Shown here: one piece after another, positions 1-64,000 of the stretch
Numbering within the stretch: position 1 is the first letter of the stretch
Layout of the letters: every line of letters starts with the position of its first letter
NCBI RefSeq assembly: GCF_003018255.1
Contig: NZ_CP027440.1
Reading direction: 5' to 3' (one strand)
Length of the DNA stretch: 64,000 bases
From: Escherichia coli
Lineage (GTDB): Bacteria > Pseudomonadota > Gammaproteobacteria > Enterobacterales > Enterobacteriaceae
Position numbers and translations under genes: made by a program
The notes under the pieces: model-generated
The model's database searches: none
Seen by the model: the letters and a program-made list of their open reading frames with translations, nothing else
What the model was told of the DNA's origin: nothing

Positions 1-34
1 CTGAAAAAGTGAACAACAGACAGTGTTCGGATTA

Positions 35-637
35 TCAATATTCAGTTTTTAACGTTGAACTGGATTCATTACTGCGTTGTTTAAGAATATCCCGCGCCGA
101 ATCTGCCATTATCATGACAGCACCTGCCAGCATCAGAGTATCTTTCAATACCAGACGACCAGCACCGGATAAATAAGGGAAACCATGATGAGCGTCACCC
201 AATGCGGGTACCCATGCCTCCGGGGTGGTGATTAAAAATGAGAGTGTTACCAGCGGCGTGGTAAATGCCATCAGCCCTCCCAGTAAACCTAACCAGCGAT
301 TGACAGGATTAGCCAAAACCAGCAGAGCAATAATCACCTCCACGACGCCAAGACCGTTGGAAAAACCATAGGTATTATTAGCCGTTTGCCATGCTCTTGC
401 TTCTGGTTTGTATTCGCCTTCGTGAGTCAGATGCTGTTTATAGTCTTCCGGGTGTTCATAAAAGAACGACATTAGTGGACTGTTTGCGACGAATGGTGTA
501 ATGCTGTCTGCCTCGTAAGGGACAAACTTTAATAACCCAATCCACATAAAAACAATCGCAATACTCAGACGAATCAATGTCAGGCCAATTTTATCTCCCC
601 GACTTAACAGGTGCAGGTATCTTTCCATTGTAAACAT
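35..637 (-). CDS. rclC: DUF417-family inner membrane protein of the reactive-chlorine resistance operon
   Basis: 200-aa ORF, hydrophobic multi-helix protein; position and order next to rclB/rclA match the known rclABC operon (recalled, not searched). Confidence 0.8.
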   Translation of the reverse strand: MFTMERYLHLLSRGDKIGLTLIRLSIAIVFMWIGLLKFVPYEADSITPFVANSPLMSFFYEHPEDYKQHLTHEGEYKPEARAWQTANNTYGFSNGLGVVEVIIALLVLANPVNRWLGLLGGLMAFTTPLVTLSFLITTPEAWVPALGDAHHGFPYLSGAGRLVLKDTLMLAGAVMIMADSARDILKQRSNESSSTLKTEY

Positions 638-639
638 CC

Positions 640-876
640 TTATTTATACAATACTGCTGTTGCGGTTGAATTATTATCAATTCGCATCGATGTAACTTTC
701 CAGGATGAAGCATTATATTTTCTGGCCATATCAGCAATGGCATTCTCAAGAACTGTCGGTGATGCTGATACTGATGAGACGCTGATATGTTTCAGAATTA
801 TTTTATCATCTGCATTGGTGGAAAATGCCATAACGCCAGATAATAGTGTTGCAAATAAAACAGATTTTTTAAACAT
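640..876 (-). CDS. rclB: small DUF1471-family periplasmic protein
   Basis: ORF 640..891; internal Met start MFKKSVLFATLL gives 78 aa with a Sec-type signal peptide; adjacent to rclA and rclC. Confidence 0.75.
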   Translation of the reverse strand: MFKKSVLFATLLSGVMAFSTNADDKIILKHISVSSVSASPTVLENAIADMARKYNASSWKVTSMRIDNNSTATAVLYK

Positions 877-984
877 ATAAAATACCATCAATGAAGTGAT
901 TAAGAAGTTATAAAGTAACAGGGAATTAATAAGATTCTTTTCTCTGAGACGCCGGAATATTTGTTCTGGCGTCTGATTTTGAGT

Positions 985-2310
985 TTATTTGACTAATGAA
1001 AATAGATCATTGAGTGATTCGCTCATCGACGGATGAGTAAATATCTGATCGCGTAATATGCTATAAGGCAGCCCGGCATCCATCACCATTTTCACTATAT
1101 TGATCATCTCGTGGGAGTCAACACATAGCAGTGATGCCCCTAATATACGTTGGGTTTTATTATCAACAATCGCTTTTAATACCCCACGGGTATCGTTCAT
1201 CACTCTGGCGCGCGGAATTGCAGCTACAGGCAATGTCACCACCTGAATATCAGCACCACTCTCTCTGGCTTGTTCTTCTGTCATACCAACCCTGGACAGG
1301 GGCGGTGTCATAAATACGGAATAAGGCACATTTTTCCGATCATCAGTACTACGTTTGCCTTCACCCAGTAACTCATCACGTACAATGCGGTAATCATCTA
1401 GTGATATGTAAGCAAATTGCAGCCCGCCGGTAACATCTCCCATCGCCCAAATATTGTCTGCGGTGGTATGTAATCGCTTGTCAACGACAATTGCCCCGCG
1501 CTCGTTTACTGCGATACCGGCATTTTCTGGATGTAACGAAGCGGTAGCTGGTTGACGACCGGAAGCTATTAACAGTGCATCCACCGCCAGTTGGGCGTGC
1601 TCGCTATGCACTTGCACTTGATTTTCATGGTGACTGATTCGCTCCACATGGGCATTGAGGATTATATCGACACCCTGATCGCGTAAAATCGTCGCGATAT
1701 TATCAGCAATATCCCGATCTTCCCGAGGCAAAAACAGCGAAGCTGCCTCTAAAATGGTTACTTTGCTGCCAAAATTAGCGAACATAGAGGCGAACTCAAC
1801 GCCAATATATCCGCCGCCCAAAATACCTAAATGCCCAGGCAATTCTTTTAGATTAAGTAATCCGGTGCTGTCATATACACCAGGCGTGGTGGTAATTCCA
1901 GGAATTGGCGGAACCACGGCTTGTGCACCGGTATTAATAAAAATTTTCTCGCCATGAATCTCCAGATTTCTCCCAGGCCGATGAACACGCAGGCTATGAT
2001 TATTGATAAACTCCGCCTGGCCGTCGATCACGTCGATATTGGGCATATCCGCAAGATTATGAAAATTCTTATTACGTAAAAAATTAACCACTTCATTTTT
2101 ACGCTGTATGGCACGGACAAAATCTGTGTGCTGCTGTGCGTCATGAACCAATGTTTTGGTTGGGATACAGCCGATATTAATACAGGTCCCGCCATACATT
2201 GCATTTGATTGTTCGATGAGAGCCACACGCCAACCTGCTTTTGCCAGCGTGACGGCTAATGTTTTTCCAGCCTTGCCAAAACCAATAATAACTGCCTGAT
2301 ATTTATTCAT
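985..2310 (-). CDS. rclA: pyridine nucleotide-disulfide (FAD/NAD) oxidoreductase, reactive-chlorine stress
   Basis: ORF 985..2337; start chosen at MNKYQAVIIGFGKAGK (Rossmann GxGxxG right at N-terminus), 441 aa; CxxxxC redox motif (GGTCINIGCIPTK). Confidence 0.9.
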   Translation of the reverse strand: MNKYQAVIIGFGKAGKTLAVTLAKAGWRVALIEQSNAMYGGTCINIGCIPTKTLVHDAQQHTDFVRAIQRKNEVVNFLRNKNFHNLADMPNIDVIDGQAEFINNHSLRVHRPGRNLEIHGEKIFINTGAQAVVPPIPGITTTPGVYDSTGLLNLKELPGHLGILGGGYIGVEFASMFANFGSKVTILEAASLFLPREDRDIADNIATILRDQGVDIILNAHVERISHHENQVQVHSEHAQLAVDALLIASGRQPATASLHPENAGIAVNERGAIVVDKRLHTTADNIWAMGDVTGGLQFAYISLDDYRIVRDELLGEGKRSTDDRKNVPYSVFMTPPLSRVGMTEEQARESGADIQVVTLPVAAIPRARVMNDTRGVLKAIVDNKTQRILGASLLCVDSHEMINIVKMVMDAGLPYSILRDQIFTHPSMSESLNDLFSLVK

Positions 2311-2536
2311 GATGATTTCCTGTCGAAACGCGTTCATTTGACATCATGACTATAGACGCAAAAGAGCAAATAACATTTCTTCACAACGCTTGATATTTTG
2401 TCTTATCGTCTGGTATTTTCTTTTTCTTAATCAGAATCACAAAACAAAAATCATGATTAACTATTTGATGGTATTAGATTAATTATTGACTAAGATTGTT
2501 GGTGTTTGTAATCAAAAAACCACTCAGGAGTCTGAT

Positions 2537-3391
2537 ATGGATGCTCTTAGCCGTTTGTTGATGCTTAACGCTCCACAAGGAACGATCGATAAGAATTGCG
2601 TGTTAGGAAGTGACTGGCAACTTCCACATGGTGCCGGGGAATTGTCGGTTATTCGTTGGCATGCGTTAACGCAAGGAGCGGCGAAGCTGGAAATGCCGAC
2701 GGGAGAGATTTTTAGATTACGCCCGGGAAATGTGGTCCTGCTACCACAAAATTCAGCTCATCGCCTGAGTCATGTCGATAATGAATCGACCTGTATTGTC
2801 TGTGGCACTCTTCGGCTGCAACATTCGGCGCGTTATTTTTTAACATCTTTGCCGGAAACGCTGTTTGTAGCACCAGTGAACCATAGCGTGGAATATAACT
2901 GGCTGAGGGAGGCGATCCCGTTTTTACAACAGGAATCCAGATCGGCAATGCCGGGAGTGGATGCTCTGTGTAGCCAGATCTGCGCTACATTCTTTACCCT
3001 CGCGGTGCGTGAGTGGATTGCACAGGTTAATACAGAGAAAAACATTCTCAGTTTGCTTCTGCATCCACGTCTTGGTGCGGTAATACAGCAAATGCTGGAA
3101 ATGCCAGGACACGCCTGGACCGTCGAATCGCTGGCCAGCATCGCCCACATGTCCCGGGCAAGTTTTGCCCAGCTTTTCCGTGATGTTTCCGGAACCACGC
3201 CGCTGGCTGTATTAACAAAGTTGCGTCTACAAATAGCGGCCCAGATGTTTTCCCGGGAAATGCTCCCTGTTGTGGTGATCGCTGAGTCAGTAGGCTATGC
3301 CAGTGAATCATCTTTTCACAAGGCGTTTGTCCGCGAGTTTGGTTGTACTCCGGGAGAATATCGGGAAAGGGTGAGACAGCTTGCACCCTGA
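2537..3391 (+). CDS. rclR: AraC-family transcriptional activator (redox-sensing), divergent from rclA
   Basis: ORF 2486..3391; ATG at 2537 preceded by AGGAG at 2526-2530; C-terminal AraC-type HTH; 284 aa. Confidence 0.85.
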   Translation: MDALSRLLMLNAPQGTIDKNCVLGSDWQLPHGAGELSVIRWHALTQGAAKLEMPTGEIFRLRPGNVVLLPQNSAHRLSHVDNESTCIVCGTLRLQHSARYFLTSLPETLFVAPVNHSVEYNWLREAIPFLQQESRSAMPGVDALCSQICATFFTLAVREWIAQVNTEKNILSLLLHPRLGAVIQQMLEMPGHAWTVESLASIAHMSRASFAQLFRDVSGTTPLAVLTKLRLQIAAQMFSREMLPVVVIAESVGYASESSFHKAFVREFGCTPGEYRERVRQLAP

Positions 3392-3918
3392 ATAAAACCG
3401 CCAGAAATCAGGGCAAAGATAATCCGCATTCCGGGAGTTGTGAGCCTTTCAACTATTTCTATTTCCAACGGTGGTTTTGGGCTTTATATATTTTTTTTGA
3501 TGGACTCTAGCTCAGTTTTTAAATAAAAACGCAAACTAAATTGCTTTAATTAAATAAAATGCCGACTATTACTTGATACGTAATTATTGTTGGTGATTTT
3601 GTTTGTACACTATCAGTGTATATCTCAATAACCCCTGAATAAGTAGCACTGAATAGGTATAAGGGATGTAGCCTTTTTAAATGGATTTCTTATGCCAAAA
3701 ATGATCGTCGATTTCCCTATAAAATGTGAGCGATGCCGAAAGAAATAAAATTAGTTATTGCATTTGAAGTTTGGATGAAAGATTATCATTTGTCATACAA
3801 ATGAGGGGTGGTATGTTGCTAGCCAATTAAAAAAGAACGCCATATTTATTGATGATTGATCCCCCGGAAGGGGGGAACCATCGGGCATAAATGGGCATGA
3901 AGTAATGGAGTATTAGTT

Positions 3919-4638
3919 GTGAATGTCAATTTCTTTGTCACCTGTATTGGTGACGCCCTGAAATCAAGAATGGCACGAGACTCCGTGCTGCTACTGGAAA
4001 AACTCGGCTGTCGCGTAAATTTCCCGGAGAAACAGGGATGCTGCGGTCAGCCTGCGATCAATAGTGGTTATATCAAAGAAGCGATTCCAGGGATGAAAAA
4101 TCTGATCGCCGCACTGGAGGATAACGACGATCCCATTATTTCACCGGCTGGCTCTTGCACCTATGCCGTAAAAAGTTACCCGACGTATCTGGCGGATGAA
4201 CCTGAATGGGCATCACGTGCCAAAAAGGTTGCCGCGCGTATGCAGGATCTCACCTCTTTTATTGTTAATAAATTAGGGGTAGTCGATGTAGGTGCCAGTT
4301 TGCAAGGGAGAGCGGTGTATCACCCATCTTGTAGCCTGGCCCGTAAGCTGGGGGTGAAGGACGAGCCACTTACGTTACTGAAAAATGTGCGTGGACTGGA
4401 GTTGTTGACCTTTGCTGAACAGGATACCTGCTGCGGATTTGGCGGCACGTTCTCGGTCAAAATGGCCGAAATATCCGGCGAGATGGTGAAAGAAAAGGTT
4501 GCGCACCTGATGGAAGTCCGCCCTGAGTATTTAATAGGTGCTGACGTGAGTTGCCTGCTGAACATCAGTGGGCGATTACAACGGGAAGGGCAGAAAGTCA
4601 AAGTGATGCATATTGCTGAAGTGCTGATGAGCCGCTGA
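3919..4638 (+). CDS. ykgE: cysteine-rich (CCG) domain protein, LutA-like subunit
   Basis: 239-aa ORF with GTG start; repeated CxxCC/CCG motifs; first gene of ykgEFG. Confidence 0.85.
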   Translation: MNVNFFVTCIGDALKSRMARDSVLLLEKLGCRVNFPEKQGCCGQPAINSGYIKEAIPGMKNLIAALEDNDDPIISPAGSCTYAVKSYPTYLADEPEWASRAKKVAARMQDLTSFIVNKLGVVDVGASLQGRAVYHPSCSLARKLGVKDEPLTLLKNVRGLELLTFAEQDTCCGFGGTFSVKMAEISGEMVKEKVAHLMEVRPEYLIGADVSCLLNISGRLQREGQKVKVMHIAEVLMSR

Positions 4639-4648
4639 GGATATAAAG

Positions 4649-6076
4649 ATGTCGATCAAAACCAGTAATACAGATTTTAAGACACGCATCCGTCAGCAAA
4701 TTGAAGATCCGATCATGCGCAAAGCGGTGGCAAACGCGCAGCAGCGTATTGGGGCAAATCGGCAAAAAATGGTCGATGAATTGGGGCACTGGGAGGAGTG
4801 GCGCGATCGGGCCGCCCAGATACGTGATCATGTTCTGAGTAATCTCGACGCTTATCTGTACCAGCTCTCAGAAAAAGTGACGCAAAACGGCGGTCACGTC
4901 TATTTTGCAAAAACCAAAGAAGACGCTACCCGCTACATTTTACAGGTTGCCCAACGCAAAAATGCCCGGAAGGTGGTGAAATCTAAATCGATGGTGACCG
5001 AAGAGATTGGTGTCAATCATGTGTTGCAGGATGCTGGCATTCAGGTGATTGAAACCGATCTGGGTGAATACATTCTCCAGCTGGATCAAGATCCGCCCTC
5101 TCATGTTGTGGTCCCGGCAATTCATAAAGATCGCCATCAGATCCGTCGAGTGCTACACGAACGTCTGGGCTATGAGGGGCCGGAAACGCCTGAAGCGATG
5201 ACCTTATTCATTCGGCAAAAAATCCGCGAAGATTTCCTCAGTGCTGAAATAGGTATTACCGGCTGTAATTTCGCGGTGGCAGAGACCGGTTCGGTATGCC
5301 TGGTGACCAATGAAGGTAATGCGCGAATGTGTACCACGCTGCCTAAAACGCATATTGCAGTGATGGGAATGGAGCGTATTGCCCCCACGTTTGCCGAGGT
5401 AGATGTATTGATCACCATGCTGGCGCGCAGTGCCGTTGGTGCACGTTTGACGGGATACAACACCTGGTTGACAGGACCGCGCGAAGCGGGGCACGTTGAT
5501 GGTCCTGAAGAGTTTCATCTGGTTATTGTCGATAACGGGCGTTCTGAGGTGCTGGCCTCTGAATTTCGGGATGTGCTGCGCTGTATTCGTTGCGGGGCTT
5601 GTATGAATACTTGTCCGGCATATCGCCATATTGGCGGTCATGGATATGGCTCTATTTATCCAGGGCCAATTGGTGCGGTGATTTCCCCGTTACTTGGCGG
5701 CTATAAAGATTTTAAAGATTTACCCTACGCCTGCTCTTTATGCACCGCTTGTGACAGCGTGTGTCCGGTGCGTATTCCGCTGTCAAAACTGATTTTGCGT
5801 CATCGTCGGGTGATGGCTGAAAAAGGGATCACCGCAAAAGCAGAGCAACGGGCGATAAAAATGTTCGCTTATGCCAATAGTCATCCAGGATTGTGGAAAG
5901 TCGGGATGATGGCTGGTGCTCATGCGGCAAGCTGGTTTATCAATGGCGGCAAAACACCACTCAAATTTGGCGCGATTAGCGACTGGATGGAAGCACGCGA
6001 TCTTCCTGAAGCTGACGGAGAGAGTTTCCGTAGTTGGTTTAAGAAACATCAGGCGCAGGAGAATAAGAATGGATAA
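4649..6076 (+). CDS. ykgF: iron-sulfur protein with 4Fe-4S ferredoxin motifs, LutB-like subunit
   Basis: 475-aa ORF; CxxCxxCxxxCP motifs (CIRCGACMNTCP, CSLCTACDSVCP). Confidence 0.9.
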   Translation: MSIKTSNTDFKTRIRQQIEDPIMRKAVANAQQRIGANRQKMVDELGHWEEWRDRAAQIRDHVLSNLDAYLYQLSEKVTQNGGHVYFAKTKEDATRYILQVAQRKNARKVVKSKSMVTEEIGVNHVLQDAGIQVIETDLGEYILQLDQDPPSHVVVPAIHKDRHQIRRVLHERLGYEGPETPEAMTLFIRQKIREDFLSAEIGITGCNFAVAETGSVCLVTNEGNARMCTTLPKTHIAVMGMERIAPTFAEVDVLITMLARSAVGARLTGYNTWLTGPREAGHVDGPEEFHLVIVDNGRSEVLASEFRDVLRCIRCGACMNTCPAYRHIGGHGYGSIYPGPIGAVISPLLGGYKDFKDLPYACSLCTACDSVCPVRIPLSKLILRHRRVMAEKGITAKAEQRAIKMFAYANSHPGLWKVGMMAGAHAASWFINGGKTPLKFGAISDWMEARDLPEADGESFRSWFKKHQAQENKNG

Positions 6077-6764
6077 TCGGAGCGAATTTTTGAATAACGT
6101 TGCTCAGGCACTGGGTCGCCCGCTGCGACTTGAACCGCAAGCAGAAGATGCGCCGCTTAACAACTATGCTAACGAGCGGCTTACCCAACTTACCCAACAG
6201 CAGCGCTGTGACGCGTTTATCCAGTTTGCCAGCGATGTTATGTTGACGCGCTGTGAACTGACCAGCGAGGCGAAGGCGGCAGAAGCTGCAATACGTCTGT
6301 GTAAAGAGCTGGGAGATCAGTCGGTCGTGATTAGTGGTGACACGAGGCTGGAGGAATTGGGGATTAGCGAACGTTTGCAGCAGGAATGCAATGCCGTTGT
6401 TTGGGATCCGGCGAAAGGTATTGAGAACATATCACAAGCAGAGCAGGCTAAAGTGGGCGTCGTATATGCTGAATATGGTTTAACCGAATCGGGAGGCGTG
6501 GTTCTTTTTTCCGCCGCCGGGCGCGGGCGTTCATTGAGCCTGCTCCCGGAATCTTCTCTTTTTATCCTGCGTAAAAGCACAATCCTGCCGCGTGTAGCGC
6601 AACTCGCAGAAAAATTGCATCAGAAAGCGCAGGCCGGTGAACGAATGCCGTCATGTATTAACATCATCAGTGGTCCCAGTTCAACGGCGGACATTGAGCT
6701 TATCAAAGTCGTCGGGGTTCATGGTCCGGTGAAAGCGGTGTATCTGATTATTGAGGATTGCTGA
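6069..6764 (+). CDS. ykgG: LutC-like (DUF162) protein
   Basis: ORF 5916..6764; ATG at 6069 overlaps the ykgF stop by 8 nt (translational coupling), 231 aa. Confidence 0.8.
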   Translation: MDNRSEFLNNVAQALGRPLRLEPQAEDAPLNNYANERLTQLTQQQRCDAFIQFASDVMLTRCELTSEAKAAEAAIRLCKELGDQSVVISGDTRLEELGISERLQQECNAVVWDPAKGIENISQAEQAKVGVVYAEYGLTESGGVVLFSAAGRGRSLSLLPESSLFILRKSTILPRVAQLAEKLHQKAQAGERMPSCINIISGPSSTADIELIKVVGVHGPVKAVYLIIEDC

Positions 6765-6868
6765 GAGAGATATGAAGTCTGGACATAAACCTGAAGGCGG
6801 CACGAGGTTGTGAATTGCGTTAAGGACAACCTGACTTAACCCCGTTCCGTCATGGTTATGCTGCTCTT

Positions 6869-6909
6869 CTGTAAATATCCTGACATTAATAATGCCAGGA
6901 TATTTACAG
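6869..6909. terminator. perfect 14-bp-stem hairpin between convergent ykgG and ykgH (likely bidirectional terminator)
   Basis: CTGTAAATATCCTG - 13 nt loop - CAGGATATTTACAG read directly from the sequence. Confidence 0.5.
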
Positions 6910-7004
6910 TGAAAAAGACAGGAATCCATTCCTGAAGACGGGCTCCCTTCCCGGTCATTGTCACTATAGTTTTATACAGGCACTCTCTGTCAGAATGCTG
7001 TTTA

Positions 7005-7673
7005 TTACTGCCCAGAGTTTTGTGGGTATTCATCTACCATTTTTTTGACAAGGCAAAACATTACAGAAATCACAATGCTTAGAAAAAATCCCAGAGCCAG
7101 GCAAATGGCAGCAGGGTATTTATTTTTTATTTCTGGTGAGCTTATAGTGACACAGCCATCACCGTTTGGATACAGTGACCAGTTCCTGGTCAGGTATATC
7201 ATTTTTGTATAAAGCTCACTGTTAATTGCTGAAGGCGTTTGTATCTCATCGAGAACTTGCCTGCCATTATGGTATTCTGACGCATACCATTTGATGATAG
7301 ACGCCTGCACGCGAGATATTTCCGCTTCAGCAGTTGGTAAATCTCTCTTATCTCCTGACCATTCCAGCTTTATTTCTCTGTTCTTGACATCTGGGCTGGT
7401 TTGAAAAAATGTAGTAATTCGCTGAATAACATCTTCAGTCATTGTGGTCTGACAGGCAAAGTTATTATTGCTATCACAGCTAACAAGTATGCCTGGTGTT
7501 GTCTGGTTTATTTTTAGGCTGTAACTCACTTTTATATTATCTTTATTGATATACAGAAACAACAGCACCATTGCCATACAGATAGCTATAATAAAAAGGA
7601 TAACACGAATCTTTTTTTTCAGATAAAATAAAATCTCAATCAGATCGATATCCTGTTTGATTTGTTCACTCAT
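7005..7673 (-). CDS. ykgH: predicted membrane-anchored protein of unknown function
   Basis: 222-aa ORF with one N-terminal transmembrane segment (VILFIIAICMAMVLLFLYI) and a second near the C-terminus. Confidence 0.75.
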   Translation of the reverse strand: MSEQIKQDIDLIEILFYLKKKIRVILFIIAICMAMVLLFLYINKDNIKVSYSLKINQTTPGILVSCDSNNNFACQTTMTEDVIQRITTFFQTSPDVKNREIKLEWSGDKRDLPTAEAEISRVQASIIKWYASEYHNGRQVLDEIQTPSAINSELYTKMIYLTRNWSLYPNGDGCVTISSPEIKNKYPAAICLALGFFLSIVISVMFCLVKKMVDEYPQNSGQ

Positions 7674-7753
7674 AATATATTCAGAGAATAAAATCTGCCG
7701 CAGATAAATGAATTAATAGTCTGTATCAGGAATGTTCGGGTTAAATATCAGCA

Positions 7754-7816
7754 AATATCCAGCATCATGAATACTGGATATTTATAGCCTGCAGGCAGCA
7801 TACTGCTGCCTGCAGG
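7754..7816. terminator. two adjacent hairpins downstream of the autotransporter gene / upstream of ykgH
   Basis: AAATATCCAG..CTGGATATTT (7754-7784, 10-bp arms) followed by CCTGCAGGCAGCA-TAC-TGCTGCCTGCAGG (7788-7816, perfect 13-bp stem). Confidence 0.45.
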
Positions 7817-7854
7817 GGGTATAACAGTCGACAGGGGAACCGACTGCTTTATTC

Positions 7855-10179
7855 TTACCAGGTCACATTGATACCAACTACACCCTGTAGCGGATTCTCA
7901 ATGTCGTCACCTTTGGTGTAGTCAAGGCTTGCATATGCTCCCATGTTTTTGGTGATATCAGCCTGTACACCTGCACCCACGCGGAATGCTGCACCGTCAA
8001 TGCTGGCATTGACAGACTCATCACCCAGACGGACTTTGTTGCCATCAGAGAATTCGTTCAGTGCGGCTAGATTCAGATAAGGTTTAACGGTCGCGTTGCC
8101 CACAGCGAAGTCATAACCCACGCGCGTACCGGCCTCACCCAGCACAGAGTTATAGCTGTCAGAATGAACGTCCACGCCGTTGAGTTGATAATCCACACCT
8201 TCCAGAGTCAGAGCAGACAGTTTGGCATATGGCTGAATAAACAGGCCATTACCGTCTTTCCATGTGTAACCGCCTTTAACCATCGCACCAAAACCATTGG
8301 TGTTAAAGTCAGCTTTGATGGTACCGCCACCATTCATCAGGCGAACATCTGCCGTGTTGCTGTAGTGACCAAACTGTGCAGCAGTATCAATGAAGATACC
8401 GTTGTTATACTGGCGGCTCAGGTAAGCGTGGAAGCTGTAACCTTCAGTGTCACCTTTGCTCTGCATGGTACTCATGTCACCTTTCGCAGAAGACATCGCC
8501 ACACCGGCCAGCCAGCTACCATCTTCAGTTATGAAGCGGGTATCACCACCCAGCATTACACCATTTACATCCAGGTCATAGGATGCATTTCCCGCGGTGG
8601 TATGTTTCTGTTTACCGCCAAAGTACTGAATCCATACGCCGCCCTTGTCATTTTCGCTCAGACGGACAGCATCCTGACGGGCGGAGAGCGTGTCAGCCTG
8701 CAGATTAGCAACGTTAGCCGGAGCAGCTGCCATTGCCTGAATCACGGAGCTGGCGTTGGATGCTTTATGCGTGTTTTTTACGAAATAAAAGTTACCATCA
8801 GCTCCCTGTGTCAGGTCATATTGATACAGACCACCTTCCGTTGTGCCTGTGGCTTTTAGAGTGCTGTCTTTGCCGGTAGAAATAAATGCCGTTTGTTCAT
8901 TGATAAGATCCAATGAACCCGCACTGTAAACACGCAAGTCACCGCTCGCTTTTCCGCTGATATCCAGAGTGTTTTCAGAAGAGGCATCAACAATCAGAGT
9001 GCCGTTTTGAGAAACAAACGTGCCAGTATTGACTGTAGCCTTCGTGATATTTACCGTACTGTCTTTTACTGCCAGAGCATCAACAGTTGAGGAACCCGTA
9101 ACATTCCAGACAGACCCGTTTTGCAGAGATACGTTGGCATCTCCTGCCCCTGAAACTTTGCCTTTCCAGACTGAACTATCGGAAAGATTTATATCCAGAT
9201 TACTACCCGCTTTATCGCCGCTATTGAAGGTATAAGCATTACCTTCCCAGTAAGAGCGGGCAACGTTCATGTTTACATTTGTTGTGGTACCGACTGAATT
9301 CTCGCTTTCAGAAAGGGCCAGGATATCAGAGTAGATGGTTGAATCAGCAACAGACAAATTTAAATTTTGCGTTGCTGAACCTGCGCCTTGTGCCGAAGCA
9401 GAGGCATAAATTGTTTGTTTATTATTAGCCGCCCCAATTACTGAGCCATCCTTAATATTCAGGTTGACTGTATGAGTTCCCGTATTATTCCCGGCAATAA
9501 CTATTGCTTCAATCCGACCATTAATAATATTTGAGCCAGCAAGGGTAATGTTGTCGGTTGCATCACCGTTAAAACTATTCAATAAGCTACCCTTTTGAGC
9601 AAAAATTGCCGTGGAGGCGTTGCTGGAACTCTTATTACCTTGAGCATTTATGGTTGTGCCATTAAGCGTGACATTATTTCCCTGGGCCCCTTCCAGAGAT
9701 ATCCCTGTCGCACTACCTTTTTCATTTTTTGCAACGAAATTACCGCCATTAACAACAACATCGCCAGTTGAATCAATGACCATTGCAGTCCGGGCATAGG
9801 TGCCTTCACCTTGAGCTGTGATGGTGGAGCCTGTAGCATTAATCACAACATTTTTGTCACCGCTAACTTTTACACCTTTAACGAATTCTTTATCTGCCGT
9901 TGATTCAGCAGTAATATCATGACCACCAAAAGTAACATTAAGGTCTTTATCTTCCGCATTAATTGTTGCGGCTGTAATCTGTGTAGTACCACTAATAACA
10001 ACATCTTGTTCCAGAGTTGTCTTATCTTTATCCAATGTAACCGGTGTAGTTGATACCGCGTTATCAGCAGCGAATGCTGGTGCAGAAAGAGCCATAACAA
10101 TAGCTGTTGCTAATGCGCTGCGGTAAAATGCCTTACTGTTTTTCATGAAGAAATTCTCCATTCTGGTAACTAATTTCAA
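7855..10179 (-). CDS. AIDA-I-type (type Va) autotransporter adhesin, UpaB/UpaE-like
   Basis: 774-aa ORF; N-terminal signal peptide (ALATAIVMALSAPAFA), long Gly/Thr/Asn/Ser-rich repetitive passenger typical of beta-helix adhesins, C-terminal beta-barrel ending in aromatic residue (GINVTW). Start could be an internal Met (MKNSKAF). Confidence 0.8.
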   Translation of the reverse strand: MKLVTRMENFFMKNSKAFYRSALATAIVMALSAPAFAADNAVSTTPVTLDKDKTTLEQDVVISGTTQITAATINAEDKDLNVTFGGHDITAESTADKEFVKGVKVSGDKNVVINATGSTITAQGEGTYARTAMVIDSTGDVVVNGGNFVAKNEKGSATGISLEGAQGNNVTLNGTTINAQGNKSSSNASTAIFAQKGSLLNSFNGDATDNITLAGSNIINGRIEAIVIAGNNTGTHTVNLNIKDGSVIGAANNKQTIYASASAQGAGSATQNLNLSVADSTIYSDILALSESENSVGTTTNVNMNVARSYWEGNAYTFNSGDKAGSNLDINLSDSSVWKGKVSGAGDANVSLQNGSVWNVTGSSTVDALAVKDSTVNITKATVNTGTFVSQNGTLIVDASSENTLDISGKASGDLRVYSAGSLDLINEQTAFISTGKDSTLKATGTTEGGLYQYDLTQGADGNFYFVKNTHKASNASSVIQAMAAAPANVANLQADTLSARQDAVRLSENDKGGVWIQYFGGKQKHTTAGNASYDLDVNGVMLGGDTRFITEDGSWLAGVAMSSAKGDMSTMQSKGDTEGYSFHAYLSRQYNNGIFIDTAAQFGHYSNTADVRLMNGGGTIKADFNTNGFGAMVKGGYTWKDGNGLFIQPYAKLSALTLEGVDYQLNGVDVHSDSYNSVLGEAGTRVGYDFAVGNATVKPYLNLAALNEFSDGNKVRLGDESVNASIDGAAFRVGAGVQADITKNMGAYASLDYTKGDDIENPLQGVVGINVTW

Positions 10180-10187
10180 TTTCCCAC

Positions 10188-29428: not shown

Positions 29429-30811
29429 ATGAAAGAAAACAATAGCCGCCGTGAGTTTCTGAGCCAGAGCGGTAAGATGGTCACCGCCGCCGCGCTGTTT
29501 GGTACCTCTGTGCCGCTCGCCCATGCGGCAGTCTCTGGCACAATCCATTGCGACGCGAATAACACCATGAAAATCACTGACCCGCACTACTATCTCGACA
29601 ACGTGTTGCTGGAAACCGGTTTTGACTACGAAAATGGCGTGGCGGTGCAGACCCGCACGGCGCGCCAGACTGTGGAAATTCAGAACGGCAAAATTGTTGC
29701 CCTGCGCGAGAACAATCAGCATCCGGACGCCACGCTGCCGCACTATGACGCTGGCGGTAAGCTGATGCTGCCCACCACCCGCGACATGCATATTCATCTC
29801 GACAAAACCTTCTATGGCGGGCCGTGGCGCTCGCTCAATCGTCCGGCAGGCACCACCATCCAGGACATGATCAAACTCGAGCAGAAAATGCTGCCGGAGT
29901 TGCAACCGTACACTCAGGAAAGGGCGGAAAAACTGATTGATTTATTGCAGTCGAAAGGCACTACCATTGCCCGCAGCCACTGCAATATCGAACCGGTTTC
30001 CGGCCTGAAAAATCTGCAAAATTTGCAGGCGGTTCTGGCGCGACGTCAGGCGGGCTTCGAGTGTGAAATTGTCGCCTTCCCGCAGCACGGTTTGCTGCTG
30101 TCGAAATCAGAACCCTTAATGCGCGAAGCGATGCAGGCGGGGGCGCATTACGTCGGCGGGCTGGACCCGACCAGTGTTGATGGCGCGATGGAAAAATCCC
30201 TCGACACCATGTTCCAGATTGCGCTGGACTACGACAAAGGCGTCGATATTCACCTGCACGAAACCACTCCGGCAGGCGTGGCAGCCATCAATTATATGGT
30301 TGAAACGGTAGAGAAAACGCCACAGCTGAAGGGCAAGCTGACCATCAGCCACGCCTTCGCGCTGGCAACGCTCAACGAACAACAGGTAGATGAACTGGCG
30401 CACCGGATGGCGGCGCAGCAAATTTCTATCGCCTCGACGGTGCCGATTGGCACGCTACATATGCCGCTCAAACAGTTGCACGACAAAGGCGTAAAAGTGA
30501 TGACTGGCACCGACAGCGTTATCGACCACTGGTCGCCTTACGGCCTGGGCGACATGCTGGAAAAAGCCAATCTGTACGCGCAGCTCTATATTCGCCCTAA
30601 CGAACAGAATTTGTCCCGTTCGCTGTTTTTAGCCACTGGCGATGTATTGCCGCTGAATGAAAAAGGCGAGCGCGTGTGGCCCAAAGCGCAGGATGACGCC
30701 AGTTTTGTGCTGGTGGACGCCTCCTGTTCCGCCGAGGCGGTGGCGCGTATCTCGCCGAGAACGGCGACGTTCCATAAAGGGCAACTGGTGTGGGGGAGTG
30801 TGGCAGGTTGA
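29429..30811 (+). CDS. yahJ: amidohydrolase-superfamily deaminase with twin-arginine (Tat) signal peptide
   Basis: 460-aa ORF; N-terminus SRREFLSQSGKMVTAAALFGTSVPLAHA fits the Tat consensus; metal-binding HxH motif (HIHLD). Confidence 0.85.
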   Translation: MKENNSRREFLSQSGKMVTAAALFGTSVPLAHAAVSGTIHCDANNTMKITDPHYYLDNVLLETGFDYENGVAVQTRTARQTVEIQNGKIVALRENNQHPDATLPHYDAGGKLMLPTTRDMHIHLDKTFYGGPWRSLNRPAGTTIQDMIKLEQKMLPELQPYTQERAEKLIDLLQSKGTTIARSHCNIEPVSGLKNLQNLQAVLARRQAGFECEIVAFPQHGLLLSKSEPLMREAMQAGAHYVGGLDPTSVDGAMEKSLDTMFQIALDYDKGVDIHLHETTPAGVAAINYMVETVEKTPQLKGKLTISHAFALATLNEQQVDELAHRMAAQQISIASTVPIGTLHMPLKQLHDKGVKVMTGTDSVIDHWSPYGLGDMLEKANLYAQLYIRPNEQNLSRSLFLATGDVLPLNEKGERVWPKAQDDASFVLVDASCSAEAVARISPRTATFHKGQLVWGSVAG

Positions 30812-31109
30812 TACGCATTTGAAACGCCTGCAACGGTGAACAGTAATATATTTAAGCCCCAGGGAGTGGGGCGACAATGGTTTGCTAATGAATGATCCTG
30901 AACTTTATAATCTCCAGGCATAATTTCCAGGGGATTATTTGAGAGAAATACACAAAAGTGAGTTTTAACAAAGGTATTTATCAAGCCATAAATGTGACCT
31001 GCTTCGGATAAAAAAGATTAAGTATCGAAAAACCAATGATCCTCTTGCTGATGGTTATCAACAGTAATTAAGATGTGATTTGTTTTTCCGTAATCGCGAA
31101 AATATTGCC

Positions 31110-31520
31110 ATGACCATAAAAGAAAAAATCTCACAAAAATATCCCCATGCTTCCTTTTGTACTTTTGGCGATTCAGCAGCGTTGGCCGATCACCTCGCAA
31201 CGTTGATTGCGACTGGTGTTAAAACAGCTTCCTGTGGTTCGCTGGCGGGATGTATTGAAGACAACGCATTTCCGCTGATTGGTGAGTATAAGATTGTAGA
31301 AAATAGCCGTGGTGAGCCTGTCTGTGTTATCAGAGTGATTGGCCTGCATTTACTGCGCTTTTCTGATGTCTCCGCGGAGCTTGCCCGTAAGGAAGGTGAA
31401 GGTAACCTCAGTCTTGAATATTGGCGTAATGAACACCGTCGTTTTTTCCAGGCAGAAGGATGCTATTCACCCGAAATGGACGTTATCTTTGAAGAATATG
31501 CCCTTATTGACGTTGTGTAG
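31110..31520 (+). CDS. small PUA/ASCH-like domain protein (putative)
   Basis: ORF 31080..31520 (TTG); ATG at 31110 gives 136 aa; G-x-K-T motif (GVKTASCGS) reminiscent of ASCH domains; assignment tentative. Confidence 0.45.
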   Translation: MTIKEKISQKYPHASFCTFGDSAALADHLATLIATGVKTASCGSLAGCIEDNAFPLIGEYKIVENSRGEPVCVIRVIGLHLLRFSDVSAELARKEGEGNLSLEYWRNEHRRFFQAEGCYSPEMDVIFEEYALIDVV

Positions 31521-31770
31521 ATAACTATTTTTCTACGCGAAATAAGCTCTCAAACATAAAGTATCGCTAATTTTGTTTATTTTGCTATTTTTTACGTGAT
31601 GATTGTCACACTTATTGTTACTGCCCGTTTTGTCCATATTTATAACCAAATTTTTAATAGCTGCCTGAAATAGGGCTGTTTATTCTGCATAAAAATATTC
31701 GAAAATTCTTATTCTCTCCAGCGCGCTAATTTGGGCGAACACTTCCTGACTACCCTGCAATGAGGCTGAA

Positions 31771-32757
31771 ATGATGAATAAACGTTTTGTTATCAATATG
31801 GTGTCTTCGCTGTTATTAGGCGCTGCGCTAATTTCTGCGCCGCTCCAGGCAGCGGAAAAAGTCGTGGTGAATATCTCTAAAGTCGATGGTATGCCGTGGT
31901 TTAATCGCATGGGCGAAGGTGTGGTTGAGGCGGGTAAAGCCTTTGGTGTTAATGCGTCACAGGTGGGGCCTTCAAGTACTGATGCTCCGCAACAGGTTAA
32001 AATTATTGAGGATTTAATCGCCCGTAAGGTTAATGCAATTACAATTGTGCCAAACGATGCCAACGTGCTGGAACCGGTATTCAAAAAAGCGCGAGATGCC
32101 GGAATTGTGGTTCTGACCAACGAATCCCCCGGTCAGCCAAGTGCTAACTGGGATATCGAAATCATTGATAACGAAAAATTTGCCGCTGAATATGTTGAAC
32201 ATATGGCGAAACGCATGGGTGGCAAGGGCGGCTATGTGATTTACGTGGGTAGTTTGACCGTGCCGCAGCATAACTTATGGGCTGACTTGCTGGTGAAATA
32301 CCAGAAAGAGCATTACCCGGATATGCATGAAGTTACCCGCCGCATGCCGGTTGCCGAGAGTGTGGATGACTCACGTCGTACCACACTGGACCTGATGAAA
32401 ACCTATCCTGACTTGAAAGCGGTTGTCTCCTTTGGTTCAAACGGTCCGATTGGCGCGGGACGTGCAGTGAAAGAGAAACGGGCGAAAAATAAAGTCGCAG
32501 TCTATGGCATGATGATCCCTTCACAGGCGGCATCACTGATTAAAAGTGGTGATATCACCGAAGGGATTACTTACGATCCGGCCTCTGCAGGTTACGCACT
32601 CGCGGCCGTCGCCAGCACGTTGCTGAAGGGTGAAGAGATCAAACCTGGATTAGAAATGCAGAATCTCGGTAAGGCCGACGTAGATATGGATAAGCGAATT
32701 ATCCGTTTCCATAAGGTATTACTGGTCAACAAAGACAATATCGACTCACTTTATTAA
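31771..32757 (+). CDS. periplasmic sugar-binding protein of a CUT2 ABC transporter (LsrB/RbsB-like)
   Basis: 328-aa ORF with Sec signal peptide (MMNKRFVINMVSSLLLGAALISAPLQAAEK); type I periplasmic binding-protein fold; C-terminus LLVNKDNIDSLY resembles LsrB-type proteins. Confidence 0.8.
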   Translation: MMNKRFVINMVSSLLLGAALISAPLQAAEKVVVNISKVDGMPWFNRMGEGVVEAGKAFGVNASQVGPSSTDAPQQVKIIEDLIARKVNAITIVPNDANVLEPVFKKARDAGIVVLTNESPGQPSANWDIEIIDNEKFAAEYVEHMAKRMGGKGGYVIYVGSLTVPQHNLWADLLVKYQKEHYPDMHEVTRRMPVAESVDDSRRTTLDLMKTYPDLKAVVSFGSNGPIGAGRAVKEKRAKNKVAVYGMMIPSQAASLIKSGDITEGITYDPASAGYALAAVASTLLKGEEIKPGLEMQNLGKADVDMDKRIIRFHKVLLVNKDNIDSLY

Positions 32758-32767
32758 TCCATTTCTT

Positions 32768-32792
32768 CGGGGCGAAAGCCCCGATTCTTATT
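32768..32792 (+). terminator. GNRA-loop hairpin plus U-tract between binding-protein and ATPase genes (candidate intra-operon attenuator)
   Basis: CGGGGC-GAAA-GCCCCG followed by ATTCTTATT. Confidence 0.5.
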
Positions 32793-32805
32793 GCCAGGGG
32801 ATGCT

Positions 32806-34290
32806 ATGGAAACCTTCCTTTCCCTTCGTCATATCAACAAAACGTTTCATGCCACGCGAGCGCTGCGCGATGTTTCTCTCGACTTTATGTCGGGTGAGGT
32901 GCACTGCCTTGCCGGGCAAAACGGCTGTGGTAAATCGACGTTGATTAAAATTATGTCCGGTGTTTATCGCCCGGATGAGGGGGCGGAAATTACGCTTGGT
33001 GGGAAAAACTGGTCAAAGCTGACACCCGCCGCTTCGGTGGCGCAGGGGATTCAGGTGATTTATCAGGACCTCTCTTTATTTCCTAACCTGAGTGTCTGGG
33101 AGAATATCGCCGTGAATCACTATCACCACGGTCTGTTTGTTAACCGCCGTCGTCTGCGTGAGGTGGCGCAGGCGGCAATGACCAGTATTAACGTCACATT
33201 GCCACTGGATACGCTCGTTTCTGAGCTTTCAATTGCCCGCTGTCAGCTGGTGGCAATTTGCCGTGCACTGGCGCAGGACGCACGGTTGATCGTGATGGAT
33301 GAACCAACCGCTTCGCTGACCCATCAGGAAGTGCAAGGGTTATTACAGGTGGTGCATCAATTGCGGGAACGCGGGATCTGCGTGGTCTTCGTCAGTCATC
33401 GTCTGGAAGAAGTGATGGAAGTTTCCGACCGTATTTCAGTGCTGAAAGATGGTGAGCTGGTCGGGACCTTTCCGGCCGCAGAGATGACCACAAAACAACT
33501 CAGTTTTCTGATGACCGGCCAGGAGTTCGAATATCAGGTACGAGAGTTGTGGCAGGGAAAATCCAGCACCCCGGTGCTGGAGGTGCGTAATTTAAGTCGT
33601 CATGGGGAATATCAAAATATTAACTTGCGGGTGGAAGCGGGCGAAGTGGTGTCGATTGTTGGCCTGCTTGGTGCGGGGCGCACGGAATTATGTCTGAGTC
33701 TGTTTGGTATGACCCGACCGGATGCTGGTGAGATCCTCATCAACGGTCAGCCGGTTACACTGCATAGTAACCAGGACGCCATCCGCCACGGTATTGGTTA
33801 TGTTTCGGAAGATCGCATGTCGCGCGGTTTGGTGATGGCGCAATCTATTGAAGACAACATCATTAGCACTGTTTTTCACAAGGTAAAAGATCGCTTCGGC
33901 TTTCTGAGTGAAGCTAAAGTGCGTGACCTGGTGGACAGGCTAATCAAGGCATTGACCATCAAAGTCTCTGACCCACATCTCCCGGTGAATACGCTTTCCG
34001 GGGGTAACGCGCAGCGAGTATCGATCGCCAAATGGCTGGCGATTGGGCCACGACTGTTGATTCTCGATAGCCCGACTGTCGGTGTTGATATCGCCAACAA
34101 AGCAGGAATATACGGCATTATCAGCGATCTGGCGGCTCATGGCATTGCGGTATTGATGATCTGCGATGAAATTGAAGAAGCGTGGTATCAAAGCCACCGG
34201 ATTTTGGTAATGCAAAAAGGTCAGATCACCCATAGCTTCCTGCCTGACAGCAGTTCTCAGGCCAGGATTGCGGAGGTGGTAAATGGCTGA
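32806..34290 (+). CDS. sugar ABC transporter ATP-binding protein with duplicated ABC domains (RbsA-like)
   Basis: ORF 32791..34290; ATG at 32806; Walker A GQNGCGKST in the first half and degenerate GLLGAGRTE in the second half; LSGG signatures. Confidence 0.85.
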   Translation: METFLSLRHINKTFHATRALRDVSLDFMSGEVHCLAGQNGCGKSTLIKIMSGVYRPDEGAEITLGGKNWSKLTPAASVAQGIQVIYQDLSLFPNLSVWENIAVNHYHHGLFVNRRRLREVAQAAMTSINVTLPLDTLVSELSIARCQLVAICRALAQDARLIVMDEPTASLTHQEVQGLLQVVHQLRERGICVVFVSHRLEEVMEVSDRISVLKDGELVGTFPAAEMTTKQLSFLMTGQEFEYQVRELWQGKSSTPVLEVRNLSRHGEYQNINLRVEAGEVVSIVGLLGAGRTELCLSLFGMTRPDAGEILINGQPVTLHSNQDAIRHGIGYVSEDRMSRGLVMAQSIEDNIISTVFHKVKDRFGFLSEAKVRDLVDRLIKALTIKVSDPHLPVNTLSGGNAQRVSIAKWLAIGPRLLILDSPTVGVDIANKAGIYGIISDLAAHGIAVLMICDEIEEAWYQSHRILVMQKGQITHSFLPDSSSQARIAEVVNG

Positions 34291-35254
34291 ACTGAAAAAA
34301 CGCCATGAATTCTGGCTGGCATTACTGATTGTGGTGCTGTTTGTTGGCCTTGCCTGGCGCAGCGACGAGTTTCTGACATTCGGTAATTTGTACGATCTCG
34401 CCAATAACTATGCCATGTTGACTATTCTCGCCTGTGGTTTGTTTGTGGTGTTAATTTCCGGTGGGATTGATATTTCGTTTCCGGCAATGACCATCATTGC
34501 GCAATACGGCATGGTGCTGTTGCTGCAAAAAATTGGTGGCAACTTTGCTGTTGCGTTTGCCCTGGCGGGCGGCATCGGCATTTTACTTGGCTTAATTAAC
34601 GCCTTACTGGTTAATCGCCTACGGGTGCCTTCTATCATCATCACTATCTCGACGCTGAATATTTTCTATGGCCTGCTGTTATGGTTGAGTAAAGGTGTGT
34701 GGCTGTACGACTTTCCGCCGTGGTTTGAGCAGGGGGTTATGTTGTTCAAGTACACCGATGCTGATGGCTATGACTATGGCCTTGGTCTACCGCTGATCGC
34801 CATGATTACGGTGGTGCTGCTAACAGCGTTTATCATGAATTTCACCAGTGTAGGGCGCAAAATTTATGCCCTTGGCGGGAACCGTGAATCCGCCAGTCGC
34901 ATCGGCTTTAGTGTGCTGAAACTGCAACTTTTCGTCTATGGCTATATGGGATTGATGTCTGGTGCTGCGGGTGTAGTGCAGTCGTGGACGGTGATGACTG
35001 TCGCCCCCGATTCTCTTCTGGGTTATGAGCTGACAGTACTGGCTGCGGTGGTGCTTGGCGGCACTAGTTTGCTCGGCGGGCGCGGCACGTTAACCGGTAC
35101 TTTGCTCGGCGTGGTGTTGTTGGCAGTGATGCAAAACGGGCTAAATTTATTGGGAGTCTCGTCTTACTGGCAAACATTGATCACCGGCATCATCATCGTT
35201 GCCAGCATTAGCGCCACGGCGTGGAGTCAGCATCAGAACCGGAGTCTGCTATGA
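34283..35254 (+). CDS. ABC transporter permease (RbsC/LsrC-like)
   Basis: 323-aa polytopic membrane protein; start overlaps the ATPase stop by 8 nt. Confidence 0.8.
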   Translation: MAELKKRHEFWLALLIVVLFVGLAWRSDEFLTFGNLYDLANNYAMLTILACGLFVVLISGGIDISFPAMTIIAQYGMVLLLQKIGGNFAVAFALAGGIGILLGLINALLVNRLRVPSIIITISTLNIFYGLLLWLSKGVWLYDFPPWFEQGVMLFKYTDADGYDYGLGLPLIAMITVVLLTAFIMNFTSVGRKIYALGGNRESASRIGFSVLKLQLFVYGYMGLMSGAAGVVQSWTVMTVAPDSLLGYELTVLAAVVLGGTSLLGGRGTLTGTLLGVVLLAVMQNGLNLLGVSSYWQTLITGIIIVASISATAWSQHQNRSLL

Positions 35255-36207
35255 AAAAATCGTGGCGTAACAACGTTGAGTTTTACTTGATCGGCCTGCT
35301 GGTGCTAACTGTTGCAGCCTTCAGCATTACTATGCCGGAGATTTTCTGGTCGATAAGTAATTTCCAGTCCGTCGCTTCGCAAATGCCCGTGCTGGGCATT
35401 CTGGCGTTGGCTATGGCGGTGACCATGCTTTGCGGTGGCATTAACTTGTCAATTATAGCCACTGCTAACGCCTGTTCACTGGTGATGGCGTGGGTGGCGA
35501 CTCAGTATCCACCGGGTATTGCTACGGTTGTCGCTACGCTGCTGGCGGGCGCTGGCGCGGCGGTGATAATCGGTTTATGTAACGGCGTATTGATTGCTGG
35601 TATTCGAGTGTCGCCAATTCTTGCAACACTCGGGATGATGACGTTGCTCAAAGGGGTAAATATTCTGGTGACAGGCGGTAGCGCCATTGCCAATTATCCC
35701 TCATGGGTGCTGTGGTTGAATCATGCACAGTGGTTCGGTATTCCGCTACCGATGTGGTTGTTTACCGCAGTGGCGCTGGGGCTGTGGATATTGCTGGAGA
35801 AAACGCCGCTCGGTAAATCCATTTATCTGATTGGTTCTAACGAACGAGCAACACTTTACTCCGGTATTAACACTCGTCGGGTGCTGATATGGGTGTATGT
35901 CATTTCCGCCTTGCTTTGTGCGGTAGCGGCATTTTTGATGATGTCGAAACTCAACTCGGCTAAGGCCTCTTATGGCGAATCGTACTTGCTGGTGTCAATC
36001 CTCGCGGCAGTACTCGGCGGGGTTAATCCGGACGGCGGCAGCGGGCGGATAATTGGTATGGTGCTGGCGCTGTTTCTTCTGCAAATTATTGAAAGCGGCT
36101 TCAATATTCTCGGTATAAGCCCCTACCTGACGATGGCCTTATGGGGAACGTTGCTGCTCTGTTTCATTCAGGCTCGCGGCATGTTAGGGCTGGATCGGGT
36201 GGTTTAA
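35251..36207 (+). CDS. ABC transporter permease (RbsC/LsrD-like)
   Basis: ORF 35221..36207; ATG at 35251 overlaps the upstream stop (ATGA); 318 aa, polytopic. Confidence 0.8.
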   Translation: MKKSWRNNVEFYLIGLLVLTVAAFSITMPEIFWSISNFQSVASQMPVLGILALAMAVTMLCGGINLSIIATANACSLVMAWVATQYPPGIATVVATLLAGAGAAVIIGLCNGVLIAGIRVSPILATLGMMTLLKGVNILVTGGSAIANYPSWVLWLNHAQWFGIPLPMWLFTAVALGLWILLEKTPLGKSIYLIGSNERATLYSGINTRRVLIWVYVISALLCAVAAFLMMSKLNSAKASYGESYLLVSILAAVLGGVNPDGGSGRIIGMVLALFLLQIIESGFNILGISPYLTMALWGTLLLCFIQARGMLGLDRVV

Positions 36208-36293
36208 ATATTGGCTATATTCAATGGACGCGTTTTGCCGCGATGACATATCAGGCATCGCCAAATACACATAGCTAATCAGGAGTAAACACA

Positions 36294-37343
36294 ATGAAGA
36301 TCAAAGCTGTTGGTGCATATTCCGCTAAACAACCACTTGAACCGATGGATATCACCCGGCGTGAACCGCGACCGCATGATGTCAAAATCGAAATCGCTTA
36401 CTGTGGCGTCTGCCATTCCGATCTCCACCAGGTCCGTTCGGAGTGGGCGGGGACGGTTTACCCCTGCGTGCCGGGTCATGAAATTGTGGGGCGCGTGGTA
36501 GCTGTTGGTGATCAGGTAGAAAAATATGCGCCGGGCGATCTGGTTGGTGTCGGCTGCATTGTCGACAGTTGTAAACATTGCGAAGAGTGTGAAGACGGGC
36601 TGGAAAACTACTGTGATCACATGACCGGCACCTATAACTCGCCGACGCCGGACGAACCGGGCCATACTCTGGGCGGCTACTCACAACAGATCGTCGTTCA
36701 TGAGCGATATGTTCTGCGTATTCGTCACCCGCAAGAGCACCTGGCGGCGGTGGCTCCTTTGTTGTGTGCAGGGATCACCACATACTCGCCGCTACGTCAC
36801 TGGCAGGCCGGGCCGGGTAAAAAAGTGGGCGTGGTCGGCATCGGCGGTCTGGGACATATGGGGATCAAGCTGGCCCACGCGATGGGGGCGCATGTGGTGG
36901 CATTTACCACTTCTGAGTCAAAACGCGAAGCGGCAAAAGCCCTGGGGGCCGATGAAGTTGTTAACTCACGCAATGCCGATGAGATGGCGGCTCATCTCAA
37001 GAGTTTCGATTTCATTTTGAATACAGTAGCTGCGCCACATAATCTCGACGATTTTACCACCTTGCTGAAGCGTGATGGCACCATGACGCTGGTTGGTGCG
37101 CCTGCGACACCGCATAAATCGCCGGAAGTTTTCAACCTGATCATGAAACGCCGCGCGATAGCCGGCTCTATGATTGGCGGCATTCCAGAAACACAGGAGA
37201 TGCTCGATTTTTGCGCCGAACATGGCATCGTGGCTGATATAGAGATGATTCGGGCCGATCAAATTAATGAAGCCTATGAGCGAATGCTGCGTGGTGATGT
37301 GAAATATCGTTTTGTTATCGATAATCGCACACTAACAGACTGA
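36294..37343 (+). CDS. yahK: NADPH-dependent aldehyde reductase, Zn-dependent ADH family
   Basis: 349 aa; zinc-ligand motifs GHEIVG and CxxCxxC (CKHCEECEDG), Rossmann GIGGLGHMG. Confidence 0.9.
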   Translation: MKIKAVGAYSAKQPLEPMDITRREPRPHDVKIEIAYCGVCHSDLHQVRSEWAGTVYPCVPGHEIVGRVVAVGDQVEKYAPGDLVGVGCIVDSCKHCEECEDGLENYCDHMTGTYNSPTPDEPGHTLGGYSQQIVVHERYVLRIRHPQEHLAAVAPLLCAGITTYSPLRHWQAGPGKKVGVVGIGGLGHMGIKLAHAMGAHVVAFTTSESKREAAKALGADEVVNSRNADEMAAHLKSFDFILNTVAAPHNLDDFTTLLKRDGTMTLVGAPATPHKSPEVFNLIMKRRAIAGSMIGGIPETQEMLDFCAEHGIVADIEMIRADQINEAYERMLRGDVKYRFVIDNRTLTD

Positions 37344-37778
37344 AAAAATTAATAAACATCCTGTGGTTTAACATATTAACTTCGCTCCACTTAACTTTTT
37401 AGTTAAGGAGAGCGAAATAATATCAAAGTAGTGGTAAACCTATAGCGTAAATTCAGATTGTTAAATTAACTCCACTACTTTACACGTTAGTTATGAGCGA
37501 TTTCTGATAGTGTCTGGTTTAATCAGAGCTTTATTATCTGCGACGTTTATTTTTATTTAATAGAGCCACCTGCAAGTTGTTATTCCACCAGAGAGTGAAT
37601 CGCAAAGCAGGTAATCATTTCATCTGTATATCTGTATGCCAACTGGCATTCCATCTCTTTTTTCGCCGATATTTTGTTGTGATCGGCGACACTTCGCTTA
37701 AAAAAGCATCAGCAGTGGTTTCGCAGCTATGCGGTGTATAAAAAATGATCTCATGCAGATGTTTTGTGAATGTGTGGG

Positions 37779-37806
37779 TTGACATTCATATGAAAAAAAT
37801 CATAAT
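37779..37806 (+). promoter_or_regulatory. near-consensus sigma70 promoter (TTGACA-16-CATAAT), probably yahM promoter
   Basis: TTGACA at 37779-37784, 16-bp spacer, CATAAT at 37801-37806. Confidence 0.5.
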
Positions 37807-37964
37807 TCCATCATGTTTGTGTGGGGTCTTTTCTGTATCTTACGCATCGCACTCAAGCCTGACAGAAAATATGCTGTAAGGCTCATATCAAAAACCGCCA
37901 TTAGCTCATCAGGAAGAGCAGACGACAACCAGGATTGTTGTATGGTACGGGGTTCGAGGCCTCG

Positions 37965-38210
37965 ATGGCGGTCCAGCTTTTCAAAACTCTTCTGAATCAG
38001 ATCCCCTTATTATCATTCCTGCAAAGTGGAACATTGCCATTGTTTGGCTATTCAGGACGGGTCAGACCAATGAAAAAAGCCCACACAGGGGAGAGTGGGC
38101 TGAAATGGGAAGCTAAAGACTCAAGTAAACTTATCGGAAATAAGGACCACGCATTACGGGGGCTATCATCGCCGATGGTCGGGATTCGGCAAATCAGGTT
38201 GATTACGTAG
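37965..38210 (+). CDS. yahM: small protein of unknown function
   Basis: ORF 37935..38210; ATG at 37965 gives 81 aa (MAVQLFKTLL...); ends 16 bp before the convergent yahN stop, matching the recalled K-12 arrangement. Confidence 0.55.
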   Translation: MAVQLFKTLLNQIPLLSFLQSGTLPLFGYSGRVRPMKKAHTGESGLKWEAKDSSKLIGNKDHALRGLSSPMVGIRQIRLIT

Positions 38211-38226
38211 AGAGTAAATTATCTGC

Positions 38227-38898
38227 TCACCGCTGCGTCACCCCTTCGTAAATCAGGCGTAGCGCGAATACACCAATAATTGCACCAATAACCCGACTGG
38301 CAACGCGTTGCATACGCCCATAAGCACGACGCACTGCGGGCAAAGAAAACGCCTGACTAAGAAAAACGCGCCAGATAACTGATGCGAGCACAATCCCCGC
38401 CCAGGCCATTAAACGTGCCCATGTTGGTGTTTCGGCATTTAATGTTACTGAGAAAATACTAATAAAAAATAAAACGGTTTGCGGGTTAGAGAGATCGGTA
38501 ATTAATCCGCGACGAAAAAAGACATACCAGGGGGCGTTAATCGGTTGTTGTAGTGTGCTCATTTGCGGTGTTGACTGGCGGCGCATGCTGCACCACGCAA
38601 ACCATAAGAGATAAGCGCCGCCGACGATTCTGATAAGCGAAAAAATCTCCTCACACTGCGTAATTAGCGTTGCAAGACCAAACAAACCCAACCCGGAATA
38701 AAATGCATCGCCCAGCGCCACGCCCAGTCCGGTCAGCACTCCTGCGCGTCGACCGGAAGCCAGGCTGGTTTGTACTACCACAAAGAGATTGGCTCCCGGA
38801 TTAAAAAAAGTAATCACGAACAGTCCTACGGTCAGGTAAACGGCGTGCAAAGGATCCATAGTGATTTCATCCATAAATAAGTGAACTAACTGCATCAT
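38227..38898 (-). CDS. yahN: LysE/RhtB-family amino acid exporter
   Basis: 223-aa membrane protein with LysE-type topology. Confidence 0.8.
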   Translation of the reverse strand: MMQLVHLFMDEITMDPLHAVYLTVGLFVITFFNPGANLFVVVQTSLASGRRAGVLTGLGVALGDAFYSGLGLFGLATLITQCEEIFSLIRIVGGAYLLWFAWCSMRRQSTPQMSTLQQPINAPWYVFFRRGLITDLSNPQTVLFFISIFSVTLNAETPTWARLMAWAGIVLASVIWRVFLSQAFSLPAVRRAYGRMQRVASRVIGAIIGVFALRLIYEGVTQR

Positions 38899-39044
38899 AT
38901 TTCTACGAAAAATAATCGGGTGCGAGAGAGATCACAAAGTGTCTTATTTCCGGTTACTGGCGTTTATGCCCTGACTGAACTAATTATTAATCAACCCAAT
39001 AATGTGGGTGGGTGATAGTGTGAAAACAACTCTGGAGCCGTAAT

Positions 39045-39320
39045 ATGAAAATAATCTCTAAAATGTTAGTTGGTGCGTTAGCGTTTGCCGTTACCAATGT
39101 CTATGCCGCAGAATTAATGACCAAAGCGGAATTTGAAAAGGTTGCATCGCAATATGAAAAAATAGGTGATATTTCAACCAGTAATGAAATGTCGACCGCA
39201 GATGCGAAAGAAGATTTGATCAAAAAAGCCGATGAAAAAGGGGCTGATGTGTTGGTACTGACCTCTGGTCAAACTGACAATAAGATCCACGGCACGGCAA
39301 ATATTTATAAGAAGAAGTAA
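39045..39320 (+). CDS. yahO: DUF1471-family periplasmic stress protein
   Basis: 91-aa ORF with signal peptide ([21 protein letters not shown]). Confidence 0.8.
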
Positions 39321-39420
39321 TTCTGAATCCTATGTAAACATCCCCGATGCGTAAGTTTATCGGTGATCATCATCTATTGAAATTTATGCCGGATAAAGCG
39401 TTCGCGCTGCATTCGGCAGT

Positions 39421-41007
39421 TCAGCTTTTCAGCCGCCGCCAGAACGTCGTCCGGCTGATACCTAAATAATTCGCCGCTGCTGTTTTATCGCCATTAAATT
39501 TTTCCAGTGCCTGTTGTGCTGTCAGCAAGCCTGGAATGGGAGTCTTCGCCGACTCGCGTGCCAGTTCCGGCAGTAGCAGCTGCAAAAATTGCGGCGTTAA
39601 ATCCGGCGTCGATTCCACACTTAAAAACAGCGCCAGTCGTTCCATCATATTGCGCAGTTCACGAATATTGCCCGGCCAGTCGTAGTGCACCAGCATGGTT
39701 TCGCTTGCCTGTAACCCCTGGCGTAATGCGGCAGCAAACGGGGCGGAGAGCGCCGCCAGAGACACTTTCAAAAAGCTTTCCGCCAGCGGCAGAATATCCG
39801 CCACCCGCTCGCGCAGTGGTGGCAATTGCAGACGCAAAATACTCAGCCGATAAAACAGATCACGGCGAAACTGCCCTTGCCGCATATCTTCTTCCAGATT
39901 GCAGTGAGTGGCGCTAATGATTCGCACATCCACCGGAACAGGCTGATGCCCGCCGACGCGGGTGACCTCTTTTTCTTCCAGCACCCGCAGCAGCCGAGTC
40001 TGCAACGGCAGCGGCATTTCGCCTATCTCGTCAAGAAACAGCGTGCCACCGTGGGCGATTTCGAACAGCCCGGCGCGACCTCCGCGTCGCGAGCCGGTAA
40101 ACGCCCCTTCCTCATAGCCAAACAGCTCCGCTTCCAGCAGCGATTCGGCAATCGCTCCGCAGTTGACGGCAACAAACGGATGCGACTTTTTGCCCTGTCG
40201 CGCATCGTGGCGGGCAAAATATTCCCGATGAATCGCCTGGGCCGCCAGCTCTTTGCCCGTCCCCGTTTCCCCCTCAATCAACACCGCCGCACTGGAGCGG
40301 GCATACAGCAAAATAGTCTGCCGCACCTGTTCCATCTGTGGTGATTGACCGAGCATATCGCCCAGCACGTAACGAGTACGCAGGGCGTTACGGGTAGCAT
40401 CGTGAGTGTTATGGCGTAACGACATGCGCGTCATATCCAGCGCATCGCTGAACGCCTGGCGCACGGTGGCGGCGGAATAGATAAAAATTCCGGTCATTCC
40501 GGCTTCTTCTGCCAGATCGGTAATCAGCCCCGCGCCGACCACCGCTTCGGTGCCGTTGGCTTTCAGCTCGTTAATCTGCCCGCGCGCGTCTTCTTCGGTA
40601 ATGTAGCTACGTTGATCGAGGCGCAAATTAAAGGTTTTTTGAAACGCCACCAGTGCCGGAATAGTTTCCTGATAAGTGACAACGCCGATAGAAGAGGTGA
40701 GCTTTCCGGCTTTTGCCAGAGCCTGTAACACATCGTAGCCGCTCGGTTTAATCAAAATAACCGGCACTGACAGGCGACTTTTAAGATATGCGCCGTTAGA
40801 GCCAGCAGCGATGATGGCGTCGCAGCGTTCGTTTGCCAGTTTTTTGCGGATGTAGGTCACCGCTTTTTCAAAGCCAAGCTGAATAGGGGTGATATTCGCC
40901 AGGTGATCAAACTCGAGACTGATATCGCGAAACAGCTCGAACAGCCGCGTTACAGATACCGTCCAGATCACCGGTTTGTCGTCATTCAGCCGTGGTGGAT
41001 GTGCCAT
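39421..41007 (-). CDS. prpR: sigma54-dependent transcriptional activator of propionate catabolism
   Basis: ORF 39421..41019; 528 aa from [12 protein letters not shown]; AAA+ sigma54-interaction domain ([20 protein letters not shown]-like) and C-terminal HTH. Confidence 0.9.
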
Positions 41008-41050
41008 AGCGCACCGCAAAGTTAAGAAACCGAATATTGGGTTTAGTCTT

Positions 41051-41109
41051 GTTTCATAATTGTTGCAATGAAACGCGGTGAAACATTGCCTGAAACGTTA
41101 ACTGAAACG
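41051..41109. promoter_or_regulatory. candidate PrpR upstream activating sequences
   Basis: Palindrome GTTTCA-N12-TGAAAC (41051-41074) plus three further TGAAAC(G) repeats up to 41109, upstream of the sigma54 promoter. Confidence 0.45.
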
Positions 41110-41183
41110 CATATTTGCGAATTACTTCATGACTATATTGCTAACAAATTGAAATTAAACATTTAATTTTATTCAGTCAATTG

Positions 41184-41198
41184 TGGCACACCCCTTGC
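41184..41198 (+). promoter_or_regulatory. sigma54 (-24/-12) promoter of prpBCDE
   Basis: TGGCAC-N5-TTGC exactly matching the GG-N10-GC consensus, 48 bp upstream of the prpB start. Confidence 0.8.
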
Positions 41199-41245
41199 TT
41201 TGTGTTTATCAACGCAAATAACAAGTTGATAACAAAGGATGGGCT

Positions 41246-42136
41246 ATGTCTCTACACTCTCCAGGTAAAGCGTTTCGCGCTGCACTGTCTAAAGAAAATC
41301 CATTGCAGATTGTTGGCACCATCAACGCTAACCATGCGCTGCTGGCGCAGCGTGCCGGATATCAGGCAATTTATCTCTCCGGCGGTGGCGTGGCGGCAGG
41401 GTCGCTGGGGCTGCCCGATCTCGGTATTTCTACTCTTGATGACGTGCTGACAGATATTCGCCGTATCACCGACGTTTGTTCGCTGCCGCTGCTGGTGGAT
41501 GCGGATATCGGTTTTGGTTCTTCTGCTTTTAACGTGGCGCGCACCGTGAAATCGATGATTAAAGCCGGTGCGGCAGGATTGCATATTGAAGATCAGGTTG
41601 GTGCGAAACGCTGCGGTCATCGTCCGAATAAAGCGATCGTCTCGAAAGAAGAGATGGTGGATCGGATCCGCGCGGCGGTGGATGCGAAAACCGATCCTGA
41701 TTTTGTGATCATGGCGCGCACCGATGCGCTGGCGGTAGAGGGGCTGGATGCGGCGATTGAGCGTGCGCAGGCCTATGTTGAAGCGGGTGCCGAGATGTTG
41801 TTCCCGGAGGCAATTACCGAACTCGCCATGTACCGCCAGTTTGCCGATGCGGTGCAGGTGCCGATCCTCGCCAACATCACCGAATTTGGCGCAACACCGC
41901 TGTTTACCACCGACGAATTACGCAGCGCCCATGTCGCAATGGCGCTGTACCCACTTTCAGCGTTCCGCGCCATGAACCGCGCCGCTGAGCATGTCTACAA
42001 CGTCCTGCGTCAGGAAGGGACGCAGAAAAGCGTCATCGACACCATGCAGACCCGCAACGAGCTGTACGAAAGCATCAACTACTACCAGTACGAAGAGAAG
42101 CTCGACGACCTGTTTGCCCGTGGTCAGGTGAAATAA
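41246..42136 (+). CDS. prpB: 2-methylisocitrate lyase
   Basis: 296 aa; isocitrate lyase/PEP mutase family motifs (KRCGH). Confidence 0.9.
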
Positions 42137-42165
42137 AAACGCCCGTTGGTTGTATTCGACAACCG

Positions 42166-42255
42166 ATGCCTGATGCGCCGCTGACGCGACTTATCAGGCC
42201 TACGAGGTGAACTGAACTGTAGGTCGGATAAGACGCATAGCGTCGCATCCGACAA
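42166..42255. repeat. REP pair (BIME) between prpB and prpC
   Basis: GCCTGATGCGCCGCTGACGCGACTTATCAGGCCTAC and inverted GTAGGTCGGATAAGACGCATAGCGTCGCATCCGACA. Confidence 0.8.
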
Positions 42256-42295
42256 CAATCTCGACCCTACAAATGATAACAATGACGAGGATAAT

Positions 42296-43465
42296 ATGAG
42301 CGACACAACGATCCTGCAAAACAGTACCCATGTCATTAAACCGAAAAAATCGGTGGCGCTTTCTGGCGTTCCGGCGGGCAATACGGCGCTCTGCACCGTG
42401 GGTAAAAGCGGCAATGATTTGCATTACCGCGGCTACGACATTCTTGATCTGGCGGAACATTGCGAATTTGAAGAAGTGGCGCATCTGCTGATCCACGGCA
42501 AACTGCCGACCCGTGACGAACTCGCCGCCTACAAAACGAAACTGAAAGCCCTGCGCGGTTTACCGGCTAACGTGCGTACCGTGCTGGAAGCCTTACCGGC
42601 GGCGTCACACCCGATGGATGTTATGCGCACCGGCGTTTCCGCGCTCGGCTGCACGCTGCCAGAAAAAGAGGGGCATACCGTCTCTGGCGCGCGGGATATT
42701 GCCGACAAACTGCTGGCGTCACTTAGCTCGATTCTTCTCTACTGGTATCACTACAGCCACAACGGCGAACGCATTCAGCCGGAAACCGATGACGACTCCA
42801 TCGGCGGTCACTTCCTGCATCTGCTGCACGGCGAAAAGCCGTCGCAAAGCTGGGAAAAGGCGATGCATATTTCGCTGGTGCTGTACGCCGAACACGAGTT
42901 TAACGCCTCCACCTTTACCAGCCGGGTGATTGCGGGCACCGGCTCTGATATGTATTCCGCGATTATTGGCGCGATTGGTGCACTGCGCGGGCCGAAGCAC
43001 GGCGGGGCGAATGAAGTGTCGCTGGAGATCCAGCAACGCTACGAAACGCCGGACGAAGCCGAAGCCGATATCCGCAAGCGGGTGGAAAACAAAGAAGTGG
43101 TCATTGGTTTTGGTCATCCGGTTTATACCATCGCCGACCCGCGTCATCAGGTGATCAAACGTGTGGCGAAGCAGCTCTCGCAGGAAGGCGGCTCGCTGAA
43201 GATGTACAACATCGCCGATCGCCTGGAAACGGTGATGTGGGAGAGCAAAAAGATGTTCCCCAATCTCGACTGGTTCTCCGCTGTTTCCTACAACATGATG
43301 GGCGTTCCCACCGAGATGTTCACCCCACTGTTTGTTATCGCCCGCGTCACCGGCTGGGCGGCGCACATTATCGAACAACGTCAGGACAACAAAATTATCC
43401 GTCCTTCCGCCAATTATGTTGGACCGGAAGACCGCCAGTTTGTCGCGCTGGATAAGCGCCAGTAA
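42296..43465 (+). CDS. prpC: 2-methylcitrate synthase
   Basis: 389 aa; citrate synthase family. Confidence 0.9.
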
Positions 43466-43498
43466 ACCTCTACGAATAACAATAAGGAAACGTACCCA

Positions 43499-44950
43499 AT
43501 GTCAGCTCAAATCAACAACATCCGCCCGGAATTTGATCGTGAAATCGTTGATATCGTCGATTACGTGATGAACTACGAAATCAGCTCCAAAGTAGCCTAC
43601 GACACCGCACATTACTGCCTGCTCGACACGCTCGGCTGCGGTCTTGAAGCTCTCGAATACCCAGCCTGTAAAAAACTGCTGGGGCCAATTGTCCCCGGCA
43701 CCGTCGTACCTAACGGCGTGCGCGTCCCCGGAACTCAGTTCCAGCTCGACCCCGTCCAGGCGGCATTTAACATCGGCGCGATGATCCGTTGGCTCGATTT
43801 CAACGATACCTGGCTGGCGGCGGAGTGGGGGCATCCTTCCGACAACCTCGGCGGCATTCTGGCAACGGCAGACTGGCTTTCGCGCAACGCGGTCGCCAGC
43901 GGCAAAGCGCCGTTGACCATGAAACAGGTGCTGACCGCAATGATCAAAGCCCATGAAATTCAGGGCTGCATCGCGCTGGAAAACTCCTTTAACCGCGTCG
44001 GCCTCGACCACGTTCTGTTAGTGAAAGTGGCTTCCACCGCCGTGGTCGCCGAAATGCTCGGCCTGACCCGCGAGGAAATTCTCAACGCCGTTTCGCTGGC
44101 ATGGGTAGACGGACAGTCGCTGCGCACCTATCGTCATGCACCGAACACCGGCACGCGTAAATCCTGGGCGGCGGGCGATGCCACTTCCCGCGCGGTACGT
44201 CTGGCACTGATGGCGAAAACGGGCGAAATGGGTTACCCGTCAGCCCTGACTGCGCCTGTGTGGGGCTTCTACGACGTCTCCTTCAAAGGTGAATCGTTCC
44301 GCTTCCAGCGCCCGTACGGTTCTTACGTCATGGAAAATGTGCTGTTCAAAATCTCCTTCCCGGCGGAGTTCCACTCCCAGACGGCAGTTGAAGCAGCGAT
44401 GACGCTCTATGAACAGATGCAGGCAGCAGGCAAAACGGCGGCAGATATCGAAAAAGTGACCATTCGCACCCACGAAGCCTGTATTCGCATCATCGACAAA
44501 AAAGGACCGCTCAATAACCCGGCAGACCGCGATCACTGCATTCAGTACATGGTGGCGATCCCGCTGCTATTCGGGCGCTTAACGGCGGCAGATTACGAGG
44601 ACAACGTTGCGCAAGATAAACGCATTGACGCCCTGCGCGAGAAGATCAATTGCTTTGAAGATCCGGCATTTACTGCTGACTACCACGACCCGGAAAAACG
44701 CGCCATCGCCAATGCCATTACCCTTGAGTTCACCGACGGCACACGATTTGAAGAAGTGGTGGTGGAGTACCCAATTGGTCATGCTCGCCGCCGTCAGGAT
44801 GGTATTCCGAAACTGGTCGATAAATTCAAAATCAATCTCGCGCGCCAGTTCCCGACTCGCCAACAGCAGCGCATTCTGGAGGTTTCTCTCGACAGAACTC
44901 GCCTGGAACAGATGCCGGTCAATGAGTATCTCGACCTGTACGTCATTTAA
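43499..44950 (+). CDS. prpD: 2-methylcitrate dehydratase
   Basis: 483 aa; MmgE/PrpD family. Confidence 0.9.
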
Positions 44951-44989
44951 GTAAACGGCGGTAAGGCGTAAGTTCAACAGGAGAGCATT

Positions 44990-46876
44990 ATGTCTTTTAG
45001 CGAATTTTATCAGCGTTCGATTAACGAACCGGAGAAGTTCTGGGCCGAGCAGGCCCGGCGTATTGACTGGCAGACGCCCTTTACGCAAACGCTTGATCAC
45101 AGCAATCCGCCGTTTGCCCGTTGGTTTTGTGAAGGCCGAACCAACTTGTGTCACAACGCTATCGACCGCTGGCTGGAGAAACAGCCAGAGGCGCTGGCGC
45201 TGATTGCCGTCTCTTCGGAAACAGAAGAAGAGCGCACCTTTACCTTTCGTCAGCTGCATGACGAAGTGAACGCGGTGGCCTCAATGTTGCGTTCATTGGG
45301 TGTGCAGCGTGGCGATCGGGTGCTGGTGTATATGCCGATGATTGCCGAAGCACATATTACCCTGCTGGCTTGCGCGCGCATTGGCGCTATTCACTCGGTG
45401 GTGTTTGGGGGATTTGCCTCGCACAGCGTGGCGGCGCGAATTGATGATGCTAAACCGGTGCTGATTGTCTCGGCTGATGCCGGAGCGCGCGGTGGCAAAA
45501 TCATTCCCTATAAAAAATTGCTCGACGATGCGATAAGTCAGGCGCAGCATCAGCCGCGCCACGTTTTACTGGTGGATCGCGGACTGGCGAAAATGGCGCG
45601 CGTCAGCGGGCGGGATGTCGATTTCGCGTCGTTGCGCCATCAACACATCGGCGCGCGGGTGCCGGTGGCATGGCTGGAATCCAACGAAACCTCCTGCATT
45701 CTCTACACCTCCGGCACGACCGGCAAACCTAAAGGTGTGCAGCGTGATGTCGGCGGATATGCGGTGGCGCTGGCGACCTCGATGGACACCATTTTTGGCG
45801 GCAAAGCGGGCGGCGTGTTCTTTTGTGCTTCGGATATCGGCTGGGTGGTAGGGCATTCGTATATCGTTTACGCGCCGCTGCTGGCGGGGATGGCGACTAT
45901 CGTTTACGAAGGATTGCCGACCTGGCCGGACTGCGGCGTGTGGTGGAAAATTGTCGAGAAATATCAGGTTAGCCGCATGTTCTCAGCGCCGACCGCCATT
46001 CGCGTGCTGAAAAAATTCCCTACCGCTGAAATTCGCAAACACGATCTTTCGTCGCTGGAAGTGCTCTATCTGGCTGGAGAACCGCTGGACGAGCCGACCG
46101 CCAGTTGGGTGAGCAATACGCTGGATGTGCCGGTCATCGACAACTACTGGCAGACCGAATCCGGCTGGCCGATTATGGCGATTGCTCGCGGTCTGGATGA
46201 CAGACCGACGCGTCTGGGAAGCCCCGGCGTGCCGATGTATGGCTATAACGTGCAGTTGCTCAATGAAGTCACCGGCGAACCGTGTGGCGTCAATGAGAAA
46301 GGGATGCTGGTAGTGGAGGGGCCATTGCCGCCAGGCTGTATTCAAACCATCTGGGGCGACGACGACCGCTTTGTGAAGACGTACTGGTCGCTGTTTTCCC
46401 GTCCGGTGTACGCCACTTTTGACTGGGGCATCCGCGATGCTGACGGTTATCACTTTATTCTCGGGCGCACTGACGATGTGATTAACGTTGCCGGACATCG
46501 GCTGGGTACGCGTGAGATTGAAGAGAGTATCTCCAGTCATCCGGGCGTTGCCGAAGTGGCGGTGGTTGGGGTGAAAGATGCGCTGAAAGGGCAGGTGGCG
46601 GTGGCGTTTGTCATTCCGAAAGAGAGCGACAGTCTGGAAGACCGTGAGGTGGCGCACTTGCAAGAGAAGGCAATTATGGCGCTGGTAGACAGCCAGATTG
46701 GCAACTTTGGCCGCCCGGCGCACGTCTGGTTTGTCTCGCAATTGCCAAAAACGCGATCCGGAAAAATGCTGCGCCGCACGATCCAGGCGATTTGCGAAGG
46801 ACGCGATCCTGGAGATCTGACGACCATTGATGATCCGGCGTCGTTGGATCAGATCCGCCAGGCGATGGAAGAGTAG
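44990..46876 (+). CDS. prpE: propionyl-CoA synthetase
   Basis: 628 aa; acyl-CoA synthetase AMP-binding motif (YTSGTTGKPKG). Confidence 0.9.
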   Translation: MSFSEFYQRSINEPEKFWAEQARRIDWQTPFTQTLDHSNPPFARWFCEGRTNLCHNAIDRWLEKQPEALALIAVSSETEEERTFTFRQLHDEVNAVASMLRSLGVQRGDRVLVYMPMIAEAHITLLACARIGAIHSVVFGGFASHSVAARIDDAKPVLIVSADAGARGGKIIPYKKLLDDAISQAQHQPRHVLLVDRGLAKMARVSGRDVDFASLRHQHIGARVPVAWLESNETSCILYTSGTTGKPKGVQRDVGGYAVALATSMDTIFGGKAGGVFFCASDIGWVVGHSYIVYAPLLAGMATIVYEGLPTWPDCGVWWKIVEKYQVSRMFSAPTAIRVLKKFPTAEIRKHDLSSLEVLYLAGEPLDEPTASWVSNTLDVPVIDNYWQTESGWPIMAIARGLDDRPTRLGSPGVPMYGYNVQLLNEVTGEPCGVNEKGMLVVEGPLPPGCIQTIWGDDDRFVKTYWSLFSRPVYATFDWGIRDADGYHFILGRTDDVINVAGHRLGTREIEESISSHPGVAEVAVVGVKDALKGQVAVAFVIPKESDSLEDREVAHLQEKAIMALVDSQIGNFGRPAHVWFVSQLPKTRSGKMLRRTIQAICEGRDPGDLTTIDDPASLDQIRQAMEE

Positions 46877-47150
46877 GTCGGATAAGGCGCTCGCGCCGCA
46901 TCCGACACCGTGCGCAGATGCCTGATGCGACGCTGACGCGTCTTATCATGCCTACAGGCCTGAACCGTAGGTCGGATAAGGCGCTCGCGCCGCATCCGAC
47001 ACCGTGCGCAGATGCCTGATGCGACGCTGACGCGTCTTATCATGCCTACAGGCCTGAACCGTAGGTCGGATAAGGCGCTCGCGCCGCATCCGACACCATG
47101 CGCCGATGCCTGATGCGACGCTTACGCGTCTTATCATGCCTACCCACTGT
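46873..47150. repeat. tandem REP/BIME array, 3 units of 94 bp
   Basis: Unit starts at 46873, 46967, 47061 (GTAGGTCGGATAAGGCGCTCGCGCCGCATCCGACA...); yields three spurious minus-strand ORFs beginning MIRRVSVASGI. Confidence 0.9.
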
Positions 47151-47293
47151 TTTTACACAGATAAGTTTCCCCCGCCTTTTTGTACTCATTCATATAAGAA
47201 ATATATCCCCATACGAAAACGATTGCTTTTTATCTTCAGATGAATAGAATGCGGCGGATTTTTGGGTTTCAAACAGCAAAAAGGGGGAATTTC

Positions 47294-48553
47294 GTGTCGC
47301 AAGATAACAACTTTAGCCAGGGGCCAGTCCCGCAGTCGGCGCGGAAAGGGGTATTGGCATTGACGTTCGTCATGCTGGGATTAACCTTCTTTTCCGCCAG
47401 TATGTGGACCGGCGGCACTCTCGGAACCGGTCTTAGCTATCATGATTTCTTCCTCGCAGTCCTCATCGGTAATCTTCTCCTCGGTATTTACACTTCATTT
47501 CTTGGTTACATTGGCGCAAAAACCGGCCTGACCACTCATCTTCTTGCTCGCTTCTCTTTTGGTGTTAAAGGCTCATGGCTGCCTTCACTGCTGCTGGGCG
47601 GCACCCAGGTTGGCTGGTTTGGCGTTGGCGTGGCGATGTTTGCCATTCCGGTGGGCAAGGCAACCGGGCTGGATATTAATTTGCTGATTGCCGTTTCCGG
47701 TTTACTGATGACCGTCACCGTCTTCTTTGGCATTTCGGCGCTGACGGTTCTTTCGGTGATTGCGGTTCCGGCTATCGCCTGCCTTGGCGGTTATTCCGTG
47801 TGGCTGGCCGTTAATGGCATGGGCGGCCTGGACGCATTAAAAGCGGTCGTTCCCGCACAACCGTTAGATTTCAATGTCGCGCTGGCGCTGGTTGTGGGGT
47901 CATTTATCAGTGCGGGCACGCTCACCGCTGACTTTGTCCGGTTTGGTCGTAATGCCAAACTGGCGGTGCTGGTGGCGATGGTGGCCTTTTTCCTCGGCAA
48001 CTCGTTGATGTTTATTTTCGGTGCAGCGGGCGCTGCGGCACTGGGGATGGCGGATATCTCTGATGTGATGATTGCTCAGGGCCTGCTGCTGCCTGCGATT
48101 GTGGTGCTGGGGCTGAATATCTGGACCACCAACGATAACGCGCTCTATGCGTCGGGTTTAGGTTTCGCCAACATTACTGGTATGTCGAGTAAAACCCTTT
48201 CGGTAATCAACGGTATTATCGGTACGGTCTGCGCATTATGGCTGTATAACAATTTTGTCGGCTGGCTGACCTTCCTTTCGGCAGCTATTCCTCCGGTAGG
48301 GGGCGTGATCATCGCTGACTATCTGATGAACCGTCGCCGCTATGAGCACTTTGCGACCACGCGTATGATGAGTGTCAATTGGGTGGCGATTCTGGCGGTC
48401 GCCTTGGGGATTGCCGCAGGCCACTGGTTACCGGGTATTGTTCCGGTCAACGCGGTATTAGGTGGCGCGCTGAGCTATCTGATCCTTAACCCGATTTTGA
48501 ATCGCAAAACGACGGCTGCAATGACGCATGTGGAGGCTAACAGTGTCGAATAA
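47294..48553 (+). CDS. codB: cytosine permease
   Basis: ORF 47240..48553; GTG start at 47294 after AAGGGGGAA; 419 aa; NCS1-family membrane protein. Confidence 0.9.
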
Positions 48554-49826
48554 CGCTTTACAGACAATTATTAACGCCCGGTTACCCGGCAAAGAGGGGC
48601 TGTGGCAGATTCATCTGCTGGACGGAAAAATCAGCGCCATTGATGCGCAATCCGGGGTGATGCCCATAACTGAAAACAGCCTGGATGCCGAACAAGGTTT
48701 AGTTATACCGCCGTTTGTGGAGCCGCATATTCACCTGGACACCACGCAAACCGCCGGACAACCGAACTGGAATCAGTCCGGCACGCTGTTTGAAGGCATT
48801 GAACGCTGGGCCGAGCGCAAAGCGTTATTAACCCATGACGATGTGAAACAACGCGCCTGGCAAACGCTGAAATGGCAGATTGCCAACGGCATTCAGCATG
48901 TGCGTACCCATGTCGATGTTTCGGATGCAACGCTGACTGCGCTGAAAGCAATGCTGGAAGTGAAGCAGGAAGTCGCGCCGTGGATTGATCTGCAAATCGT
49001 CGCCTTCCCGCAGGAAGGGATTTTGTCGTATCCCAACGGTGAAGCGTTGCTGGAAGAGGCGTTACGCTTAGGGGCTGACGTAGTGGGGGCGATTCCGCAT
49101 TTTGAATTTACCCGTGAATACGGCGTGGAGTCGCTGCATAAAACCTTCGCCCTGGCGCAAAAATACGACCGTCTCATCGACGTTCACTGTGATGAGATCG
49201 ATGACGAGCAGTCGCGCTTTGTCGAAACCGTTGCTGCCCTGGCGCACCGTGAAGGAATGGGCGCGCGAGTCACCGCCAGCCACACCACGGCAATGCACTC
49301 CTATAACGGGGCGTATACCTCACGCCTGTTCCGCTTGCTGAAAATGTCCGGTATTAACTTTGTCGCCAACCCGCTGGTCAATATCCATCTGCAAGGACGT
49401 TTCGATACCTATCCAAAACGTCGCGGCATCACGCGCGTTAAAGAGATGCTGGAGTCCGGCATTAACGTCTGCTTTGGTCACGATGATGTCTTCGATCCGT
49501 GGTATCCGCTGGGAACGGCGAATATGCTGCAAGTGCTGCATATGGGGCTGCATGTTTGCCAGCTGATGGGCTACGGGCAGATTAACGATGGCCTGAATTT
49601 AATCACCCACCACAGTGCCAGGACGTTGAATTTGCAGGATTACGGCATTGCCGCCGGAAACAGCGCCAACCTGATTATCCTGCCGGCTGAAAATGGGTTT
49701 GACGCGCTGCGCCGTCAGGTTCCTGTACGTTATTCGGTACGTGGCGGTAAGGTGATTGCCAGCACCCAACCAGCACAAACCACCGTATATCTGGAGCAGC
49801 CAGAAGCCATCGATTACAAACGGTGA
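48543..49826 (+). CDS. codA: cytosine deaminase
   Basis: ORF 48528..49826; GTG start at 48543 overlapping the codB end by 11 nt; 427 aa; amidohydrolase HxH motif (HIHLD). Confidence 0.9.
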
Positions 49827-49864
49827 TCGGCTGGGCTGTGTGTTGACAAAGCGAGCGTAGTTTA

Positions 49865-49950
49865 TGCCGGATGCGGCGTGAACGCCTTATCCGGCCTACG
49901 TAGAGCACTGAACTCGTAGGCCTGATAAGCGTAGCGCATCAGGCAATTGT
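49865..49950. repeat. REP pair (BIME) between codA and cynR
   Basis: GCCGGATGCGGCGTGAACGCCTTATCCGGCCTACG and inverted partner GTAGGCCTGATAAGCGTAGCGCATCAGGC. Confidence 0.8.
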
Positions 49951-49958
49951 GTCAGTGG

Positions 49959-50858
49959 TTACCGCGATTCATTTCCGCCAACAACCGCGCATTTATCCAA
50001 CGCCATGTGCAAAAATGCCTTCGCGGCGGCTGTCTGCCAGCTATTTTTCCGCCGCAACAAAACCGCCGTTCTCTCCAGTAGTGGCGGGGCAAGGGATATA
50101 GCTTTAAGCCCGTCATGTTGTGTGGCAATCGCTGCTGGCAACAATGTGGAAAGGGAAGTGCGGCGAATCAGCTCCAGAACCGCGCTAATTGAGTTCGCCT
50201 CAATGACCACCTGTGGATGTAGCCCCGCTTTCTCGCAGTAGTGGTCAATTTGCTCTCTGGTGGCAAATTCCGCGCTGAGCAGGACCAGTTTTTCATCATG
50301 CAAGCGACTCAACGCCACCTGTTCACAGGCAGCCAGCGGATGATGTTGCGCCACGACTAACGCTAAACTTTCTGTCAGTAAAGGAATTGCCTCCAGCTCC
50401 GGCGAATGCACAGGCGCGAAGGCAATCCCAACGTCCAACTCGTCGCGGCAAAGCAGATCTTCGATTTTCTCCTGCGACATTTCCTGTAGCTGGAGCGTGA
50501 TGCCGGGGTAGCGCGCATAGAAATCCGCCATTAAAGGGCCGATAAAGTAGCTTGTAAAGGTGGGAGTGACGGCGATACGCAGCGATCCTCGCGTCAGATC
50601 GGCAACATCATGAATCGCCCGTTTACCCGCCCCCAGTTCCTGTAACGCCCGGCTGGCGTACTGTCGCCAGACTTCTCCTGCATCAGTGAGACGAATCGTT
50701 CGCCCGCTACGGTCAAACAGCGGCACGCCCAAACTTTCCTCTAACTGGCGAATCTGCTGGGAAAGCGCAGGCTGGGAGACGTGCAACGCACTGGCTGCAC
50801 GGGTGAAGCTGCCATGTTCAGCCACGGCAAGAAAGTAATTGATATGTCGAGAGAGCAT
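49959..50858 (-). CDS. cynR: LysR-family activator of the cyn operon
   Basis: ORF 49959..50882; 299 aa from [18 protein letters not shown]. Confidence 0.9.
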
Positions 50859-50967
50859 TCGCCAACCTATAAGTAAATCCAATAGAACTCATCATAAATG
50901 AGTCTTTTACCTTATGACAATCGGCGAGTAGTCTGCCTCTCATTCCAGAGACAGACAGAGGTTAACG

Positions 50968-51627
50968 GTGAAAGAGATTATTGATGGATTCCTTAAATTC
51001 CAGCGCGAGGCATTTCCGAAGCGGGAAGCCTTGTTTAAACAGCTGGCGACACAGCAAAGCCCGCGCACCCTTTTTATCTCCTGCTCCGACAGCCGTCTGG
51101 TCCCTGAGCTGGTGACGCAACGTGAGCCTGGCGATCTGTTCGTTATTCGCAACGCGGGCAATATCGTCCCTTCCTACGGGCCGGAACCCGGTGGCGTTTC
51201 TGCTTCGGTGGAGTATGCCGTCGCTGCGCTTCGGGTATCTGACATTGTGATTTGCGGTCATTCCAACTGTGGCGCGATGACCTCCATTGCCAGCTGTCAG
51301 TGCATGGACCATATGCCTGCCGTCTCCCACTGGCTGCGTTATGCCGATTCAGCCCGCGTCGTTAATGAGGCGCGCCCGCATCCCGATTTACCGTCAAAAG
51401 CTACGGCGATGGTACGTGAAAACGTCATTGCTCAGTTGGCTAATTTGCAAACTCATCCATCGGTGCGCCTGGCGCTCGAAGAGGGGCGGATTGCCCTGCA
51501 CGGCTGGGTCTACGACATTGAAAGCGGCAGCATCGCAGCTTTTGACGGCGCAACCCGCCAGTTTGTGCCACTGGCCGCTAATCCTCGCGTTTGTGCCATA
51601 CCGCTACGCCAACCGACCGCAGCGTAA
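50968..51627 (+). CDS. cynT: beta-class carbonic anhydrase
   Basis: 219 aa, GTG start; beta-CA zinc ligands (CSDSR, HxxCG). Confidence 0.9.
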
Positions 51628-51639
51628 CCTTATTTTTAA

Positions 51640-52128
<489 letters not shown>

Positions 52129-52160
52129 CAGCCATGCGCAACCATCAAAAGACGTTCACG

Positions 52161-64000: not shown

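Follow-up and report, generated by a model that had tools for sequence, protein, structure and literature searches.

Location and content of the rclR–ykgE intergenic region

Positions 3392–3918 of the window, by which we mean the entire 64-kb stretch of Escherichia coli DNA analysed, make up the intergenic DNA between rclR (stop codon at 3389–3391) and ykgE (GTG start at 3919), just as the first-pass annotation had delimited it. The flanking genes correspond to rclR (b0305) and ykgE (b0306) of MG1655, in which the equivalent segment (321082–321607) has no annotated feature; likewise, none is annotated under it among the E. coli records listed. The region was found in 5169 of 5426 complete E. 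coli genomes, in a single copy in each. Its GC content of 35.1%, against 51.0% for the window, bears out its earlier description as AT-rich, and the value drops to 31.1% in the 264 bp at 3454–3717. When all ORFs of at least 10 codons were enumerated, none in the gap reached 60 aa, again as described: the longest lying wholly within it has 31 aa, and the longest ones touching it (55 and 50 aa) both start inside rclR. For rclR itself, the mechanically called ORF begins at a TTG at 2486 (2486–3391, 301 aa), and the annotated gene is 855 bp long (284 aa) with its start at ~2537.

Three possible contents had been proposed for this DNA: the ykgEFG promoter, a small protein gene and a small RNA. The first is borne out by mutational footprints and a start site from published work, together with strong conservation across species; the other two found no support. 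It had not been foreseen that a lost lactate-permease gene left the debris that makes up about 60% of the gap. Thus, the region is very probably a composite of a live ykgEFG control region and dead gene debris. It is otherwise an ordinary one, as its regulatory core is already known from work published between 2018 and 2020. The main practical value lies in annotation: a 0.5-kb featureless stretch can now be labelled base by base as promoter, start site, YieP operator, activator site, 5' UTR and relic, with nothing in it that would surprise a specialist.

The ykgEFG promoter and the YieP operator

The ykgEFG operon encodes a LutABC-type respiratory L-lactate dehydrogenase; YkgEFG has been described as such an enzyme, needed for the use of L-lactate in anaerobic nitrate respiration (PMC9701030). 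The features of its control region are as follows:

3718–3757, plus strand: conserved activator block (Reg-Seq site, conservation)
3721–3743, plus strand: Reg-Seq 'FNR' activator site, with TGTGA at 3726–3730, centred at about −60.5
3758–3763, plus strand: −35 hexamer TTGCAT (Reg-Seq footprint; invariant in Escherichia, Citrobacter and the E. coli island)
3781–3786, plus strand: −10 hexamer GATTAT (strongest Reg-Seq signals; invariant across species)
3787–3803, no strand assigned: YieP operator, a 7-3-7 inverted repeat CATTTGT-CAT-ACAAATG (Reg-Seq, ChIP-exo motif, conservation)
3794, plus strand: ykgEFG transcription start site (SMRT-Cappable-seq)

Reg-Seq mutagenized 160 bp at the ykgE promoter (PMC7567609). 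We calibrated its index on the published YieP matrix, such that its positions 80–94 correspond to ATTTGTCATACAAAT, i.e., 3788–3802 of the window. On this scale, expression-lowering mutations fall at indices 49–53 (3757–3761), in the −35 hexamer, and the strongest signals, also expression-lowering when mutated, at 3782, 3785 and 3786, in the −10 hexamer; mutations at 3804–3867 have little effect on the mRNA level (PMC7567609). SMRT-Cappable-seq defines an operon at NC_000913.3 321483–324602 on the forward strand, comprising b0306, b0307 and b0308 in a full-length transcript (PMC6131387). Position 321483 of MG1655 corresponds to 3794 of the window, 8 nt past the −10 hexamer and inside the operator. 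The transcript mapping suggested in the first-pass annotation is therefore available in published long reads, which place the start of a ykgEFG transcript within the gap. The hexamers, functional by the published footprint, are separated by 17 nt, within the 16–18 bp expected of a sigma-70 promoter, and are followed at 8 nt by the mapped 5' end. Sigma-70 RNA polymerase would thus use TTGCAT and GATTAT and initiate at 3794.

The operator is a perfect palindrome that overlaps the start site. Its core (3788–3802; reverse complement ATTTGTATGACAAAT) is spelled out by positions 80–94 of both the Reg-Seq energy matrix and the PWM, and the wild-type sequence is described there as the strongest binder possible (PMC7567609). 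Mutations at 3789–3801 raise expression, a signal that disappears in a yieP deletion, and mass spectrometry captured YieP on ykgE promoter DNA (PMC7567609). The repeat also matches the inverted-repeat motif atTTGTaTGAcaAAT derived for YieP by ChIP-exo, and deleting yieP raises ykgEFG expression about 10-fold (PMC7642389). The 64-kb window contains no other exact match. Binding and repression of ykgEFG by YieP are taken from these published experiments; as the start site lies inside the operator, the simplest mechanism, judging by position, would be a steric block of initiation by a dimer of this GntR/FadR-family regulator seated on the inverted repeat. This arrangement is that of the other YieP-repressed promoters of E. 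coli (yohJK, rydC and adiY), where the operator likewise matches atTTGTaTGAcaAAT and lies at the start site; no difference from this class was found, the present locus being the same ykgEFG locus in another strain, with derepression in the yieP deletion already published. YieP-like palindromes in Budviciaceae were discounted as operator evidence because they overlap the permease stop codon.

To assess conservation, 72 loci coding for relatives of YkgE were used along with ten further E. coli genomes. The identities of E. coli to three other Escherichia species, by segment, are:

AT-rich spacer: 55%
Activator block, 3718–3757: 90–93%
−35 hexamer: 100%
17-nt promoter spacer: 29–35%, length preserved
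−10 hexamer: 100%
Operator: 100%
First half of the UTR, 3804–3856: 63–65%
Hairpin region: 70–75%
Ribosome-binding region, 3885–3918: 85%

The activator block, the hexamers and the operator architecture are also present in Citrobacter and in an accessory lactate island of E. coli, in which the operator reads TTTTGTCATACAAAT or TTTTGTCGTACAAAT, TTTTGTCATACAAAT being a Citrobacter version. As read from these alignments, the conservation footprint independently supports the published promoter architecture. The promoter spacer (3764–3780) keeps its length exactly, and its identity is well under that of the surrounding unconstrained DNA.

An activator site and proposed control by oxygen

Upstream of the promoter, Reg-Seq lists an FNR activator at −102 to −80 of its own frame, with an activator footprint seen solely under anaerobic conditions and peaking on AAAATGTGA at 3722–3730 (PMC7567609). 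The centre of this site (3733.5) lies at −60.5 relative to the start at 3794, and it is followed within the block by an A-rich stretch resembling an UP element. A 28-nt core of the block is exactly preserved in 20 loci, including those of Citrobacter and the E. coli island. The assignment to FNR was based only on growth-condition dependence and motif similarity: the best register, GTGAG-CGAT-GCCGA, agrees with TTGAT-N4-ATCAA at about 5 of 10 positions, and TGTGA fits a CRP half-site better.

In class I CRP/FNR-dependent promoters, the activator is centred near −61.5. The present promoter resembles them in its CRP/FNR-type half-site at about −60.5 and its anaerobiosis-dependent footprint, but differs in its poor match to the FNR consensus, the right half-site being very weak. 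Going by the published footprint and this spacing, the activating factor may be FNR, acting in the class I mode; more generally, a CRP/FNR-family site about 60 bp upstream would activate ykgEFG under anaerobiosis, most likely as a class I site.

A second connection to oxygen runs through the repressor: the FNR-dependent small RNA FnrS represses the translation of yieP (PMC11340327). With less YieP being made on account of FnrS, low oxygen should activate the ykgEFG promoter and at the same time relieve its repression. Such a feed-forward loop would follow from two papers taken together. Tables derived from EcoCyc additionally name Lrp and Nac as regulators of ykgE.

The ykgE leader

Downstream of the start site, the following features were delineated in the transcribed leader:

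3794–3918, plus strand: ykgE 5' UTR, 125 nt (from the published start at 3794 to the GTG at 3919)
3839–3896, plus strand: extended stem-loop, 58 nt (folding)
3860–3876, plus strand: GC hairpin core, UCCCCC / GGAAG loop / GGGGGA, 43 nt upstream of the GTG
3907–3910, plus strand: Shine-Dalgarno GGAG, 8 nt before the GTG at 3919

Accordingly, the first 125 nt of the ykgEFG transcript form a leader that contains a stable stem-loop as well as a conserved region for ribosome binding, of which AATGGAGTA is invariant in Escherichia and Citrobacter. The GC hairpin flagged in the first-pass annotation is real and lies upstream of the GTG, although its rendering as CCCCCGG-AA-GGGGGG slightly misstated the loop. 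Among 5000 dinucleotide-shuffled versions of the gap, 106 (2.1%) had an all-GC stem of 5 bp, and the hairpin was not found as a repeated element in the window. Across 11 E. coli genomes its stem is preserved and its loop occurs as one of two haplotypes, GGAAG or GGTGG. The extended stem-loop folds at −25.2 kcal/mol (z = −2.8; 2 of 200 shuffles equally good) and its equivalent in E. whittamii at −24.1 kcal/mol (z = −3.0); the covariation signal is weak, involving 2 of 37 pairs (covariation term −0.57). Taken as a whole, the 5' UTR is not unusual in structure (z = 0.06). The stem-loop leaves the Shine-Dalgarno sequence uncovered. The equivalent position is taken in Citrobacter and the E. coli island by a hairpin unrelated to this one, TTGATATCGCGATATCAA, which in the island sits just past the dld stop codon.

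That the stem-loop is a functional post-transcriptional element, setting YkgEFG output independently of YieP, strikes us as distinctly unlikely. Such a reading would include its positional descent from the hairpin that separates dld and ykgE in the intact cluster, and its roles might be, for example, that of an RNase-protective or processing structure, or of a docking site for a protein or small RNA. In one loop haplotype, a GGA motif stands 40 nt away from that of the Shine-Dalgarno sequence, the geometry of CsrA sites; the K-12 haplotype lacks this motif. The first half of the UTR (3804–3856) had no variable site among its 53 positions in 11 genomes, and special constraint on it was initially entertained; this idea was dropped because the share of identical records (89.5%) hardly sets it apart from the relic, which is presumably dead (86%), and because of its low cross-species identity.

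No intrinsic terminator was detected in the gap by a terminator scan; the GC hairpin is followed by AACCAUCGGG and does not constitute one, because no U run follows. Nor was a convincing rclR terminator obtained by folding 3385–3510, the hairpin before the T8 run at 3491–3498 being weak (z = 0.31). RegulonDB extends the b0305 operon to b0305–b0306, and published long reads carry rclR transcripts into ykgE. Thus, rclR has no efficient terminator here, and some of its transcripts read through into ykgE.

A permease relic and its former control region

The DNA on the rclR side of the activator block can be read as a set of remains:

3379–3453, minus strand: relic of an LctP-family L-lactate permease, codons ~341–365 of 524, VERLTTPGMRIIFALISGGFIQGAS (tblastn, synteny)
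3454–3717, no strand assigned: AT-rich remainder of a putative ancestral control region between the divergent permease and dld/ykgE genes (alignment, variation)
3454–3534, minus strand: probable former 5' leader of the lost permease gene, including the T8 run at 3491–3498 (spacing, MAFFT)
3535–3550, no strand assigned: degenerate copy ACTAAATTGCTTTAAT of the palindrome ACTGAATCGCTTCAGT (alignments)

The relic is identical at 19 of 25 residues to positions 341–365 of the Citrobacter braakii permease (tblastn, E = 1e-5, the best match in the 64-kb window) and at 20 of 25 to the permease of the E. coli island. Its DNA is 71–80% identical over 59–66 nt in 10 loci of Citrobacter and Tenebrionibacter. 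The intact 524-aa neighbour of C. braakii matches Pfam Lactate_perm at E = 1e-124; the 25-aa relic alone gave no Pfam match above threshold. Its identity is supported by synteny, as in Citrobacter, Tenebrionibacter and the E. coli island the permease gene and ykgE are divergently oriented neighbours. A longer relic in O157 (46–47 residues by tblastn) was not accepted, since the extra residues add almost no identities, and the 25 codons were retained. The homology extends beyond the gap by 13 nt, taking in the 3' end of rclR with its stop codon: the last four codons of rclR plus the stop (3379–3391) overlap, on the opposite strand, the end of the relic homology (FIQGAS). The C-terminus of rclR may owe its origin to this join with the truncated permease gene.

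Two observations locate the other edge of the fragment. The distance from the relic to the degenerate palindrome is 82 nt (3453 to 3535), which equals that from the start codon of the permease to the palindrome in the intact island (5933 to 6015), and MAFFT aligns 3454–3534 to the start and leader of the Citrobacter permease gene. This equality of spacing suggests that about 1 kb, corresponding roughly to codons 1–340, has been deleted; the fragment would thus be cut at the rclR stop codon on one side and by a ~1-kb deletion reaching to about the start codon on the other. The palindrome itself precedes intact permease genes, with exact copies in 13 loci from Citrobacter, two non-coli Escherichia and the E. 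coli island; a perfect copy lies ~80 nt upstream of the permease start at 2480–2495 in locus L010, 2599–2614 in L004 and 5918–5933 in L076. It is presumably unlike the motifs of YieP, LldR/PdhR, FNR and CRP. By its sequence, ACTGAATCGCTTCAGT could be an operator for another regulator or a 5'-leader hairpin with a GCGA loop.

Global alignment relates the whole of 3454–3717 to the divergent control region of the island (z = 8.5) and to E. whittamii (z = 12). Within E. coli, 12.5–16% of sites vary in the AT-rich DNA, against 6–9% at third codon positions, and a 14-nt indel is present; only 4 records are identical over 3508–3593. By these measures, the segment appears to evolve at a neutral-like rate. 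The left two thirds of the gap (3392–3717) would then be nonfunctional remains—a permease fragment, its leader, a decayed palindrome and an old divergent spacer—and it is these remains of the permease cluster that would account for the size and AT-richness of the gap. The relic resembles other E. coli gene remnants, such as the pseudogenes ykgA and ykgQ, in being a short, frame-preserving, syntenic and neutrally evolving fragment. It differs from them in being unannotated in MG1655 and the RefSeq genomes inspected and in the little that survives, 25 codons, 13 nt of which end rclR. As far as the literature and annotations consulted show, the relic has not been described, though this is a minor point.

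History of the lactate cluster

A permease gene adjoins ykgE in many Enterobacterales. The intact arrangement, with the permease gene divergent from dld-ykgEFG, is seen in E. coli G3/10, C. gillenii (L005) and a Citrobacter sp. (L007). At most chromosomal loci of Citrobacter, dld has been cleanly deleted, and the ykgE leader retains ~41 nt from the beginning and ~70 nt (23 codons) from the end of that gene (e.g., L010, 2795–2979). No dld remnant is detectable at the E. coli locus: alignments of the 5' UTR at 3804–3896 to dld were no better than shuffles (z = 0.8 and −0.5).

In G3/10 (locus L076, NZ_CP060075.1 859008–872575), the cluster lies in an accessory lactate island flanked by IS1 and IS5, in which the L-lactate permease gene diverges from dld-ykgE-ykgF-ykgG and a YieP-type operator of its own stands directly before dld. 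About 100 E. coli records contain a permease 90–95% identical to that of Citrobacter, and the permease search returned 92 matches on plasmids, all identity bands taken together. A similar lutABC/lutP region has been reported in ST127 isolates (PMC9769692).

The other Escherichia species do not have rclR at the position upstream of ykgE. In Escherichia sp. E1V33 (L003) and E. whittamii (L004), an aldo/keto reductase gene occupies the place of rclCBA-rclR, and the same gene lies just beyond rclC in another E. coli strain (L002). Thus, the whole rcl cluster is an insertion/deletion difference at this locus.

The ancestral arrangement invites comparison with lldPRD of E. coli and lutABC/lutP-lutR of Bacillus subtilis. 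In all of these, the lactate dehydrogenase genes cluster, or ancestrally clustered, with that of an LctP-family permease and are controlled by a GntR repressor of the FadR subfamily through a palindrome of the TnGT-N3-ACnA type. In contrast to those systems, yieP is encoded far from ykgEFG, and both the permease gene and dld have been lost from the chromosomal locus of E. coli. The relic and the intact clusters together explain why the chromosomal ykgEFG of E. coli stands alone without a transporter of its own, and they suggest that the ligand of YieP be sought among lactate-related metabolites.

Alternative readings of the region

Different promoters, transcripts and origins can be envisaged for this DNA. 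The sole consensus match in a promoter scan was TTGTCA (3790–3795) and TATGTT (3812–3817), with a 16-nt spacer and an extended −10 TG; its start at ~3822 is the RegulonDB/Huerta prediction (321511) and the one assumed in the design of the Reg-Seq library. That this is the main promoter is nevertheless highly improbable: Reg-Seq shows almost no information at 3812–3817, the strong information lying at TTGCAT and GATTAT; SMRT-Cappable-seq puts the start at 321483; and in other Escherichia a 4-nt insertion increases the spacing to 20 nt and the −10 element reads TATTCT. The candidate was therefore rejected. An independent small RNA, or a riboswitch-like leader around the GC hairpin, could draw on the local stability of the stem-loop, its maintenance in Escherichia species and the unrelated hairpin in the same position in Citrobacter and the island. 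We regard it as improbable, since the best Rfam match, at a permissive E-value, scored 15.8 bits (E = 9.7) against a gathering score of 60, with nothing above noise; no intrinsic terminator follows the hairpin on either strand; and the long reads report a full-length ykgEFG transcript rather than a short RNA. The small effect of Reg-Seq mutations at 3804–3867 on the mRNA level and, as noted for the leader, its ordinary overall structure and weak covariation also count against such an element; the sole structured piece lies within the ykgE 5' UTR. A small protein of under 60 aa is scarcely credible. There are 18 ORFs of 10–55 codons in or across the gap, including ATG-initiated ones at 3733–3804 (23 aa) and 3692–3748 (18 aa), but none has a Shine-Dalgarno sequence at a proper distance. 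Those with an ATG precede the transcription start site and span the promoter itself, and the plus-strand ORFs inside the 5' UTR have TTG starts only, with no ribosome-binding site. Their lengths are not conserved in other Escherichia, the same start giving 13 aa here and 65 aa in E. whittamii. Ribosome profiling, suggested earlier as a check for small ORFs, adds little weight: a published retapamulin Ribo-RET table has no initiation peak at MG1655 3213xx–3215xx, which is weak evidence since the operon is repressed in laboratory culture.

A different proposal concerns the AT-rich block, which might be foreign DNA, or a silencer that nucleates H-NS to shut down ykgEFG and/or rclR. A GC content of 31% over 264 bp and a neighbourhood rich in rearrangements, IS elements and pseudogenes would fit this idea. 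We consider it unlikely, as the block is not foreign, having homology both to other Escherichia species and to the control region between the divergent genes of the intact cluster (Citrobacter and the island), and it is without constraint within or between species. Incidental binding of H-NS to AT-rich debris could occur and is compatible with the explanation that we favour, namely, a live ykgEFG control region abutting the remains of a permease gene.

Variation of the control region among strains

Several strains depart from the common sequence of the ykgEFG control region. The O157:H7 strain 3384 (L079) has a T>C substitution in the −10 hexamer (GATTAT to GACTAT, at 3783) and a G>A at the edge of the operator (3803); going by their positions, these substitutions may lower or alter ykgEFG expression in that lineage. 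In strain DX6 (L075, 3248–4037), an IS1 lies 37 nt 5' of the ykgE start and replaces the entire promoter and operator, and beyond it an integrase and hypothetical genes are found in place of rclR. In EC21Z-083 and D3 (L080 and L081), the ykgE start codon, equivalent to that at 3919, is TTG instead of GTG.

Follow-up and report, generated by a model that had tools for sequence, protein, structure and literature searches.

Template-switch mutations associated with quasipalindromes were reportedly described by Ripley in 1982 and, for the thyA hotspot, by Dutra and Lovett in 2006. Palindromes between bacterial genes also occur as repeat families with many copies per genome (REP/BIME, ERIC/IRU), as intrinsic terminators, in which a stem is followed by a U-rich tract, and as stable stem-loops without such a tract that protect Rho-terminated transcripts from 3' exonucleases (Dar & Sorek 2018, PMC6061677); genomic islands may be flanked by short direct repeats. 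We analysed a 64-kb window of Escherichia coli DNA (the window being the whole stretch of 64,000 nucleotides) in which three hairpins lie close together. Like REP/BIME and ERIC/IRU repeats, these hairpins are intergenic and palindromic and lie between gene ends; unlike them, they occupy one locus per genome, match no family model, lack a REP-like consensus and are without related copies. The three are probably independent, single-copy stem-loops at gene ends, and the core shared by two of them is probably coincidental and was made striking by one mutation event.

The window carries ykgE, ykgF and ykgG on the plus strand and, on the minus strand, ykgH (7005-7673), an Escherichia-restricted orphan gene of low GC content that encodes a membrane protein, and the autotransporter gene hyxB (= upaB, 7855-10179). 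Hairpin 1 (6869-6909), hairpin 2 (7753-7783) and hairpin 3 (7788-7816, minus strand) were confirmed where the preliminary description had placed them, and all of them folded far better than shuffled sequence (z -5.7 to -8.4). The gene coordinates likewise bear out that ykgH is bracketed by hairpins 1 and 2. The motif AAATATCCNG-N(5-20)-CNGGATATTT occurred exactly twice in the 64-kb window, with 0.00 occurrences expected from 100 shuffles. The core that these two hairpins had been said to share is real within the window, but it does not hold across the species, as the window's version of hairpin 2 was found in 83 of 5426 genomes.

Hairpin 1 is a 41-bp near-perfect palindrome in the spacer between the convergent genes ykgG and ykgH, about 105 nt past the ykgG stop codon, and corresponds to MG1655 324,560-324,600. 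The stem is perfect over 14 bp and the arms extend to 20 nt with one mismatch; as RNA it was predicted to fold at -22.2 kcal/mol on the plus strand (z -5.7) and -28.3 kcal/mol on the minus strand (z -8.4). It was present at one locus in 5141 of the 5426 complete E. coli genomes (95%), the "2 places" in the genome counts for hairpins 1 and 3 being the palindrome matching both strands. The 14-bp stem was invariant in six strains, among which three apical alleles were seen. The O157 hairpin is a perfect 20+1+20 palindrome and other strains are also perfect over 20+20 nt; changes at the apex touch one arm only, and strains 1532MA and 20 have lost basal pairs with no compensating change. Since the ykgG/ykgH spacer as a whole is about 97% conserved, conservation alone is no proof of selection on hairpin 1. 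With 19-20 bp the AT-rich stem is unusually long, and no U-tract follows it on either strand, the next sequence being UGAAAAAG on the plus strand and AAGAGCAG on the minus strand.

The ykgH 3'UTR has an intrinsic terminator of its own at 6910-6934 on the minus strand, found both by terminator scan and by Term-seq, in which the stem CAGGAAUGGAUUCCUG (6934-6919) is followed by UCUUUUU, with the U-tract (U5) at window positions 6912-6916. The scan matched this small stem and, loosely, hairpin 2 on the minus strand, and no others. The dominant Term-seq 3' end, at MG1655 324,603 on the minus strand, has the sequence ...CCTGTCTTTTT|CACTGTAAAT, also written ...CAGGAATGGATGCCTGTCTTTTT|CACTGTAAAT (PMC7815308 supp. 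1), and corresponds to window position 6912, the last U of the small stem with U5. The published end thus indicates that the ykgH 3'UTR RNA ends at a separate small stem plus U5 (6912-6934) and not at hairpin 1, which starts 2 nt beyond it. By RIL-seq this 3'UTR counts as a candidate Hfq-bound sRNA, though northern blotting did not confirm it (PMC5145812, PMC8175672); the long palindrome right behind its mapped 3' end may be useful to researchers working on that RNA.

Two Rho termination regions were reported for K-12 in the study that provided the Term-seq ends (PMC7815308): one at 324,578 on the minus strand (score 3.5), coinciding with the centre of hairpin 1, and one at 324,913 on the plus strand, antisense to ykgH (score 6.7, p 2e-23), both with the limited resolution of 800-nt windows. 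Rho-dependent termination of transcripts containing hairpin 1 is thus documented by K-12 literature data and not in the window itself. No Term-seq ends were listed at hairpin 1 on either strand, including the plus strand just downstream, or at the K-12 hairpin 2 site (PMC7815308 supp. 1); ykgEFG and the operon ending at hairpin 2 may have been expressed at low levels under the conditions of that study. These ends therefore lend the RNA roles of hairpins 1 and 2 no direct support. The K-12 lists cover hairpins 1 and 2, hairpin 3 being part of the island that K-12 lacks.

Being stable and free of a U-tract on either strand, hairpin 1 resembles the stem-loops by which Rho-terminated transcripts are shielded from 3' exonucleases (PMC6061677), and in K-12 Rho regions are mapped nearby on both strands. 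It differs from them in having no steady-state 3' end reported just after it, in being long and AT-rich, and in lying directly behind the intrinsic terminator of another gene. Hairpin 1 is an old near-palindrome, present E. coli-wide in the gap between convergent genes. With no 3' end listed directly after it, its protective role is our proposal: it would act as a stable RNA stem-loop, at which the trimming of Rho-terminated ykgEFG transcripts (plus strand) and of read-through ykgH transcripts (minus strand) would stop and which would then protect them.

An insertion between betA and ykgH, the "UpaB cluster", has already been described (PMC4844996). In the window this 6.1-kb island (7782-13861, minus strand) comprises hyxB/upaB, hyxA, hyxR and a gene for a fimX-like recombinase. 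A K-12-like genome matches the window over 2999-7781 and again over 13862-16868. The 6-bp direct repeat GGATAT is found on the plus strand at 7776-7781, ending at the core/island junction 7781|7782, and at 13862-13867, at the junction between the island and the betA side, whereas the empty site has GGATAT once, the arrangement of an insertion scar. This maps the left end of the hyx/upaB (FimX) island precisely, to the foot of a terminator-like stem. The junction splits the right arm of hairpin 2 as CTGGATAT|TT, and island DNA provides the two outermost pairs of hairpin 2 and the whole of hairpin 3. Like genomic islands with short flanking direct repeats, the hyx/upaB island combines such a repeat with a tyrosine recombinase gene; unlike them, it has neither a tRNA target nor a long att core, and the hairpin at its junction is, except for the two outer pairs, older than the junction.

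The palindromes had been suggested to be a recombination scar marking the island junction, and alignment against strains lacking the island had been proposed as a check. That alignment does place the junction within the right arm of hairpin 2, but the only junction signature it gives is the GGATAT repeat. The left arm, the loop and 8/10 right-arm bases are already present in island-free genomes, and recombination therefore did not create hairpin 2. Divergence between lineages is about equal for the island (96.9%) and the flanking core (97.8%), so the island-free state may be ancestral or may have arisen by deletion between the GGATAT repeats.

Hairpin 2 sits at the end of the betA unit in island-free genomes and at the end of the hyxB unit in island-bearing ones. 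In the window its arms form a perfect stem of 10 bp and extend to 13 nt with one mismatch, and the segment 7745-7825, which contains hairpins 2 and 3, folded with z -6.3 on the plus strand and -7.1 on the minus strand. The left arm varies among strains. It reads AAATATCCAG in the window and in strain 104 (NZ_CP029164.1), AAAAAGCCAG in O157, NU14, H105, HB37 and the island-free strains 20 and 1532MA, which have the same flank haplotype as the window, AAAAAGCCCG in K-12 and AAAAAACCAG in strain 61 and HS; counted as haplotypes, five besides the window's were seen, with AAAAAGCC[A/C]G or AAAAAACCAG. The AAATATCC arm was found in 83 genomes only, the other sampled haplotypes having AAAAAGCC or AAAAAACC; read on the minus strand, these form a weak stem and then a U5-U6 tract. 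When the junction 71-mer was searched by BLAST, it was held by 1487 genomes, with 83 records identical to the window, and a core-only 77-mer likewise returned 83 identical records. The AAATATCC arm is thus a derived allele, carried by about 1.5% of the 5426 genomes and confined to one small clade.

The ancestral form of hairpin 2 has, on the minus strand, an 8-bp stem CCAGUAUU/GAUGCUGG followed by CUUUUU (UUUUUU in strain 61), with a predicted fold no more stable than that of shuffled sequence (z -0.4 and +0.2). It is a weak terminator-like element ending the betA or the hyxB unit. Two clade-specific substitutions, 7756 A>T and 7758 G>T, separate the window from all seven sampled genomes outside the clade, and strain 104 matches the window. 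The changes are spaced 2 nt apart; the T at 7756 pairs with A7780 and the T at 7758 with A7778, and together they convert an inverted repeat that is 8/10 complementary in O157, NU14, H105 and HB37 (AAAAAGCCAG...CTGGATATTT) into a perfect one. The stem now has 15 pairs at -17 kcal/mol, compared with -9.1 kcal/mol for the ancestral form, a gain of about 8 kcal/mol, and the U5 run is lost to the lengthened stem.

A pre-existing imperfect inverted repeat and clustered substitutions that perfect it, each mismatch becoming the complement of the other arm, are also the marks of quasipalindrome template switching (Klaric, Perr & Lovett 2020, PMC7202029). Hairpin 2 differs from that system in being a natural polymorphism fixed in a clade and inferred by comparison, with no reporter, and its third, inner mismatch (7764/7772) was left uncorrected. 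Five private substitutions of the window lineage were counted in 7600-7781, at 7617, 7681 and 7686 besides 7756 and 7758; by our own arithmetic, the chance that two of five land on correcting states is about 3e-4. BLAST identity classes contained 0-mismatch and at least 2-mismatch records only, with no single-substitution intermediate.

The events at this locus may then be pictured as follows. Ancestrally, hairpin 2 is a weak, terminator-like stem with U5/U6 at the end of the betA unit. The island lies exactly at its foot, so that hyxB reads into hairpin 2, and the first two T's of the island supply the outer two pairs. A short template switch during replication, in the window's clade, would then have copied the right arm into the left arm, turning AAAAAGCC into AAATATCC. 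Because the right arm of hairpin 2 already read GGATATTT, such a switch would automatically have given an arm identical to that of hairpin 1. This mechanism is inferred from sequence comparison, in which two independent point mutations under selection would look alike.

If the left arm is a copy of the right arm, the likeness of hairpin 2 to hairpin 1 reduces to one 12/14 match between the right arms, CTGGATATTTATAG vs CAGGATATTTACAG, within 900 bp. This match spans core and island DNA, and island-free genomes retain CTGGATAT only. A 12/14 match is expected 0.32 times per 64 kb and about 0.01 times within 1 kb; it is mildly notable but post hoc, and pure coincidence is plausible.

The further suggestion of a small palindromic repeat family was not supported. 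Hairpins 1 and 3 were found at one locus each rather than in many copies per genome, the motif occurs twice in 64 kb, and the shared core is the derived allele of one clade. An Rfam search with E-values up to 10 gave only chance matches far below the gathering scores. BLAST of hairpin 1 against plasmids and phages revealed no mobile copy, the matches being chromosome-sized "plasmids", F-prime copies of the locus and chance fragments; at this database size BLAST is blind to isolated arms of 10-14 nt. A motif scan of a contig collection yielded, among the matches listed (at least 120), chance matches in unrelated phyla and none in Enterobacteriaceae, and is uninformative on E. coli. The conclusion that there is no repeat family is well supported but not exhaustive. 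An element of the IS200/IS605 type, or a MITE, with subterminal hairpins was also considered and rejected, as there is no transposase gene, the segment is single-copy and mobile plasmids and phages lack it. Taken alone the finding is of low significance: a possible false lead is removed, and the locus is neither a new repeat family nor a recombination site.

The segment of 870 bp between the palindromes, ykgH included, is of low GC content (31-42%). All YkgH homologues are from Escherichia, and the protein seems confined to E. coli; its one Pfam match, to the Wzz N-terminal domain, was below threshold. Apparently divergent YkgH homologues, which might have served as outgroups, were artefacts, two being contigs with bisulfite-like C>T changes (L130, L131) and two error-rich assemblies (L128, L129). 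Relatives with 83-87% identical YkgG have no homology past the ykgG stop and no hairpin 1, with a GC-rich terminator instead. Their divergence sets in directly behind that stop, which makes them useless for polarising the hairpins; by the same token the E. coli-specific segment starts at the ykgG stop codon and is not bounded by hairpin 1.

These features bear on a reading that we consider quite improbable, in which ykgH is a cassette with the hairpins as its ends, the 11-of-12 repeat GGATATTTAYAG (6898-6909 and 7776-7787) represents a duplicated target or an att-like site, and the palindromes are kin and form a two-member family. It would account for repeats flanking a low-GC segment with a single Escherichia-restricted orphan gene, for the 92% identity of the direct repeat (D15), for a 14-mer match with a local chance of only about 0.01 and for the YkgG relatives that lack both hairpin 1 and any homology past the stop, and the similar divergence of island and core would allow the island-bearing arrangement to be ancestral. 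However, in island-free genomes the second copy is no more than CTGGATAT, TTATAG being island DNA, the E. coli-specific segment begins at the ykgG stop and not at hairpin 1, and outside one clade hairpin 2 has a left arm that does not resemble hairpin 1; nor were a recombinase or transposase in the segment or further copies found. The same pair of palindromes could in principle be operators of one dimeric DNA-binding regulator of ykgH or its neighbours, given that both are palindromic with an identical half-site of 8-10 nt in the window and that one is situated upstream of ykgH. Yet the spacing between the 8-mers is unequal (17 vs 15 nt), the upstream site has no half-site in more than 98% of the genomes, hairpin 1 lies downstream of both convergent genes, and no such site was found in the literature on ykgH; with unequal spacing and no conservation, a common operator was rejected as scarcely credible. 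Coincidence between unrelated stem-loops, sharpened by a single event in hairpin 2, explains the shared core better than either.

For that event itself, it is rather unlikely that the perfect hairpin 2 arose without a template switch, either through two independent point mutations selected as a stronger insulator or terminator between hyxB and ykgH or by import of a divergent allele. The three further private substitutions nearby (7617, 7681 and 7686) do make the segment somewhat diverged, and the gain in stem energy could have been selected, but the double change abolishes the U5 tract on which a terminator depends, the identity classes contain no intermediate, and the joint probability under random substitution is low, as calculated above. 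A still broader functional reading, to which we give very little weight, treats hairpin 1 as a module coupled to the candidate sRNA from the ykgH 3'UTR and the perfecting of hairpin 2 as selected because similar stem-loops on either side insulate ykgH against the hyxB island, the core being functional convergence; hairpin 1, 2 nt behind the terminator U-tract, might then guard the terminator of the sRNA against ykgEFG transcription from the convergent side or determine 3'-end formation of the sRNA. At the other extreme, hairpin 1 may have no function and be a neutral palindrome short enough to be tolerated. This is a serious alternative, if on the whole a doubtful one: an AT-rich stem without U-tract, the lack of a mapped 3' end there in the lists of Adams et al., the uncompensated basal changes in two strains and the one-sided apical changes all agree with it, while the retention of a 41-bp near-perfect palindrome in 95% of the genomes, its perfection over 20+20 nt in O157 and others and the minus-strand Rho-region peak at its centre speak against it.

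Hairpin 3 is a 13-bp, GC-rich perfect stem with a 3-nt loop and lies 39 nt downstream of the hyxB stop codon. It was found in 1894 genomes, at one locus each, and is the island's own 3' stem-loop for hyxB. No U-tract adjoins it, the next sequence on the minus strand being CUAUAAAU; a stem followed by a U-rich tract was thus found neither here nor at hairpin 1. The idea that the hairpins are terminators was accordingly right in kind, in that ancestral hairpin 2 is terminator-like and hairpin 3 lies just past the hyxB stop, but wrong in detail, the mapped ykgH RNA end being at the separate stem and not at hairpin 1. Like intrinsic terminators, the small stem with U5 at 6912-6934 is proven by a Term-seq end at its last U, ancestral hairpin 2 has its 8-bp stem with U5/U6, and hairpin 3 is a GC-rich stem close to a stop codon; unlike them, hairpins 1 and 3 have no U-tract, and hairpin 2 of the window's clade has lost its U5 run.

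Within 65 bp, the perfecting of a quasipalindrome, a loop inversion and a palindrome deletion can be seen, a clean natural example, in E. coli populations, of palindrome-driven mutation. The latter two concern hairpin 3, which adjoins hairpin 2, and are the other classic palindrome mutations. In genomes of the strain 61 type (about 398) the hairpin 3 loop is inverted from TAC to GTA, and in E. coli HS hairpin 3 has been deleted between GCCTGCAGG direct repeats.

The GC-rich hairpin 3 (7788-7816), located in island DNA 3' of the hyxB stop codon, was found in two altered forms. In about 398 genomes of the strain 61 type, the loop was inverted, reading GTA in place of TAC, and in E. coli HS the entire hairpin was deleted between GCCTGCAGG direct repeats.

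Three independent IS1 insertions were identified in or beside hairpin 2 (7753-7783), at sites equivalent to 7695-7760 of the window. In MS21-1 the element was inserted inside the A-rich left arm of the hairpin, after AAAAAGCC (contig L139, about 1551-1572), and in HB37 it lay within the A-run of the same arm (contig L127, about 940-1000). The third insertion, in AMSCJX03 (contig L002, 3249-4000), was about 55 bp from the hairpin. Neighbouring DNA including ykgH or ykgEFGH was missing from both HB37 and AMSCJX03. The hairpin 2 region looks like a local hotspot for IS1. In strain KKo009 (NZ_CP091673.1), the closest relative of the window with 99.9% identity, the IS5-like element ISKpn26 was inserted within the 6000-9000 region.

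The ykgH gene (7005-7673, minus strand) was frequently damaged: a stop interrupted its reading frame in both O157 strain 121 and strain 61, 1532MA and MS21-1 carried truncated forms of 501 nt, and strain 20 had lost most of the gene. Its 3'UTR (6912-7004, minus strand) contains an abundant RNA 3' end in K-12, with a Term-seq score of up to 126,276 (PMC7815308), and was a candidate sRNA in RIL-seq that went undetected with two northern probes (PMC5145812, PMC8175672).

Two Logan contigs (L130 and L131, from SRR27475577 and SRR27475578) were considered as a YkgH locus with 79% identity and rejected, since they consisted of K-12 sequence in which almost every C was read as T. They probably derive from bisulfite-type libraries that were assembled like normal DNA. 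When the core shared by hairpins 1 and 2 was searched as two arms with a variable spacer, the matches listed included seven contigs of the Candidatus Kaiserbacteria MAG JACROD01. The matching spans on these contigs were 26 nt long and identical, and most of them lay no more than about 100 nt from where the contig stops. These copies are an unrelated repeat that apparently breaks the assembly of that MAG.

Within the island, the stretch between the hyxR-like and fimX-like genes contained a palindrome with 19-nt arms (95%) as well as two 33-nt inverted repeats (82%) separated by 240 bp (11921-11959 and 12196-12228); presumably these are the known FimX-invertible hyxR promoter switch. In O157-type genomes, hyxR contained an internal stop and hyxB lacked about 1 kb (window 8034-9070), leaving a pseudogene and a separate beta-barrel ORF. 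Where the island ends on the betA side, about 0.75 kb (12850-13600) was very AT-rich (26-29% GC) and contained no ORF of at least 100 aa.

Follow-up and report, generated by a model that had tools for sequence, protein, structure and literature searches.

An island between yahJ and yahK of Escherichia coli that matches the published Aau D-ribulose importer

Background

The Aau system of EHEC is a CUT2-family importer encoded by aauABCD (Z0415-Z0419, O-island 17; PMC11127945, PMC12307932), and it has been published as a gut fitness factor in the mouse (Cottam et al., Nat Commun 2024, 2025). Its binding protein, AauA, has a KD of ~2 uM for D-ribulose and ~600 uM for L-arabinose, D-ribulose being bound ~300-fold more tightly by ITC (PMC12307932). 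In the structure deposited for AauA with D-ribulose (PDB 9I1M), the sugar is contacted by residues K37, W43, E118, H167, E196, and S223, and imported D-ribulose is phosphorylated in EHEC by AraB (PMC12307932). L-arabinose alone induces the O157 aau promoter, which is inactive when araC is deleted (PMC11127945), and the published in-vitro growth phenotype of Aau on L-arabinose is weak.

Several related systems have been described. The Rbl system of Citrobacter rodentium (RblABCD-RblK-RblI) shares the ligand-contact residues and CUT2 architecture of Aau and also has D-ribulose as its high-affinity ligand (PMC12307932), but Rbl-type and Aau proteins share just ~60% identity. Downstream of the transporter, Rbl-type loci have genes for an FGGY pentulose kinase and an SIS isomerase of their own, and their inducer is D-ribulose instead of L-arabinose. 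AraFGH, the canonical high-affinity importer of L-arabinose in E. coli, is a further member of the CUT2 family and, as appears to be the case for Aau, is under AraC and CRP control; it has one permease gene, whereas Aau has two. The AI-2 importer LsrACDB and the rhamnose importer RhaSTPQ belong to the same binding-protein fold family and have the same four-gene layout with two permeases. Finally, the Klebsiella pneumoniae locus represented by PDB 3D02 is, like Aau, a stand-alone set of four transporter genes with a CRP/AraC module, although it lies in another chromosomal context without yah genes. The structural-genomics label of that entry, “putative LacI-type regulator”, is misleading.

The DNA considered here is a 64,000-nt stretch of an E. 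coli chromosome (contig NZ_CP027440.1), referred to below as the window. A preliminary description of it had reported an orphan CUT2-type sugar importer of unknown substrate between yahJ and yahK. This block is almost certainly the published aauABCD system, and is therefore already known.

Layout of the island

The island extends from 30812 to 36293, limits that coincide exactly with the stop of yahJ (29429-30811) and the start of yahK (36294-37343). It holds five genes on the plus strand: an ASCH-domain protein gene (31110-31520; 136 aa; Pfam PF04266, E 2.5e-21), aauA for the periplasmic binding protein (31771-32757; 328 aa), aauB for the tandem-domain ABC ATPase (32806-34290; 494 aa), and the permease genes aauC (34283-35254; 323 aa) and aauD (35251-36207; 318 aa). 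Every ORF of the block is present, intact, and free of internal stops, and is preceded by a Shine-Dalgarno sequence. The binding-protein gene, for which inactivating mutations were specifically considered, is among those found intact. aauC overlaps aauB by 8 nt and aauD overlaps aauC by 4 nt, aauA and aauB lie 48 nt apart, and 86 nt separate aauD from yahK. The earlier picture of four translationally coupled genes is borne out by the two overlaps, but it does not hold for the aauA/aauB junction or for the number of genes. It was correct that no regulator, kinase, or catabolic gene lies inside the block, and that a binding protein, a tandem ATPase, and two permeases make up a CUT2-type importer, as NCBIfam and PDB matches show.

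The gap between aauA and aauB contains a GC-rich hairpin detected by a terminator scan (32767-32784, plus strand), with a 7-bp stem and a GAAA loop followed by TTCTTATT. The 63-nt segment that carries it folds at -18.6 kcal/mol, a stability not significantly above that of shuffled sequences (z-score only -1.3). The hairpin may act as a partial terminator or as an mRNA stabilizer, either of which would favor an excess of binding protein, although this role is a guess.

Upstream of aauA, the ASCH ORF and ~550 nt of AT-rich spacer (39.8% GC) occupy positions 30812-31770. The ASCH gene had been missed in the first reading of the sequence. Its product matches PDB 1T62 (E 1e-18) and 3S9X (E 1e-15), and the gene is annotated in both O157 and JNEC-KY177. 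It is absent from all orthologous transporter loci of other genera, and belongs to the E. coli yahJ-yahK island without being a conserved partner of the transporter. A consensus scan placed a candidate sigma-70-like promoter (TTGCTA, 18 nt, TATAAT; 10/12 matches) at 30882-30911 on the plus strand, ~200 nt upstream of the ASCH ORF, in a region where such sites are no more numerous than in shuffles.

Identity of the transporter

AauA of the window is identical to PDB 9I1M at 327 of 328 residues (E 4e-214). The sole difference is at residue 200, which is D here and V in the crystallized O157 protein; because D is the family-wide residue, the substitution is unlikely to affect AauA. All six residues that contact D-ribulose are present, and they are invariant in 77 orthologs. 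The signal peptide probably ends between ...PLQA and AEK, and over the mature protein AauA is ~94% identical to Klebsiella PDB 3D02. A comparison of the binding protein with characterized relatives had been proposed, and its best match is AauA itself. The expected LsrB/RbsB likeness stands as a matter of fold class (LsrB/RhaS/RbsB, by PDB and NCBIfam matches), but the protein fails the LsrB, RhaS, and other equivalog cut-offs. What could not be upheld is the label of an orphan with unknown substrate, since the binding protein is AauA and its published ligand is D-ribulose (PMC12307932).

The remaining subunits have the features of the CUT2 family (TC 3.A.1.2). AauB has two fused nucleotide-binding domains, with a Walker A motif GQNGCGKS at residue 37 and a degenerate one, GLLGAGRT, in the second half; the LSGGNA signature starts at 397, and there are two Walker B motifs. 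Alignments with AraG, XylG, and RbsA run over the whole protein, and the resemblance of AauB to AraG, YtfR, XylG, AlsA, LsrA, and RbsA (E 1e-112 to 1e-127) remains below every equivalog cut-off. The permeases are of the RbsC/AraH type and accompany a binding protein of the RbsB/LsrB/RhaS class, as is typical of the family. None of the subunits reaches the NCBIfam equivalog cut-offs for AraFGH, RbsABC, XylFGH, AlsBAC, YtfQRT-YjfF, or MglBAC. For example, the best NCBIfam match is AraG for the ATPase (425 vs a cut-off of 689) and AraH for one permease (157 vs 378), whereas the binding protein belongs to another subfamily and has RhaS and LsrB as its nearest matches. There, too, both equivalog tests fail (RhaS, 137 vs 342; LsrB, 111 vs 384), and accessory lsr or rha genes are lacking. 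The AI-2, rhamnose, ribose, allose, and xylose binding-protein families were rejected on such scores, all far below their cut-offs.

By comparison, agreement with EHEC O157:H7 Aau is close. The genes, their order, and the chromosomal site are the same, as seen in O157:H7 strain SS NE 1040-1, and AauB, AauC, and AauD are 99-100% identical to the proteins of O157 and JNEC-KY177. The published affinities, crystal structure, AraC dependence, AraB requirement, and mouse-gut fitness were all shown on EHEC proteins that are 99-100% identical to those described here. The host strain itself is not O157; the window is ~99% identical to JNEC-KY177 and carries the hyxR/ipbA island.

Promoter region

The 300-nt promoter region has a mean column identity of 98% with O157 and JNEC-KY177. 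A CRP-like site, CGTGATGATTGTCACA, lies at 31595-31610 on the plus strand, with one mismatch to TGTGA-N6-TCACA. Starting 27 nt after the start of this site is a predicted araI1-like AraC half-site, TGCCCGTTTTGTCCATA (31622-31638, plus strand; two mismatches to TAGC-N7-TCCATA), which is identical in O157; in Pasteurellaceae orthologs, the corresponding site is a perfect consensus. A predicted araI2-like half-site, TAACCAAATTTTTAATA (31643-31659, plus strand), starts 21 nt after the start of the araI1-like one as a direct repeat. It has three mismatches to the I1-type consensus and was recognized through a family consensus, TAgCA..aA.tTAcaTa, found 21 nt downstream of I1. Direct-repeat half-sites of this kind are the established architecture of araI.

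Taken singly, neither motif is enriched in the window, where AraC-type matches number 27 against 44 expected and CRP-type matches three against 1.8 expected. Such single-sequence counts therefore prove nothing, and only the paired, fixed-spacing test across loci is informative. In this test, a CRP site paired with an AraC half-site at an offset of 27-28 nt occurred in 44 of 59 Aau-type loci and in none of 18 Rbl-type loci, with 0.003 expected by chance. Since single motifs are no more frequent than chance, the assignment of the predicted sites upstream of aauA rests on this cross-species conservation. A second CRP/AraC pair, at position 10524 of the window, has weaker matches and odd spacing and was treated as a chance occurrence. 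The aau promoter itself gave no match in the sigma-70 scan, in keeping with a promoter that needs an activator. AraC-mediated induction by L-arabinose would be expected in this strain as well, given conserved sites within a promoter so similar to the tested O157 one.

Under the proposed mechanism, AauA would be exported to the periplasm, where it would bind D-ribulose as the furanose with an affinity in the micromolar range, and L-arabinose ~300 times more weakly, before handing the sugar to the AauC/AauD permease pair, with the tandem ATPase AauB driving transport. Having no regulator of its own, the operon would be switched on by AraC and L-arabinose via the direct-repeat half-sites at 31622-31659, very probably with help from CRP bound 27 nt upstream at 31595-31610, an arrangement like that of the araBAD promoter. 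The incoming D-ribulose would be phosphorylated by L-ribulokinase AraB, encoded, like AraC, outside the window, and enter the pentose phosphate pathway.

The K-12 scar and the distribution of the island

In K-12-like genomes, yahJ and yahK are adjacent; the gene order assumed for K-12 was thus right, and the block is absent from K-12 at this site. In its place, K-12 and Nissle share one 376-bp scar (98% identical between them) that retains the final 48 nt of the ASCH gene and the final 72 nt of aauD. When the K-12-like intergenic region was compared with the window by blastn, two missing segments were delimited. The first (30873-31472) is replaced by 24 nt of unrelated filler. The second (31543-36135) is replaced by 63 nt, and its loss takes away the promoter together with aauA, aauB, aauC, and the greater part of aauD. 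Neither filler has a significant match anywhere in the window. Because both the ASCH gene and aauD have left their 3′ ends in the scar, the K-12 state is best read as the result of deletion. The preliminary description had offered an insertion here or a deletion in K-12, and for K-12 these remnants point to the latter.

Of 5426 complete E. coli genomes, 2803 (52%) carry the scar allele and another 2209 (41%) the island layout between yahJ and yahK. E. coli is therefore close to biallelic at this site.

Orthologous loci

Outside E. coli, the neighbors of the transporter are of a different kind. In 26 loci from other genera, it is adjoined by araC (equivalog 372 bits, cut-off 208), in nine by araB (801 bits, cut-off 428), and in 13 by another FGGY kinase. 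A kinase together with an isomerase is adjacent only in loci at about 60% identity, as in the Rbl type, whereas in the window aauD is followed directly by yahK. A tblastn panel of yahI, yahJ, yahK, and the ASCH gene, run against 80 orthologous loci, found these genes only in E. coli and in none of the ~75 loci outside it. The search for conserved neighbors thus pointed to araC, araB, and FGGY kinases, and to yah genes nowhere beyond E. coli.

Three observations, namely the adjacency of araC or araB in Pasteurellaceae, Providencia, and Budviciaceae, the retention of the CRP, I1, and I2 module, and a D-ribulose-type pocket kept everywhere, lead us to lean slightly toward regarding the Aau family as a long-standing part of the AraC/CRP regulon across gamma-proteobacteria, and not as an EHEC-specific acquisition that “hijacks” the machinery for arabinose. 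In E. coli, it would then predate the main phylogroup split and have been lost through one compound deletion. Text searches of PMC11127945 and PMC12307932 found no mention of the scar, the CRP/AraC module, or the araC neighborhood.

Alternative explanations

The main natural substrate could be L-arabinose, in which case Aau would add a second arabinose transporter to the ara regulon (“accessory arabinose uptake”), with D-ribulose binding a side property. Such a role would agree with the araC and araB neighborhoods, with araFGH-like genes beside some loci, with the CRP and AraC promoter module, and with L-arabinose being the only known inducer (PMC11127945). It is nonetheless rather unlikely, as the ITC preference and the sugar seen in the crystal structure both favor D-ribulose (PMC12307932), the pocket is identical to that of Rbl-type transporters dedicated to D-ribulose, and the growth effect on L-arabinose is weak. 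A far smaller chance is given to an Lsr-like importer of autoinducer-2, a signal that had been listed among the candidate substrates. The RefSeq product name, “autoinducer 2 ABC transporter substrate-binding protein”, and a distant likeness to LsrB structures (E 1e-21 to 1e-24) point that way, but the LsrB equivalog score is less than that for RhaS and far under its cut-off, lsrK, lsrR, lsrF, and lsrG are missing, and it is D-ribulose that the solved structure contains.

Two further readings concern the setting of the genes. It had been proposed that the transporter feeds the cryptic yah cluster (yahD-J, which includes carbamate kinase and amidohydrolase genes) or YahK, an aldehyde reductase. 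Only physical adjacency and a shared strand suggest this. The proposal is very hard to sustain when ~75 loci outside E. coli have the transporter without yah genes, in 52% of E. coli genomes yahJ and yahK are retained with the transporter gone, and the operon has its own predicted AraC and CRP promoter. It is equally improbable that the locus is a decaying, non-working remnant in this strain. Loss from many E. coli genomes, and the originally split annotation of the EDL933 ATPase (Z0416-7; PMC11127945), might suggest decay, but none of the four transporter ORFs is truncated, their products match the functional EHEC proteins at 99-100% identity, and motifs and promoter are intact. A working, arabinose-induced D-ribulose importer remains the preferred reading.

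Significance

The identification removes a false “unknown”, as the island corresponds to a published EHEC gut fitness factor with a known ligand, structure, and regulator. It also shows that the RefSeq name of the binding protein is misleading and could be corrected. The system is harder to describe simply as “horizontally acquired by EHEC” when about half of complete E. coli genomes carry the deletion scar of the K-12 state. Many genera share the AraC/CRP control and the pocket of D-ribulose type, often with an adjoining araC, which suggests that the gating of D-ribulose uptake by arabinose goes back a long way and is no recent innovation of a pathogen.

Gene Content of the yahJ–yahK Interval

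The interval at 30812-36293 is bounded exactly by the stop codon of yahJ on its left flank (29429-30811) and the start codon of yahK on its right (36294-37343). Within it lie five intact genes on the + strand, with no internal stops in any of the five ORFs. Four of them encode an ABC importer comprising a periplasmic binding protein (aauA, 31771-32757), a tandem-domain ATPase (aauB, 32806-34290) and two permeases (aauC, 34283-35254; aauD, 35251-36207). The fifth, which the preliminary description overlooked in counting only the transporter genes, is an ORF of 136 aa at 31110-31520 with an ASCH domain (Pfam PF04266, E 2.5e-21; matches to PDB 1T62 and 3S9X). The set includes no regulator, as had been noted. 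Shine-Dalgarno sequences precede all four transporter genes, and none is obvious for the ASCH ORF. Translational coupling, proposed for the whole quartet, is borne out by the overlaps of aauB/aauC (8 nt) and aauC/aauD (4 nt), but not at aauA/aauB, where a 48-nt gap contains a GC-rich hairpin (32767-32784). AauB has a canonical first Walker A motif, a degenerate second one, as is typical for CUT2 ATPases, and the signature LSGGNA.

The ASCH stretch is AT-rich (39.8% GC, compared with 50.7% in aauABCD and 51% across the window), and the gene may have a separate promoter, a candidate for which lies at 30882-30911. Among the orthologous loci, no linkage of an ASCH gene to the transporter was found outside the E. 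coli island, and the gene is not counted as part of the transport system.

Identity as Aau

When the binding protein was used as query in a PDB sequence search, it matched 9I1M at 327/328 residues and Klebsiella 3D02 at 94%. The former is the binding protein of the EHEC Aau transporter, AauA, crystallized with D-ribulose (PMC12307932). In EHEC, the aau locus is Z0415-Z0419 of O-island 17; L-arabinose is its sole inducer, and deletion of araC abolishes induction. The KD of AauA is 1.98 uM for D-ribulose and 598 uM for L-arabinose, uptake of D-ribulose requires the presence of L-arabinose, and AraB phosphorylates the D-ribulose. Aau confers a fitness gain in the mouse gut and is over-represented in phylogroups B1, E and D (PMC11127945, PMC12307932).

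The window resembles EHEC Aau on each testable point. The six ligand contacts reported in the literature (K37, W43, E118, H167, E196, S223) are all kept, and the single difference from O157 AauA is D200 instead of V200, a position that is D in 58/59 Aau-type orthologs. O157:H7 carries the identical five-gene set at the identical site. Across the 300 nt 5′ of aauA, mean column identity to O157 and strain JNEC-KY177 is 98%, and AauB, AauC and AauD share 99–100% identity with the proteins of both. Since the 9I1M match, ligand contacts, site, promoter and AauB-D identity all agree, the block is, as judged from its sequence, Aau rather than an uncharacterized orphan, and its substrate, described earlier as unknown, has a published counterpart in D-ribulose.

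In NCBIfam, all subunits group with CUT2 sugar importers, in keeping with the class first proposed, yet below the equivalog cut-off of each named system. LsrB (111 versus a cut-off of 384) and RhaS (137 versus 342) were thus rejected, and the RefSeq label “autoinducer 2 ABC transporter substrate-binding protein” (WP_001042107.1, WP_001042108.1) is not supported for aauA because these cut-offs are missed. The name is misleading for a D-ribulose-binding protein, as is the title of PDB 3D02, “putative LacI-type transcriptional regulator”.

Origin of the K-12 Allele

The block is indeed absent from K-12 at this site, as first stated: in the K-12-like strain g62, only 376 nt separate yahJ from yahK, and they include a 75-nt pseudogene annotated “missing N-terminus”. 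Whether this reflects an insertion here or a deletion in K-12 had been left undecided. Aligned to the window, the g62 spacer yields three collinear pieces: 30779-30872; 31473-31542, where the ASCH gene's final 48 nt are followed by 22 nt more; and 36136-36305, which runs from the final 72 nt of aauD through the spacer into the start of yahK. They are separated by fillers of 24 nt (g62 locus L002, 3874-3897) and 63 nt (3968-4030), neither of which matches the window. Since 3′ remnants of both the ASCH gene and aauD persist in the spacer, the K-12 ancestor would have held ASCH-aauABCD and since lost 600 and 4593 nt; insertion is set aside as the origin of the K-12 difference. The ASCH gene is likewise assigned to the E. 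coli island because its 3′ end sits in this scar.

Nissle 1917 (phylogroup B2) has the same scar, at 98% identity. Of 5426 complete E. coli genomes, 2209 (41%) covered 80% or more of the island query, and a further 2803 (52%) covered 80% or more of the scar. The site is therefore nearly biallelic, suggesting that lineages share a single compound deletion allele. In the species-representative genome set, matches above 92% identity came only from E. coli and one evidently mis-binned contig, and we infer that the locus was acquired no earlier than the origin of E. coli and later lost from part of the species.

That contig, SFEK01000152.1 (4.7 kb), is filed as a Bacteroidales metagenome-assembled genome, encodes AauABCD at 99–100% protein identity to E. 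coli, and almost certainly derives from E. coli through mis-binning. A third allele occurs in E. coli SCPM-O-B-8794 (locus L032, 6462-8001), with a gene for a PdeL-like EAL/LuxR protein directly 5′ of aauA. Window homology there starts only at 31421, within the ASCH gene (89% identity), and yahI, yahJ and a full ASCH gene were not found in the 8 kb 5′ of aauA.

Other variation lies elsewhere in the window. The yahK–yahM gap (37344-37964, ~620 nt) lacks yahL, as in JNEC-KY177; K-12-like and O157 genomes have an 816-nt yahL within a ~1470-nt gap. A ~290-nt length difference between 9132-9232 and JNEC-KY177 (L086, 15120-15511) sits in an autotransporter gene adjoining hyxA, hyxR and ipbA (FimX/HyxR island) and may be repeat-number variation. 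At prpC, prpD and prpE (42281-47049), identity to JNEC-KY177 falls from ~99% to 97.3%, which suggests a recombination patch.

Predicted Control by AraC and CRP

Upstream of aauA are a CRP-like site with one mismatch (31595-31610, CGTGATGATTGTCACA), a putative AraC-type half-site, I1, with two mismatches to TAGC-N7-TCCATA (31622-31638, TGCCCGTTTTGTCCATA), starting 27 nt beyond the CRP-site start, and a putative second half-site, I2 (31643-31659), starting 21 nt beyond the I1 start. Taken singly, matches to either motif in the window are not above chance, and a comparative test across loci was therefore applied.

A genome scan gave 80 loci encoding AauA relatives. Aau-type loci (65–92% identity) occur in Klebsiella, Franconibacter, Mangrovibacter, Yersinia, Providencia, Budviciaceae, Pasteurellaceae, Vibrio and Aeromonas. 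The Rbl type, that of the Citrobacter rodentium D-ribulose locus, differs in its ~60% identity and in having its own FGGY pentulose kinase (695 bits) and a small SIS-type protein as neighbors. A CRP-like site followed by an AraC half-site at an offset of 26–29 nt, 5′ of the binding-protein gene, was present in 44/59 Aau-type loci, always at 27 or 28 nt, and in 0/18 Rbl-type loci. Judged by how often the pair occurs in the rest of these loci, chance would give 0.003 pairs per promoter region. An alignment anchored on the half-site yields a family consensus (gTAGC...tTT.TCCATaT.aaTAgCA..aA.tTAcaTa) made up of two direct repeats 21 nt apart, resembling the araI1-araI2 direct repeats of the araBAD promoter, and I1 of the Pasteurellaceae is a perfect consensus. 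This phylogenetic footprint argues strongly for direct control of aau by AraC and CRP, a prediction that fits the published genetics.

Genomic Neighbors and Significance

The earlier suggestion that the transporter serves the yah cluster or yahK is not supported: outside E. coli, no orthologous locus has yahI, yahJ, yahK or the ASCH gene nearby. The recurrent neighbors obtained by clustering of flanking ORFs are an AraC equivalog (286–300 aa; 372 bits, cut-off 208) in 26 loci and ribulokinase AraB (801 bits, cut-off 428) in nine, with another FGGY kinase directly 3′ in 13 Pasteurellaceae loci. In the closest relatives, Klebsiella and Franconibacter, the transporters are four-gene orphans as in E. 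coli, and the CRP/AraC module is kept. None of the six ligand contacts varies among the 77 orthologs, araC-linked and Rbl-type ones included. Because of the araC/araB adjacency, the CRP/AraC module, the invariant contacts and the lack of yah linkage outside E. coli, the predicted functional partners of the transporter are ara genes, not yah genes.

The Aau system is already known, and what is added here is minor: a deletion scar and how common it is, a CRP-I1-I2 module conserved across loci, the position of family members beside ara loci in other genera, and a RefSeq name for AauA that misleads. In text searches of PMC11127945 and PMC12307932, CRP, “Pasteurell-”, remnant and ancestral were not found. 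From the comparison of loci, the pairing of AraC control with a D-ribulose-type pocket seems to go back to the ancestor of the family and would not be an invention of EHEC.

Follow-up and report, generated by a model that had tools for sequence, protein, structure and literature searches.

Locus organization and gene model

The window analyzed here is a stretch of 64,000 nucleotides of Escherichia coli DNA (contig NZ_CP027440.1 of assembly GCF_003018255.1). It carries a gene for a protein with an ASCH domain, and the genes at this E. coli locus are ordered yahD-E-fdrA(yahF)-yahG-yahI-yahJ, the ASCH gene, the binding protein, ATPase and two permeases of a sugar transporter, and yahK (Table 1). 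The transporter is of the CUT2 type and corresponds to aau (Z0415-9), the accessory L-arabinose uptake ABC transporter described from O-island 17 of enterohemorrhagic E. coli (EHEC) (Cottam et al. 2024, PMC11127945). The two agree in gene order and both occupy the yahJ-yahK locus, although the published Aau system comprises Z0415-9 only and does not include the ASCH gene (PMC11127945). The transporter block of the window is 99.9% identical to that of strain JNEC-KY177. GC content differs among the units of the locus, with 56% in yahJ, 45% in the ASCH gene and 51% in aau. The yahEFGIJ set encodes AllH/AllF/AllG-like proteins, a carbamate kinase and an amidohydrolase with a Tat-like N-terminus.

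The open reading frame of 136 codons that the preliminary description placed at this position exists as described, running from its ATG to the stop codon as a 411-bp coding sequence. An alternative in-frame TTG start at 31080 would yield a product of 146 amino acids. All 36 aligned homologues start no more than two residues from the ATG, and RefSeq annotates the identical 411-bp coding sequence as "ASCH domain-containing protein" in E. coli PCN033, O157:H7, UTI89 and others. The ATG is favored over the TTG because homologue starts and RefSeq coding sequences agree. The Shine-Dalgarno sequence ahead of the ATG is weak or absent. The N-terminus is hydrophilic with no evident signal peptide, and the protein is predicted to be cytoplasmic.

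The putative sigma-70 promoter upstream of the gene is a lead only, since promoter-like sites in the region are not more numerous than expected from shuffled sequence. A scan for promoters and terminators found no terminator-like site between the ASCH gene and aauA. The spacer between the two genes contains a match resembling an AraC half-site, and this pattern occurs at chance level (27 occurrences compared to 44 expected in shuffles). Rfam has no match in or near the ASCH reading frame.

Table 1. Features of the ASCH gene and its surroundings, in positions of the window
Feature	Position	Strand	Remarks
Candidate sigma-70 promoter	30882..30911	+	TTGCTA-18-TATAAT; 10 of 12 consensus matches; ~200 bp 5' of the ASCH start
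ASCH-domain protein gene	31110..31520	+	136 codons plus stop (31518-31520); EF3133/YhfF subfamily
ASCH octapeptide G36-V-K38-T-A-S41-C-G43	31215..31238	+	hhalign register against YqfB; fold match to 9kyf/9kyh
E95-G-E97-G-N99	31392..31406	+	subfamily signature EGEGD; E95 at YqfB Glu74 in the weak alignment
W105...H109	31422..31436	+	near-invariant in the subfamily; no YqfB catalytic counterpart
Deletion scar	31473..31542	+	last 16 ASCH codons plus 22 bp; 70 bp surviving in K-12-like E. coli
ASCH-aauA spacer	31521..31773	+	AT-rich, 34% GC; neighbor, outside the ASCH gene
AraC half-site-like match	31622-31638		within the spacer
CUT2-type sugar ABC transporter, aau (Z0415-9)	31774..36207	+	neighbor of the ASCH gene; four genes
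aau binding protein	31774-32757
aau ATPase	32806-34290
aau permease, first	34283-35254
aau permease, second	35251-36207

Domain, fold and subfamily

The protein is an ASCH protein with a PUA-like beta-barrel and is a member of the EF3133/YhfF subfamily, once known as DUF984. The preliminary description had arrived tentatively at an ASCH/PUA-like domain, and this call was correct and made for the right reason, as profile searches, solved homologues and the predicted fold agree. The Pfam profile for ASCH (PF04266) covers residues 27-133 and scores 77 bits (E 2.1e-21), well above the curated gathering cut-off of 21.2 bits. No NCBIfam family matches the protein. Among solved structures, the single sequence matches PDB 1t62 (E 1.7e-18) and 3s9x (E 1e-15). 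A profile built from 36 homologues matches the same two entries at E 2.6e-35 and E 2.4e-28, respectively, and nothing else at E <= 10. The AlphaFold2 model, built on the homologue alignment, reached a pLDDT of 95.7 and a pTM of 0.87. Foldseek places it closest to 3s9x and 1t62 (TM 0.85), and the top 16 matches in the PDB are all ASCH structures. The next ranks are taken by YqfB (9kyh/9kyf; E 4e-5 to 1e-4, target TM 0.79-0.81), followed by ZmASCH and PH0355.

The two closest structures represent EF3133 of Enterococcus faecalis (1t62) and an ASCH protein of Lactobacillus crispatus (3s9x). Both share the K-x-A-[ST]-C and EGEGD...W...H signature with the window protein. The three proteins differ in several respects, however. 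Identity is only 26-30%, the Firmicute proteins exceed the window protein by 20-30 residues, and they have Ser at position 43 and Asp at position 99, where the window protein has Gly and Asn. Both entries stem from structural genomics, and membership in the subfamily gives no function. Searches of the literature yielded no functional study of YhfF, COG4405 or EF3133, and nothing on yahJ, yahK and O157.

The subfamily is large. Its profile matches 3,135 representatives of clusters at 50% identity with E <= 1e-3, and the number falls to 1,586 when the limit is set at E <= 1e-10. The gene itself was already known as a member of a subfamily with solved structures and is annotated in thousands of genomes. 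The exact window protein is recorded on 64 public contigs under the name "ASCH domain-containing protein" of Escherichia coli. The O157 allele is found on at least 1000 contigs, with one source naming it "uncharacterized protein YhfF". The outcome for the gene is an annotation check, given that it was already annotated and that the neighboring transporter was already published as Aau. Ten longer family members are fused to unrelated partners, including HD, Rv2179c-like exonuclease, GATase, aminotransferase, PALP, GT2 and LPG-synthase TM domains. Such heterogeneous fusion partners therefore do not indicate any single class of substrate.

Conserved residues and comparison with YqfB

The G-x-K-T motif noticed earlier is real. 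It corresponds to G36-V-K38-T39 within TGVKTASCGS and opens the ASCH octapeptide. The octapeptide consensus G-x-K-x-x-[E/T/S]-x-R is retained at G36, K38 and S41, while the terminal Arg is replaced by Gly43. Conservation was assessed in 90 diverse representatives of the family that are 25-51% identical to the query. Residues K38, E95, G96, E97 and H109 are invariant in all 90. Position 41 is always Thr or Ser (T in 81/90, S in 9/90), and position 43, equivalent to Arg26 of YqfB, is most often Ser (59/90) or Gly (17/90). Trp is found at position 105 in 89 and Asp at position 99 in 86 of the representatives. The subfamily signature of K38, T/S41, E95-G-E97-G-D99, W105 and H109 is complete in the window protein except for N99.

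The nearest characterized structure is the N4-acetylcytidine (ac4C) amidohydrolase YqfB of E. coli (9kyf/9kyh, 1te7), which has the same ASCH beta-barrel. Foldseek aligns the two folds with an rmsd of 2.1-2.2 A over ~107 columns at 14% identity. For the alignment of residues, the YqfB sequence was confirmed against 1te7 and 9kyf beforehand. In the register given by hhalign, G36, K38, S41 and G43 would match YqfB G19, K21, T24 and R26 in the octapeptide G19-R-K21-T-I-T24-I-R26, and E95 would match E74. This alignment is weak, with a probability of 1.6%. The mapping of residues to YqfB is thus a weak one, based on a low-probability alignment with a register that is in keeping with both the motif and the match in fold. 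Read in this way, the equivalents of Lys21, Thr24 and Glu74 appear to be kept in the window protein, whereas Arg26 aligns to Gly43 and His70 to Leu91, so that neither residue is retained. The window protein is also ~33 residues longer than YqfB, and its subfamily has the additional invariant residues E97, D99, W105 and H109. Membership in a YqfB clade at the sequence level was rejected, given that the 36-homologue profile recovers no YqfB chain at E <= 10 and given the low hhalign probability. According to the structural model, the fold alone links the subfamily to YqfB.

Activity of YqfB is lost in the mutants K21A, T24A and R26A and falls 100-1000-fold in E74A; T24S performs about as well as the wild type (PMC6972931). 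A more distant likeness exists to ZmASCH, the ssRNA-specific ribonuclease of Zymomonas mobilis (5guq), and to the GKER-type proteins TthASCH, EOLA1 and TRIP4-ASCH. These share the superfamily fold (Foldseek E ~1e-3) and the Lys of the octapeptide with the window protein. They differ in having Glu where the window protein has Ser and in having the final Arg of the octapeptide, and the TM is only 0.5.

Loss and relaxed constraint within E. coli

The ASCH gene sits between yahJ and aau throughout the history of the Escherichia locus. It is absent from ~59% of complete E. coli genomes and was deleted with a 70-bp scar in ~52%. The part specific to the ASCH gene (31080-31472) was found in 2,215 of 5,426 complete E. 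coli genomes, with at least 80% coverage in 2,213. A further ~2,800 genomes, including K-12-like strains, keep only the scar at 31473-31542 and the sequence from 36136 onwards. The latter corresponds to the final ~24 codons of the gene for the second permease and is annotated as a partial pseudogene in RefSeq. The deletion in K-12-like strains begins after position 30872, just 5' of the candidate promoter. The two deletions at the locus span ~30873-31472 and ~31543-36135.

Purifying selection on the ASCH gene in E. coli is clearly weaker than on its neighbors. Among the seven alleles compared, the ASCH gene has 8 synonymous and 11 nonsynonymous differences with a mean pN/pS of 0.43. The mean pN/pS is 0.03 both for the binding protein (23 synonymous, 2 nonsynonymous) and for the 3' 1.2 kb of yahJ (112 synonymous, 10 nonsynonymous). 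The contrast is significant in Fisher's exact tests for the ASCH gene against the binding protein (p = 6e-4) and against yahJ (p = 2e-6). Relaxed constraint fits a dispensable function and frequent gene loss. The window allele has Asn instead of Asp at position 99 of the near-invariant EGEGD motif. The same replacement is found in JNEC-KY177, while other E. coli alleles have Asp, and the query alone carries Asn among the 90 representatives. The substitution F130Y replaces a Phe shared by 88 of the 90.

The E. coli gene might accordingly be read as a decaying, dispensable remnant on the way to pseudogenization, with the D99N allele possibly impaired. The elevated pN/pS, the substitutions at the two otherwise conserved sites, the deletion in about half of the complete genomes and the poor Shine-Dalgarno sequence would all be consistent with decay. 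On the other hand, the reading frame is full-length in ~2213 genomes, in all seven alleles read and in the cryptic-clade Escherichia sp. E2593. All invariant residues of catalytic type are retained, and pN/pS is still below 1. We regard ongoing decay as the less likely interpretation, though one to be taken seriously.

Putative function

We suggest that the protein is a YqfB-like hydrolase of the EF3133/YhfF subfamily that is independent of Aau. This explanation as a whole accounts best for the observations, with a probability of roughly 60%. The parts differ in strength. That the protein is a YhfF-type ASCH protein and that it is independent of Aau is, taken together, highly probable. The amidohydrolase mechanism is proposed from the fold and the conserved residues, and we place it somewhat below even odds. 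The enzyme would act on its own in the cytoplasm, with its barrel cleft holding a nucleobase, a nucleoside or an RNA nucleotide that carries a modification. From this ligand it might then cleave an exocyclic N-acyl (amide-type) group by hydrolysis, much as N4-acetylcytidine is deacetylated by YqfB. With K38, S41 and E95 standing at the positions of YqfB Lys21, Thr24 and Glu74, the protein would have a YqfB-like Lys/Ser-Thr/Glu center. Because Arg26 is missing and the subfamily has its own invariant E97, D99, W105 and H109, the substrate or the stabilization of the transition state probably differs from YqfB.

The protein could instead be a second ac4C deacetylase in E. coli, acting on tRNA or on the nucleoside and redundant with YqfB. 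YqfB is the closest characterized fold and the Lys, Ser and Glu equivalents are kept. In a 2026 preprint, all 19 ASCH proteins tested strip ac4C from tRNA in vitro. However, the 19 proteins exclude bacterial sequences with a substituted terminal position of the octapeptide, and the preprint reports such bacterial variants to be common. The window protein lacks the equivalents of both Arg26, which is essential in YqfB, and His70. The absence of the gene from more than half of the genomes and its relaxed constraint speak against an indispensable role. The same preprint reports that deletion of yqfB in K-12 leaves tRNA ac4C unchanged. K-12 already lacks the ASCH gene, so redundancy between the two is not needed to explain this result. 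Overall, a redundant deacetylase seems rather unlikely.

EF3133/YhfF-type proteins, the window protein included, might complete a Lys-Ser/Thr-Glu center with Glu97, Asp99, Trp105 and His109 in place of Arg26 and hydrolyze a substrate other than ac4C. This substrate could be a small-molecule amide, or a nucleobase or nucleoside with a different N-acyl group or another modification. For Escherichia, a role alongside the neighboring yahEFGIJ genes in breaking down a nitrogen heterocycle is conceivable. In this specific form the proposal is speculative and distinctly unlikely to be correct. The large EF3133/YhfF branch, with two solved structures and a YqfB-like Lys/Ser-Thr/Glu center, makes an easy target for groups that assay ASCH proteins as ac4C erasers.

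The original prediction for ASCH domains was RNA binding, and the PUA-like EVE, YTH and SRA domains are readers. The protein might thus only bind (modified) RNA or DNA without catalysis. The invariant polar cluster of K38, T/S41, E95, E97 and H109 is more typical of a catalytic site, though, and the ASCH proteins examined biochemically so far are all hydrolases. We therefore regard a purely binding role as very unlikely.

A role in conflicts with phages, as a defense or anti-defense accessory acting on hypermodified cytosines, is highly improbable. The ASCH-fold protein BapA, a hydrolase that deglucosylates glucosyl-5hmC DNA, provides a precedent for action on modified cytosine in DNA, the distribution of the gene is patchy and island-like, and a homologue of E. 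albertii (50% identical) is carried by a P2-like prophage, flanked by ogr/delta and gpD, but neither PADLOC nor PHROG matches the window protein or the prophage homologue, and the neighbors in 80 other species are ordinary metabolic and regulatory genes. Only 12 of 50,697 "phage" records match, mostly mislabeled chromosomal fragments, and on these matches a phage gene family was rejected.

Relation to the aau transporter

The preliminary description saw the gene as heading a sugar importer, an association it called unexpected. The arrangement holds, as a CUT2-type ABC transporter does begin 253 bp downstream of the ASCH stop on the same strand. The functional association it implied is not supported. 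Within E. coli, the two units are present and absent together in a near-perfect manner. The transporter (31771-36135) was found in 2,220 of the 5,426 complete genomes, with at least 80% coverage in 2,212, close to the counts for the ASCH gene. This pattern arose because deletions removed both units in K-12-like lineages, as the scars document. Co-occurrence, which the preliminary description proposed as a check, is seen within E. coli only. In 80 loci from representative genomes of other species, the binding protein is never found within 6 kb of the ASCH gene (0/80), and neither is a homologue of YahJ or YahI (0/80). A distant sugar ABC ATPase (35% identical) lies near the ASCH gene in only three of the 80 loci. 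The nearest homologues are from Yersinia canariae (64%), Pseudenterobacter timonensis (63%) and Erwinia aphidicola (51%), in unrelated contexts. Each neighboring family reaches at most 11 of the 80 loci, and those that recur are LysR, SDR, Zn-ADH, ThiF-like, IclR/AceK, DsbA-like and LysE proteins. These recurrent families follow synteny at the genus level across the 80 species, and neighbors were rejected as functional partners.

The reciprocal comparison gives the same picture. Cassettes of aau in Atlantibacter, Providencia, Yersinia mollaretii and Mannheimia all lack the ASCH gene (4/4). The binding protein of these foreign four-gene cassettes is 75-79% identical, and nucleotide homology to the window extends only from ~31852 to ~36148, beginning inside the binding-protein gene. 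In Escherichia sp. E2593, the order is yahJ-ASCH-yahK, with the ASCH gene intact, aau deleted and a K-12-like permease remnant left behind. The ASCH gene therefore outlasted the loss of the transporter. The link between the ASCH gene and aau is positional and an accident of locus history, and Aau does not include the ASCH gene as a conserved component.

Expression data for aau could be read as an indication of a shared operon. The transporter is induced by L-arabinose via AraC, as observed with a reporter from ~300 bp upstream of Z0415, and the bacteria require it to persist in competition in the gut of streptomycin-treated mice (PMC11127945). RNA-seq with arabinose showed Z0414, annotated as "hypothetical protein" and presumed to be the ASCH gene, to be 3.7-fold up, with Z0415 and Z0417 26.5-fold and 43-fold up, respectively (PMC11127945). 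Z0414 is the locus tag immediately before Z0415. As the first gene of an operon, the ASCH gene might encode an Aau accessory that processes an imported arabinose-containing or modified-nucleoside substrate, or that regulates the system. Its shared strand, its short distance to the transporter, the joint presence and absence in E. coli and the induction of Z0414 would fit such a role. Some read-through co-transcription of the ASCH gene and aauA may occur because no terminator was found between them. However, the reporter stretch maps to ~31470-31770 of the window, which is the 253-bp spacer plus the last ~50 bp of the ASCH reading frame, so the AraC-dependent region lies mostly beyond the ASCH stop. 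The induction of Z0414 is ~10-fold weaker than that of aau and resembles that of many catabolite-sensitive genes in the same RNA-seq data, such as malK, xylF and fbp. The difference in GC content, the separation of the two units in other species and in E2593, and the explanation of co-absence by deletion scars also argue against an accessory of Aau, which we consider extremely unlikely. The relaxed constraint on the ASCH gene compared to its neighbors means that a contribution to the fitness phenotype of Aau should not be assumed.

The scars left in the ASCH gene and in the last permease show that O-island 17 is absent from K-12 by deletion, and its absence there does not speak for an insertion in EHEC. 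The deletion scars thus bear on the account of aau as a horizontal acquisition.

Deletion of the ASCH-aau segment in K-12-like genomes

The absence from K-12 of 'O-island 17', which comprises the L-arabinose ABC transporter cassette aau, is a deletion rather than an insertion in EHEC, because remnants of both the ASCH gene and the last permease gene persist. K-12-like E. coli genomes lack two stretches of the window, and their yahJ-yahK interval retains a 70-bp leftover of the ASCH 3' end as well as about 72 bp of the last aau permease gene. The scar is present in about 2,800 of 5,426 complete genomes. The cryptic-clade strain Escherichia sp. E2593 has the gene order yahJ-ASCH-yahK, with the aau cassette deleted, the same downstream junction as K-12 and an intact ASCH gene (88% amino acid identity). 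The E2593 locus looks like an intermediate state linking the complete locus with the scar of K-12.

Table. Coordinates of the features (window positions unless another sequence is named).
Feature	Sequence	Position	Strand
Segments missing from K-12-like genomes	window	30873-31472; 31543-36135	
Scar region with both leftovers	L002, K-12-like E. coli	2977-3133	
yahJ-ASCH-yahK	L097, Escherichia sp. E2593	7001-9738	
yahJ 3' part	window	29582-30811	
ASCH and aau binding protein	window	31110-32757	
ASCH codon 99	window	31404-31406	
ABC cassette	L014, Providencia stuartii	13531-17935	
ABC cassette	L016, Mannheimia	7954-15026	
Prophage region with ASCH homologue	L098, E. albertii	5526-7626	
Plasmid ASCH copy	NZ_AP023209.1	16253-16660	
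ASCH between iclR and aceK	AFYI01000007.1, Salmonella	7306-7707	
iclR-ASCH-aceK	AGRM01000005.1, Salmonella		
iclR-ASCH-aceK	L041, L047, L074, L077, L085, L095, L096		
naRNA4-scoring cluster	window	28207-28369	-
naRNA4-scoring cluster	window	46876-47140	+
YahJ N-terminus	window	29429-29530	

Diversity and residue 99

Among seven E. coli strains, synonymous diversity shifts abruptly at the yahJ/ASCH boundary, from about 0.15 in the 3' part of yahJ to only 0.03-0.04 across ASCH and the aau binding protein gene. A recombination breakpoint could account for the shift, as could recent spreading of the segment that carries ASCH and aau. In the window ASCH gene, codon 99 specifies Asn where the EGEGD motif has a near-invariant Asp, present in 86 of the 90 representatives of the family. 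The Asn99 allele, shared with strain JNEC-KY177 and found on 64 public contigs, may be weakened.

Related cassettes and ASCH homologues

Orthologous four-gene ABC cassettes occur in Providencia stuartii, adjoining araC, araB-like and araA genes with codB-like and codA-like genes upstream, and in Mannheimia, adjoining an AraC-type regulator and an FGGY kinase gene. The neighbours in both genera independently fit the published L-arabinose (pentose) specificity.

A YhfF-type ASCH homologue of 142 aa in Escherichia albertii, 50% identical to the window protein, lies within a P2-like prophage, where it is flanked by an Ogr/Delta-type gene and gpD and adjoins sheath, tube and tape-measure genes, and looks like prophage cargo. 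A further ASCH copy (94.9% amino acid identity) resides on a 68.5-kb E. coli plasmid, and DNA queries with ASCH and aau also matched two plasmid-borne places. The plasmid copy may represent a chromosomal segment captured by the plasmid. Orthologues about 46-51% identical are located between iclR and aceK in Salmonella, Klebsiella, Raoultella, Pluralibacter and some Enterobacter, a position conserved at the genus level that differs from the yahJ-yahK site of Escherichia.

Other features of the window

YahJ, the amidohydrolase of the yahEFGIJ cluster, may be periplasmic, as its N-terminus (MKENNSRREFLSQSG...AHA) resembles a twin-arginine (Tat) signal peptide. Two groups of REP/BIME elements score against the Rfam family naRNA4 (RF02564). 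One comprises two copies in the yahG-yahI gap, where the K-12 annotation has 'yahH', and the other three tandem copies 3' of a 628-aa ORF that ends at 46876.

Follow-up and report, generated by a model that had tools for sequence, protein, structure and literature searches.

Sugar ABC transporters of the kind treated here need their binding protein in excess. In malEFG and other ABC operons, the gene whose message is stabilised is invariably the one for the binding protein (Dar & Sorek 2018, PMC5927463). The protection comes from a 3' structure at which 3'-5' exonucleases stall once an endonuclease has cut further downstream, and such protective structures are conserved between enterobacteria (PMC5927463). 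In mglB-mglA, it is mglB that is stabilised, with a steady-state ratio of 2.65 (PMC5927463, Tables S3 and S6), and Term-seq places a 3' end 5 nt past the hairpin GGGCGCAGU-cuauu-ACUGCGCCC at this junction (PMC5927463). When the spacers of the K-12 operons araFGH, mglBAC, xylFGH and ytfQRT are extracted, structures are found at the same junction in all four. The mglB-mglA spacer carries a hairpin of -16.5 kcal/mol that lies 8 nt past the stop codon and is followed by the tail UUAUUGUA, and the hairpin of araF-araG (-19.2 kcal/mol) lies 14 nt past the stop and has no U tract, while the xylF-xylG spacer holds an imperfect G-C-rich hairpin and that of ytfQ-ytfR holds REP-type palindromes.

The Aau operon of Escherichia coli

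The operon described here lies in a 64,000-nucleotide stretch of the non-K-12 E. coli contig NZ_CP027440.1, referred to in the following as the window, and corresponds to Aau, the accessory L-arabinose uptake ABC transporter (Z0415-Z0419) of EHEC (PMC11127945). Aau is induced by L-arabinose through AraC and adds to fitness in the mouse gut (PMC11127945). Its locus tags in O157:H7 Sakai are ECs_0374 to ECs_0378. The four genes of the transporter (Table 1), the first of which has an alternative ATG at 31771, are placed between a gene for an ASCH-domain protein, which adjoins yahJ, and yahK. The arrangement is a common and partly characterised one; the hairpin at its first junction is undescribed for the Aau operon, the paper on Aau mentioning no terminator, hairpin, stem-loop, intergenic element or stoichiometry (PMC11127945).

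Table 1. Features of the Aau operon and of the junction between its first two genes, in window coordinates
Feature	Position	Strand	Remarks	Basis
Periplasmic sugar-binding protein gene (Aau; Z0415 / ECs_0374)	31774..32757	+		ORF list; PGAP in an identical genome; Pfam Peripla_BP_4, E = 4.5e-63
RNA hairpin	32767..32784	+	stem 32767-32773 / 32778-32784, loop 32774-32777, -14.3 kcal/mol	sequence, fold, scan, energy
U-rich single-stranded tail UUCUUAUU	32785..32792	+	possible weak terminator U tract and/or site of a trimmed 3' end	
Shine-Dalgarno sequence AGGGGA of the ATPase gene	32796..32801	+	outside the hairpin, 11 nt downstream	sequence; PGAP start at 32806
ABC transporter ATPase gene (Z0416-7)	32806..34290	+	two ABC_tran domains	ORF list; PGAP; Pfam
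Permease 1 gene (Z0418)	34283..35254	+	BPD_transp_2; overlaps the end of the ATPase gene	ORF list; PGAP; Pfam
Permease 2 gene (Z0419)	35251..36207	+	BPD_transp_2; overlaps the end of permease 1	ORF list; PGAP; Pfam

Of 5426 complete E. coli genomes, 2217 carry the operon; it is missing from K-12-type strains. Genomes of the latter type, such as BLR(DE3), keep both of its ends (31473-31542 and 36136-36207 of the window; 2474-2543 and 2607-2678 of locus L083), the left remnant comprising the last 48 nt of the ASCH gene with 22 nt beyond it and the right one the final 72 nt of permease 2, annotated in these genomes as a pseudogene that is truncated at its N-terminus. Since both ends remain, the absence of Aau from these strains points to deletion of an older arrangement, whereas the locus has been presented as a horizontally acquired island (PMC11127945). 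A further difference between strains concerns codon 87 of the ATPase gene (window 33064-33066; about 21353-21355 of locus L082), which is CAG here and TAG in O157:H7 Sakai, where it truncates the ATPase. The Sakai codon matches the premature ATPase stop at nucleotide 259 reported for TUV93-0 (PMC11127945) and accounts for the lack of a listed ATPase gene beneath the junction in several O157 records. The operon also appears, at 99-100% identity to that of E. coli, on the 4.7-kb contig SFEK01000152.1, which is labelled as part of a Bacteroidales metagenome-assembled genome and is almost certainly mis-binned.

Upstream of the binding-protein gene, the sequence TGCCCGTTTTGTCCATA at 31622-31638 resembles an AraC half-site with two mismatches, and a weaker repeat follows 21 bp downstream. 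The half-site pattern shows no enrichment, the window having 27 matches where 44 would be expected; as a candidate, the site agrees with the published dependence on AraC.

A hairpin past the binding-protein stop codon

A preliminary description of the junction had proposed a hairpin, CGGGGC-GAAA-GCCCCG, followed by a U-rich tract and placed 11 nt after the stop of a binding-protein gene and ahead of an ATPase gene. The sequence at 32768-32792 agrees with this. The core stem-loop, read directly off the sequence, consists of CGGGGC (32768-32773), the GNRA tetraloop GAAA (32774-32777) and GCCCCG (32778-32783), forming six perfect G-C pairs; the stop codon is the TAA at 32755-32757, from which the core stem is at the 11th nucleotide, and Pfam recognises Peripla_BP_4 in the upstream gene product and a double ABC_tran in the downstream one. 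Folding and energy calculation add an outer U-A pair (32767/32784) that lengthens the stem to 7 bp and brings the energy to -14.3 kcal/mol. Beginning 9-10 nt past the stop, the hairpin would stand just outside the footprint of a terminating ribosome. The ATG of the ATPase gene lies 21 nt beyond its end, in a spacer of 48 nt. The letters at 32784-32792 are ATTCTTATT, and the tail that follows the extended stem, which may be written TTCTTATT, has 6 T in 8, the third and sixth positions being interruptions; a lenient threshold admits its score of -3.95. With seven pairs, six of them G-C, and a loop of 4 nt, the structure has the G-C-rich stem and short loop of a terminator, and as a stable stem-loop closing a cistron inside a polycistronic unit it also has the form of a protective 3' structure.

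Taken alone, the hairpin pattern is weak evidence against chance. A simple consensus terminator scan of 10 kb returned 12 sites where 10.6 were expected, with the junction site ranked first, and the plus strand of the window holds 14 hairpins at or below -14.3 kcal/mol, compared with 3-10 (mean 6.7) in dinucleotide shuffles. The chance of such a hairpin arising in a given 48-nt spacer is about 0.5%, and the 91-nt context around it folds with z = -2.0. That the hairpin is not a product of chance is shown instead by the comparative evidence across orthologues. Beyond the last permease stop, up to where yahK starts (36208-36293), the scan found no terminator-like hairpin; of all such sites in the operon, the internal one past the binding-protein gene is the strongest. 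The strong hairpins of the window also include the lac operator O1 palindrome TGTGTGGAATTGTGAGCGGATAACAATTTCACACA (58484-58520, minus strand), a sign that the lac operon lies close to the window's right-hand end.

Conservation across orthologous operons

Scanning a genome collection with alignment of the binding protein gave 80 loci; hairpins were scored in 81 loci, and 77 distinct spacers were obtained, spanning the Enterobacterales, Pasteurellaceae, Vibrionaceae and Aeromonas. The loci come from Klebsiella, Franconibacter, Mangrovibacter, Aeromonas, Symbiopectobacterium, Atlantibacter, Leclercia, Silvania, Providencia and Sodalis as well as Limnobaculum, Budvicia, Leminorella, Yersinia, many Pasteurellaceae, Morganella, Photobacterium and Vibrio, and the ATPase gene follows the binding-protein gene in all scanned loci. 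The spacers and their hairpins are unrelated in sequence between clades, yet nearly every spacer holds a G-C-rich hairpin. Scored with a perfect-stem finder at a threshold of -10 kcal/mol or better, 88% of the 77 distinct spacers contain such a hairpin (median best -16.0 kcal/mol), as against 0% and 1% of length-matched segments from the binding-protein and ATPase genes, respectively, and 8% of shuffled spacers, though phylogenetic non-independence inflates the spacer statistics. Imperfect hairpins occur in most of the roughly 12% of spacers that have no strong perfect one. The distance from stop codon to hairpin, usually 8-16 nt with a median of 14, is tighter than that from hairpin to start codon, which is variable (IQR 21-37 nt).

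In three clades whose stems can be aligned, changes on one side are compensated on the other. The Vibrio/Photobacterium/Morganella clade is 96.5% paired, and three pairs have changed on both sides; the Pasteurellaceae clade (96% paired) and the Yersinia clade (97%) each have four such pairs. The covariation score was not matched by any of 500 shuffles in each clade, and partner-slid controls were 12-69% paired. With the finder run alike on both strands, 53 spacers have their better hairpin on the mRNA strand and 12 have it on the other; since it is G-U pairs that make the mRNA strand fold better, this argues for selection on RNA and not on a DNA palindrome. Closer to E. coli, RNAalifold recovered only three pairs from an alignment of Escherichia, Klebsiella, Franconibacter, Symbiopectobacterium and Leclercia, whose stems differ in length and are out of register, indicating independent hairpins that offer no usable covariation. 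Within E. coli the junction is nearly invariant, which says nothing of selection there. Judged by this comparison of sequences, selection on the mRNA strand acts both on the structure of the hairpin and on where it lies. The GNRA loop highlighted in the preliminary description is present in E. coli and is not conserved among orthologues: GNRA accounts for 4 of 13 distinct tetraloops, and the loops range from GAAA in E. coli and GCGA in Franconibacter to CCUGC in Klebsiella and 3 nt in Symbiopectobacterium.

Some loci depart from the common form. In one Candidatus Symbiopectobacterium genome (L009, 6995-7010), the hairpin is reduced to a palindrome without a loop, CGGGGCGCCCCG, which may reflect decay of the element in a symbiont; two sister genomes have 8-bp stems with 3-nt loops. 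In some Yersinia and Budvicia loci (L025, L028, L031, L032 and L034), the spacers extend to 198-287 nt and contain long, highly structured insertions beside the hairpin or in its place, which we take to resemble enterobacterial repeats of the ERIC type.

Proposed protection of the message and possible termination

The preliminary description assigned the hairpin a role as a partial terminator or mRNA stabiliser that raises the stoichiometry of the binding protein. This reading gains indirect support from the conservation of the hairpin in structure and position, from the paralogous K-12 operons including mglB-mglA with its 3'-end data, from co-induction by arabinose, which makes any termination partial, and from the failure of Rfam families or repeats to account for the element. 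We consider it probable, at about 0.7, that the hairpin sets and protects a 3' end past the binding-protein cistron, so that the binding-protein message would outlast and outnumber that of the ATPase and permeases. The aau mRNA would be produced as one unit from the AraC-dependent promoter ahead of the binding-protein gene, with most polymerases continuing past the hairpin to the ATPase and permease genes. Two routes could then lead to a 3' end at about 32785-32792: some polymerases would terminate at the hairpin and its interrupted U tract, or an endonuclease of the RNase E type would cut the poorly protected downstream part, after which 3'-5' exonucleases would trim the transcript back until they stall at the G-C stem. 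In either case, the hairpin-capped binding-protein segment would persist while the ATPase/permease segment decays, resulting in an excess of binding protein.

In a rival reading, hairpin and U tract would together be purely a leaky Rho-independent terminator, the stoichiometry being fixed at transcription and decay playing no role. The E. coli element has much that such a terminator should have: no terminator-like site in 10 kb ranks above it, and the operon's end has none; its G-C stem is closed by a stable tetraloop and followed by 6 U in 8; and its tail scores better than that of any other among the 81 loci, with the median orthologue at -2.28. Across orthologues, T is enriched after distinct hairpins, though only at positions +2 to +4 (about 50%, compared with a background of 31% elsewhere in the spacer). 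Against this, the U tract is interrupted, and tails with 5 or more T in 8 occur in only 5 of the 81 loci. The nearest relatives that share the CGGGGC...GCCCCG core keep the hairpin and have no U tract, the tail being CTTAACCA (given also as CUUAACCA) in Klebsiella and CGCTAACA (also CGCUAACA) in Franconibacter, and the araF-araG hairpin does without one as well. Since the U tract is unconserved while the hairpin and its position are conserved, joined at most by a short patch rich in U, a structure protecting the 3' end fits better than a dedicated intrinsic terminator.

Expression data bear on the same point. Arabinose induces Z0415 26.5-fold, Z0417 43-fold and Z0418 7-fold by RNA-seq, fold changes that hide any absolute step at the junction (PMC11127945). 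Z0417 and Z0418, which lie downstream, being strongly co-induced, transcription crosses the hairpin and termination is at most partial. The fold induction of Z0417 equals or exceeds that of Z0415, so that there is no obvious drop, though a fold change cannot show one (PMC11127945). A microarray paper from 2007 lists only ECs0374 of the operon, as up at growth transition. A purely leaky terminator is unlikely, and the lack of conservation of the U tract favours the stabiliser half of the original either/or as the conserved function. In our estimate, protection from decay is what has been conserved, and weak termination is an addition in E. coli and in mglB-like cases.

Translation and other readings

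The hairpin might instead act on translation, occluding or exposing the ribosome-binding site of the ATPase gene and thereby damping its translation or coupling it to that of the binding protein, with RNA levels unaffected. Its placement between the stop codon and the Shine-Dalgarno sequence would suit such a role, and the latter is predicted to be mostly paired, with a probability of 0.72-0.87 in the Escherichia/Klebsiella/Franconibacter clade. The predicted partner is not the hairpin, however: the Shine-Dalgarno sequence lies outside it, 11 nt past its end, and in the window (32793-32830) the folding prediction pairs AGGGGA with UCCCUU from codons 6-8 of the ATPase gene. The pairing is clade-specific, with probabilities of 0.28-0.69 in the other nine loci checked, including Symbiopectobacterium; it is not accompanied by covariation and is explicable by conserved codons. 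The distance of the hairpin to the start codon is moreover widely variable, and that to the stop tighter. Control of translation by the hairpin is thus very unlikely, and the Shine-Dalgarno pairing, if it forms as modelled, could lower ATPase translation further.

It is likewise highly improbable that the 3' end proposed above releases a regulatory RNA, composed of the end of the binding-protein cistron, the hairpin and the U-rich tail, that binds Hfq or ProQ; if true, such a 3'-derived RNA would connect the uptake of arabinose with further regulons, one example being the virulence response of EHEC that is reported to depend on arabinose. Finally, the element might have no function in RNA: chance alone yields an equally strong hairpin roughly once in 10 kb of each strand, and the E. 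coli stem has perfect symmetry. Its reading as a random palindrome, as a site bound by protein at the DNA level such as an operator, or as a remnant of a REP, MITE or other mobile repeat is nevertheless rejected as extremely improbable, since the position is kept despite complete sequence turnover with compensatory changes, G-U pairs favour folding of the sense strand, and the element is single-copy per genome, with no Rfam match, unlike the REP of ytfQ-ytfR.

The protective reading would give the Aau arabinose transporter of pathogenic E. coli, itself described only recently, a further layer of control after transcription. The junction also provides a clean comparative example of a hairpin kept about 8-16 nt past a stop codon in several families of Gammaproteobacteria while its sequence has been fully turned over. 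When the operon is cloned or re-engineered, or when RNA-seq counts of Z0415 are compared with those of Z0416-9 gene by gene, a step at the junction is to be expected. A long-known design rule is confirmed, and no new question is opened.

Comparison with known systems

The closest structural precedents fall into repeats, terminators and hairpins at paralogous junctions. A permissive search of 31000-37500 with the Rfam 15 covariance models gave no match at the junction and five hits elsewhere, all at chance level. Among the 2217 genomes with the operon, the hairpin occurs at exactly one place per genome and is therefore not a REP element; neither does it resemble the REP-type sequence of the ytfQ-ytfR spacer. 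It shares with the REP stem-loops of malE-malF the setting of a stable structure in the spacer past the binding-protein gene. The malE-malF structure blocks 3'-5' exonucleases after downstream cleavage and leaves the binding protein in excess (PMC5927463). The malE-malF element is a multi-copy REP of about 35 nt, whereas that of Aau is a single-copy hairpin of 18 nt with a U-rich tail that could also terminate transcription.

Leaky, internal Rho-independent terminators resemble the Aau element in their G-C-rich stem, stable tetraloop and U-rich 3' tail just past a stop codon. In contrast to these, the U tract of Aau is interrupted and unconserved, and read-through is evident from the co-induction of the downstream genes. 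The araF-araG hairpin shares with that of Aau the arabinose substrate, the regulator AraC (PMC11127945) and the junction between binding-protein and ATPase genes, but has an 11-bp stem of unrelated sequence and the tail UGUGAACG, which is not U-rich.

The mglB-mglA hairpin belongs, like that of Aau, to an operon of the CUT2 sugar ABC family in which the ATPase gene follows the binding-protein gene, and the tails of the two have scores of -3.88 and -3.95, respectively. It is G-C-rich as well, with a 9-bp stem and a 5-nt loop of unrelated sequence in place of the GAAA tetraloop, and its 3' end has been determined experimentally, whereas the Aau hairpin is known here from its sequence. Set beside these systems, the Aau hairpin is most likely an ordinary stabiliser or leaky terminator distal to a binding-protein gene.

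Follow-up and report, generated by a model that had tools for sequence, protein, structure and literature searches.

Several RNAs imitate tRNAs without decoding. The tRNA-like domain of tmRNA, the YrlA RNAs of Salmonella and the tRNA-like 3′ ends of plant viral RNAs adopt a cloverleaf or L-shape, keep their acceptor and T arms intact and end in CCA, and have no normal anticodon loop. The closest relative by sequence of the element described below is argN, a phage tRNA gene and the middle member of the ileZ-argN-argO cluster that follows Q and precedes stx in Stx and lambdoid phages (e.g. AP012540, 933W-type phages). Phage argN has an anticodon arm with a 5-bp stem, a 7-nt loop and the anticodon UCG, and with the Rfam tRNA model, whose gathering threshold is 29 bits, the copy of Stx phages reaches 53.6 bits. 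We analysed the interval between yahK and yahM in a stretch of 64,000 nucleotides of Escherichia coli DNA, called here the window. It appears to combine a blunt deletion of the yahL gene with a promoter, leader and argN-derived tRNA-like unit that is conserved in the genus and likely produces a non-coding RNA, the reading frame of yahM not being preserved. We consider this overall reading fairly probable.

The left border of the interval is yahK (36294–37343, plus strand), a 349-aa ORF corresponding to the NADPH-dependent aldehyde reductase in the RefSeq annotation of an identical strain. With the annotated start of yahM at 37965, 621 bp separate the two genes, and the RefSeq annotation of JNEC-KY177, identical to the window, has yahM directly after yahK. 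The initial annotation of this interval did not mention a tRNA-like element, which in our judgement is its most interesting feature.

This unannotated element of 81 nt, with an encoded CCA, occupies positions 37895–37975 on the plus strand. It was the sole tRNA call made by ARAGORN in the 64-kb window. When the segment was folded alone, the minimum free energy structure was a cloverleaf, with an acceptor stem of 7 bp, a D stem of 4 bp closing an 8-nt loop, and a T arm; the nucleotides expected for tertiary contacts are present (U8, A14, GG at 18–19, A21 and the T loop UUCGAGG). The anticodon arm is aberrant. Instead of a 5-bp stem and a 7-nt loop with U33 and a purine at 37, it consists of a 7-bp stem and a 6-nt loop, CCAGGA, and the alternative arm drawn by ARAGORN contains 4 extra nucleotides, A33 and U37 (“anticodon at position 38”). 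Because of this 7-bp stem and 6-nt loop, the element probably plays no role in decoding. The Rfam tRNA model RF00005 gave no match to it even at E up to 10, and none at the gathering threshold over the whole window. The initial annotation had proposed a covariance-model search of the leader; run against Rfam on 37250–38300 and 37880–37990 with E up to 10, it returned nothing significant, and the element matched no Rfam tRNA-mimic family by sequence or by covariance model.

A clear relationship was found with argN of Stx and lambdoid phages and with its plasmid copies, at 72–86% identity (BLAST E values of 1e-13 to 1e-21). The homology spans about 105 nt, including the last 24 nt or so ahead of argN, and the acceptor (CCGCCAU/AUGGCGG), the D arm, the T loop UUCGAG, the discriminator U and the encoded CCA are identical. 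Descent from the phage tRNA gene argN is the best explanation for this likeness. In an alignment of the argN family comprising 12 homologues, 97.9% of the acceptor, D and T pair positions were paired, and pair 7-72 had undergone a compensatory change; this covariation is a property of the family alignment, the element itself being invariant within Escherichia. The copy in the window does not lie in a phage or plasmid tRNA cluster downstream of Q, but is flanked by yahK or yahL and by yahN. Three further ideas found no support. The 82 nt preceding the element could not be aligned with ileZ as a degenerate copy (z = 0.35–1.6), except for their last 24 nt or so; the promoter described below shares no sequence similarity with phage PR′-type late promoters upstream of 37871; and an integrase attachment site at the element is not supported, the variable DNA being on the promoter side and not at the tRNA 3′ end, and repeats being absent. 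A search of the literature on argN/ileZ and on b0327 yielded nothing relevant.

Transcription of the element can be assigned to a sigma-70 promoter, TTGACA-16-CATAAT, at 37779–37806 on the plus strand. The initial annotation had predicted it, and it matches 11 of the 12 consensus positions, with a 16-nt spacer. Sites as good were found in 159 of 5000 shuffles of the gap, and no other such site exists in the 64-kb window. The prediction agrees with published K-12 work on an identical sequence, from which we take the start site. Adams et al. (2021) cloned the “entire 5′ UTR” of yahM beginning with ATGTTTGTGTGGGG, which corresponds to position 37813 (PMC7815308, supplement 4), 7 nt past the −10 hexamer, and a Reg-Seq preprint confirmed a yahM start site and reported IHF as a repressor (10.1101/2025.05.13.653802). 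Both the promoter and the leader are identical in K-12, and are therefore unrelated to the loss of yahL. Among eight Escherichia sequences the −35 hexamer is invariant; as −10 hexamer, seven of them have CATAAT, and E. albertii has CATATT.

From 37813 to the start of yahM the leader measures 152 nt, tRNA-like domain included, which supports the suggestion that the transcript may carry a long 5′ leader or a small RNA. Its first 82 nt (37813–37894, plus strand) are predicted to form two hairpins, at 37814–37851 and 37856–37883, with a minimum free energy of −23.1 kcal/mol (z = −3.0). Several of their pairs are kept by G-U changes and one by a compensatory change, a total that is not above the shuffle control. 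Folds of the whole transcript (37813–38235), on either strand, were no better than those of shuffled sequences (z of about −0.4), and folding stands out only in the leader and the tRNA-like part. In the curated K-12 Term-seq table, the sole 3′ end within the element is at 37951, in the T arm, and none is found at the CCA at 37975 (PMC7815308). An end at this place is more readily explained by a decay intermediate than by a mature tRNA-like RNA. This Term-seq entry, at 345390 of U00096.3 and 14 nt ahead of the yahM ATG (345404), places the element at 345334–345414 in K-12 and the transcription start at about 345252.

The conservation of the element is extreme. Its sequence is identical in 7 of 8 Escherichia lineages, E. 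albertii included, with no change over 81 nt among E. coli, the diverged lineages L085 and L089, E. albertii, L099 and L101. For comparison, E. coli and L085 have diverged by about 0.44 at synonymous sites, and a 1.2-kb block including yahN aligns with E. albertii at about 80% identity. Within E. coli the element is essentially invariant in about 5170 genomes. Some 5140 of these differ from the 90-nt probe used, apparently by a single base (one mismatch in every row sampled), which is consistent with the window's own change at 37976, just past the CCA. The adjacent leader is polymorphic in 2206 E. coli genomes. No such unit was found next to yahN in Citrobacter or in Salmonella bongori. These comparisons outline a putative self-contained transcription unit of about 228 bp (37757–37984), conserved throughout Escherichia, which would consist of the near-consensus sigma-70 promoter, the start at 37813, the 82-nt leader with its two hairpins and the 81-nt tRNA-like element ending in CCA. 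The best reading of the alignments is that this unit is preserved by selection, unlike the frame of yahM.

The annotated yahM ORF (37965–38210, plus strand, 81 aa) overlaps the element, its ATG and its GAGG ribosome binding site lying inside the acceptor and T arms. Purifying selection on this frame was not detected. In 5 of 6 pairwise comparisons pN/pS was at least 1.5 (1.5 and 2.2) or undefined, with 0 to 1 synonymous against 1 to 9 nonsynonymous changes, which are small counts; the value of 0.31 obtained for the pair formed by the window and TOK rests on one change of each kind. The same test gave 0.03–0.10 for yahK and yahN, and the values for yahK (0.03–0.08) are those of a normally evolving coding gene. 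In lineages L084, L085 and L086 yahM meets a stop after 11 codons, with indels of +4, −1 and −1, and frameshifted alleles are found in strains ED1a, 83972 and Q5. The body of the ORF (window 37985–38191) is missing in L099, L100 and L101; in L099 and L101, these 207 nt are gone and promoter, leader and tRNA-like element are kept. No Pfam, NCBIfam, PHROG or PADLOC family matched YahM, and apparent YahM homologues at 58–65% identity turned out to be frameshift variants from error-rich assemblies. A Rho termination region, too, peaks within the ORF, at about 38146 (PMC7815308). We conclude that yahM probably does not represent a conserved gene for a protein. In most E. coli genomes the frame is uninterrupted, and YahM may possibly be a lineage-restricted small protein.

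Among the alternatives, the one that survives best takes yahM as a real small-protein gene, and the tRNA-like fold as a cis-acting leader, which would mask the start codon and the ribosome binding site and link translation to attenuation by Rho. The positions of GAGG (37956–37959) and of the ATG (37965) within the T and acceptor stems suit this idea, as does the intactness of the ORF in most E. coli. A fusion of the yahM 5′ UTR and ORF has been built (PMC7815308, supplement 4), “yhaM”, which we take as a misprint for yahM, is named among the fusions with increased activity in a Rho mutant in the same study, and the level of yahM mRNA responds to conditions. We nevertheless hold this alternative to be rather unlikely. 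The leader and the tRNA-like element are unchanged where the ORF is missing (L099, L101) or broken (L084–L086), pN/pS is at least 1 in 5 of 6 pairs, natural E. coli strains carry frameshifted alleles, and a riboregulator does not need 81 invariant nucleotides.

On the other side of the unit stands yahN (38227–38898, minus strand), which encodes a LysE-family exporter and lies next to the unit, in convergent orientation, in all the Escherichia lineages examined. A hairpin resembling an intrinsic terminator, with a T6 tract (AGCCCAC-N10-GTGGGCT-TTTTT, read from the sequence), lies at 38073–38101 on the minus strand and is present in the minus-strand fold. A yahN 3′ UTR of about 154 nt, which overlaps yahM in antisense, likely ends here. 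E. albertii has conserved the block 38068–38178, although with indels whose lengths are not divisible by three, and conservation downstream of 37985 may partly belong to this 3′ UTR on the opposite strand. The yahM-yahN pair has been listed as a convergent excludon (PMC12288877), and in K-12 transcription runs on antisense into the yahN 3′ UTR, where Rho stops the transcripts (PMC7815308).

A second alternative builds on this arrangement. The unit would serve to drive convergent transcription into yahN, an antisense or excludon type of control in which the tRNA-like domain is a stabilising or processing module. In its favour, yahN is the sole constant neighbour and always convergent (E. coli, L085, E. 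albertii, L099 and L101), the pair figures in the excludon list, and in L099 and L101 the 3′ end of yahN comes immediately after the CCA end. However, Rho stops most K-12 transcripts at about 38146, short of the yahN coding sequence, antisense interference has no need of an exactly conserved cloverleaf, and Citrobacter and Salmonella retain yahN without the unit. We regard this explanation as improbable.

Upstream of the unit, the window differs from K-12 by the absence of yahL. The initial annotation had noted that the gap of about 620 bp holds no yahL, and had named alignment with K-12 as the check. When the window was aligned with L001, a K-12-type record, the two proved not to be identical: positions 37200–37565 correspond to L001 1501–1880, and 37566–38300 to L001 2716–3450. 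The 835 bp absent from the window (L001 1881–2715) include yahL, at 1887–2702, so that the loss amounts to the yahL coding sequence with 6 nt upstream and 13 nt downstream. The longest ORFs within the gap are of 44–60 aa, none of them YahL-like. The blunt junction is at 37565–37566, where TTTAAGAGAG is joined to CCACCTGC. Comparison of 4 yahL-positive and 2 yahL-negative sequences revealed no direct repeat, target-site duplication, terminal inverted repeat or microhomology at this junction (AAGAGAG/CCACC), and excision by a mobile element or a site-specific system was rejected for want of border repeats. The same junction, scored with an 80-nt spanning probe covered over at least 80%, was found in 1072 of 5426 complete E. 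coli genomes, and yahL is present in 4076; among the genomes with the locus, yahL is thus present in about 79% and absent from about 21%.

Outgroup lineages were obtained by protein searches, followed by retrieval of the contigs encoding the matches. Two of them, with yahK genes 96.6% and 88.6% identical to that of the window, carry yahL at the same site. Because diverged Escherichia lineages have yahL at this position, the window allele is, on the evidence of these alignments, a derived deletion and an ordinary polymorphism. The blunt loss of 835 bp would have fused the K-12 yahK-yahL and yahL-yahM spacers into the present gap, and would be old, being common to about one fifth of E. coli genomes. 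Positions 37420–37565 (plus strand), which align with L001 1725–1880, are the relic of the yahL 5′ region in the former yahK-yahL spacer, and stop 6 nt short of the former yahL ATG. A 60-nt piece of it (37493–37552) is also found upstream of a distant yahL-like gene in E. albertii. The former yahL-yahM spacer (37566–37756, plus strand) is AT-rich and poorly conserved, with 98% identity to K-12 and only 60–73% to the diverged lineage L085. Neither YahL nor the YahL-like protein of E. albertii belongs to a Pfam, NCBIfam, PADLOC or PHROG family. A candidate distant YahL homologue (P0009, from L088) was discarded, as it comes from E. coli with assembly errors, its DNA being 95% identical.

The opposite polarity, in which the site was originally empty, as in the window, and K-12-type strains gained yahL by insertion, is very unlikely. 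It would account for yahL being AT-rich (39% GC, the window having 51%) and an orphan that lacks homologues outside Escherichia, for indel borders that closely track those of the gene, and for the absence of yahK and yahL from the locus in E. albertii; against it, two outgroup lineages that are farther from both alleles than the alleles are from each other have yahL there, the yahL-specific upstream region is still in the window, and no signature of insertion was found at the yahL borders.

As a case of accessory-genome polymorphism, then, yahL resembles other orphan genes in being AT-rich, confined to one genus and present or absent among E. coli strains. It differs in that a single blunt deletion nearly matching the coding sequence is responsible, rather than the excision of an island or of an insertion sequence. 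The absence of yahL and the existence of the promoter are ordinary and already documented.

The initial annotation had further pictured hairpins and promoter as together filling the gap. Both are real, and inverted repeats were indeed recovered near the predicted 37390–37490; the hairpins at 37381–37481, however, are outside the transcript of the promoter, at the 3′ end of yahK. The first, at the 3′ end of the yahK mRNA (37381–37416, plus strand), is an inverted repeat that folds with −19.6 kcal/mol, its arms 37381–37396 and 37401–37416 (16 nt) being 88% complementary. G-U and compensatory changes have maintained the stem in K-12, L089 and L085, and in E. albertii the stem-loop is located after yahJ. 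A terminator scan detected no intrinsic terminator at 37381–37416, where the stem is followed by AUAAUAUC and not by a U-tract. In K-12, Term-seq 3′ ends map 163 and 165 nt upstream of the yahL ATG, 3–5 nt past the stem (PMC7815308), and a Rho termination region is found just downstream of it (PMC7815308 supplements). These 3′ ends and the Rho region agree with a protective 3′ hairpin left after Rho-dependent termination. The yahL 5′ region within 37344–37565, situated behind this stem-loop, would now be without purpose. The second repeat is a perfect 10-bp inverted repeat, AAAGTAGTGG / CCACTACTTT (37425–37481, arms 37425–37434 and 37472–37481). It is specific to the yahL-less haplotype and arose by deletions of 1 nt and 11 nt, which are common to the window and strain Q5 and are missing in yahL-positive genomes. 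We saw no indication that it has a function.

A last alternative, in which a phage tRNA cluster left the tRNA-like sequence behind as a fossil without function, incidentally conserved, would fit its phage ancestry, its failure to satisfy the tRNA covariance model and the existence of similar degenerate, unannotated copies in phages and plasmids, but we strongly disfavour it as extremely improbable, since the element shows no substitution over 81 nt across lineages that are about 44% apart at synonymous sites, does not vary in about 5170 genomes while the 90 nt beside it do, and survives deletions on both sides.

We return to the reading that we favour, a selected promoter, leader and tRNA-like unit. 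The product of the promoter would be a non-coding RNA, with the tRNA-like domain as its functional part, and this domain may act as a tRNA mimic, or be processed by the enzymes of tRNA maturation. More specifically, and tentatively, we propose that the true product of the yahM locus could be a domesticated, non-decoding tRNA mimic derived from argN, carried by E. coli and all its Escherichia relatives and expressed from its own strong promoter, which would act in trans on a factor that recognises tRNAs or else govern yahN. In trans, it might, for example, regulate an enzyme that modifies or cleaves tRNAs, or serve as a decoy for it, perhaps in a conflict between phage and host. Judged by conservation, the selected unit is the promoter with its tRNA-like RNA, which suggests that the annotation gives the wrong gene type to yahM, a member of the K-12 “y-ome” repeatedly called completely uncharacterised.

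In comparison with the known systems, the locus would offer an example of a phage tRNA gene that was fixed and frozen in a bacterial genus after loss of its normal anticodon loop. Unlike phage argN, the copy of the window is solitary and chromosomal, has its own sigma-70 promoter and 82-nt leader, and is fixed genus-wide. Degenerate argN-like pseudo-tRNAs are also found in phage phiP27, in IncY phage-plasmids, in the pESI-like megaplasmids of S. Infantis and in plasmids of Cedecea and Enterobacter. In these copies the acceptor, D and T framework is the same and the anticodon arms are aberrant, those of Cedecea and E. cancerogenus also with 6-nt loops (CAUGGU and CCAGGU); all score below the Rfam tRNA threshold, and most are unannotated. 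Such aberrant plasmid and phage copies suggest that a broader class of tRNA mimics exists, unannotated and discarded by the standard tRNA finders. They belong to mobile elements, where a tRNA-Met/Ile(CAU) gene usually comes just before them, and are 15–25% apart from one another in sequence, whereas the chromosomal copy of Escherichia is frozen.

The only tRNA call by ARAGORN in the window was an 81-nt element at 37895-37975 (+), in the leader of the annotated yahM (37965-38210, +). Folded alone, it gave a cloverleaf: a 7-bp acceptor stem (CCGCCAU / AUGGCGG), a 4-bp D stem, U8, A14, G18-G19 and A21 as conserved nucleotides, an "anticodon" arm consisting of a 7-bp stem and a non-canonical 6-nt loop (CCAGGA), a 6-nt variable region, a T arm (CGGGG / CCUCG, loop UUCGAGG), and a discriminator U followed by an encoded CCA. 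The Rfam tRNA model did not match this element, even at E = 10, which is why PGAP leaves 37895-37975 unannotated. The initial annotation had proposed that the transcript may carry a long 5′ leader or a small RNA. The presence of a tRNA-like element in the leader, supported by ARAGORN and the fold, goes in that direction, whereas the covariance-model search of the leader gave no match.

The promoter TTGACA-16-CATAAT (37779-37806) agrees with the sigma70 consensus at 11 of 12 positions. When the gap was shuffled, 3.2% of the shuffles contained a site as good, and no other exists within the 64-kb window. It is identical in K-12; the −35 hexamer is invariant in 8/8 Escherichia sequences, and the −10 is CATAAT in 7 and CATATT in E. 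albertii. The yahM 5′ UTR start of Adams et al. (PMC7815308) corresponds to 37813, 7 nt past the −10 hexamer, so that the near-consensus promoter predicted upstream of yahM is confirmed by published K-12 data. A Reg-Seq preprint (10.1101/2025.05.13.653802) confirmed a yahM start site, about 15 nt off an earlier high-throughput call, and reported IHF as a repressor there. This promoter is real, previously known, and independent of the yahL deletion.

Is yahM itself the selected product? Among the window, K-12, TOK-001 and L089 (a diverged Escherichia lineage), its sequence showed 0-1 synonymous versus 1-9 nonsynonymous differences. In 5 of 6 pairs its pN/pS was at least 1.5; the sixth, window-TOK, with one synonymous and one nonsynonymous change, gave 0.31. 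All these values come from small counts. In the same pairs, synonymous divergence was 0-0.017 for yahM versus 0.04-0.18 for yahK and yahN, whose pN/pS was 0.03-0.10, a contrast that is consistent though counts are small. Three independent assemblies of the diverged L085 lineage have a yahM stop after 11 codons, with indels of +4, −1 and −1, and frameshifted alleles were found in ED1a, 83972 and Q5. In E. albertii, 37976-38068 has diverged, and 38068-38178 remains conserved although it contains indels of lengths not divisible by three. YahM had no protein-family match. A strong K-12 Rho termination region lies within the ORF (345585, window ~38146, Rho score 6.2; PMC7815308). The same study constructed a yahM 5′ UTR+ORF fusion, and its main text (section 8) lists "yhaM" among fusions up more than two-fold in rhoR66S; as its plasmid and primer tables name yahM but never yhaM, "yhaM" is probably a misprint for yahM. 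This evidence argues against the yahM ORF as the object of selection. The alternative, a real yahM gene with the tRNA-like fold as its cis-acting leader, would suit the arrangement of the start region, where the 3′ acceptor strand begins with the annotated ATG (37965) and the GAGG ribosome-binding site sits in the T loop; set beside the broken frames, we consider it unlikely.

The opposite strand was also considered. From 38101 to 38073 the minus strand reads AGCCCAC-N10-GTGGGCT followed by a T-tract, which looks like the terminator of a putative ~154-nt 3′ UTR (38073-38226) of yahN (38227-38898, −). Part of the nucleotide constraint in 38068-38225 is explained by this strand, and yahM-yahN is listed as a convergent excludon (PMC12288877). 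One could therefore imagine that the unit serves antisense control of yahN. In the Escherichia lineages L099-L101, homology ends at 37984 and restarts at ~38192, most of the yahM ORF being gone, and the promoter, leader and tRNA-like element are kept, directly abutting yahN. Antisense control seems to us quite improbable. As separate observations, E. albertii has conserved the putative yahN 3′ UTR and L099-L101 have lost it, and yahM frameshift alleles arise at its A6/T6 run. This 3′ UTR could give rise to an sRNA.

The 621-bp gap between yahK (36294-37343, +) and yahM, from which yahL had been noted as apparently absent, contains no ORF longer than 60 aa and has a GC content of 38% versus 51% for the entire window. 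RefSeq genome JNEC-KY177, 100% identical over the probe, is annotated with yahK followed directly by yahM. The window was compared by BLAST and MAFFT to L001, a K-12-type record (yahK 595-1644, yahL 1887-2702, yahM 3115-3360). Window 37200-37565 aligned to L001 1501-1880 (93% identity, small indels) and 37566-38300 to 2716-3450 (98.4% identity); the window therefore lacks L001 1881-2715, 835 bp comprising the yahL CDS with 6 nt upstream and 13 nt downstream. yahL is thus deleted, rather than overlooked by annotation. The junction is blunt: in yahL-positive genomes, the left border lies between TTTAAGAGAG and ATCGCGATG and the right one between AAGGGTT and CCACCTGC, and in the yahL-less strain Q5 TTTAAGAGAG is joined to CCACCTGC. 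Comparison of yahL-positive and yahL-less sequences revealed no repeat, microhomology or element end at these borders.

Among 5426 complete E. coli genomes, the yahK-yahM locus was matched in 5176, yahL in 4076, and the window's junction (80-nt probe, at least 80% covered) in 1072. From these counts, yahL loss is a single common allele, present in ~21% of locus-bearing genomes. Carriers include an ST1193 isolate and JCM 20135, both presumably of phylogroup B2. In genome H31 (NZ_CP075480.1), an IS1 insertion splits yahL, a second, independent route of loss. YahL is an orphan, represented by 10 clusters from 5.8 billion proteins, all from Escherichia or metagenome / sequencing-run assemblies. 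Divergent yahL alleles (87% and 79% aa identity) occupy the same site between yahK and the yahM region in L089 and L084-L086, lineages whose yahK is 96.6% and 88.6% identical to that of the window (98.2% for K-12). The yahL-specific 5′ region is retained in the window, and 60 nt of it (37493-37552) recur in E. albertii, 5′ of a gene distantly similar to yahL. Because diverged lineages have yahL at the same site and this 5′ region persists, the alignments indicate that the window state is a derived deletion; insertion of yahL in K-12-type strains, which might be envisaged for an orphan gene, is very unlikely. The left flank of the yahL-less haplotype carries three more small deletions, of 2, 1 and 11 nt. 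The finding of the initial annotation was correct but ordinary, an orphan gene lost through a widespread deletion allele, plus a promoter already mapped.

In E. albertii L097, a 208-aa distant YahL homologue (3663-4306, 25% identity, E = 6e-9) lies between yahN and yahO, preceded by a copy of the 60-nt E. coli yahL upstream region, which suggests that yahL-type orphan genes move or get exchanged together with their own 5′ region. Neither yahK nor yahL adjoins the tRNA-like unit in this species. A four-gene ABC transporter (31771-36207) separates yahJ (29429-30811) from yahK in the window. Its ORFs of 328, 499, 323 and 328 aa suggest by size a binding protein, an ATPase and two permeases, the last permease being the only one confirmed by annotation. 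K-12 lacks the transporter, except for a 75-nt remnant of the last permease (L001 434-508, annotated pseudogene); as L084-L086 and L089 have it, K-12 appears to be the deleted state. REP-derived arrays at 28207-28369 (−), between ORFs 26721-28139 and 28469-29419, and at 46876-47140 (+), just past an ORF ending at 46876, match Rfam naRNA4 (60-72 bits).

The inverted repeats claimed near 37390-37490 were recovered, two in number. The first (37381-37416), 38 nt past the yahK stop codon, is a conserved stem-loop whose pairing K-12, L089 and L085 keep by G-U and compensatory changes; it is present also 3′ of yahJ in E. albertii, where the site has no yahK or yahL. It has no U-tract, and the terminator scan found none. 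K-12 Term-seq 3′ ends are reported at −163 and −165 relative to the yahL ATG, i.e. 3-5 nt past this stem, with a Rho termination region just downstream of it (Adams et al. 2021, PMC7815308, supplements). The stem-loop is best read as protecting the yahK mRNA at its 3′ end. The arms of the second repeat (37425-37434 / 37472-37481) match perfectly over 10 bp in the yahL-less haplotype alone, the 1-nt and 11-nt deletions having created this match; no sign of function was seen for the repeat.

To return to the tRNA-like element, outgroups gathered through YahN homologues comprised E. albertii (L097, L098) and two further Escherichia lineages (L099 with L100, and L101), and ARAGORN called the same element in all of them. 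Positions 37891-37975 were identical in 7 of 8 aligned sequences, the exception being one change in the draft assembly L086. Synonymous sites of yahK and yahN differ at ~44% between E. coli and L085, and E. albertii is ~80% identical across a 1.2-kb aligned block including yahN. With a 90-nt probe, ~5140 of 5170 E. coli genomes differed by apparently a single base (one mismatch in all sampled rows). The G that the window has at 37976, one base past the CCA, would account for this; it is shared with only 29 of the ~5170 genomes and replaced by A in K-12 and every other lineage aligned. The adjoining 90 nt of leader were polymorphic in 2206 genomes. That the tRNA-like sequence is a neutral fossil, as its failure to match the tRNA model might suggest, is hardly credible given such identity.

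Homology common to all lineages begins at ~37757, 22 nt before the −35 hexamer. In Citrobacter and Salmonella bongori the order prpR-yahO-yahN is retained (prpR 39421-41019, −, and yahO 39045-39320, +, in the window), with only 57-80 nt past yahN and no tRNA call there; on this basis the unit is specific to Escherichia. On its promoter side, L099 and L100 (5455-9633) and L101 (1103-5289) carry a gene pair with SNF2-helicase and EH_Signature domains, which we take to be similar to the Zorya defence proteins ZorD and ZorC. This lineage also has an 878-aa gene between yahO and yahN, with a faint autotransporter-domain match in L100. Gene turnover is particularly high on either side of the unit.

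We conclude that promoter, leader and tRNA-like element form a conserved unit, with a start at 37813, Rho termination downstream and no coding-type constraint on yahM. The selected product would be an RNA with the tRNA-like domain as its functional part. It should not decode, because of its 6-nt loop, and may be recognised by tRNA-processing or tRNA-binding factors, acting as a mimic. Curated Term-seq data list a single 3′ end here, at 37951 within the T arm (10 nt past the 7-bp stem), and none at the CCA (PMC7815308), which counts against a simple "mature small tRNA" picture. A tRNA-like element from phage argN, placed in the yahM leader and fixed across the whole genus, is apparently undescribed: searchable literature and RefSeq annotation contained no mention of it.

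Window 37871-37975 shares 72-86% identity with argN of Stx and lambdoid phages, the central member of a tRNA cluster (ileZ-argN-argO) that these phages carry between Q and stx. Related copies occur in phiP27, a Yersinia phage, IncY and IncC plasmids, Cedecea and Enterobacter plasmids, and ~145 Salmonella megaplasmids. In 12 aligned family members, pairing is kept at 97.9% of the acceptor, D and T pair positions, and pair 7-72 changes from U-A to C-G in 4 of the 12. Within this phage tRNA lineage, it is the anticodon arm that evolves fast. Loops vary on one body, with UCG in an Stx2a phage, apparently UGG in TL-2011c, a UUU-containing loop in phage Evi and UUG in Yersinia phage YeP1. On the IncY and Cedecea plasmids, STnc100 sRNA genes (154 and 94 bits) lie 3′ of a tRNA cluster with an argN-like pseudo-tRNA, together with isrC (150 bits) on the IncY plasmid (L092 3313-3519 and 4540-4662; L093 4084-4288). 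The Stx-phage argN is a normal tRNA-Arg(UCG) scoring 53.6 bits, whereas the window copy fails the model. Most other family copies resemble the latter, with an aberrant anticodon arm and the model not passed, and two plasmid copies share its 6-nt loop length (CAUGGU and CCAGGU).

Follow-up and report, generated by a model that had tools for sequence, protein, structure and literature searches.

The 2-methylcitrate cycle operon prpBCDE and the divergent gene prpR have been described in Salmonella and in Escherichia coli K-12. For sequences identical or orthologous to those analyzed here, the literature has shown occupancy by sigma-54, a requirement for prpR, rpoN (ntrA) and ihf, co-activation by 2-methylcitrate and, in Salmonella, a consensus of the PrpR footprint. 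The footprint obtained by Palacios and Escalante-Semerena in 2004 reportedly comprised two sites of dyad symmetry, the promoter-proximal one having the higher affinity. Passages of PMC5566544 and PMC10101121 summarize that PrpR, sigma-54, IHF, 2-methylcitrate and CRP are required. A more general relative is the NtrC-glnAp2 type, whose activator combines AAA+ and Fis-type HTH domains and acts from multiple sites ~100-160 bp upstream by DNA looping, IHF-assisted at many sigma-54 promoters. The prp system is alike in these respects but differs in the half-site (TGAAAC for PrpR and TGCACC-N5-GGTGCA for NtrC), in the sensor (the PrpR_N ligand domain for 2-methylcitrate and a phosphorylated receiver domain in NtrC) and in the L1 loop, which is GAFTGS in PrpR.

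We analyzed a window of E. coli DNA, that is, one whole stretch of 64,000 nucleotides (64 kb), and compared its prp region with these systems. The coordinates of the features are summarized in Table 1. The region is the already known prpBp/PrpR system, and its regulatory bases are identical to those of K-12. It shares with K-12 prpBp (EcoCyc predicted; OS01 of Bonocora et al. 2015) the 17-mer GTGGCACACCCCTTGCT, the UAS and the spacer length of 238 bp between prpR and prpB, and all nine substitutions that separate the two spacers lie outside the hexamers and the -24/-12 element. The likeness to Salmonella prp covers the divergent prpR/prpBCDE arrangement and a -24/-12 element that precedes the prpB ATG by 47-49 bp. 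Both also contain a conserved GTTTCA-N12-TGAAAC inverted repeat that encloses a GTTGCA, and both have six positions on the same lattice (counted in bp from the first half-site), with TGAAACG at position 40. Escherichia differs from Salmonella in being without the abutting palindrome CGTTTCATGAAACG, since it has a direct TGAAAC at 28 as the fourth half-site, in place of an inverted GTTTCA at 34. The sixth half-site is TGAAACG in Escherichia and TGACAC in Salmonella, the UAS and the -24 element are 81 bp apart against 118 bp, and the -24 sequence is TGGCAC against TGGCAT.

Table 1 Features of the prpR-prpBCDE region in the window (lattice positions in bp from half-site 1).
Feature	Position	Strand	Remarks
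prpR, sigma-54-dependent activator (bEBP), 528 aa	39421..41007	-	NCBIfam PRK15424, E=3.9e-303, 1006 bits vs 703-bit cut-off
UAS half-site 1, GTTTCA	41051..41056	-	Lattice 0; ~-159 to predicted TSS; invariant in 10 Enterobacteriaceae (alignment) and 8 Escherichia variants
UAS half-site 2, degenerate GTTGCA	41062..41067	-	Lattice 11; 11 bp after half-site 1; counterpart in Shimwellia and Pseudocitrobacter is a perfect GTTTCA
UAS half-site 3, TGAAACG	41069..41075	+	Lattice 18; right arm of the conserved inverted repeat GTTTCAT-N10-ATGAAAC
UAS half-site 4, TGAAACA	41079..41085	+	Lattice 28
UAS half-site 5, TGAAACG	41091..41097	+	Lattice 40; best conserved half-site (invariant columns T84-G90); corresponds to right half of Salmonella 14-bp palindrome
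UAS half-site 6, TGAAACG	41103..41109	+	Lattice 52; counterpart is TGACAC in Salmonella, Citrobacter, Kluyvera and Pluralibacter
AT-rich stretch, candidate IHF bend site	41142..41168	.	Three overlapping one-mismatch matches to IHF core WATCAANNNNTTR; ~-68 to -42
Sigma-54 -24/-12 element, TGGCAC-ACCCC-TTGC	41184..41198	+	Direct read; GG at -25/-24, GC at -13/-12
Predicted prpB 5' UTR, 36 nt	41210..41245	+	From -24/-12 geometry; Shine-Dalgarno AAGGA at 41235-41239
prpBCDE operon, 2-methylcitrate cycle enzymes	41246..46876	+	Equivalog matches for all four genes
prpB	41246-42136	+	Equivalog match
prpC	42296-43465	+	Equivalog match
prpD	43499-44950	+	Equivalog match
prpE	44990-46876	+	Equivalog match

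The start codon of prpR was taken from the RefSeq annotation of its orthologues. Pfam domains of the PrpR protein were the PrpR_N sensor (PF06506), the AAA+ domain Sigma54_activat (PF00158, E=1.2e-65) with an AAA lid, and a C-terminal Fis-type HTH_8 (PF02954). Exact GAFTGA and classical Walker A patterns gave no match in PrpR, which carries instead the variants GAFTGS in the L1 loop, one residue away from the canonical GAFTGA, and GETGTGKE as Walker A, together with the Walker B motif LFLDE. Judged by these domains and motifs, PrpR, encoded next door to prpBCDE, is the cognate AAA+ activator and has the domain for interaction with sigma-54.

Several other sequences were observed around these genes. 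A near-perfect 18-bp palindrome, AAACCGAATATTGGGTTT, occupies 41027-41044 in the gap that separates the UAS from the start codon of prpR; it is partly conserved in Citrobacter and Kluyvera and may belong to the promoter or the leader of prpR. The prpB-prpC spacer (42137-42295) contains REP/BIME-like palindromic units with sub-threshold Rfam naRNA4 matches, and its length differs by strain, being 44 bp in 2014C-3338, 159 bp here and 439 bp in K-12. About 17 kb downstream, the segment 58487-58581 contains sequences that resemble the lac operator (TGTGAAATTGTTATCC) and the lac CRP site (AGTGAGCTGACTCACA); thus, the window represents the prp-to-lac stretch of the Escherichia chromosome, as on the E. 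coli map.

The -24/-12 element was read directly as TGGCAC (41184-41189), the N5 ACCCC (41190-41194) and TTGC (41195-41198), followed by T. In TGGCACACCCCTTGCT (41184-41199), the GG and GC are exactly 10 bp apart, as in TGGCAC-N5-TTGCW. The element is correctly oriented toward prpB, with 47 bp from the -12 GC to the ATG. TGGCAC-N5-TTGC occurs once in the window, and 25 of 100 shuffled windows had at least one match, so that the pattern by itself is not significant; its significance derives from its position, orientation and conservation and from published sigma-54 binding data. The 17-mer at 41183-41199 agrees letter for letter with the motif under OS01, a sigma-54 ChIP-seq peak that precedes prpB in E. 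coli K-12; Table 1 of that study gives the site with "Distance 36" to prpB and marks it as an EcoCyc predicted promoter (PMC4591121). Reconstituted RpoN holoenzyme gave a gSELEX peak inside the prpR/prpB spacer (PMC8743547). The Salmonella orthologue, TGGCATAGCCTTTGCTTT, is a sigma-54 site confirmed by ChIP-chip, and Salmonella prpBCDE expression is 45-fold rpoN-dependent (PMC3844500). In a species-level genome collection, TGGYAY-N5-YTGC was found no more than 150 bp upstream of prpB in 76 of 80 prpB loci, and the TGG, A and TTGC were invariant within these elements. The initial annotation, which had called this element a -24/-12 promoter in a divergent prpR-prpB setting, was right about its exact position, and its reading as a sigma-54 promoter is supported by the identity with the K-12 motif and by the recurrence of the element among prpB loci; the profile matches to prpR and to all four operon genes bore out the setting as well.

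The transcriptional start site is predicted at ~41210, because the GC is placed at -13/-12 and the resulting 36-nt leader agrees with the published distance of 36 (PMC4591121). RNA folding of this predicted 5' UTR was no better than that of shuffles (z = 0.58), and an Rfam scan of 40800-42400 gave nothing in the prpR/prpB spacer. A simple consensus scan of 40900-41350 detected no sigma-70 -35/-10-like sites, so the prpR sigma-70 promoter was not located by the consensus scan of the spacer; a scan of the spacer for terminators found none.

We read the hexamers directly from the sequence of 40800-41400. GTTTCA (41051-41056), the 12-nt spacer taattgttgcaa (41057-41068) and TGAAAC (41069-41074) are followed by further TGAAAC copies at 41079-41084, 41091-41096 and 41103-41108. 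The base 3' of TGAAAC is G in the copies at 41069, 41091 and 41103, and A in the copy at 41079. The array extends from ~-159 to -101, its last hexamer is 81 bp from the -24 element, and both the array and the promoter element are inside the 238-bp spacer. With both strands counted, the total of TGAAAC/GTTTCA in the 64 kb is ordinary (42 against 38.8 expected); the local cluster amounts to five copies in 58 bp. In 500 dinucleotide-preserving shuffles, the largest cluster per 60 bp was three copies, reached in four shuffles, and was one or two in the rest, so that none of the 500 had at least four. When all 2080 hexamer/reverse-complement classes were screened, GTTTCA/TGAAAC was the only one to reach five copies per 60 bp anywhere in the window. 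The screen for hexamer clusters also returned two compact palindromes, gcacgCTGTACAGGCTGTACAGcgtgc at ~10977-11003 and CCTGCAGGCAGCAtacTGCTGCCTGCAGG at 7788-7816, which are unrelated to the prp array.

We compared the hexamers with the consensus of PrpR. Table 1 of a review of the Salmonella RpoN regulon gives CGTTTCATGAAACG as the PrpR enhancer consensus, with Palacios and Escalante-Semerena 2004 as its source (PMC4987338). TGAAACG/CGTTTCA is exactly one half of this palindrome. The array holds three exact TGAAACG, one TGAAACA and one inverted TGTTTCA; of the 14-bp palindrome only the right half is present in the window (41091-41097), and the E. coli array consists mostly of direct repeats. 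The full 14-bp palindrome was found in S. arizonae, Citrobacter and Pluralibacter. As for the PrpR enhancer sites proposed in the initial annotation, the coordinates of GTTTCA-N12-TGAAAC and of three more TGAAAC copies proved exact on direct reading, and these five hexamers are all present, but a sixth, degenerate copy (GTTGCA, 41062-41067) had been overlooked. Their assignment to PrpR stood in so far as the half-site matches one half of the Salmonella-derived consensus for mapped PrpR sites and the cluster is conserved in orthologous spacers; the full palindrome is not part of the E. coli array. From its sequence, the array is one of six half-sites, starting at 41051, 41062, 41069, 41079, 41091 and 41103, and E. 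coli PrpR probably contacts each of them. In the literature, reached via secondary sources, we found no direct E. coli PrpR binding data on this exact array, the footprint being reported for Salmonella only; PMC12096077 contained no PrpR or UAS data.

The region is conserved within Escherichia. Segment 40900-41350 matched 5219 of 5426 complete E. coli genomes, with prpR/prpB annotation everywhere, and its identity to annotated E. coli prpR-prpB regions was 97-99.8%. Of 5220 E. coli records, 4523 carried the 68-bp UAS with 100% identity. In divergent Escherichia variants, changes were located between the hexamers (attgcc to agtgtc, attgac or attatc) and in the AT-rich middle of the spacer. None of these variants altered TGGCAC/TTGC, and the sole hexamer change was TGAAAT at half-site 4 in E. 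albertii. Two strains had unusual loci. In E. coli SCPM-O-B-9504 (NZ_CP144930.1), an IS1A is inserted at the prpB -12 (~385-430 of locus L087) and replaces the -24, the UAS and the prpR side; therefore, PrpR-driven induction of prpBCDE should fail in that strain. In the blood isolate E. coli UID2309220015, prpR is annotated as frameshifted (pseudogene), one C of the -24/-12 spacer is replaced by A (ACCCA) and several changes fall in the AT-rich middle region.

We extended the comparison to 66 orthologous loci with a divergent prpR, from Escherichia to Oxalobacteraceae, which included Citrobacter, Salmonella, Kluyvera, Pluralibacter, Shimwellia, Pseudocitrobacter, Photorhabdus, Xenorhabdus, Providencia, Morganella and several Oxalobacteraceae. 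Hexamer density in these loci was 14.3 per kb in the prpR-prpB spacer and 0.71 per kb in the rest, a 20-fold enrichment, and the cluster was always on the side of the spacer nearer to prpR. The -24 followed the last upstream hexamer by 81-167 bp in all loci except one (L038), which has an isolated hexamer 24 bp before the -24. In a Pseudomonas locus with a GntR-type regulator before prpB, neither hexamers nor a -24/-12 element were present; in Janthinobacterium loci with no prpR within 3 kb, the hexamer cluster and the -24/-12 element occurred together. In Xenorhabdus koppenhoeferi, a PrpR-like coding sequence reaches nearly to the prpB -24/-12 and there is no hexamer cluster, which suggests, from this gene layout, that the enhancer has been deleted.

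The oriented sites gave the extended motif aTGAAACr. Spacings between neighbors of the same orientation peaked at 11 and 21-22 bp, and those from GTTTCA to TGAAAC were 6-7, 17-18 and 28-29 bp; together, these spacings describe a single lattice of ~11 bp on one helical face. The positions 0R, 11R, 18F, 28F or 34R, 40F and 52F are recognizable in nine Enterobacteriaceae, apart from 18 and 52 in Shimwellia and 18 in Pseudocitrobacter. The fourth half-site is direct at 28 in Escherichia, Kluyvera, Shimwellia and Pseudocitrobacter. It is an inverted GTTTCA at 34 (33 in Pluralibacter) in Salmonella, Citrobacter and Pluralibacter, where it generates CGTTTCATGAAACG. Positions 28 and 34 are equivalent on the lattice, since 34 + 6 - 11 = 29.

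The DNA that separates the UAS from the promoter contains no perfect match to the IHF core WATCAANNNNTTR; the matches found there were consensus-level ones with one mismatch. The AT-rich stretch at 41142-41168 is conserved within Escherichia. The need for ihf in Salmonella prp expression is cited from Palacios 2000 in a passage of PMC5566544. IHF may act at 41142-41168, where a bend would be expected and where these one-mismatch matches lie in AT-rich DNA. The CRP-consensus match nearest to the array, at 41116-41131, was rejected as unconvincing, having three mismatches and being worse still in K-12. Downstream of the -12 element and across the predicted start site is a perfect 8-bp inverted repeat, TTATCAAC-N11-GTTGATAA (41206-41232). 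Within this repeat, TATCAACTTGTTA (minus strand, 41219-41231) matches the IHF core perfectly, as no other sequence in the spacer does; the whole 64 kb has six perfect matches. The block TAACAAGTTGATAACAA from the same region is conserved in Escherichia, Citrobacter and Kluyvera and has one change in Pluralibacter, and is not conserved in Salmonella; it is a 78% direct repeat of 41142-41159 in the candidate upstream IHF site.

We consider it nearly certain that 41051-41198 is the cis-regulatory core of Escherichia prpBCDE, comprising a sigma-54 promoter and a PrpR enhancer array. In the proposed mechanism, sigma-54 RNA polymerase would occupy 41184-41198 as a closed complex that is unable to open unaided. 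The divergently encoded PrpR would bind the six TGAAAC-type half-sites (41051-41109) through its C-terminal Fis-type HTH, the half-sites being presented on the same face of the helix by their ~11-bp periodicity. 2-Methylcitrate, formed from propionate via PrpE and PrpC, would activate PrpR, whose AAA+ domains would then form the active oligomer. Bending of the AT-rich DNA, probably by IHF at ~41142-41168, would bring PrpR to the closed complex, and ATP hydrolysis coupled via the GAFTGS loop would open the promoter, with transcription starting near 41210.

The array could instead be chiefly the operator of a different protein, for instance CRP or a further global regulator, or could serve the autoregulation of the prpR sigma-70 promoter, and not be an enhancer of prpB. 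Both prp promoters are reported to be CRP-dependent, with a CRP site said to overlap the PrpR operator (PMC9452892, a secondary source; PMC3105977), and K-12 PrpR is named a "dual regulator" in RefSeq. The array is moreover 44-102 bp from the prpR start codon and therefore overlaps the prpR promoter region. TGAAAC differs, however, from the CRP half-site, and a scan for TGTGA-N6-TCACA with up to three mismatches gave nothing inside the array, whereas the hexamer is the half-site of the PrpR footprint consensus. Across phyla, it co-occurs with the -24/-12 element even without an adjacent prpR, and it is absent at the GntR-type prpB locus. We thus judge a role mainly for another factor or for autoregulation to be very improbable, and such a role is unlikely to replace the PrpR enhancer as the explanation; the array may have a dual role as enhancer and autoregulatory operator, which would add to this explanation and not replace it.

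Another explanation is that the repeats arose by accident from the composition of AT-rich intergenic DNA and that TGGCAC-N5-TTGC is a chance match. A match to the promoter pattern is indeed expected in ~25% of shuffled 64-kb windows, and the hexamer total of the window is ordinary. The size of the cluster, on the other hand, was unmatched in the 500 shuffles, the hexamer is enriched in the 66 orthologous spacers, and in Escherichia variants the hexamers and the -24/-12 element have stayed invariant amid drifting neighbor bases. Chance is excluded by these three results, and in vivo sigma-54 occupancy has been published for the identical 17-mer (PMC4591121), which leaves an accidental origin a negligible likelihood.

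What the PrpR enhancer and sigma-54 promoter described here add to the known system is mildly new: the six-position lattice, the Escherichia-specific flipped fourth half-site, the perfected sixth site and the shorter loop. That the enterobacterial PrpR enhancer is a fixed ~11-bp lattice of six half-sites, one per HTH of a PrpR hexamer, in which half-sites are able to flip in phase, and not "two dyads", is a tentative reading that we rate as rather doubtful. If this reading were true, Escherichia would represent a flip (TGAAAC at 28 against GTTTCA at 34 in Salmonella), a perfected sixth site and a loop shorter by 37 bp. The output of the E. coli pPro system is threefold weaker than that of the Salmonella prpR-PprpB system (PMC5566544), and, speculatively, the rewiring of the Escherichia array might explain this difference. 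The widely used propionate-inducible pPro vectors and propionate biosensors are built on the prpB promoter, a textbook example of the sigma-54 type. A comparative map of the lattice, the flipped half-site and the shorter enhancer-promoter distance could help the rational tuning of such biosensors, as a modest refinement.

What the first reader, a model, noticed from the sequence alone, without database searches (positions are those of the whole stretch)
46873..47150. Tandem REP/BIME arrays that mimic protein-coding ORFs
Two arrays (28153-28435 after yahG; 46873-47150 after prpE) each hold three near-identical ~93-94-bp units of palindromic REP sequence. Because of their GC-rich periodicity they produce runs of overlapping ORFs of 60-125 aa with the recurring peptide RRERLIRPT. 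These are structural RNA/DNA elements (mRNA stabilisers, gyrase and IHF binding sites), not genes. The second array begins within the prpE stop codon.
Basis: partly seen in the sequence, partly recalled or inferred. Interest (0 to 1): 0.3.

Follow-up and report, generated by a model that had tools for sequence, protein, structure and literature searches.

The report
Known E. coli REP/BIME repeat arrays
These are two ordinary, well-described E. coli REP/BIME palindromic repeat arrays sitting just after the yahG and prpE genes; they are non-coding, vary from 1 to 9 copies between strains, and produce fake open reading frames that have fooled genome annotators.

Summary
Array 2 (46873-47143) has 2.9 copies of a 94-bp unit, and array 1 (28153-28419) has 2.9 copies of a 93-bp unit. 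Each unit is a pair of inverted REP palindromes. Array 2 pairs a Y-variant with Z2, which makes it a BIME-2. Array 1 pairs Y with Z1 across short linkers, which makes it an atypical BIME; K-12 annotates this element as REP23/yahH. Every array-2 unit scores above the gathering threshold for Rfam RF02564 (naRNA4, the Y/Z2 unit of REP325).

The prpE stop codon TAG (46874-46876) lies inside the GTAG of the first REP. The hairpin stem starts at the next base.

The peptide RRERLIRPT is simply the translated Y-REP core. A 93-bp period (31 codons) keeps the reading frame, giving 104- and 125-aa ORFs. A 94-bp period rotates the frame, giving staggered 61-91-aa ORFs.

Across complete E. coli genomes the prpE-codB array has 1, 2, 3, 8 or 9 units.

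Neither array has an IHF site or the BIME-1 L linker. "Not genes" is safe for array 2, but array 1's ORF is annotated as yahH, and ribosome footprints (no peptides) have been published for it.

Verdict: already known, low interest.

The parts
44990..46876 (+). prpE (propionate--CoA ligase). The stop codon TAG at 46874-46876 is embedded in the GTAGG of the first REP.
   Evidence: ORF list; annotated as prpE in matching E. coli genomes.
46873..47143 (.). Array 2: a BIME-2-type array with 2.9 copies of a 94-bp unit. Each unit is a Y-variant REP, a 13-nt head-to-head linker ACCGTGCGCAGAT, a Z2 REP, and an 11-nt tail-to-tail linker AGGCCTGAACC.
   Evidence: TRF; consensus searches; unit parsing.
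46873..46906 (-). Y-variant REP, copy 1. It reads GTAGGTCGGATAAGGCGCTCGCGCCGCATCCGAC on the + strand. As RNA it folds into a hairpin of -17.4 kcal/mol whose stem starts at 46877.
   Evidence: 0 mismatches; fold.
46920..46955 (+). Z2 REP, copy 1 (1 mismatch to the consensus). RNA hairpin of -14.8 kcal/mol.
46967..47000 (-). Y-variant REP, copy 2.
47014..47049 (+). Z2 REP, copy 2.
47061..47094 (-). Y-variant REP, copy 3.
47108..47143 (+). Z2 REP, copy 3 (2 mismatches). This is the last element of the array.
47294..48553 (+). codB (cytosine permease). The GTG start is as annotated in K-12. The array ends 150 nt upstream of it.
   Evidence: Alignment to K-12; ORF list.
26721..28139 (+). yahG. The stop codon is TGA at 28137-28139, and the first REP of array 1 starts 13 nt later.
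28153..28419 (.). Array 1: an atypical BIME, equivalent to K-12 REP23/yahH, with 2.9 copies of a 93-bp unit. Each unit is Y(+), a 17-nt tail-to-tail linker, Z1(-), and a 13-nt head-to-head linker. Y copies are at 28153 (diverged), 28246 and 28339. Z1 copies are at 28204, 28297 and 28390.
   Evidence: TRF; Rfam RF02564 hits at 28207-28276 and 28300-28369 on the - strand.
28165..28437 (+). A 90-aa ORF inside array 1 that PGAP annotates as 'hypothetical protein' (WP_136746890.1) in strain JNE23-011, whose sequence is identical here.
28469..29419 (+). yahI (carbamate kinase family), downstream of array 1.

Best explanation
Both features are BIMEs (bacterial interspersed mosaic elements). These are tandem arrays of inverted pairs of REP palindromes, the most abundant dispersed non-coding repeat of E. 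coli.

Array 2 (46873-47143) is a BIME-2: a Y-variant REP and a Z2 REP alternate, separated by 13-nt and 11-nt linkers. Array 1 (28153-28419) is an atypical BIME: Y and Z1 alternate across short linkers, and the pair is tandemly repeated.

These points are shown here:
- The elements match the REP consensus sequences.
- They fold into stable hairpins.
- They sit in the 3' untranslated regions of yahG and prpE.
- Copy number at the same site ranges from 1 to 9 units between strains.
- The ORFs are by-products of G+C-rich, stop-poor repeats, and their length is set by whether the period is a multiple of three.

These points are inferred from published work on the same element class:
- On the prpBCDE transcript the array forms a string of hairpins. 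These hairpins block 3'-to-5' exonucleases, which stabilises the upstream message.
- The hairpins also attenuate read-through into codBA, partly through Rho, as shown for the Y/Z2 array REP325.
- The first hairpin starts directly after the UAG, so it should also hinder ribosomes terminating on prpE (the rule of 15 nt or less from Liang, Rudd and Deutscher 2015).
- On DNA, BIME-2 arrays are preferred gyrase binding and cleavage sites.
- Arrays grow and shrink by recombination between units and/or by the REP-associated tyrosine transposase (TnpA-REP/RAYT), which needs the GTAG and the stem mismatch. Both features are present here.

The identity of the elements is about 0.97 certain. That this particular array measurably changes prpE or codBA expression is about 0.5.
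For: Sequence and repeats:
- TRF finds the two arrays.
- REP consensus matches have zero chance expectation.
- Orientation alternates with constant linkers.
- Rfam RF02564 scores 70.2-71.6 bits against a gathering threshold of 59.5 for all three array-2 units on the + strand, and 60.4 and 71.8 bits for two array-1 units on the - strand.

Structure:
- Hairpin energies are -17.4 kcal/mol (Y-variant) and -14.8 kcal/mol (Z2), with z-scores of -3.9 and -5.2.
- The whole array has a z-score of -6.4.
- The Y to Y-variant change is a compensatory stem pair, C-G to U-A.

Strain variation:
- prpE-codB spacers are 235/236, 324/329, 417/420/423, 893 and 985 bp, corresponding to 1, 2, 3, 8 and 9 units.
- K-12 has 4 units at yahG-yahI where the window has 3.

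Context and coding:
- There is no intrinsic terminator between prpE and codB on the + strand.
- No Pfam or NCBIfam family scores above its cutoff for any array ORF.
- PGAP annotates no CDS inside array 2 in the 60 sampled genomes.

Literature:
- BIME classes, copy-number variation and TnpA-REP requirements: PMC3333891.
- REP325 as both terminator and stabiliser, and the genome-wide upstream-biased expression: bioRxiv 10.64898/2026.03.23.713779.
- REPs within 15 nt of a stop codon stall ribosomes: Liang 2015 as summarised in PMC12306157.
- Gyrase affinity is higher for BIME-2 than for BIME-1: PMC1475751.
Against: No expression data for this locus were available, so every functional effect is extrapolated from other REPs.

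The 2026 preprint stresses that REP effects depend on context and that REPs do not uniformly lengthen mRNA half-lives.

The range of 1-9 units at the same site argues that the exact copy number is under little constraint.

I could not read the Liang et al. paper itself and saw only secondary summaries. I do not know whether prpE was on their list.

Confidence: 0.9

Rival explanations
1. The arrays are selfish or neutral repeats with no adaptive role at these loci. They persist and change copy number because of RAYT activity and unequal recombination. Any effect on neighbouring genes is incidental.
For: Copy number ranges from 1 to 9 units at the same site among strains whose prpE and codB are intact. 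In array 2, units 1 and 2 are 100% identical, which indicates very recent duplication. In the window's lineage the degenerate 98-bp founder unit seen in K-12, O157 and others is missing, and the junction falls at a shared GTAGGT. This fits simple recombinational loss. The 2026 preprint reports no uniform effect on half-life.
Against: A hairpin lies within 15 nt of the prpE stop codon in every allele examined: 0 nt in the window's lineage and 5 nt in K-12. The array is never completely absent in the alleles inspected. [quoted passage not shown]
Confidence: 0.3
2. Some of the ORFs inside the arrays are real translated genes. That would make yahH in array 1, and the RRERLIRPT-containing ORFs in array 2, a family of REP-encoded repeat peptides.
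For: yahH (b0322) is a CDS in the current K-12 RefSeq record, and PGAP calls 'protein YahH' or 'hypothetical protein' in many genomes. Ribosome footprints over yahH/X002 were reported in EHEC, with RPKM 56 and coverage 0.61 (PMC4765031). Array 1 has two + strand frames with no stop codon at all. All four nucleotide differences between Y and Y-variant are synonymous in the RRERLIRPT frame.
Against: The same paper has no mass-spectrometry peptides for X002. The y-ome review describes yahH as 'filled with REP23 sites'. No curated protein family scores above its cutoff. Array-2 ORFs change frame with every 94-bp unit, and one-unit alleles lack them entirely. The ORF content changes with every change in copy number. 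RRERLIRPT also appears at isolated REPs at 49874 and 54051, where there is no ORF context. Structured, multi-copy RNA can yield nuclease-protected fragments that look like footprints (inference). The synonymous pattern has a chance probability of about 0.1, and two of the four changes are a compensatory stem pair.
Confidence: 0.04
3. The units are naRNA4-type nucleoid-associated RNAs that bridge DNA cruciforms with HU to compact the chromosome.
For: All three array-2 units exceed the gathering score of Rfam RF02564 naRNA4.
Against: The Rfam model is in effect a model of the generic Y/Z2 BIME-2 unit. The 2026 preprint found that deleting or overexpressing REP325/naRNA4 does not change nucleoid volume, and that REP-REP contacts do not depend on HU.
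Confidence: 0.04
4. The array is the intrinsic (Rho-independent) terminator of the prpBCDE operon.
For: It contains strong G+C-rich hairpins immediately after the last gene. A TTTTT run lies at 47151-47155, downstream of the last Z2.
Against: The terminator scan finds no + strand site in 46700-47400. The T run starts about 8 nt after the CCTAC tail rather than adjoining the stem. Most REPs lack a poly-U tract and behave as partial Rho-dependent terminators.
Confidence: 0.07

Closest known systems
BIME-2 (tandem Y/Z2 REP arrays of E. coli, e.g. REP325 between yjdM and yjdN)
   Same: Array 2 alternates inverted Y-type and Z2 palindromes with short linkers, tandemly repeated, in a 3' UTR between co-directional genes. 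Each unit matches the Rfam model built on the REP325 unit (70-72 bits). Copy number varies between strains, as described for BIMEs (PMC3333891).
   Different: There are 3 units here against 6 pairs (12 palindromic units) in REP325. The Y element is a sub-variant (GTCGG...CCGAC instead of GCCGG...CCGGC) carrying a compensatory stem change. Z2 has one stem mismatch (ATCATGCC). The first palindrome overlaps the stop codon of the upstream gene.
K-12 REP23 / yahH (b0322)
   Same: Array 1 is the same locus (yahG-yahI) and the same Y/Z1 unit. The window's 125-aa and 90-aa ORFs are in the yahH frame.
   Different: The window has 3 units where K-12 has 4. ORF length and sequence differ accordingly.
BIME-1 / RIP-RIB elements (Y + Z1 with an L linker that binds IHF)
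   Same: Array 1 uses the same two REP types, Y and Z1.
   Different: BIME-1 is a single copy with a long, conserved L linker carrying an IHF site. Array 1 is tandemly repeated, with 17- and 13-nt linkers and no IHF consensus. That makes it an 'atypical BIME' rather than BIME-1.
REPs within 15 nt of a stop codon (Liang, Rudd and Deutscher 2015)
   Same: The first hairpin starts 0 nt after the prpE stop codon and 13 nt after the yahG stop codon. Both fall inside the window reported to stall terminating ribosomes (summarised in PMC12306157).
   Different: No translation data exist for these two genes here. The primary paper could not be read.
REPINs / RAYT-mobilised REP doublets (Pseudomonas and others)
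   Same: These are also inverted REP pairs with a conserved GTAG and a stem mismatch, the features TnpA-REP needs for binding and cleavage.
   Different: No RAYT gene was identified in this window. No search for one was made.

Membership tests
REP (E. coli Y / Z1 / Z2 palindromic units) | A 30-40-nt imperfect palindrome matching the Y, Z1 or Z2 consensus | tested here: met
   Eleven of the 12 palindromes match with 0-2 mismatches. The first Y of array 1 needs 4. Zero matches occur in 100 shuffles.
REP (E. coli Y / Z1 / Z2 palindromic units) | A conserved GTAG tetranucleotide 5' of the stem, and a mismatch or bulge within the stem | tested here: met
   GTAGG/CCTAC flanks every copy. The folds show a 2x2 internal loop in the Y-variant and bulges in Z2.
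REP (E. coli Y / Z1 / Z2 palindromic units) | Extragenic location, typically in a 3' UTR | tested here: met
   Both arrays lie between a stop codon and the next gene's start. The only overlap with coding sequence is the prpE stop codon.
BIME-2 | Composed of Y and Z2 REPs in alternating orientation | tested here: met
   Array 2 alternates Y-variant(-) and Z2(+), three times.
BIME-2 | Occurs as tandem copies, with a number that varies between loci and strains | tested here: met
   There are 2.9 copies here, and 1, 2, 3, 8 and 9 in other genomes.
BIME-2 | Specific S linker and s/l/r flanking motifs (Bachellier classification) | not testable with these tools
The linkers here are 13 and 11 nt. The 13-nt head-to-head linker has the same length as the one in the Rfam naRNA4 consensus.
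BIME-2 | High-affinity DNA gyrase binding and cleavage | not testable with these tools
   Literature only (PMC1475751).
BIME-1 | A single Y + Z1 pair separated by the long L linker carrying an IHF site | tested here: not met
   Array 1 has Y + Z1 but is tandem, with 17-nt and 13-nt linkers. No WATCAANNNNTTR occurs in either array. By the definition in PMC3333891 it is an atypical BIME.
Rfam RF02564 naRNA4 | Covariance-model score at or above the gathering threshold (59.5 bits) | tested here: met
   Array-2 units score 70.2, 70.2 and 71.6 bits. Array-1 units score 60.4 and 71.8 bits.
Rfam RF02564 naRNA4 | HU-associated RNA with a role in nucleoid compaction | not testable with these tools
   This cannot be tested here. 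The role itself is disputed by bioRxiv 10.64898/2026.03.23.713779.
Protein-coding gene (YahH-like) | A conserved ORF with protein-level evidence or a curated family | tested here: not met
   No family scores above its cutoff. ORFs change with copy number. The literature has ribosome footprints only and no MS peptides.

The most novel reading that the evidence does not exclude
The REP arrays might be translated as well as structural. Under this reading, array 1 (yahH) and possibly the RRERLIRPT frame of Y-type REPs yield repeat peptides, so one element would act as DNA site, RNA structure and protein. This is the 'triple function' suggested for yahH by Neuhaus et al. 2016. The evidence here does not strictly exclude it. 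Two + strand frames of array 1 have no stop codon. A published footprint signal exists. The Y and Y-variant differences are all synonymous in the RRERLIRPT frame.
Probability: 0.04. Interest if true: 0.55.

Novelty: already known. Interest (0 to 1): 0.12.

Why it matters
The value is mainly for annotation hygiene. REP arrays whose period is a multiple of three generate long stop-free frames that gene callers accept: yahH in K-12, and 'protein YahH' or 'hypothetical protein' in PGAP. Short REP ORFs also circulate in GenBank under unrelated names ('mannitol-1-phosphate 5-dehydrogenase').

Biologically, the locus is a clean natural allelic series. It runs from 1 to 9 BIME-2 units between prpE and codB, and one lineage has the first hairpin touching the stop codon. 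That series could be used to test how REP copy number and stop-codon proximity tune upstream mRNA stability, translation termination and read-through. This applies known ideas and is not a new phenomenon.

Tried and rejected
(1) A REP-mediated truncation of prpE in EPEC E2348/69. Its prpE is 75 bp shorter and also ends in the REP's TAG. The sequence shows an in-frame deletion between two CAGGCGAT repeats inside prpE, unrelated to the REP.

(2) IHF binding. No consensus site occurs in either array.

(3) An intrinsic terminator or a codB promoter inside the array. Neither was found by the consensus scans.

(4) Uniqueness of the 3-unit allele. The top-ranked hit for the 667-bp query has 2 units, but strain DETEC-S792 has a 3-unit allele that also starts at the stop codon. 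The structure is rare but not unique.

(5) Coding selection inferred from the synonymous-only Y versus Y-variant differences. I rejected it as insufficient. Two of the four changes are a compensatory stem pair that is necessarily in phase, and the chance probability is about 0.1.

(6) Reading Liang et al. 2015 directly. The paper is not held. The RepRanger supplements do not list prpE, yahG or codB.

(7) Exact look-up of the longer array ORFs in the 15-billion-protein collection. None was found. This is partly because the translations start with non-ATG codons, so the result is uninformative for those ORFs.
Full report
**What is there**

The window is E. coli. A 1.3-kb query around the finding matches prpE and codB in 5,425 of 5,426 complete genomes.

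Tandem Repeats Finder reports only two long-period arrays in the 64 kb:
- 28153-28419: period 93, 2.9 copies, 92% matches.
- 46873-47143: period 94, 2.9 copies, 98% matches.

In array 2, units 1 and 2 are identical and unit 3 differs at 3 positions. Array-1 units differ at 6-10 positions.

**Anatomy**

Searching with the E. coli REP consensus sequences places every palindrome, with zero matches in 100 shuffles.

Array 2 is three repeats of the following unit:
- A Y-variant REP, reading GTAGGTCGGATAAGGCGCTCGCGCCGCATCCGAC on the + strand.
- A 13-nt head-to-head linker.
- A Z2 REP.
- An 11-nt tail-to-tail linker.

Array 1 is three repeats of Y(+), 17 nt, Z1(-), 13 nt.

PMC3333891 gives the definitions. 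BIME-1 is a single Y/Z1 pair with a long L linker that often carries an IHF site. BIME-2 is a tandem Y/Z2 array with short linkers. Atypical BIMEs are chimeric and tandem. By these definitions array 2 is a BIME-2 and array 1 is an atypical BIME.

Rfam's RF02564 (naRNA4, modelled on the Y/Z2 unit of REP325) scores all three array-2 units at 70-72 bits against a gathering score of 59.5. It scores two array-1 units at 60 and 72 bits.

The individual hairpins are stable: -17.4 kcal/mol for the Y-variant and -14.8 kcal/mol for Z2, with z-scores of -3.9 and -5.2. The whole array folds with a z-score of -6.4.

The Y-variant differs from canonical Y by a compensatory stem change (C-G to U-A) and two loop changes. 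The same variant occurs at 54052, so it is a dispersed sub-family.

**The stop-codon overlap**

prpE ends with TAG at 46874-46876. The repeat unit begins at G46873, so the TAG is the TAG of GTAGG. The hairpin stem begins at 46877.

Comparison of nine other alleles shows this is lineage-specific:
- K-12, J2, SBF22 and Z1323 have TAG followed by a degenerate 98-bp founder unit (GTAGGTTATTGTCGGATGCG...). Its palindrome starts 5 nt after the stop.
- O157:H7 and M11957 have TAA (GTAAGGTATTGTCGG...).
- JNE23-011, EPEC E2348/69, DETEC-S792 and the window lack the founder unit. In them a canonical unit abuts the stop at the shared GTAGGT, which fits loss of the founder unit by recombination between GTAGGT repeats (inference).

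In every allele a hairpin lies within 15 nt of the stop. The first REP of array 1 also starts only 13 nt after the yahG stop.

**Copy-number variation**

prpE-codB spacers fall into these classes:

| Spacer (bp) | Units | Example genomes |
|---|---|---|
| 235-236 | 1 | Z1323, SBF22 |
| 324-329 | 2 | JNE23-011, EPEC, K-12 |
| 417-423 | 3 | window, DETEC-S792, J2 |
| 893 | 8 | O157:H7 |
| 985 | 9 | M11957 |

In a 60-row sample spread over the ranking of 5,441 records, two-unit and one-unit alleles dominate. Three-unit alleles of the window's type are rare. At yahG-yahI, K-12 has 4 units and the window has 3. The locus lengths in the sample indicate fewer than one to four units.

**The ORFs**

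RRERLIRPT occurs seven times in the window, always on a Y-type REP, including the isolated REPs at 49874 and 54051. It is simply the translated Y core.

The arrays are G+C-rich (58% and 62%, against 51% for the window). Stop-codon counts by frame explain the ORF pattern:
- The 93-bp period (31 codons) keeps the frame. Two + strand frames of array 1 have no stops at all, which gives the 125- and 104-aa ORFs.
- The 94-bp period rotates the frame. Every frame of array 2 has 3-5 stops, which gives staggered ORFs of 61-91 aa.

No Pfam or NCBIfam family exceeds its cutoff for any of these ORFs.

The mimicry has fooled annotators:
- K-12 RefSeq carries yahH (b0322) straight through array 1.
- PGAP calls 'protein YahH' or 'hypothetical protein' there in many genomes. 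One is JNE23-011, which is 100% identical to the window at this locus.
- The 33-aa + strand ORF of array 2 is deposited repeatedly as 'mannitol-1-phosphate 5-dehydrogenase'.
- PGAP annotates nothing inside array 2 in the 60 sampled genomes.

**Published evidence on translation**

- For array 1 there is a published claim of ribosome footprints over yahH/X002 (= REP23) in EHEC. The same paper reports no MS peptides for it (PMC4765031).
- The y-ome review describes yahH as 'filled with REP23 sites' (PMC11551758).
- For array 2 I found nothing.

I therefore keep 'non-coding' as the reading for both arrays, with a small residual probability for translation of array 1.

**How it most likely works**

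Shown here:
- The element's identity and structure.
- Its 3' UTR position and its variability between strains.
- The absence of an intrinsic terminator or an IHF site.

Inferred from the element class:
- The Y/Z2 array REP325 stabilises the upstream yjdM mRNA and attenuates transcription into yjdN about 8-10-fold, partly through Rho. [quoted passage not shown]
- REPs within 15 nt of a stop codon stall terminating ribosomes (Liang 2015, via PMC12306157).
- BIME-2 binds gyrase better than BIME-1 (PMC1475751).
- TnpA-REP needs the GTAG and the stem mismatch, and it can recombine BIME units.

Applied to this locus, the array should protect the prpBCDE 3' end, limit read-through into codBA, and dampen PrpE termination. 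Copy number would be set by recombination and RAYT activity. The nucleoid-bridging role attached to the Rfam family name is disputed by the same preprint.

**Verdict**

One listed function (IHF binding) does not apply, and one caveat remains (the yahH footprints). This is a textbook element class at loci already annotated in K-12, so it is already known and of low interest.

Noticed in passing
window 46918-47019 (+), repeated at 47012-47113: The 33-aa ORF MPDATLTRLIMPTGLNRRSDKALAPHPTPCADA, encoded by each array-2 unit, is deposited in GenBank many times as 'mannitol-1-phosphate 5-dehydrogenase' (a cluster of 13 sequences). This is a propagated mis-annotation of a REP ORF.
   Followed up: partly
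K-12 yahH (L004:2270-2587) and window 28060-28434 (+): The 29-position NCBIfam model NF033228 'cell division inhibitor SidA' hits the YahH-frame REP translation at 32.5 and 30.1 bits, just under its 35-bit cutoff. A tiny model is cross-reacting with translated REP sequence.
   Followed up: no
L008 (NZ_LT903847.1, an EPEC E2348/69 derivative), 3' end of prpE: prpE is 75 bp (25 codons) shorter. The cause is an in-frame deletion between two CAGGCGAT direct repeats inside the gene, and it is not linked to the REP.
   Followed up: yes
L013 (M11957) and L014 (O157:H7 SS TX 313-1), prpE stop codon: These lineages use TAA instead of TAG as the prpE stop codon. They carry 9 and 8 BIME-2 units, the longest arrays seen at this site.
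   Followed up: yes
window 46873-47094, 28246-28372, 49866-49899 and 54052-54085: The four nucleotide differences between the canonical Y REP and the Y-variant all fall on third codon positions of the RRERLIRPT frame and are synonymous. Two of them are a compensatory stem pair 27 nt apart. The chance probability is roughly 0.1, so this is a curiosity and not evidence of coding.
   Followed up: partly
window 42168-42203 (+), 49866-49944, 53377-53405 (-), 54052-54085 (-): Other REPs in the window: a single Z2, a Y/Z1 pair separated by 16 nt, a single Z1, and a single Y-variant. I did not examine them further.
   Followed up: no
window 44900-49100 compared with 27953-28619: The best single-piece identity to any of the 5,426 complete E. 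coli genomes around prpE-codA is 98.8% (DETEC-S792). The yahG-yahI stretch, in contrast, is 100% identical to JNE23-011. The source strain appears mosaic and is not itself in the collection.
   Followed up: no
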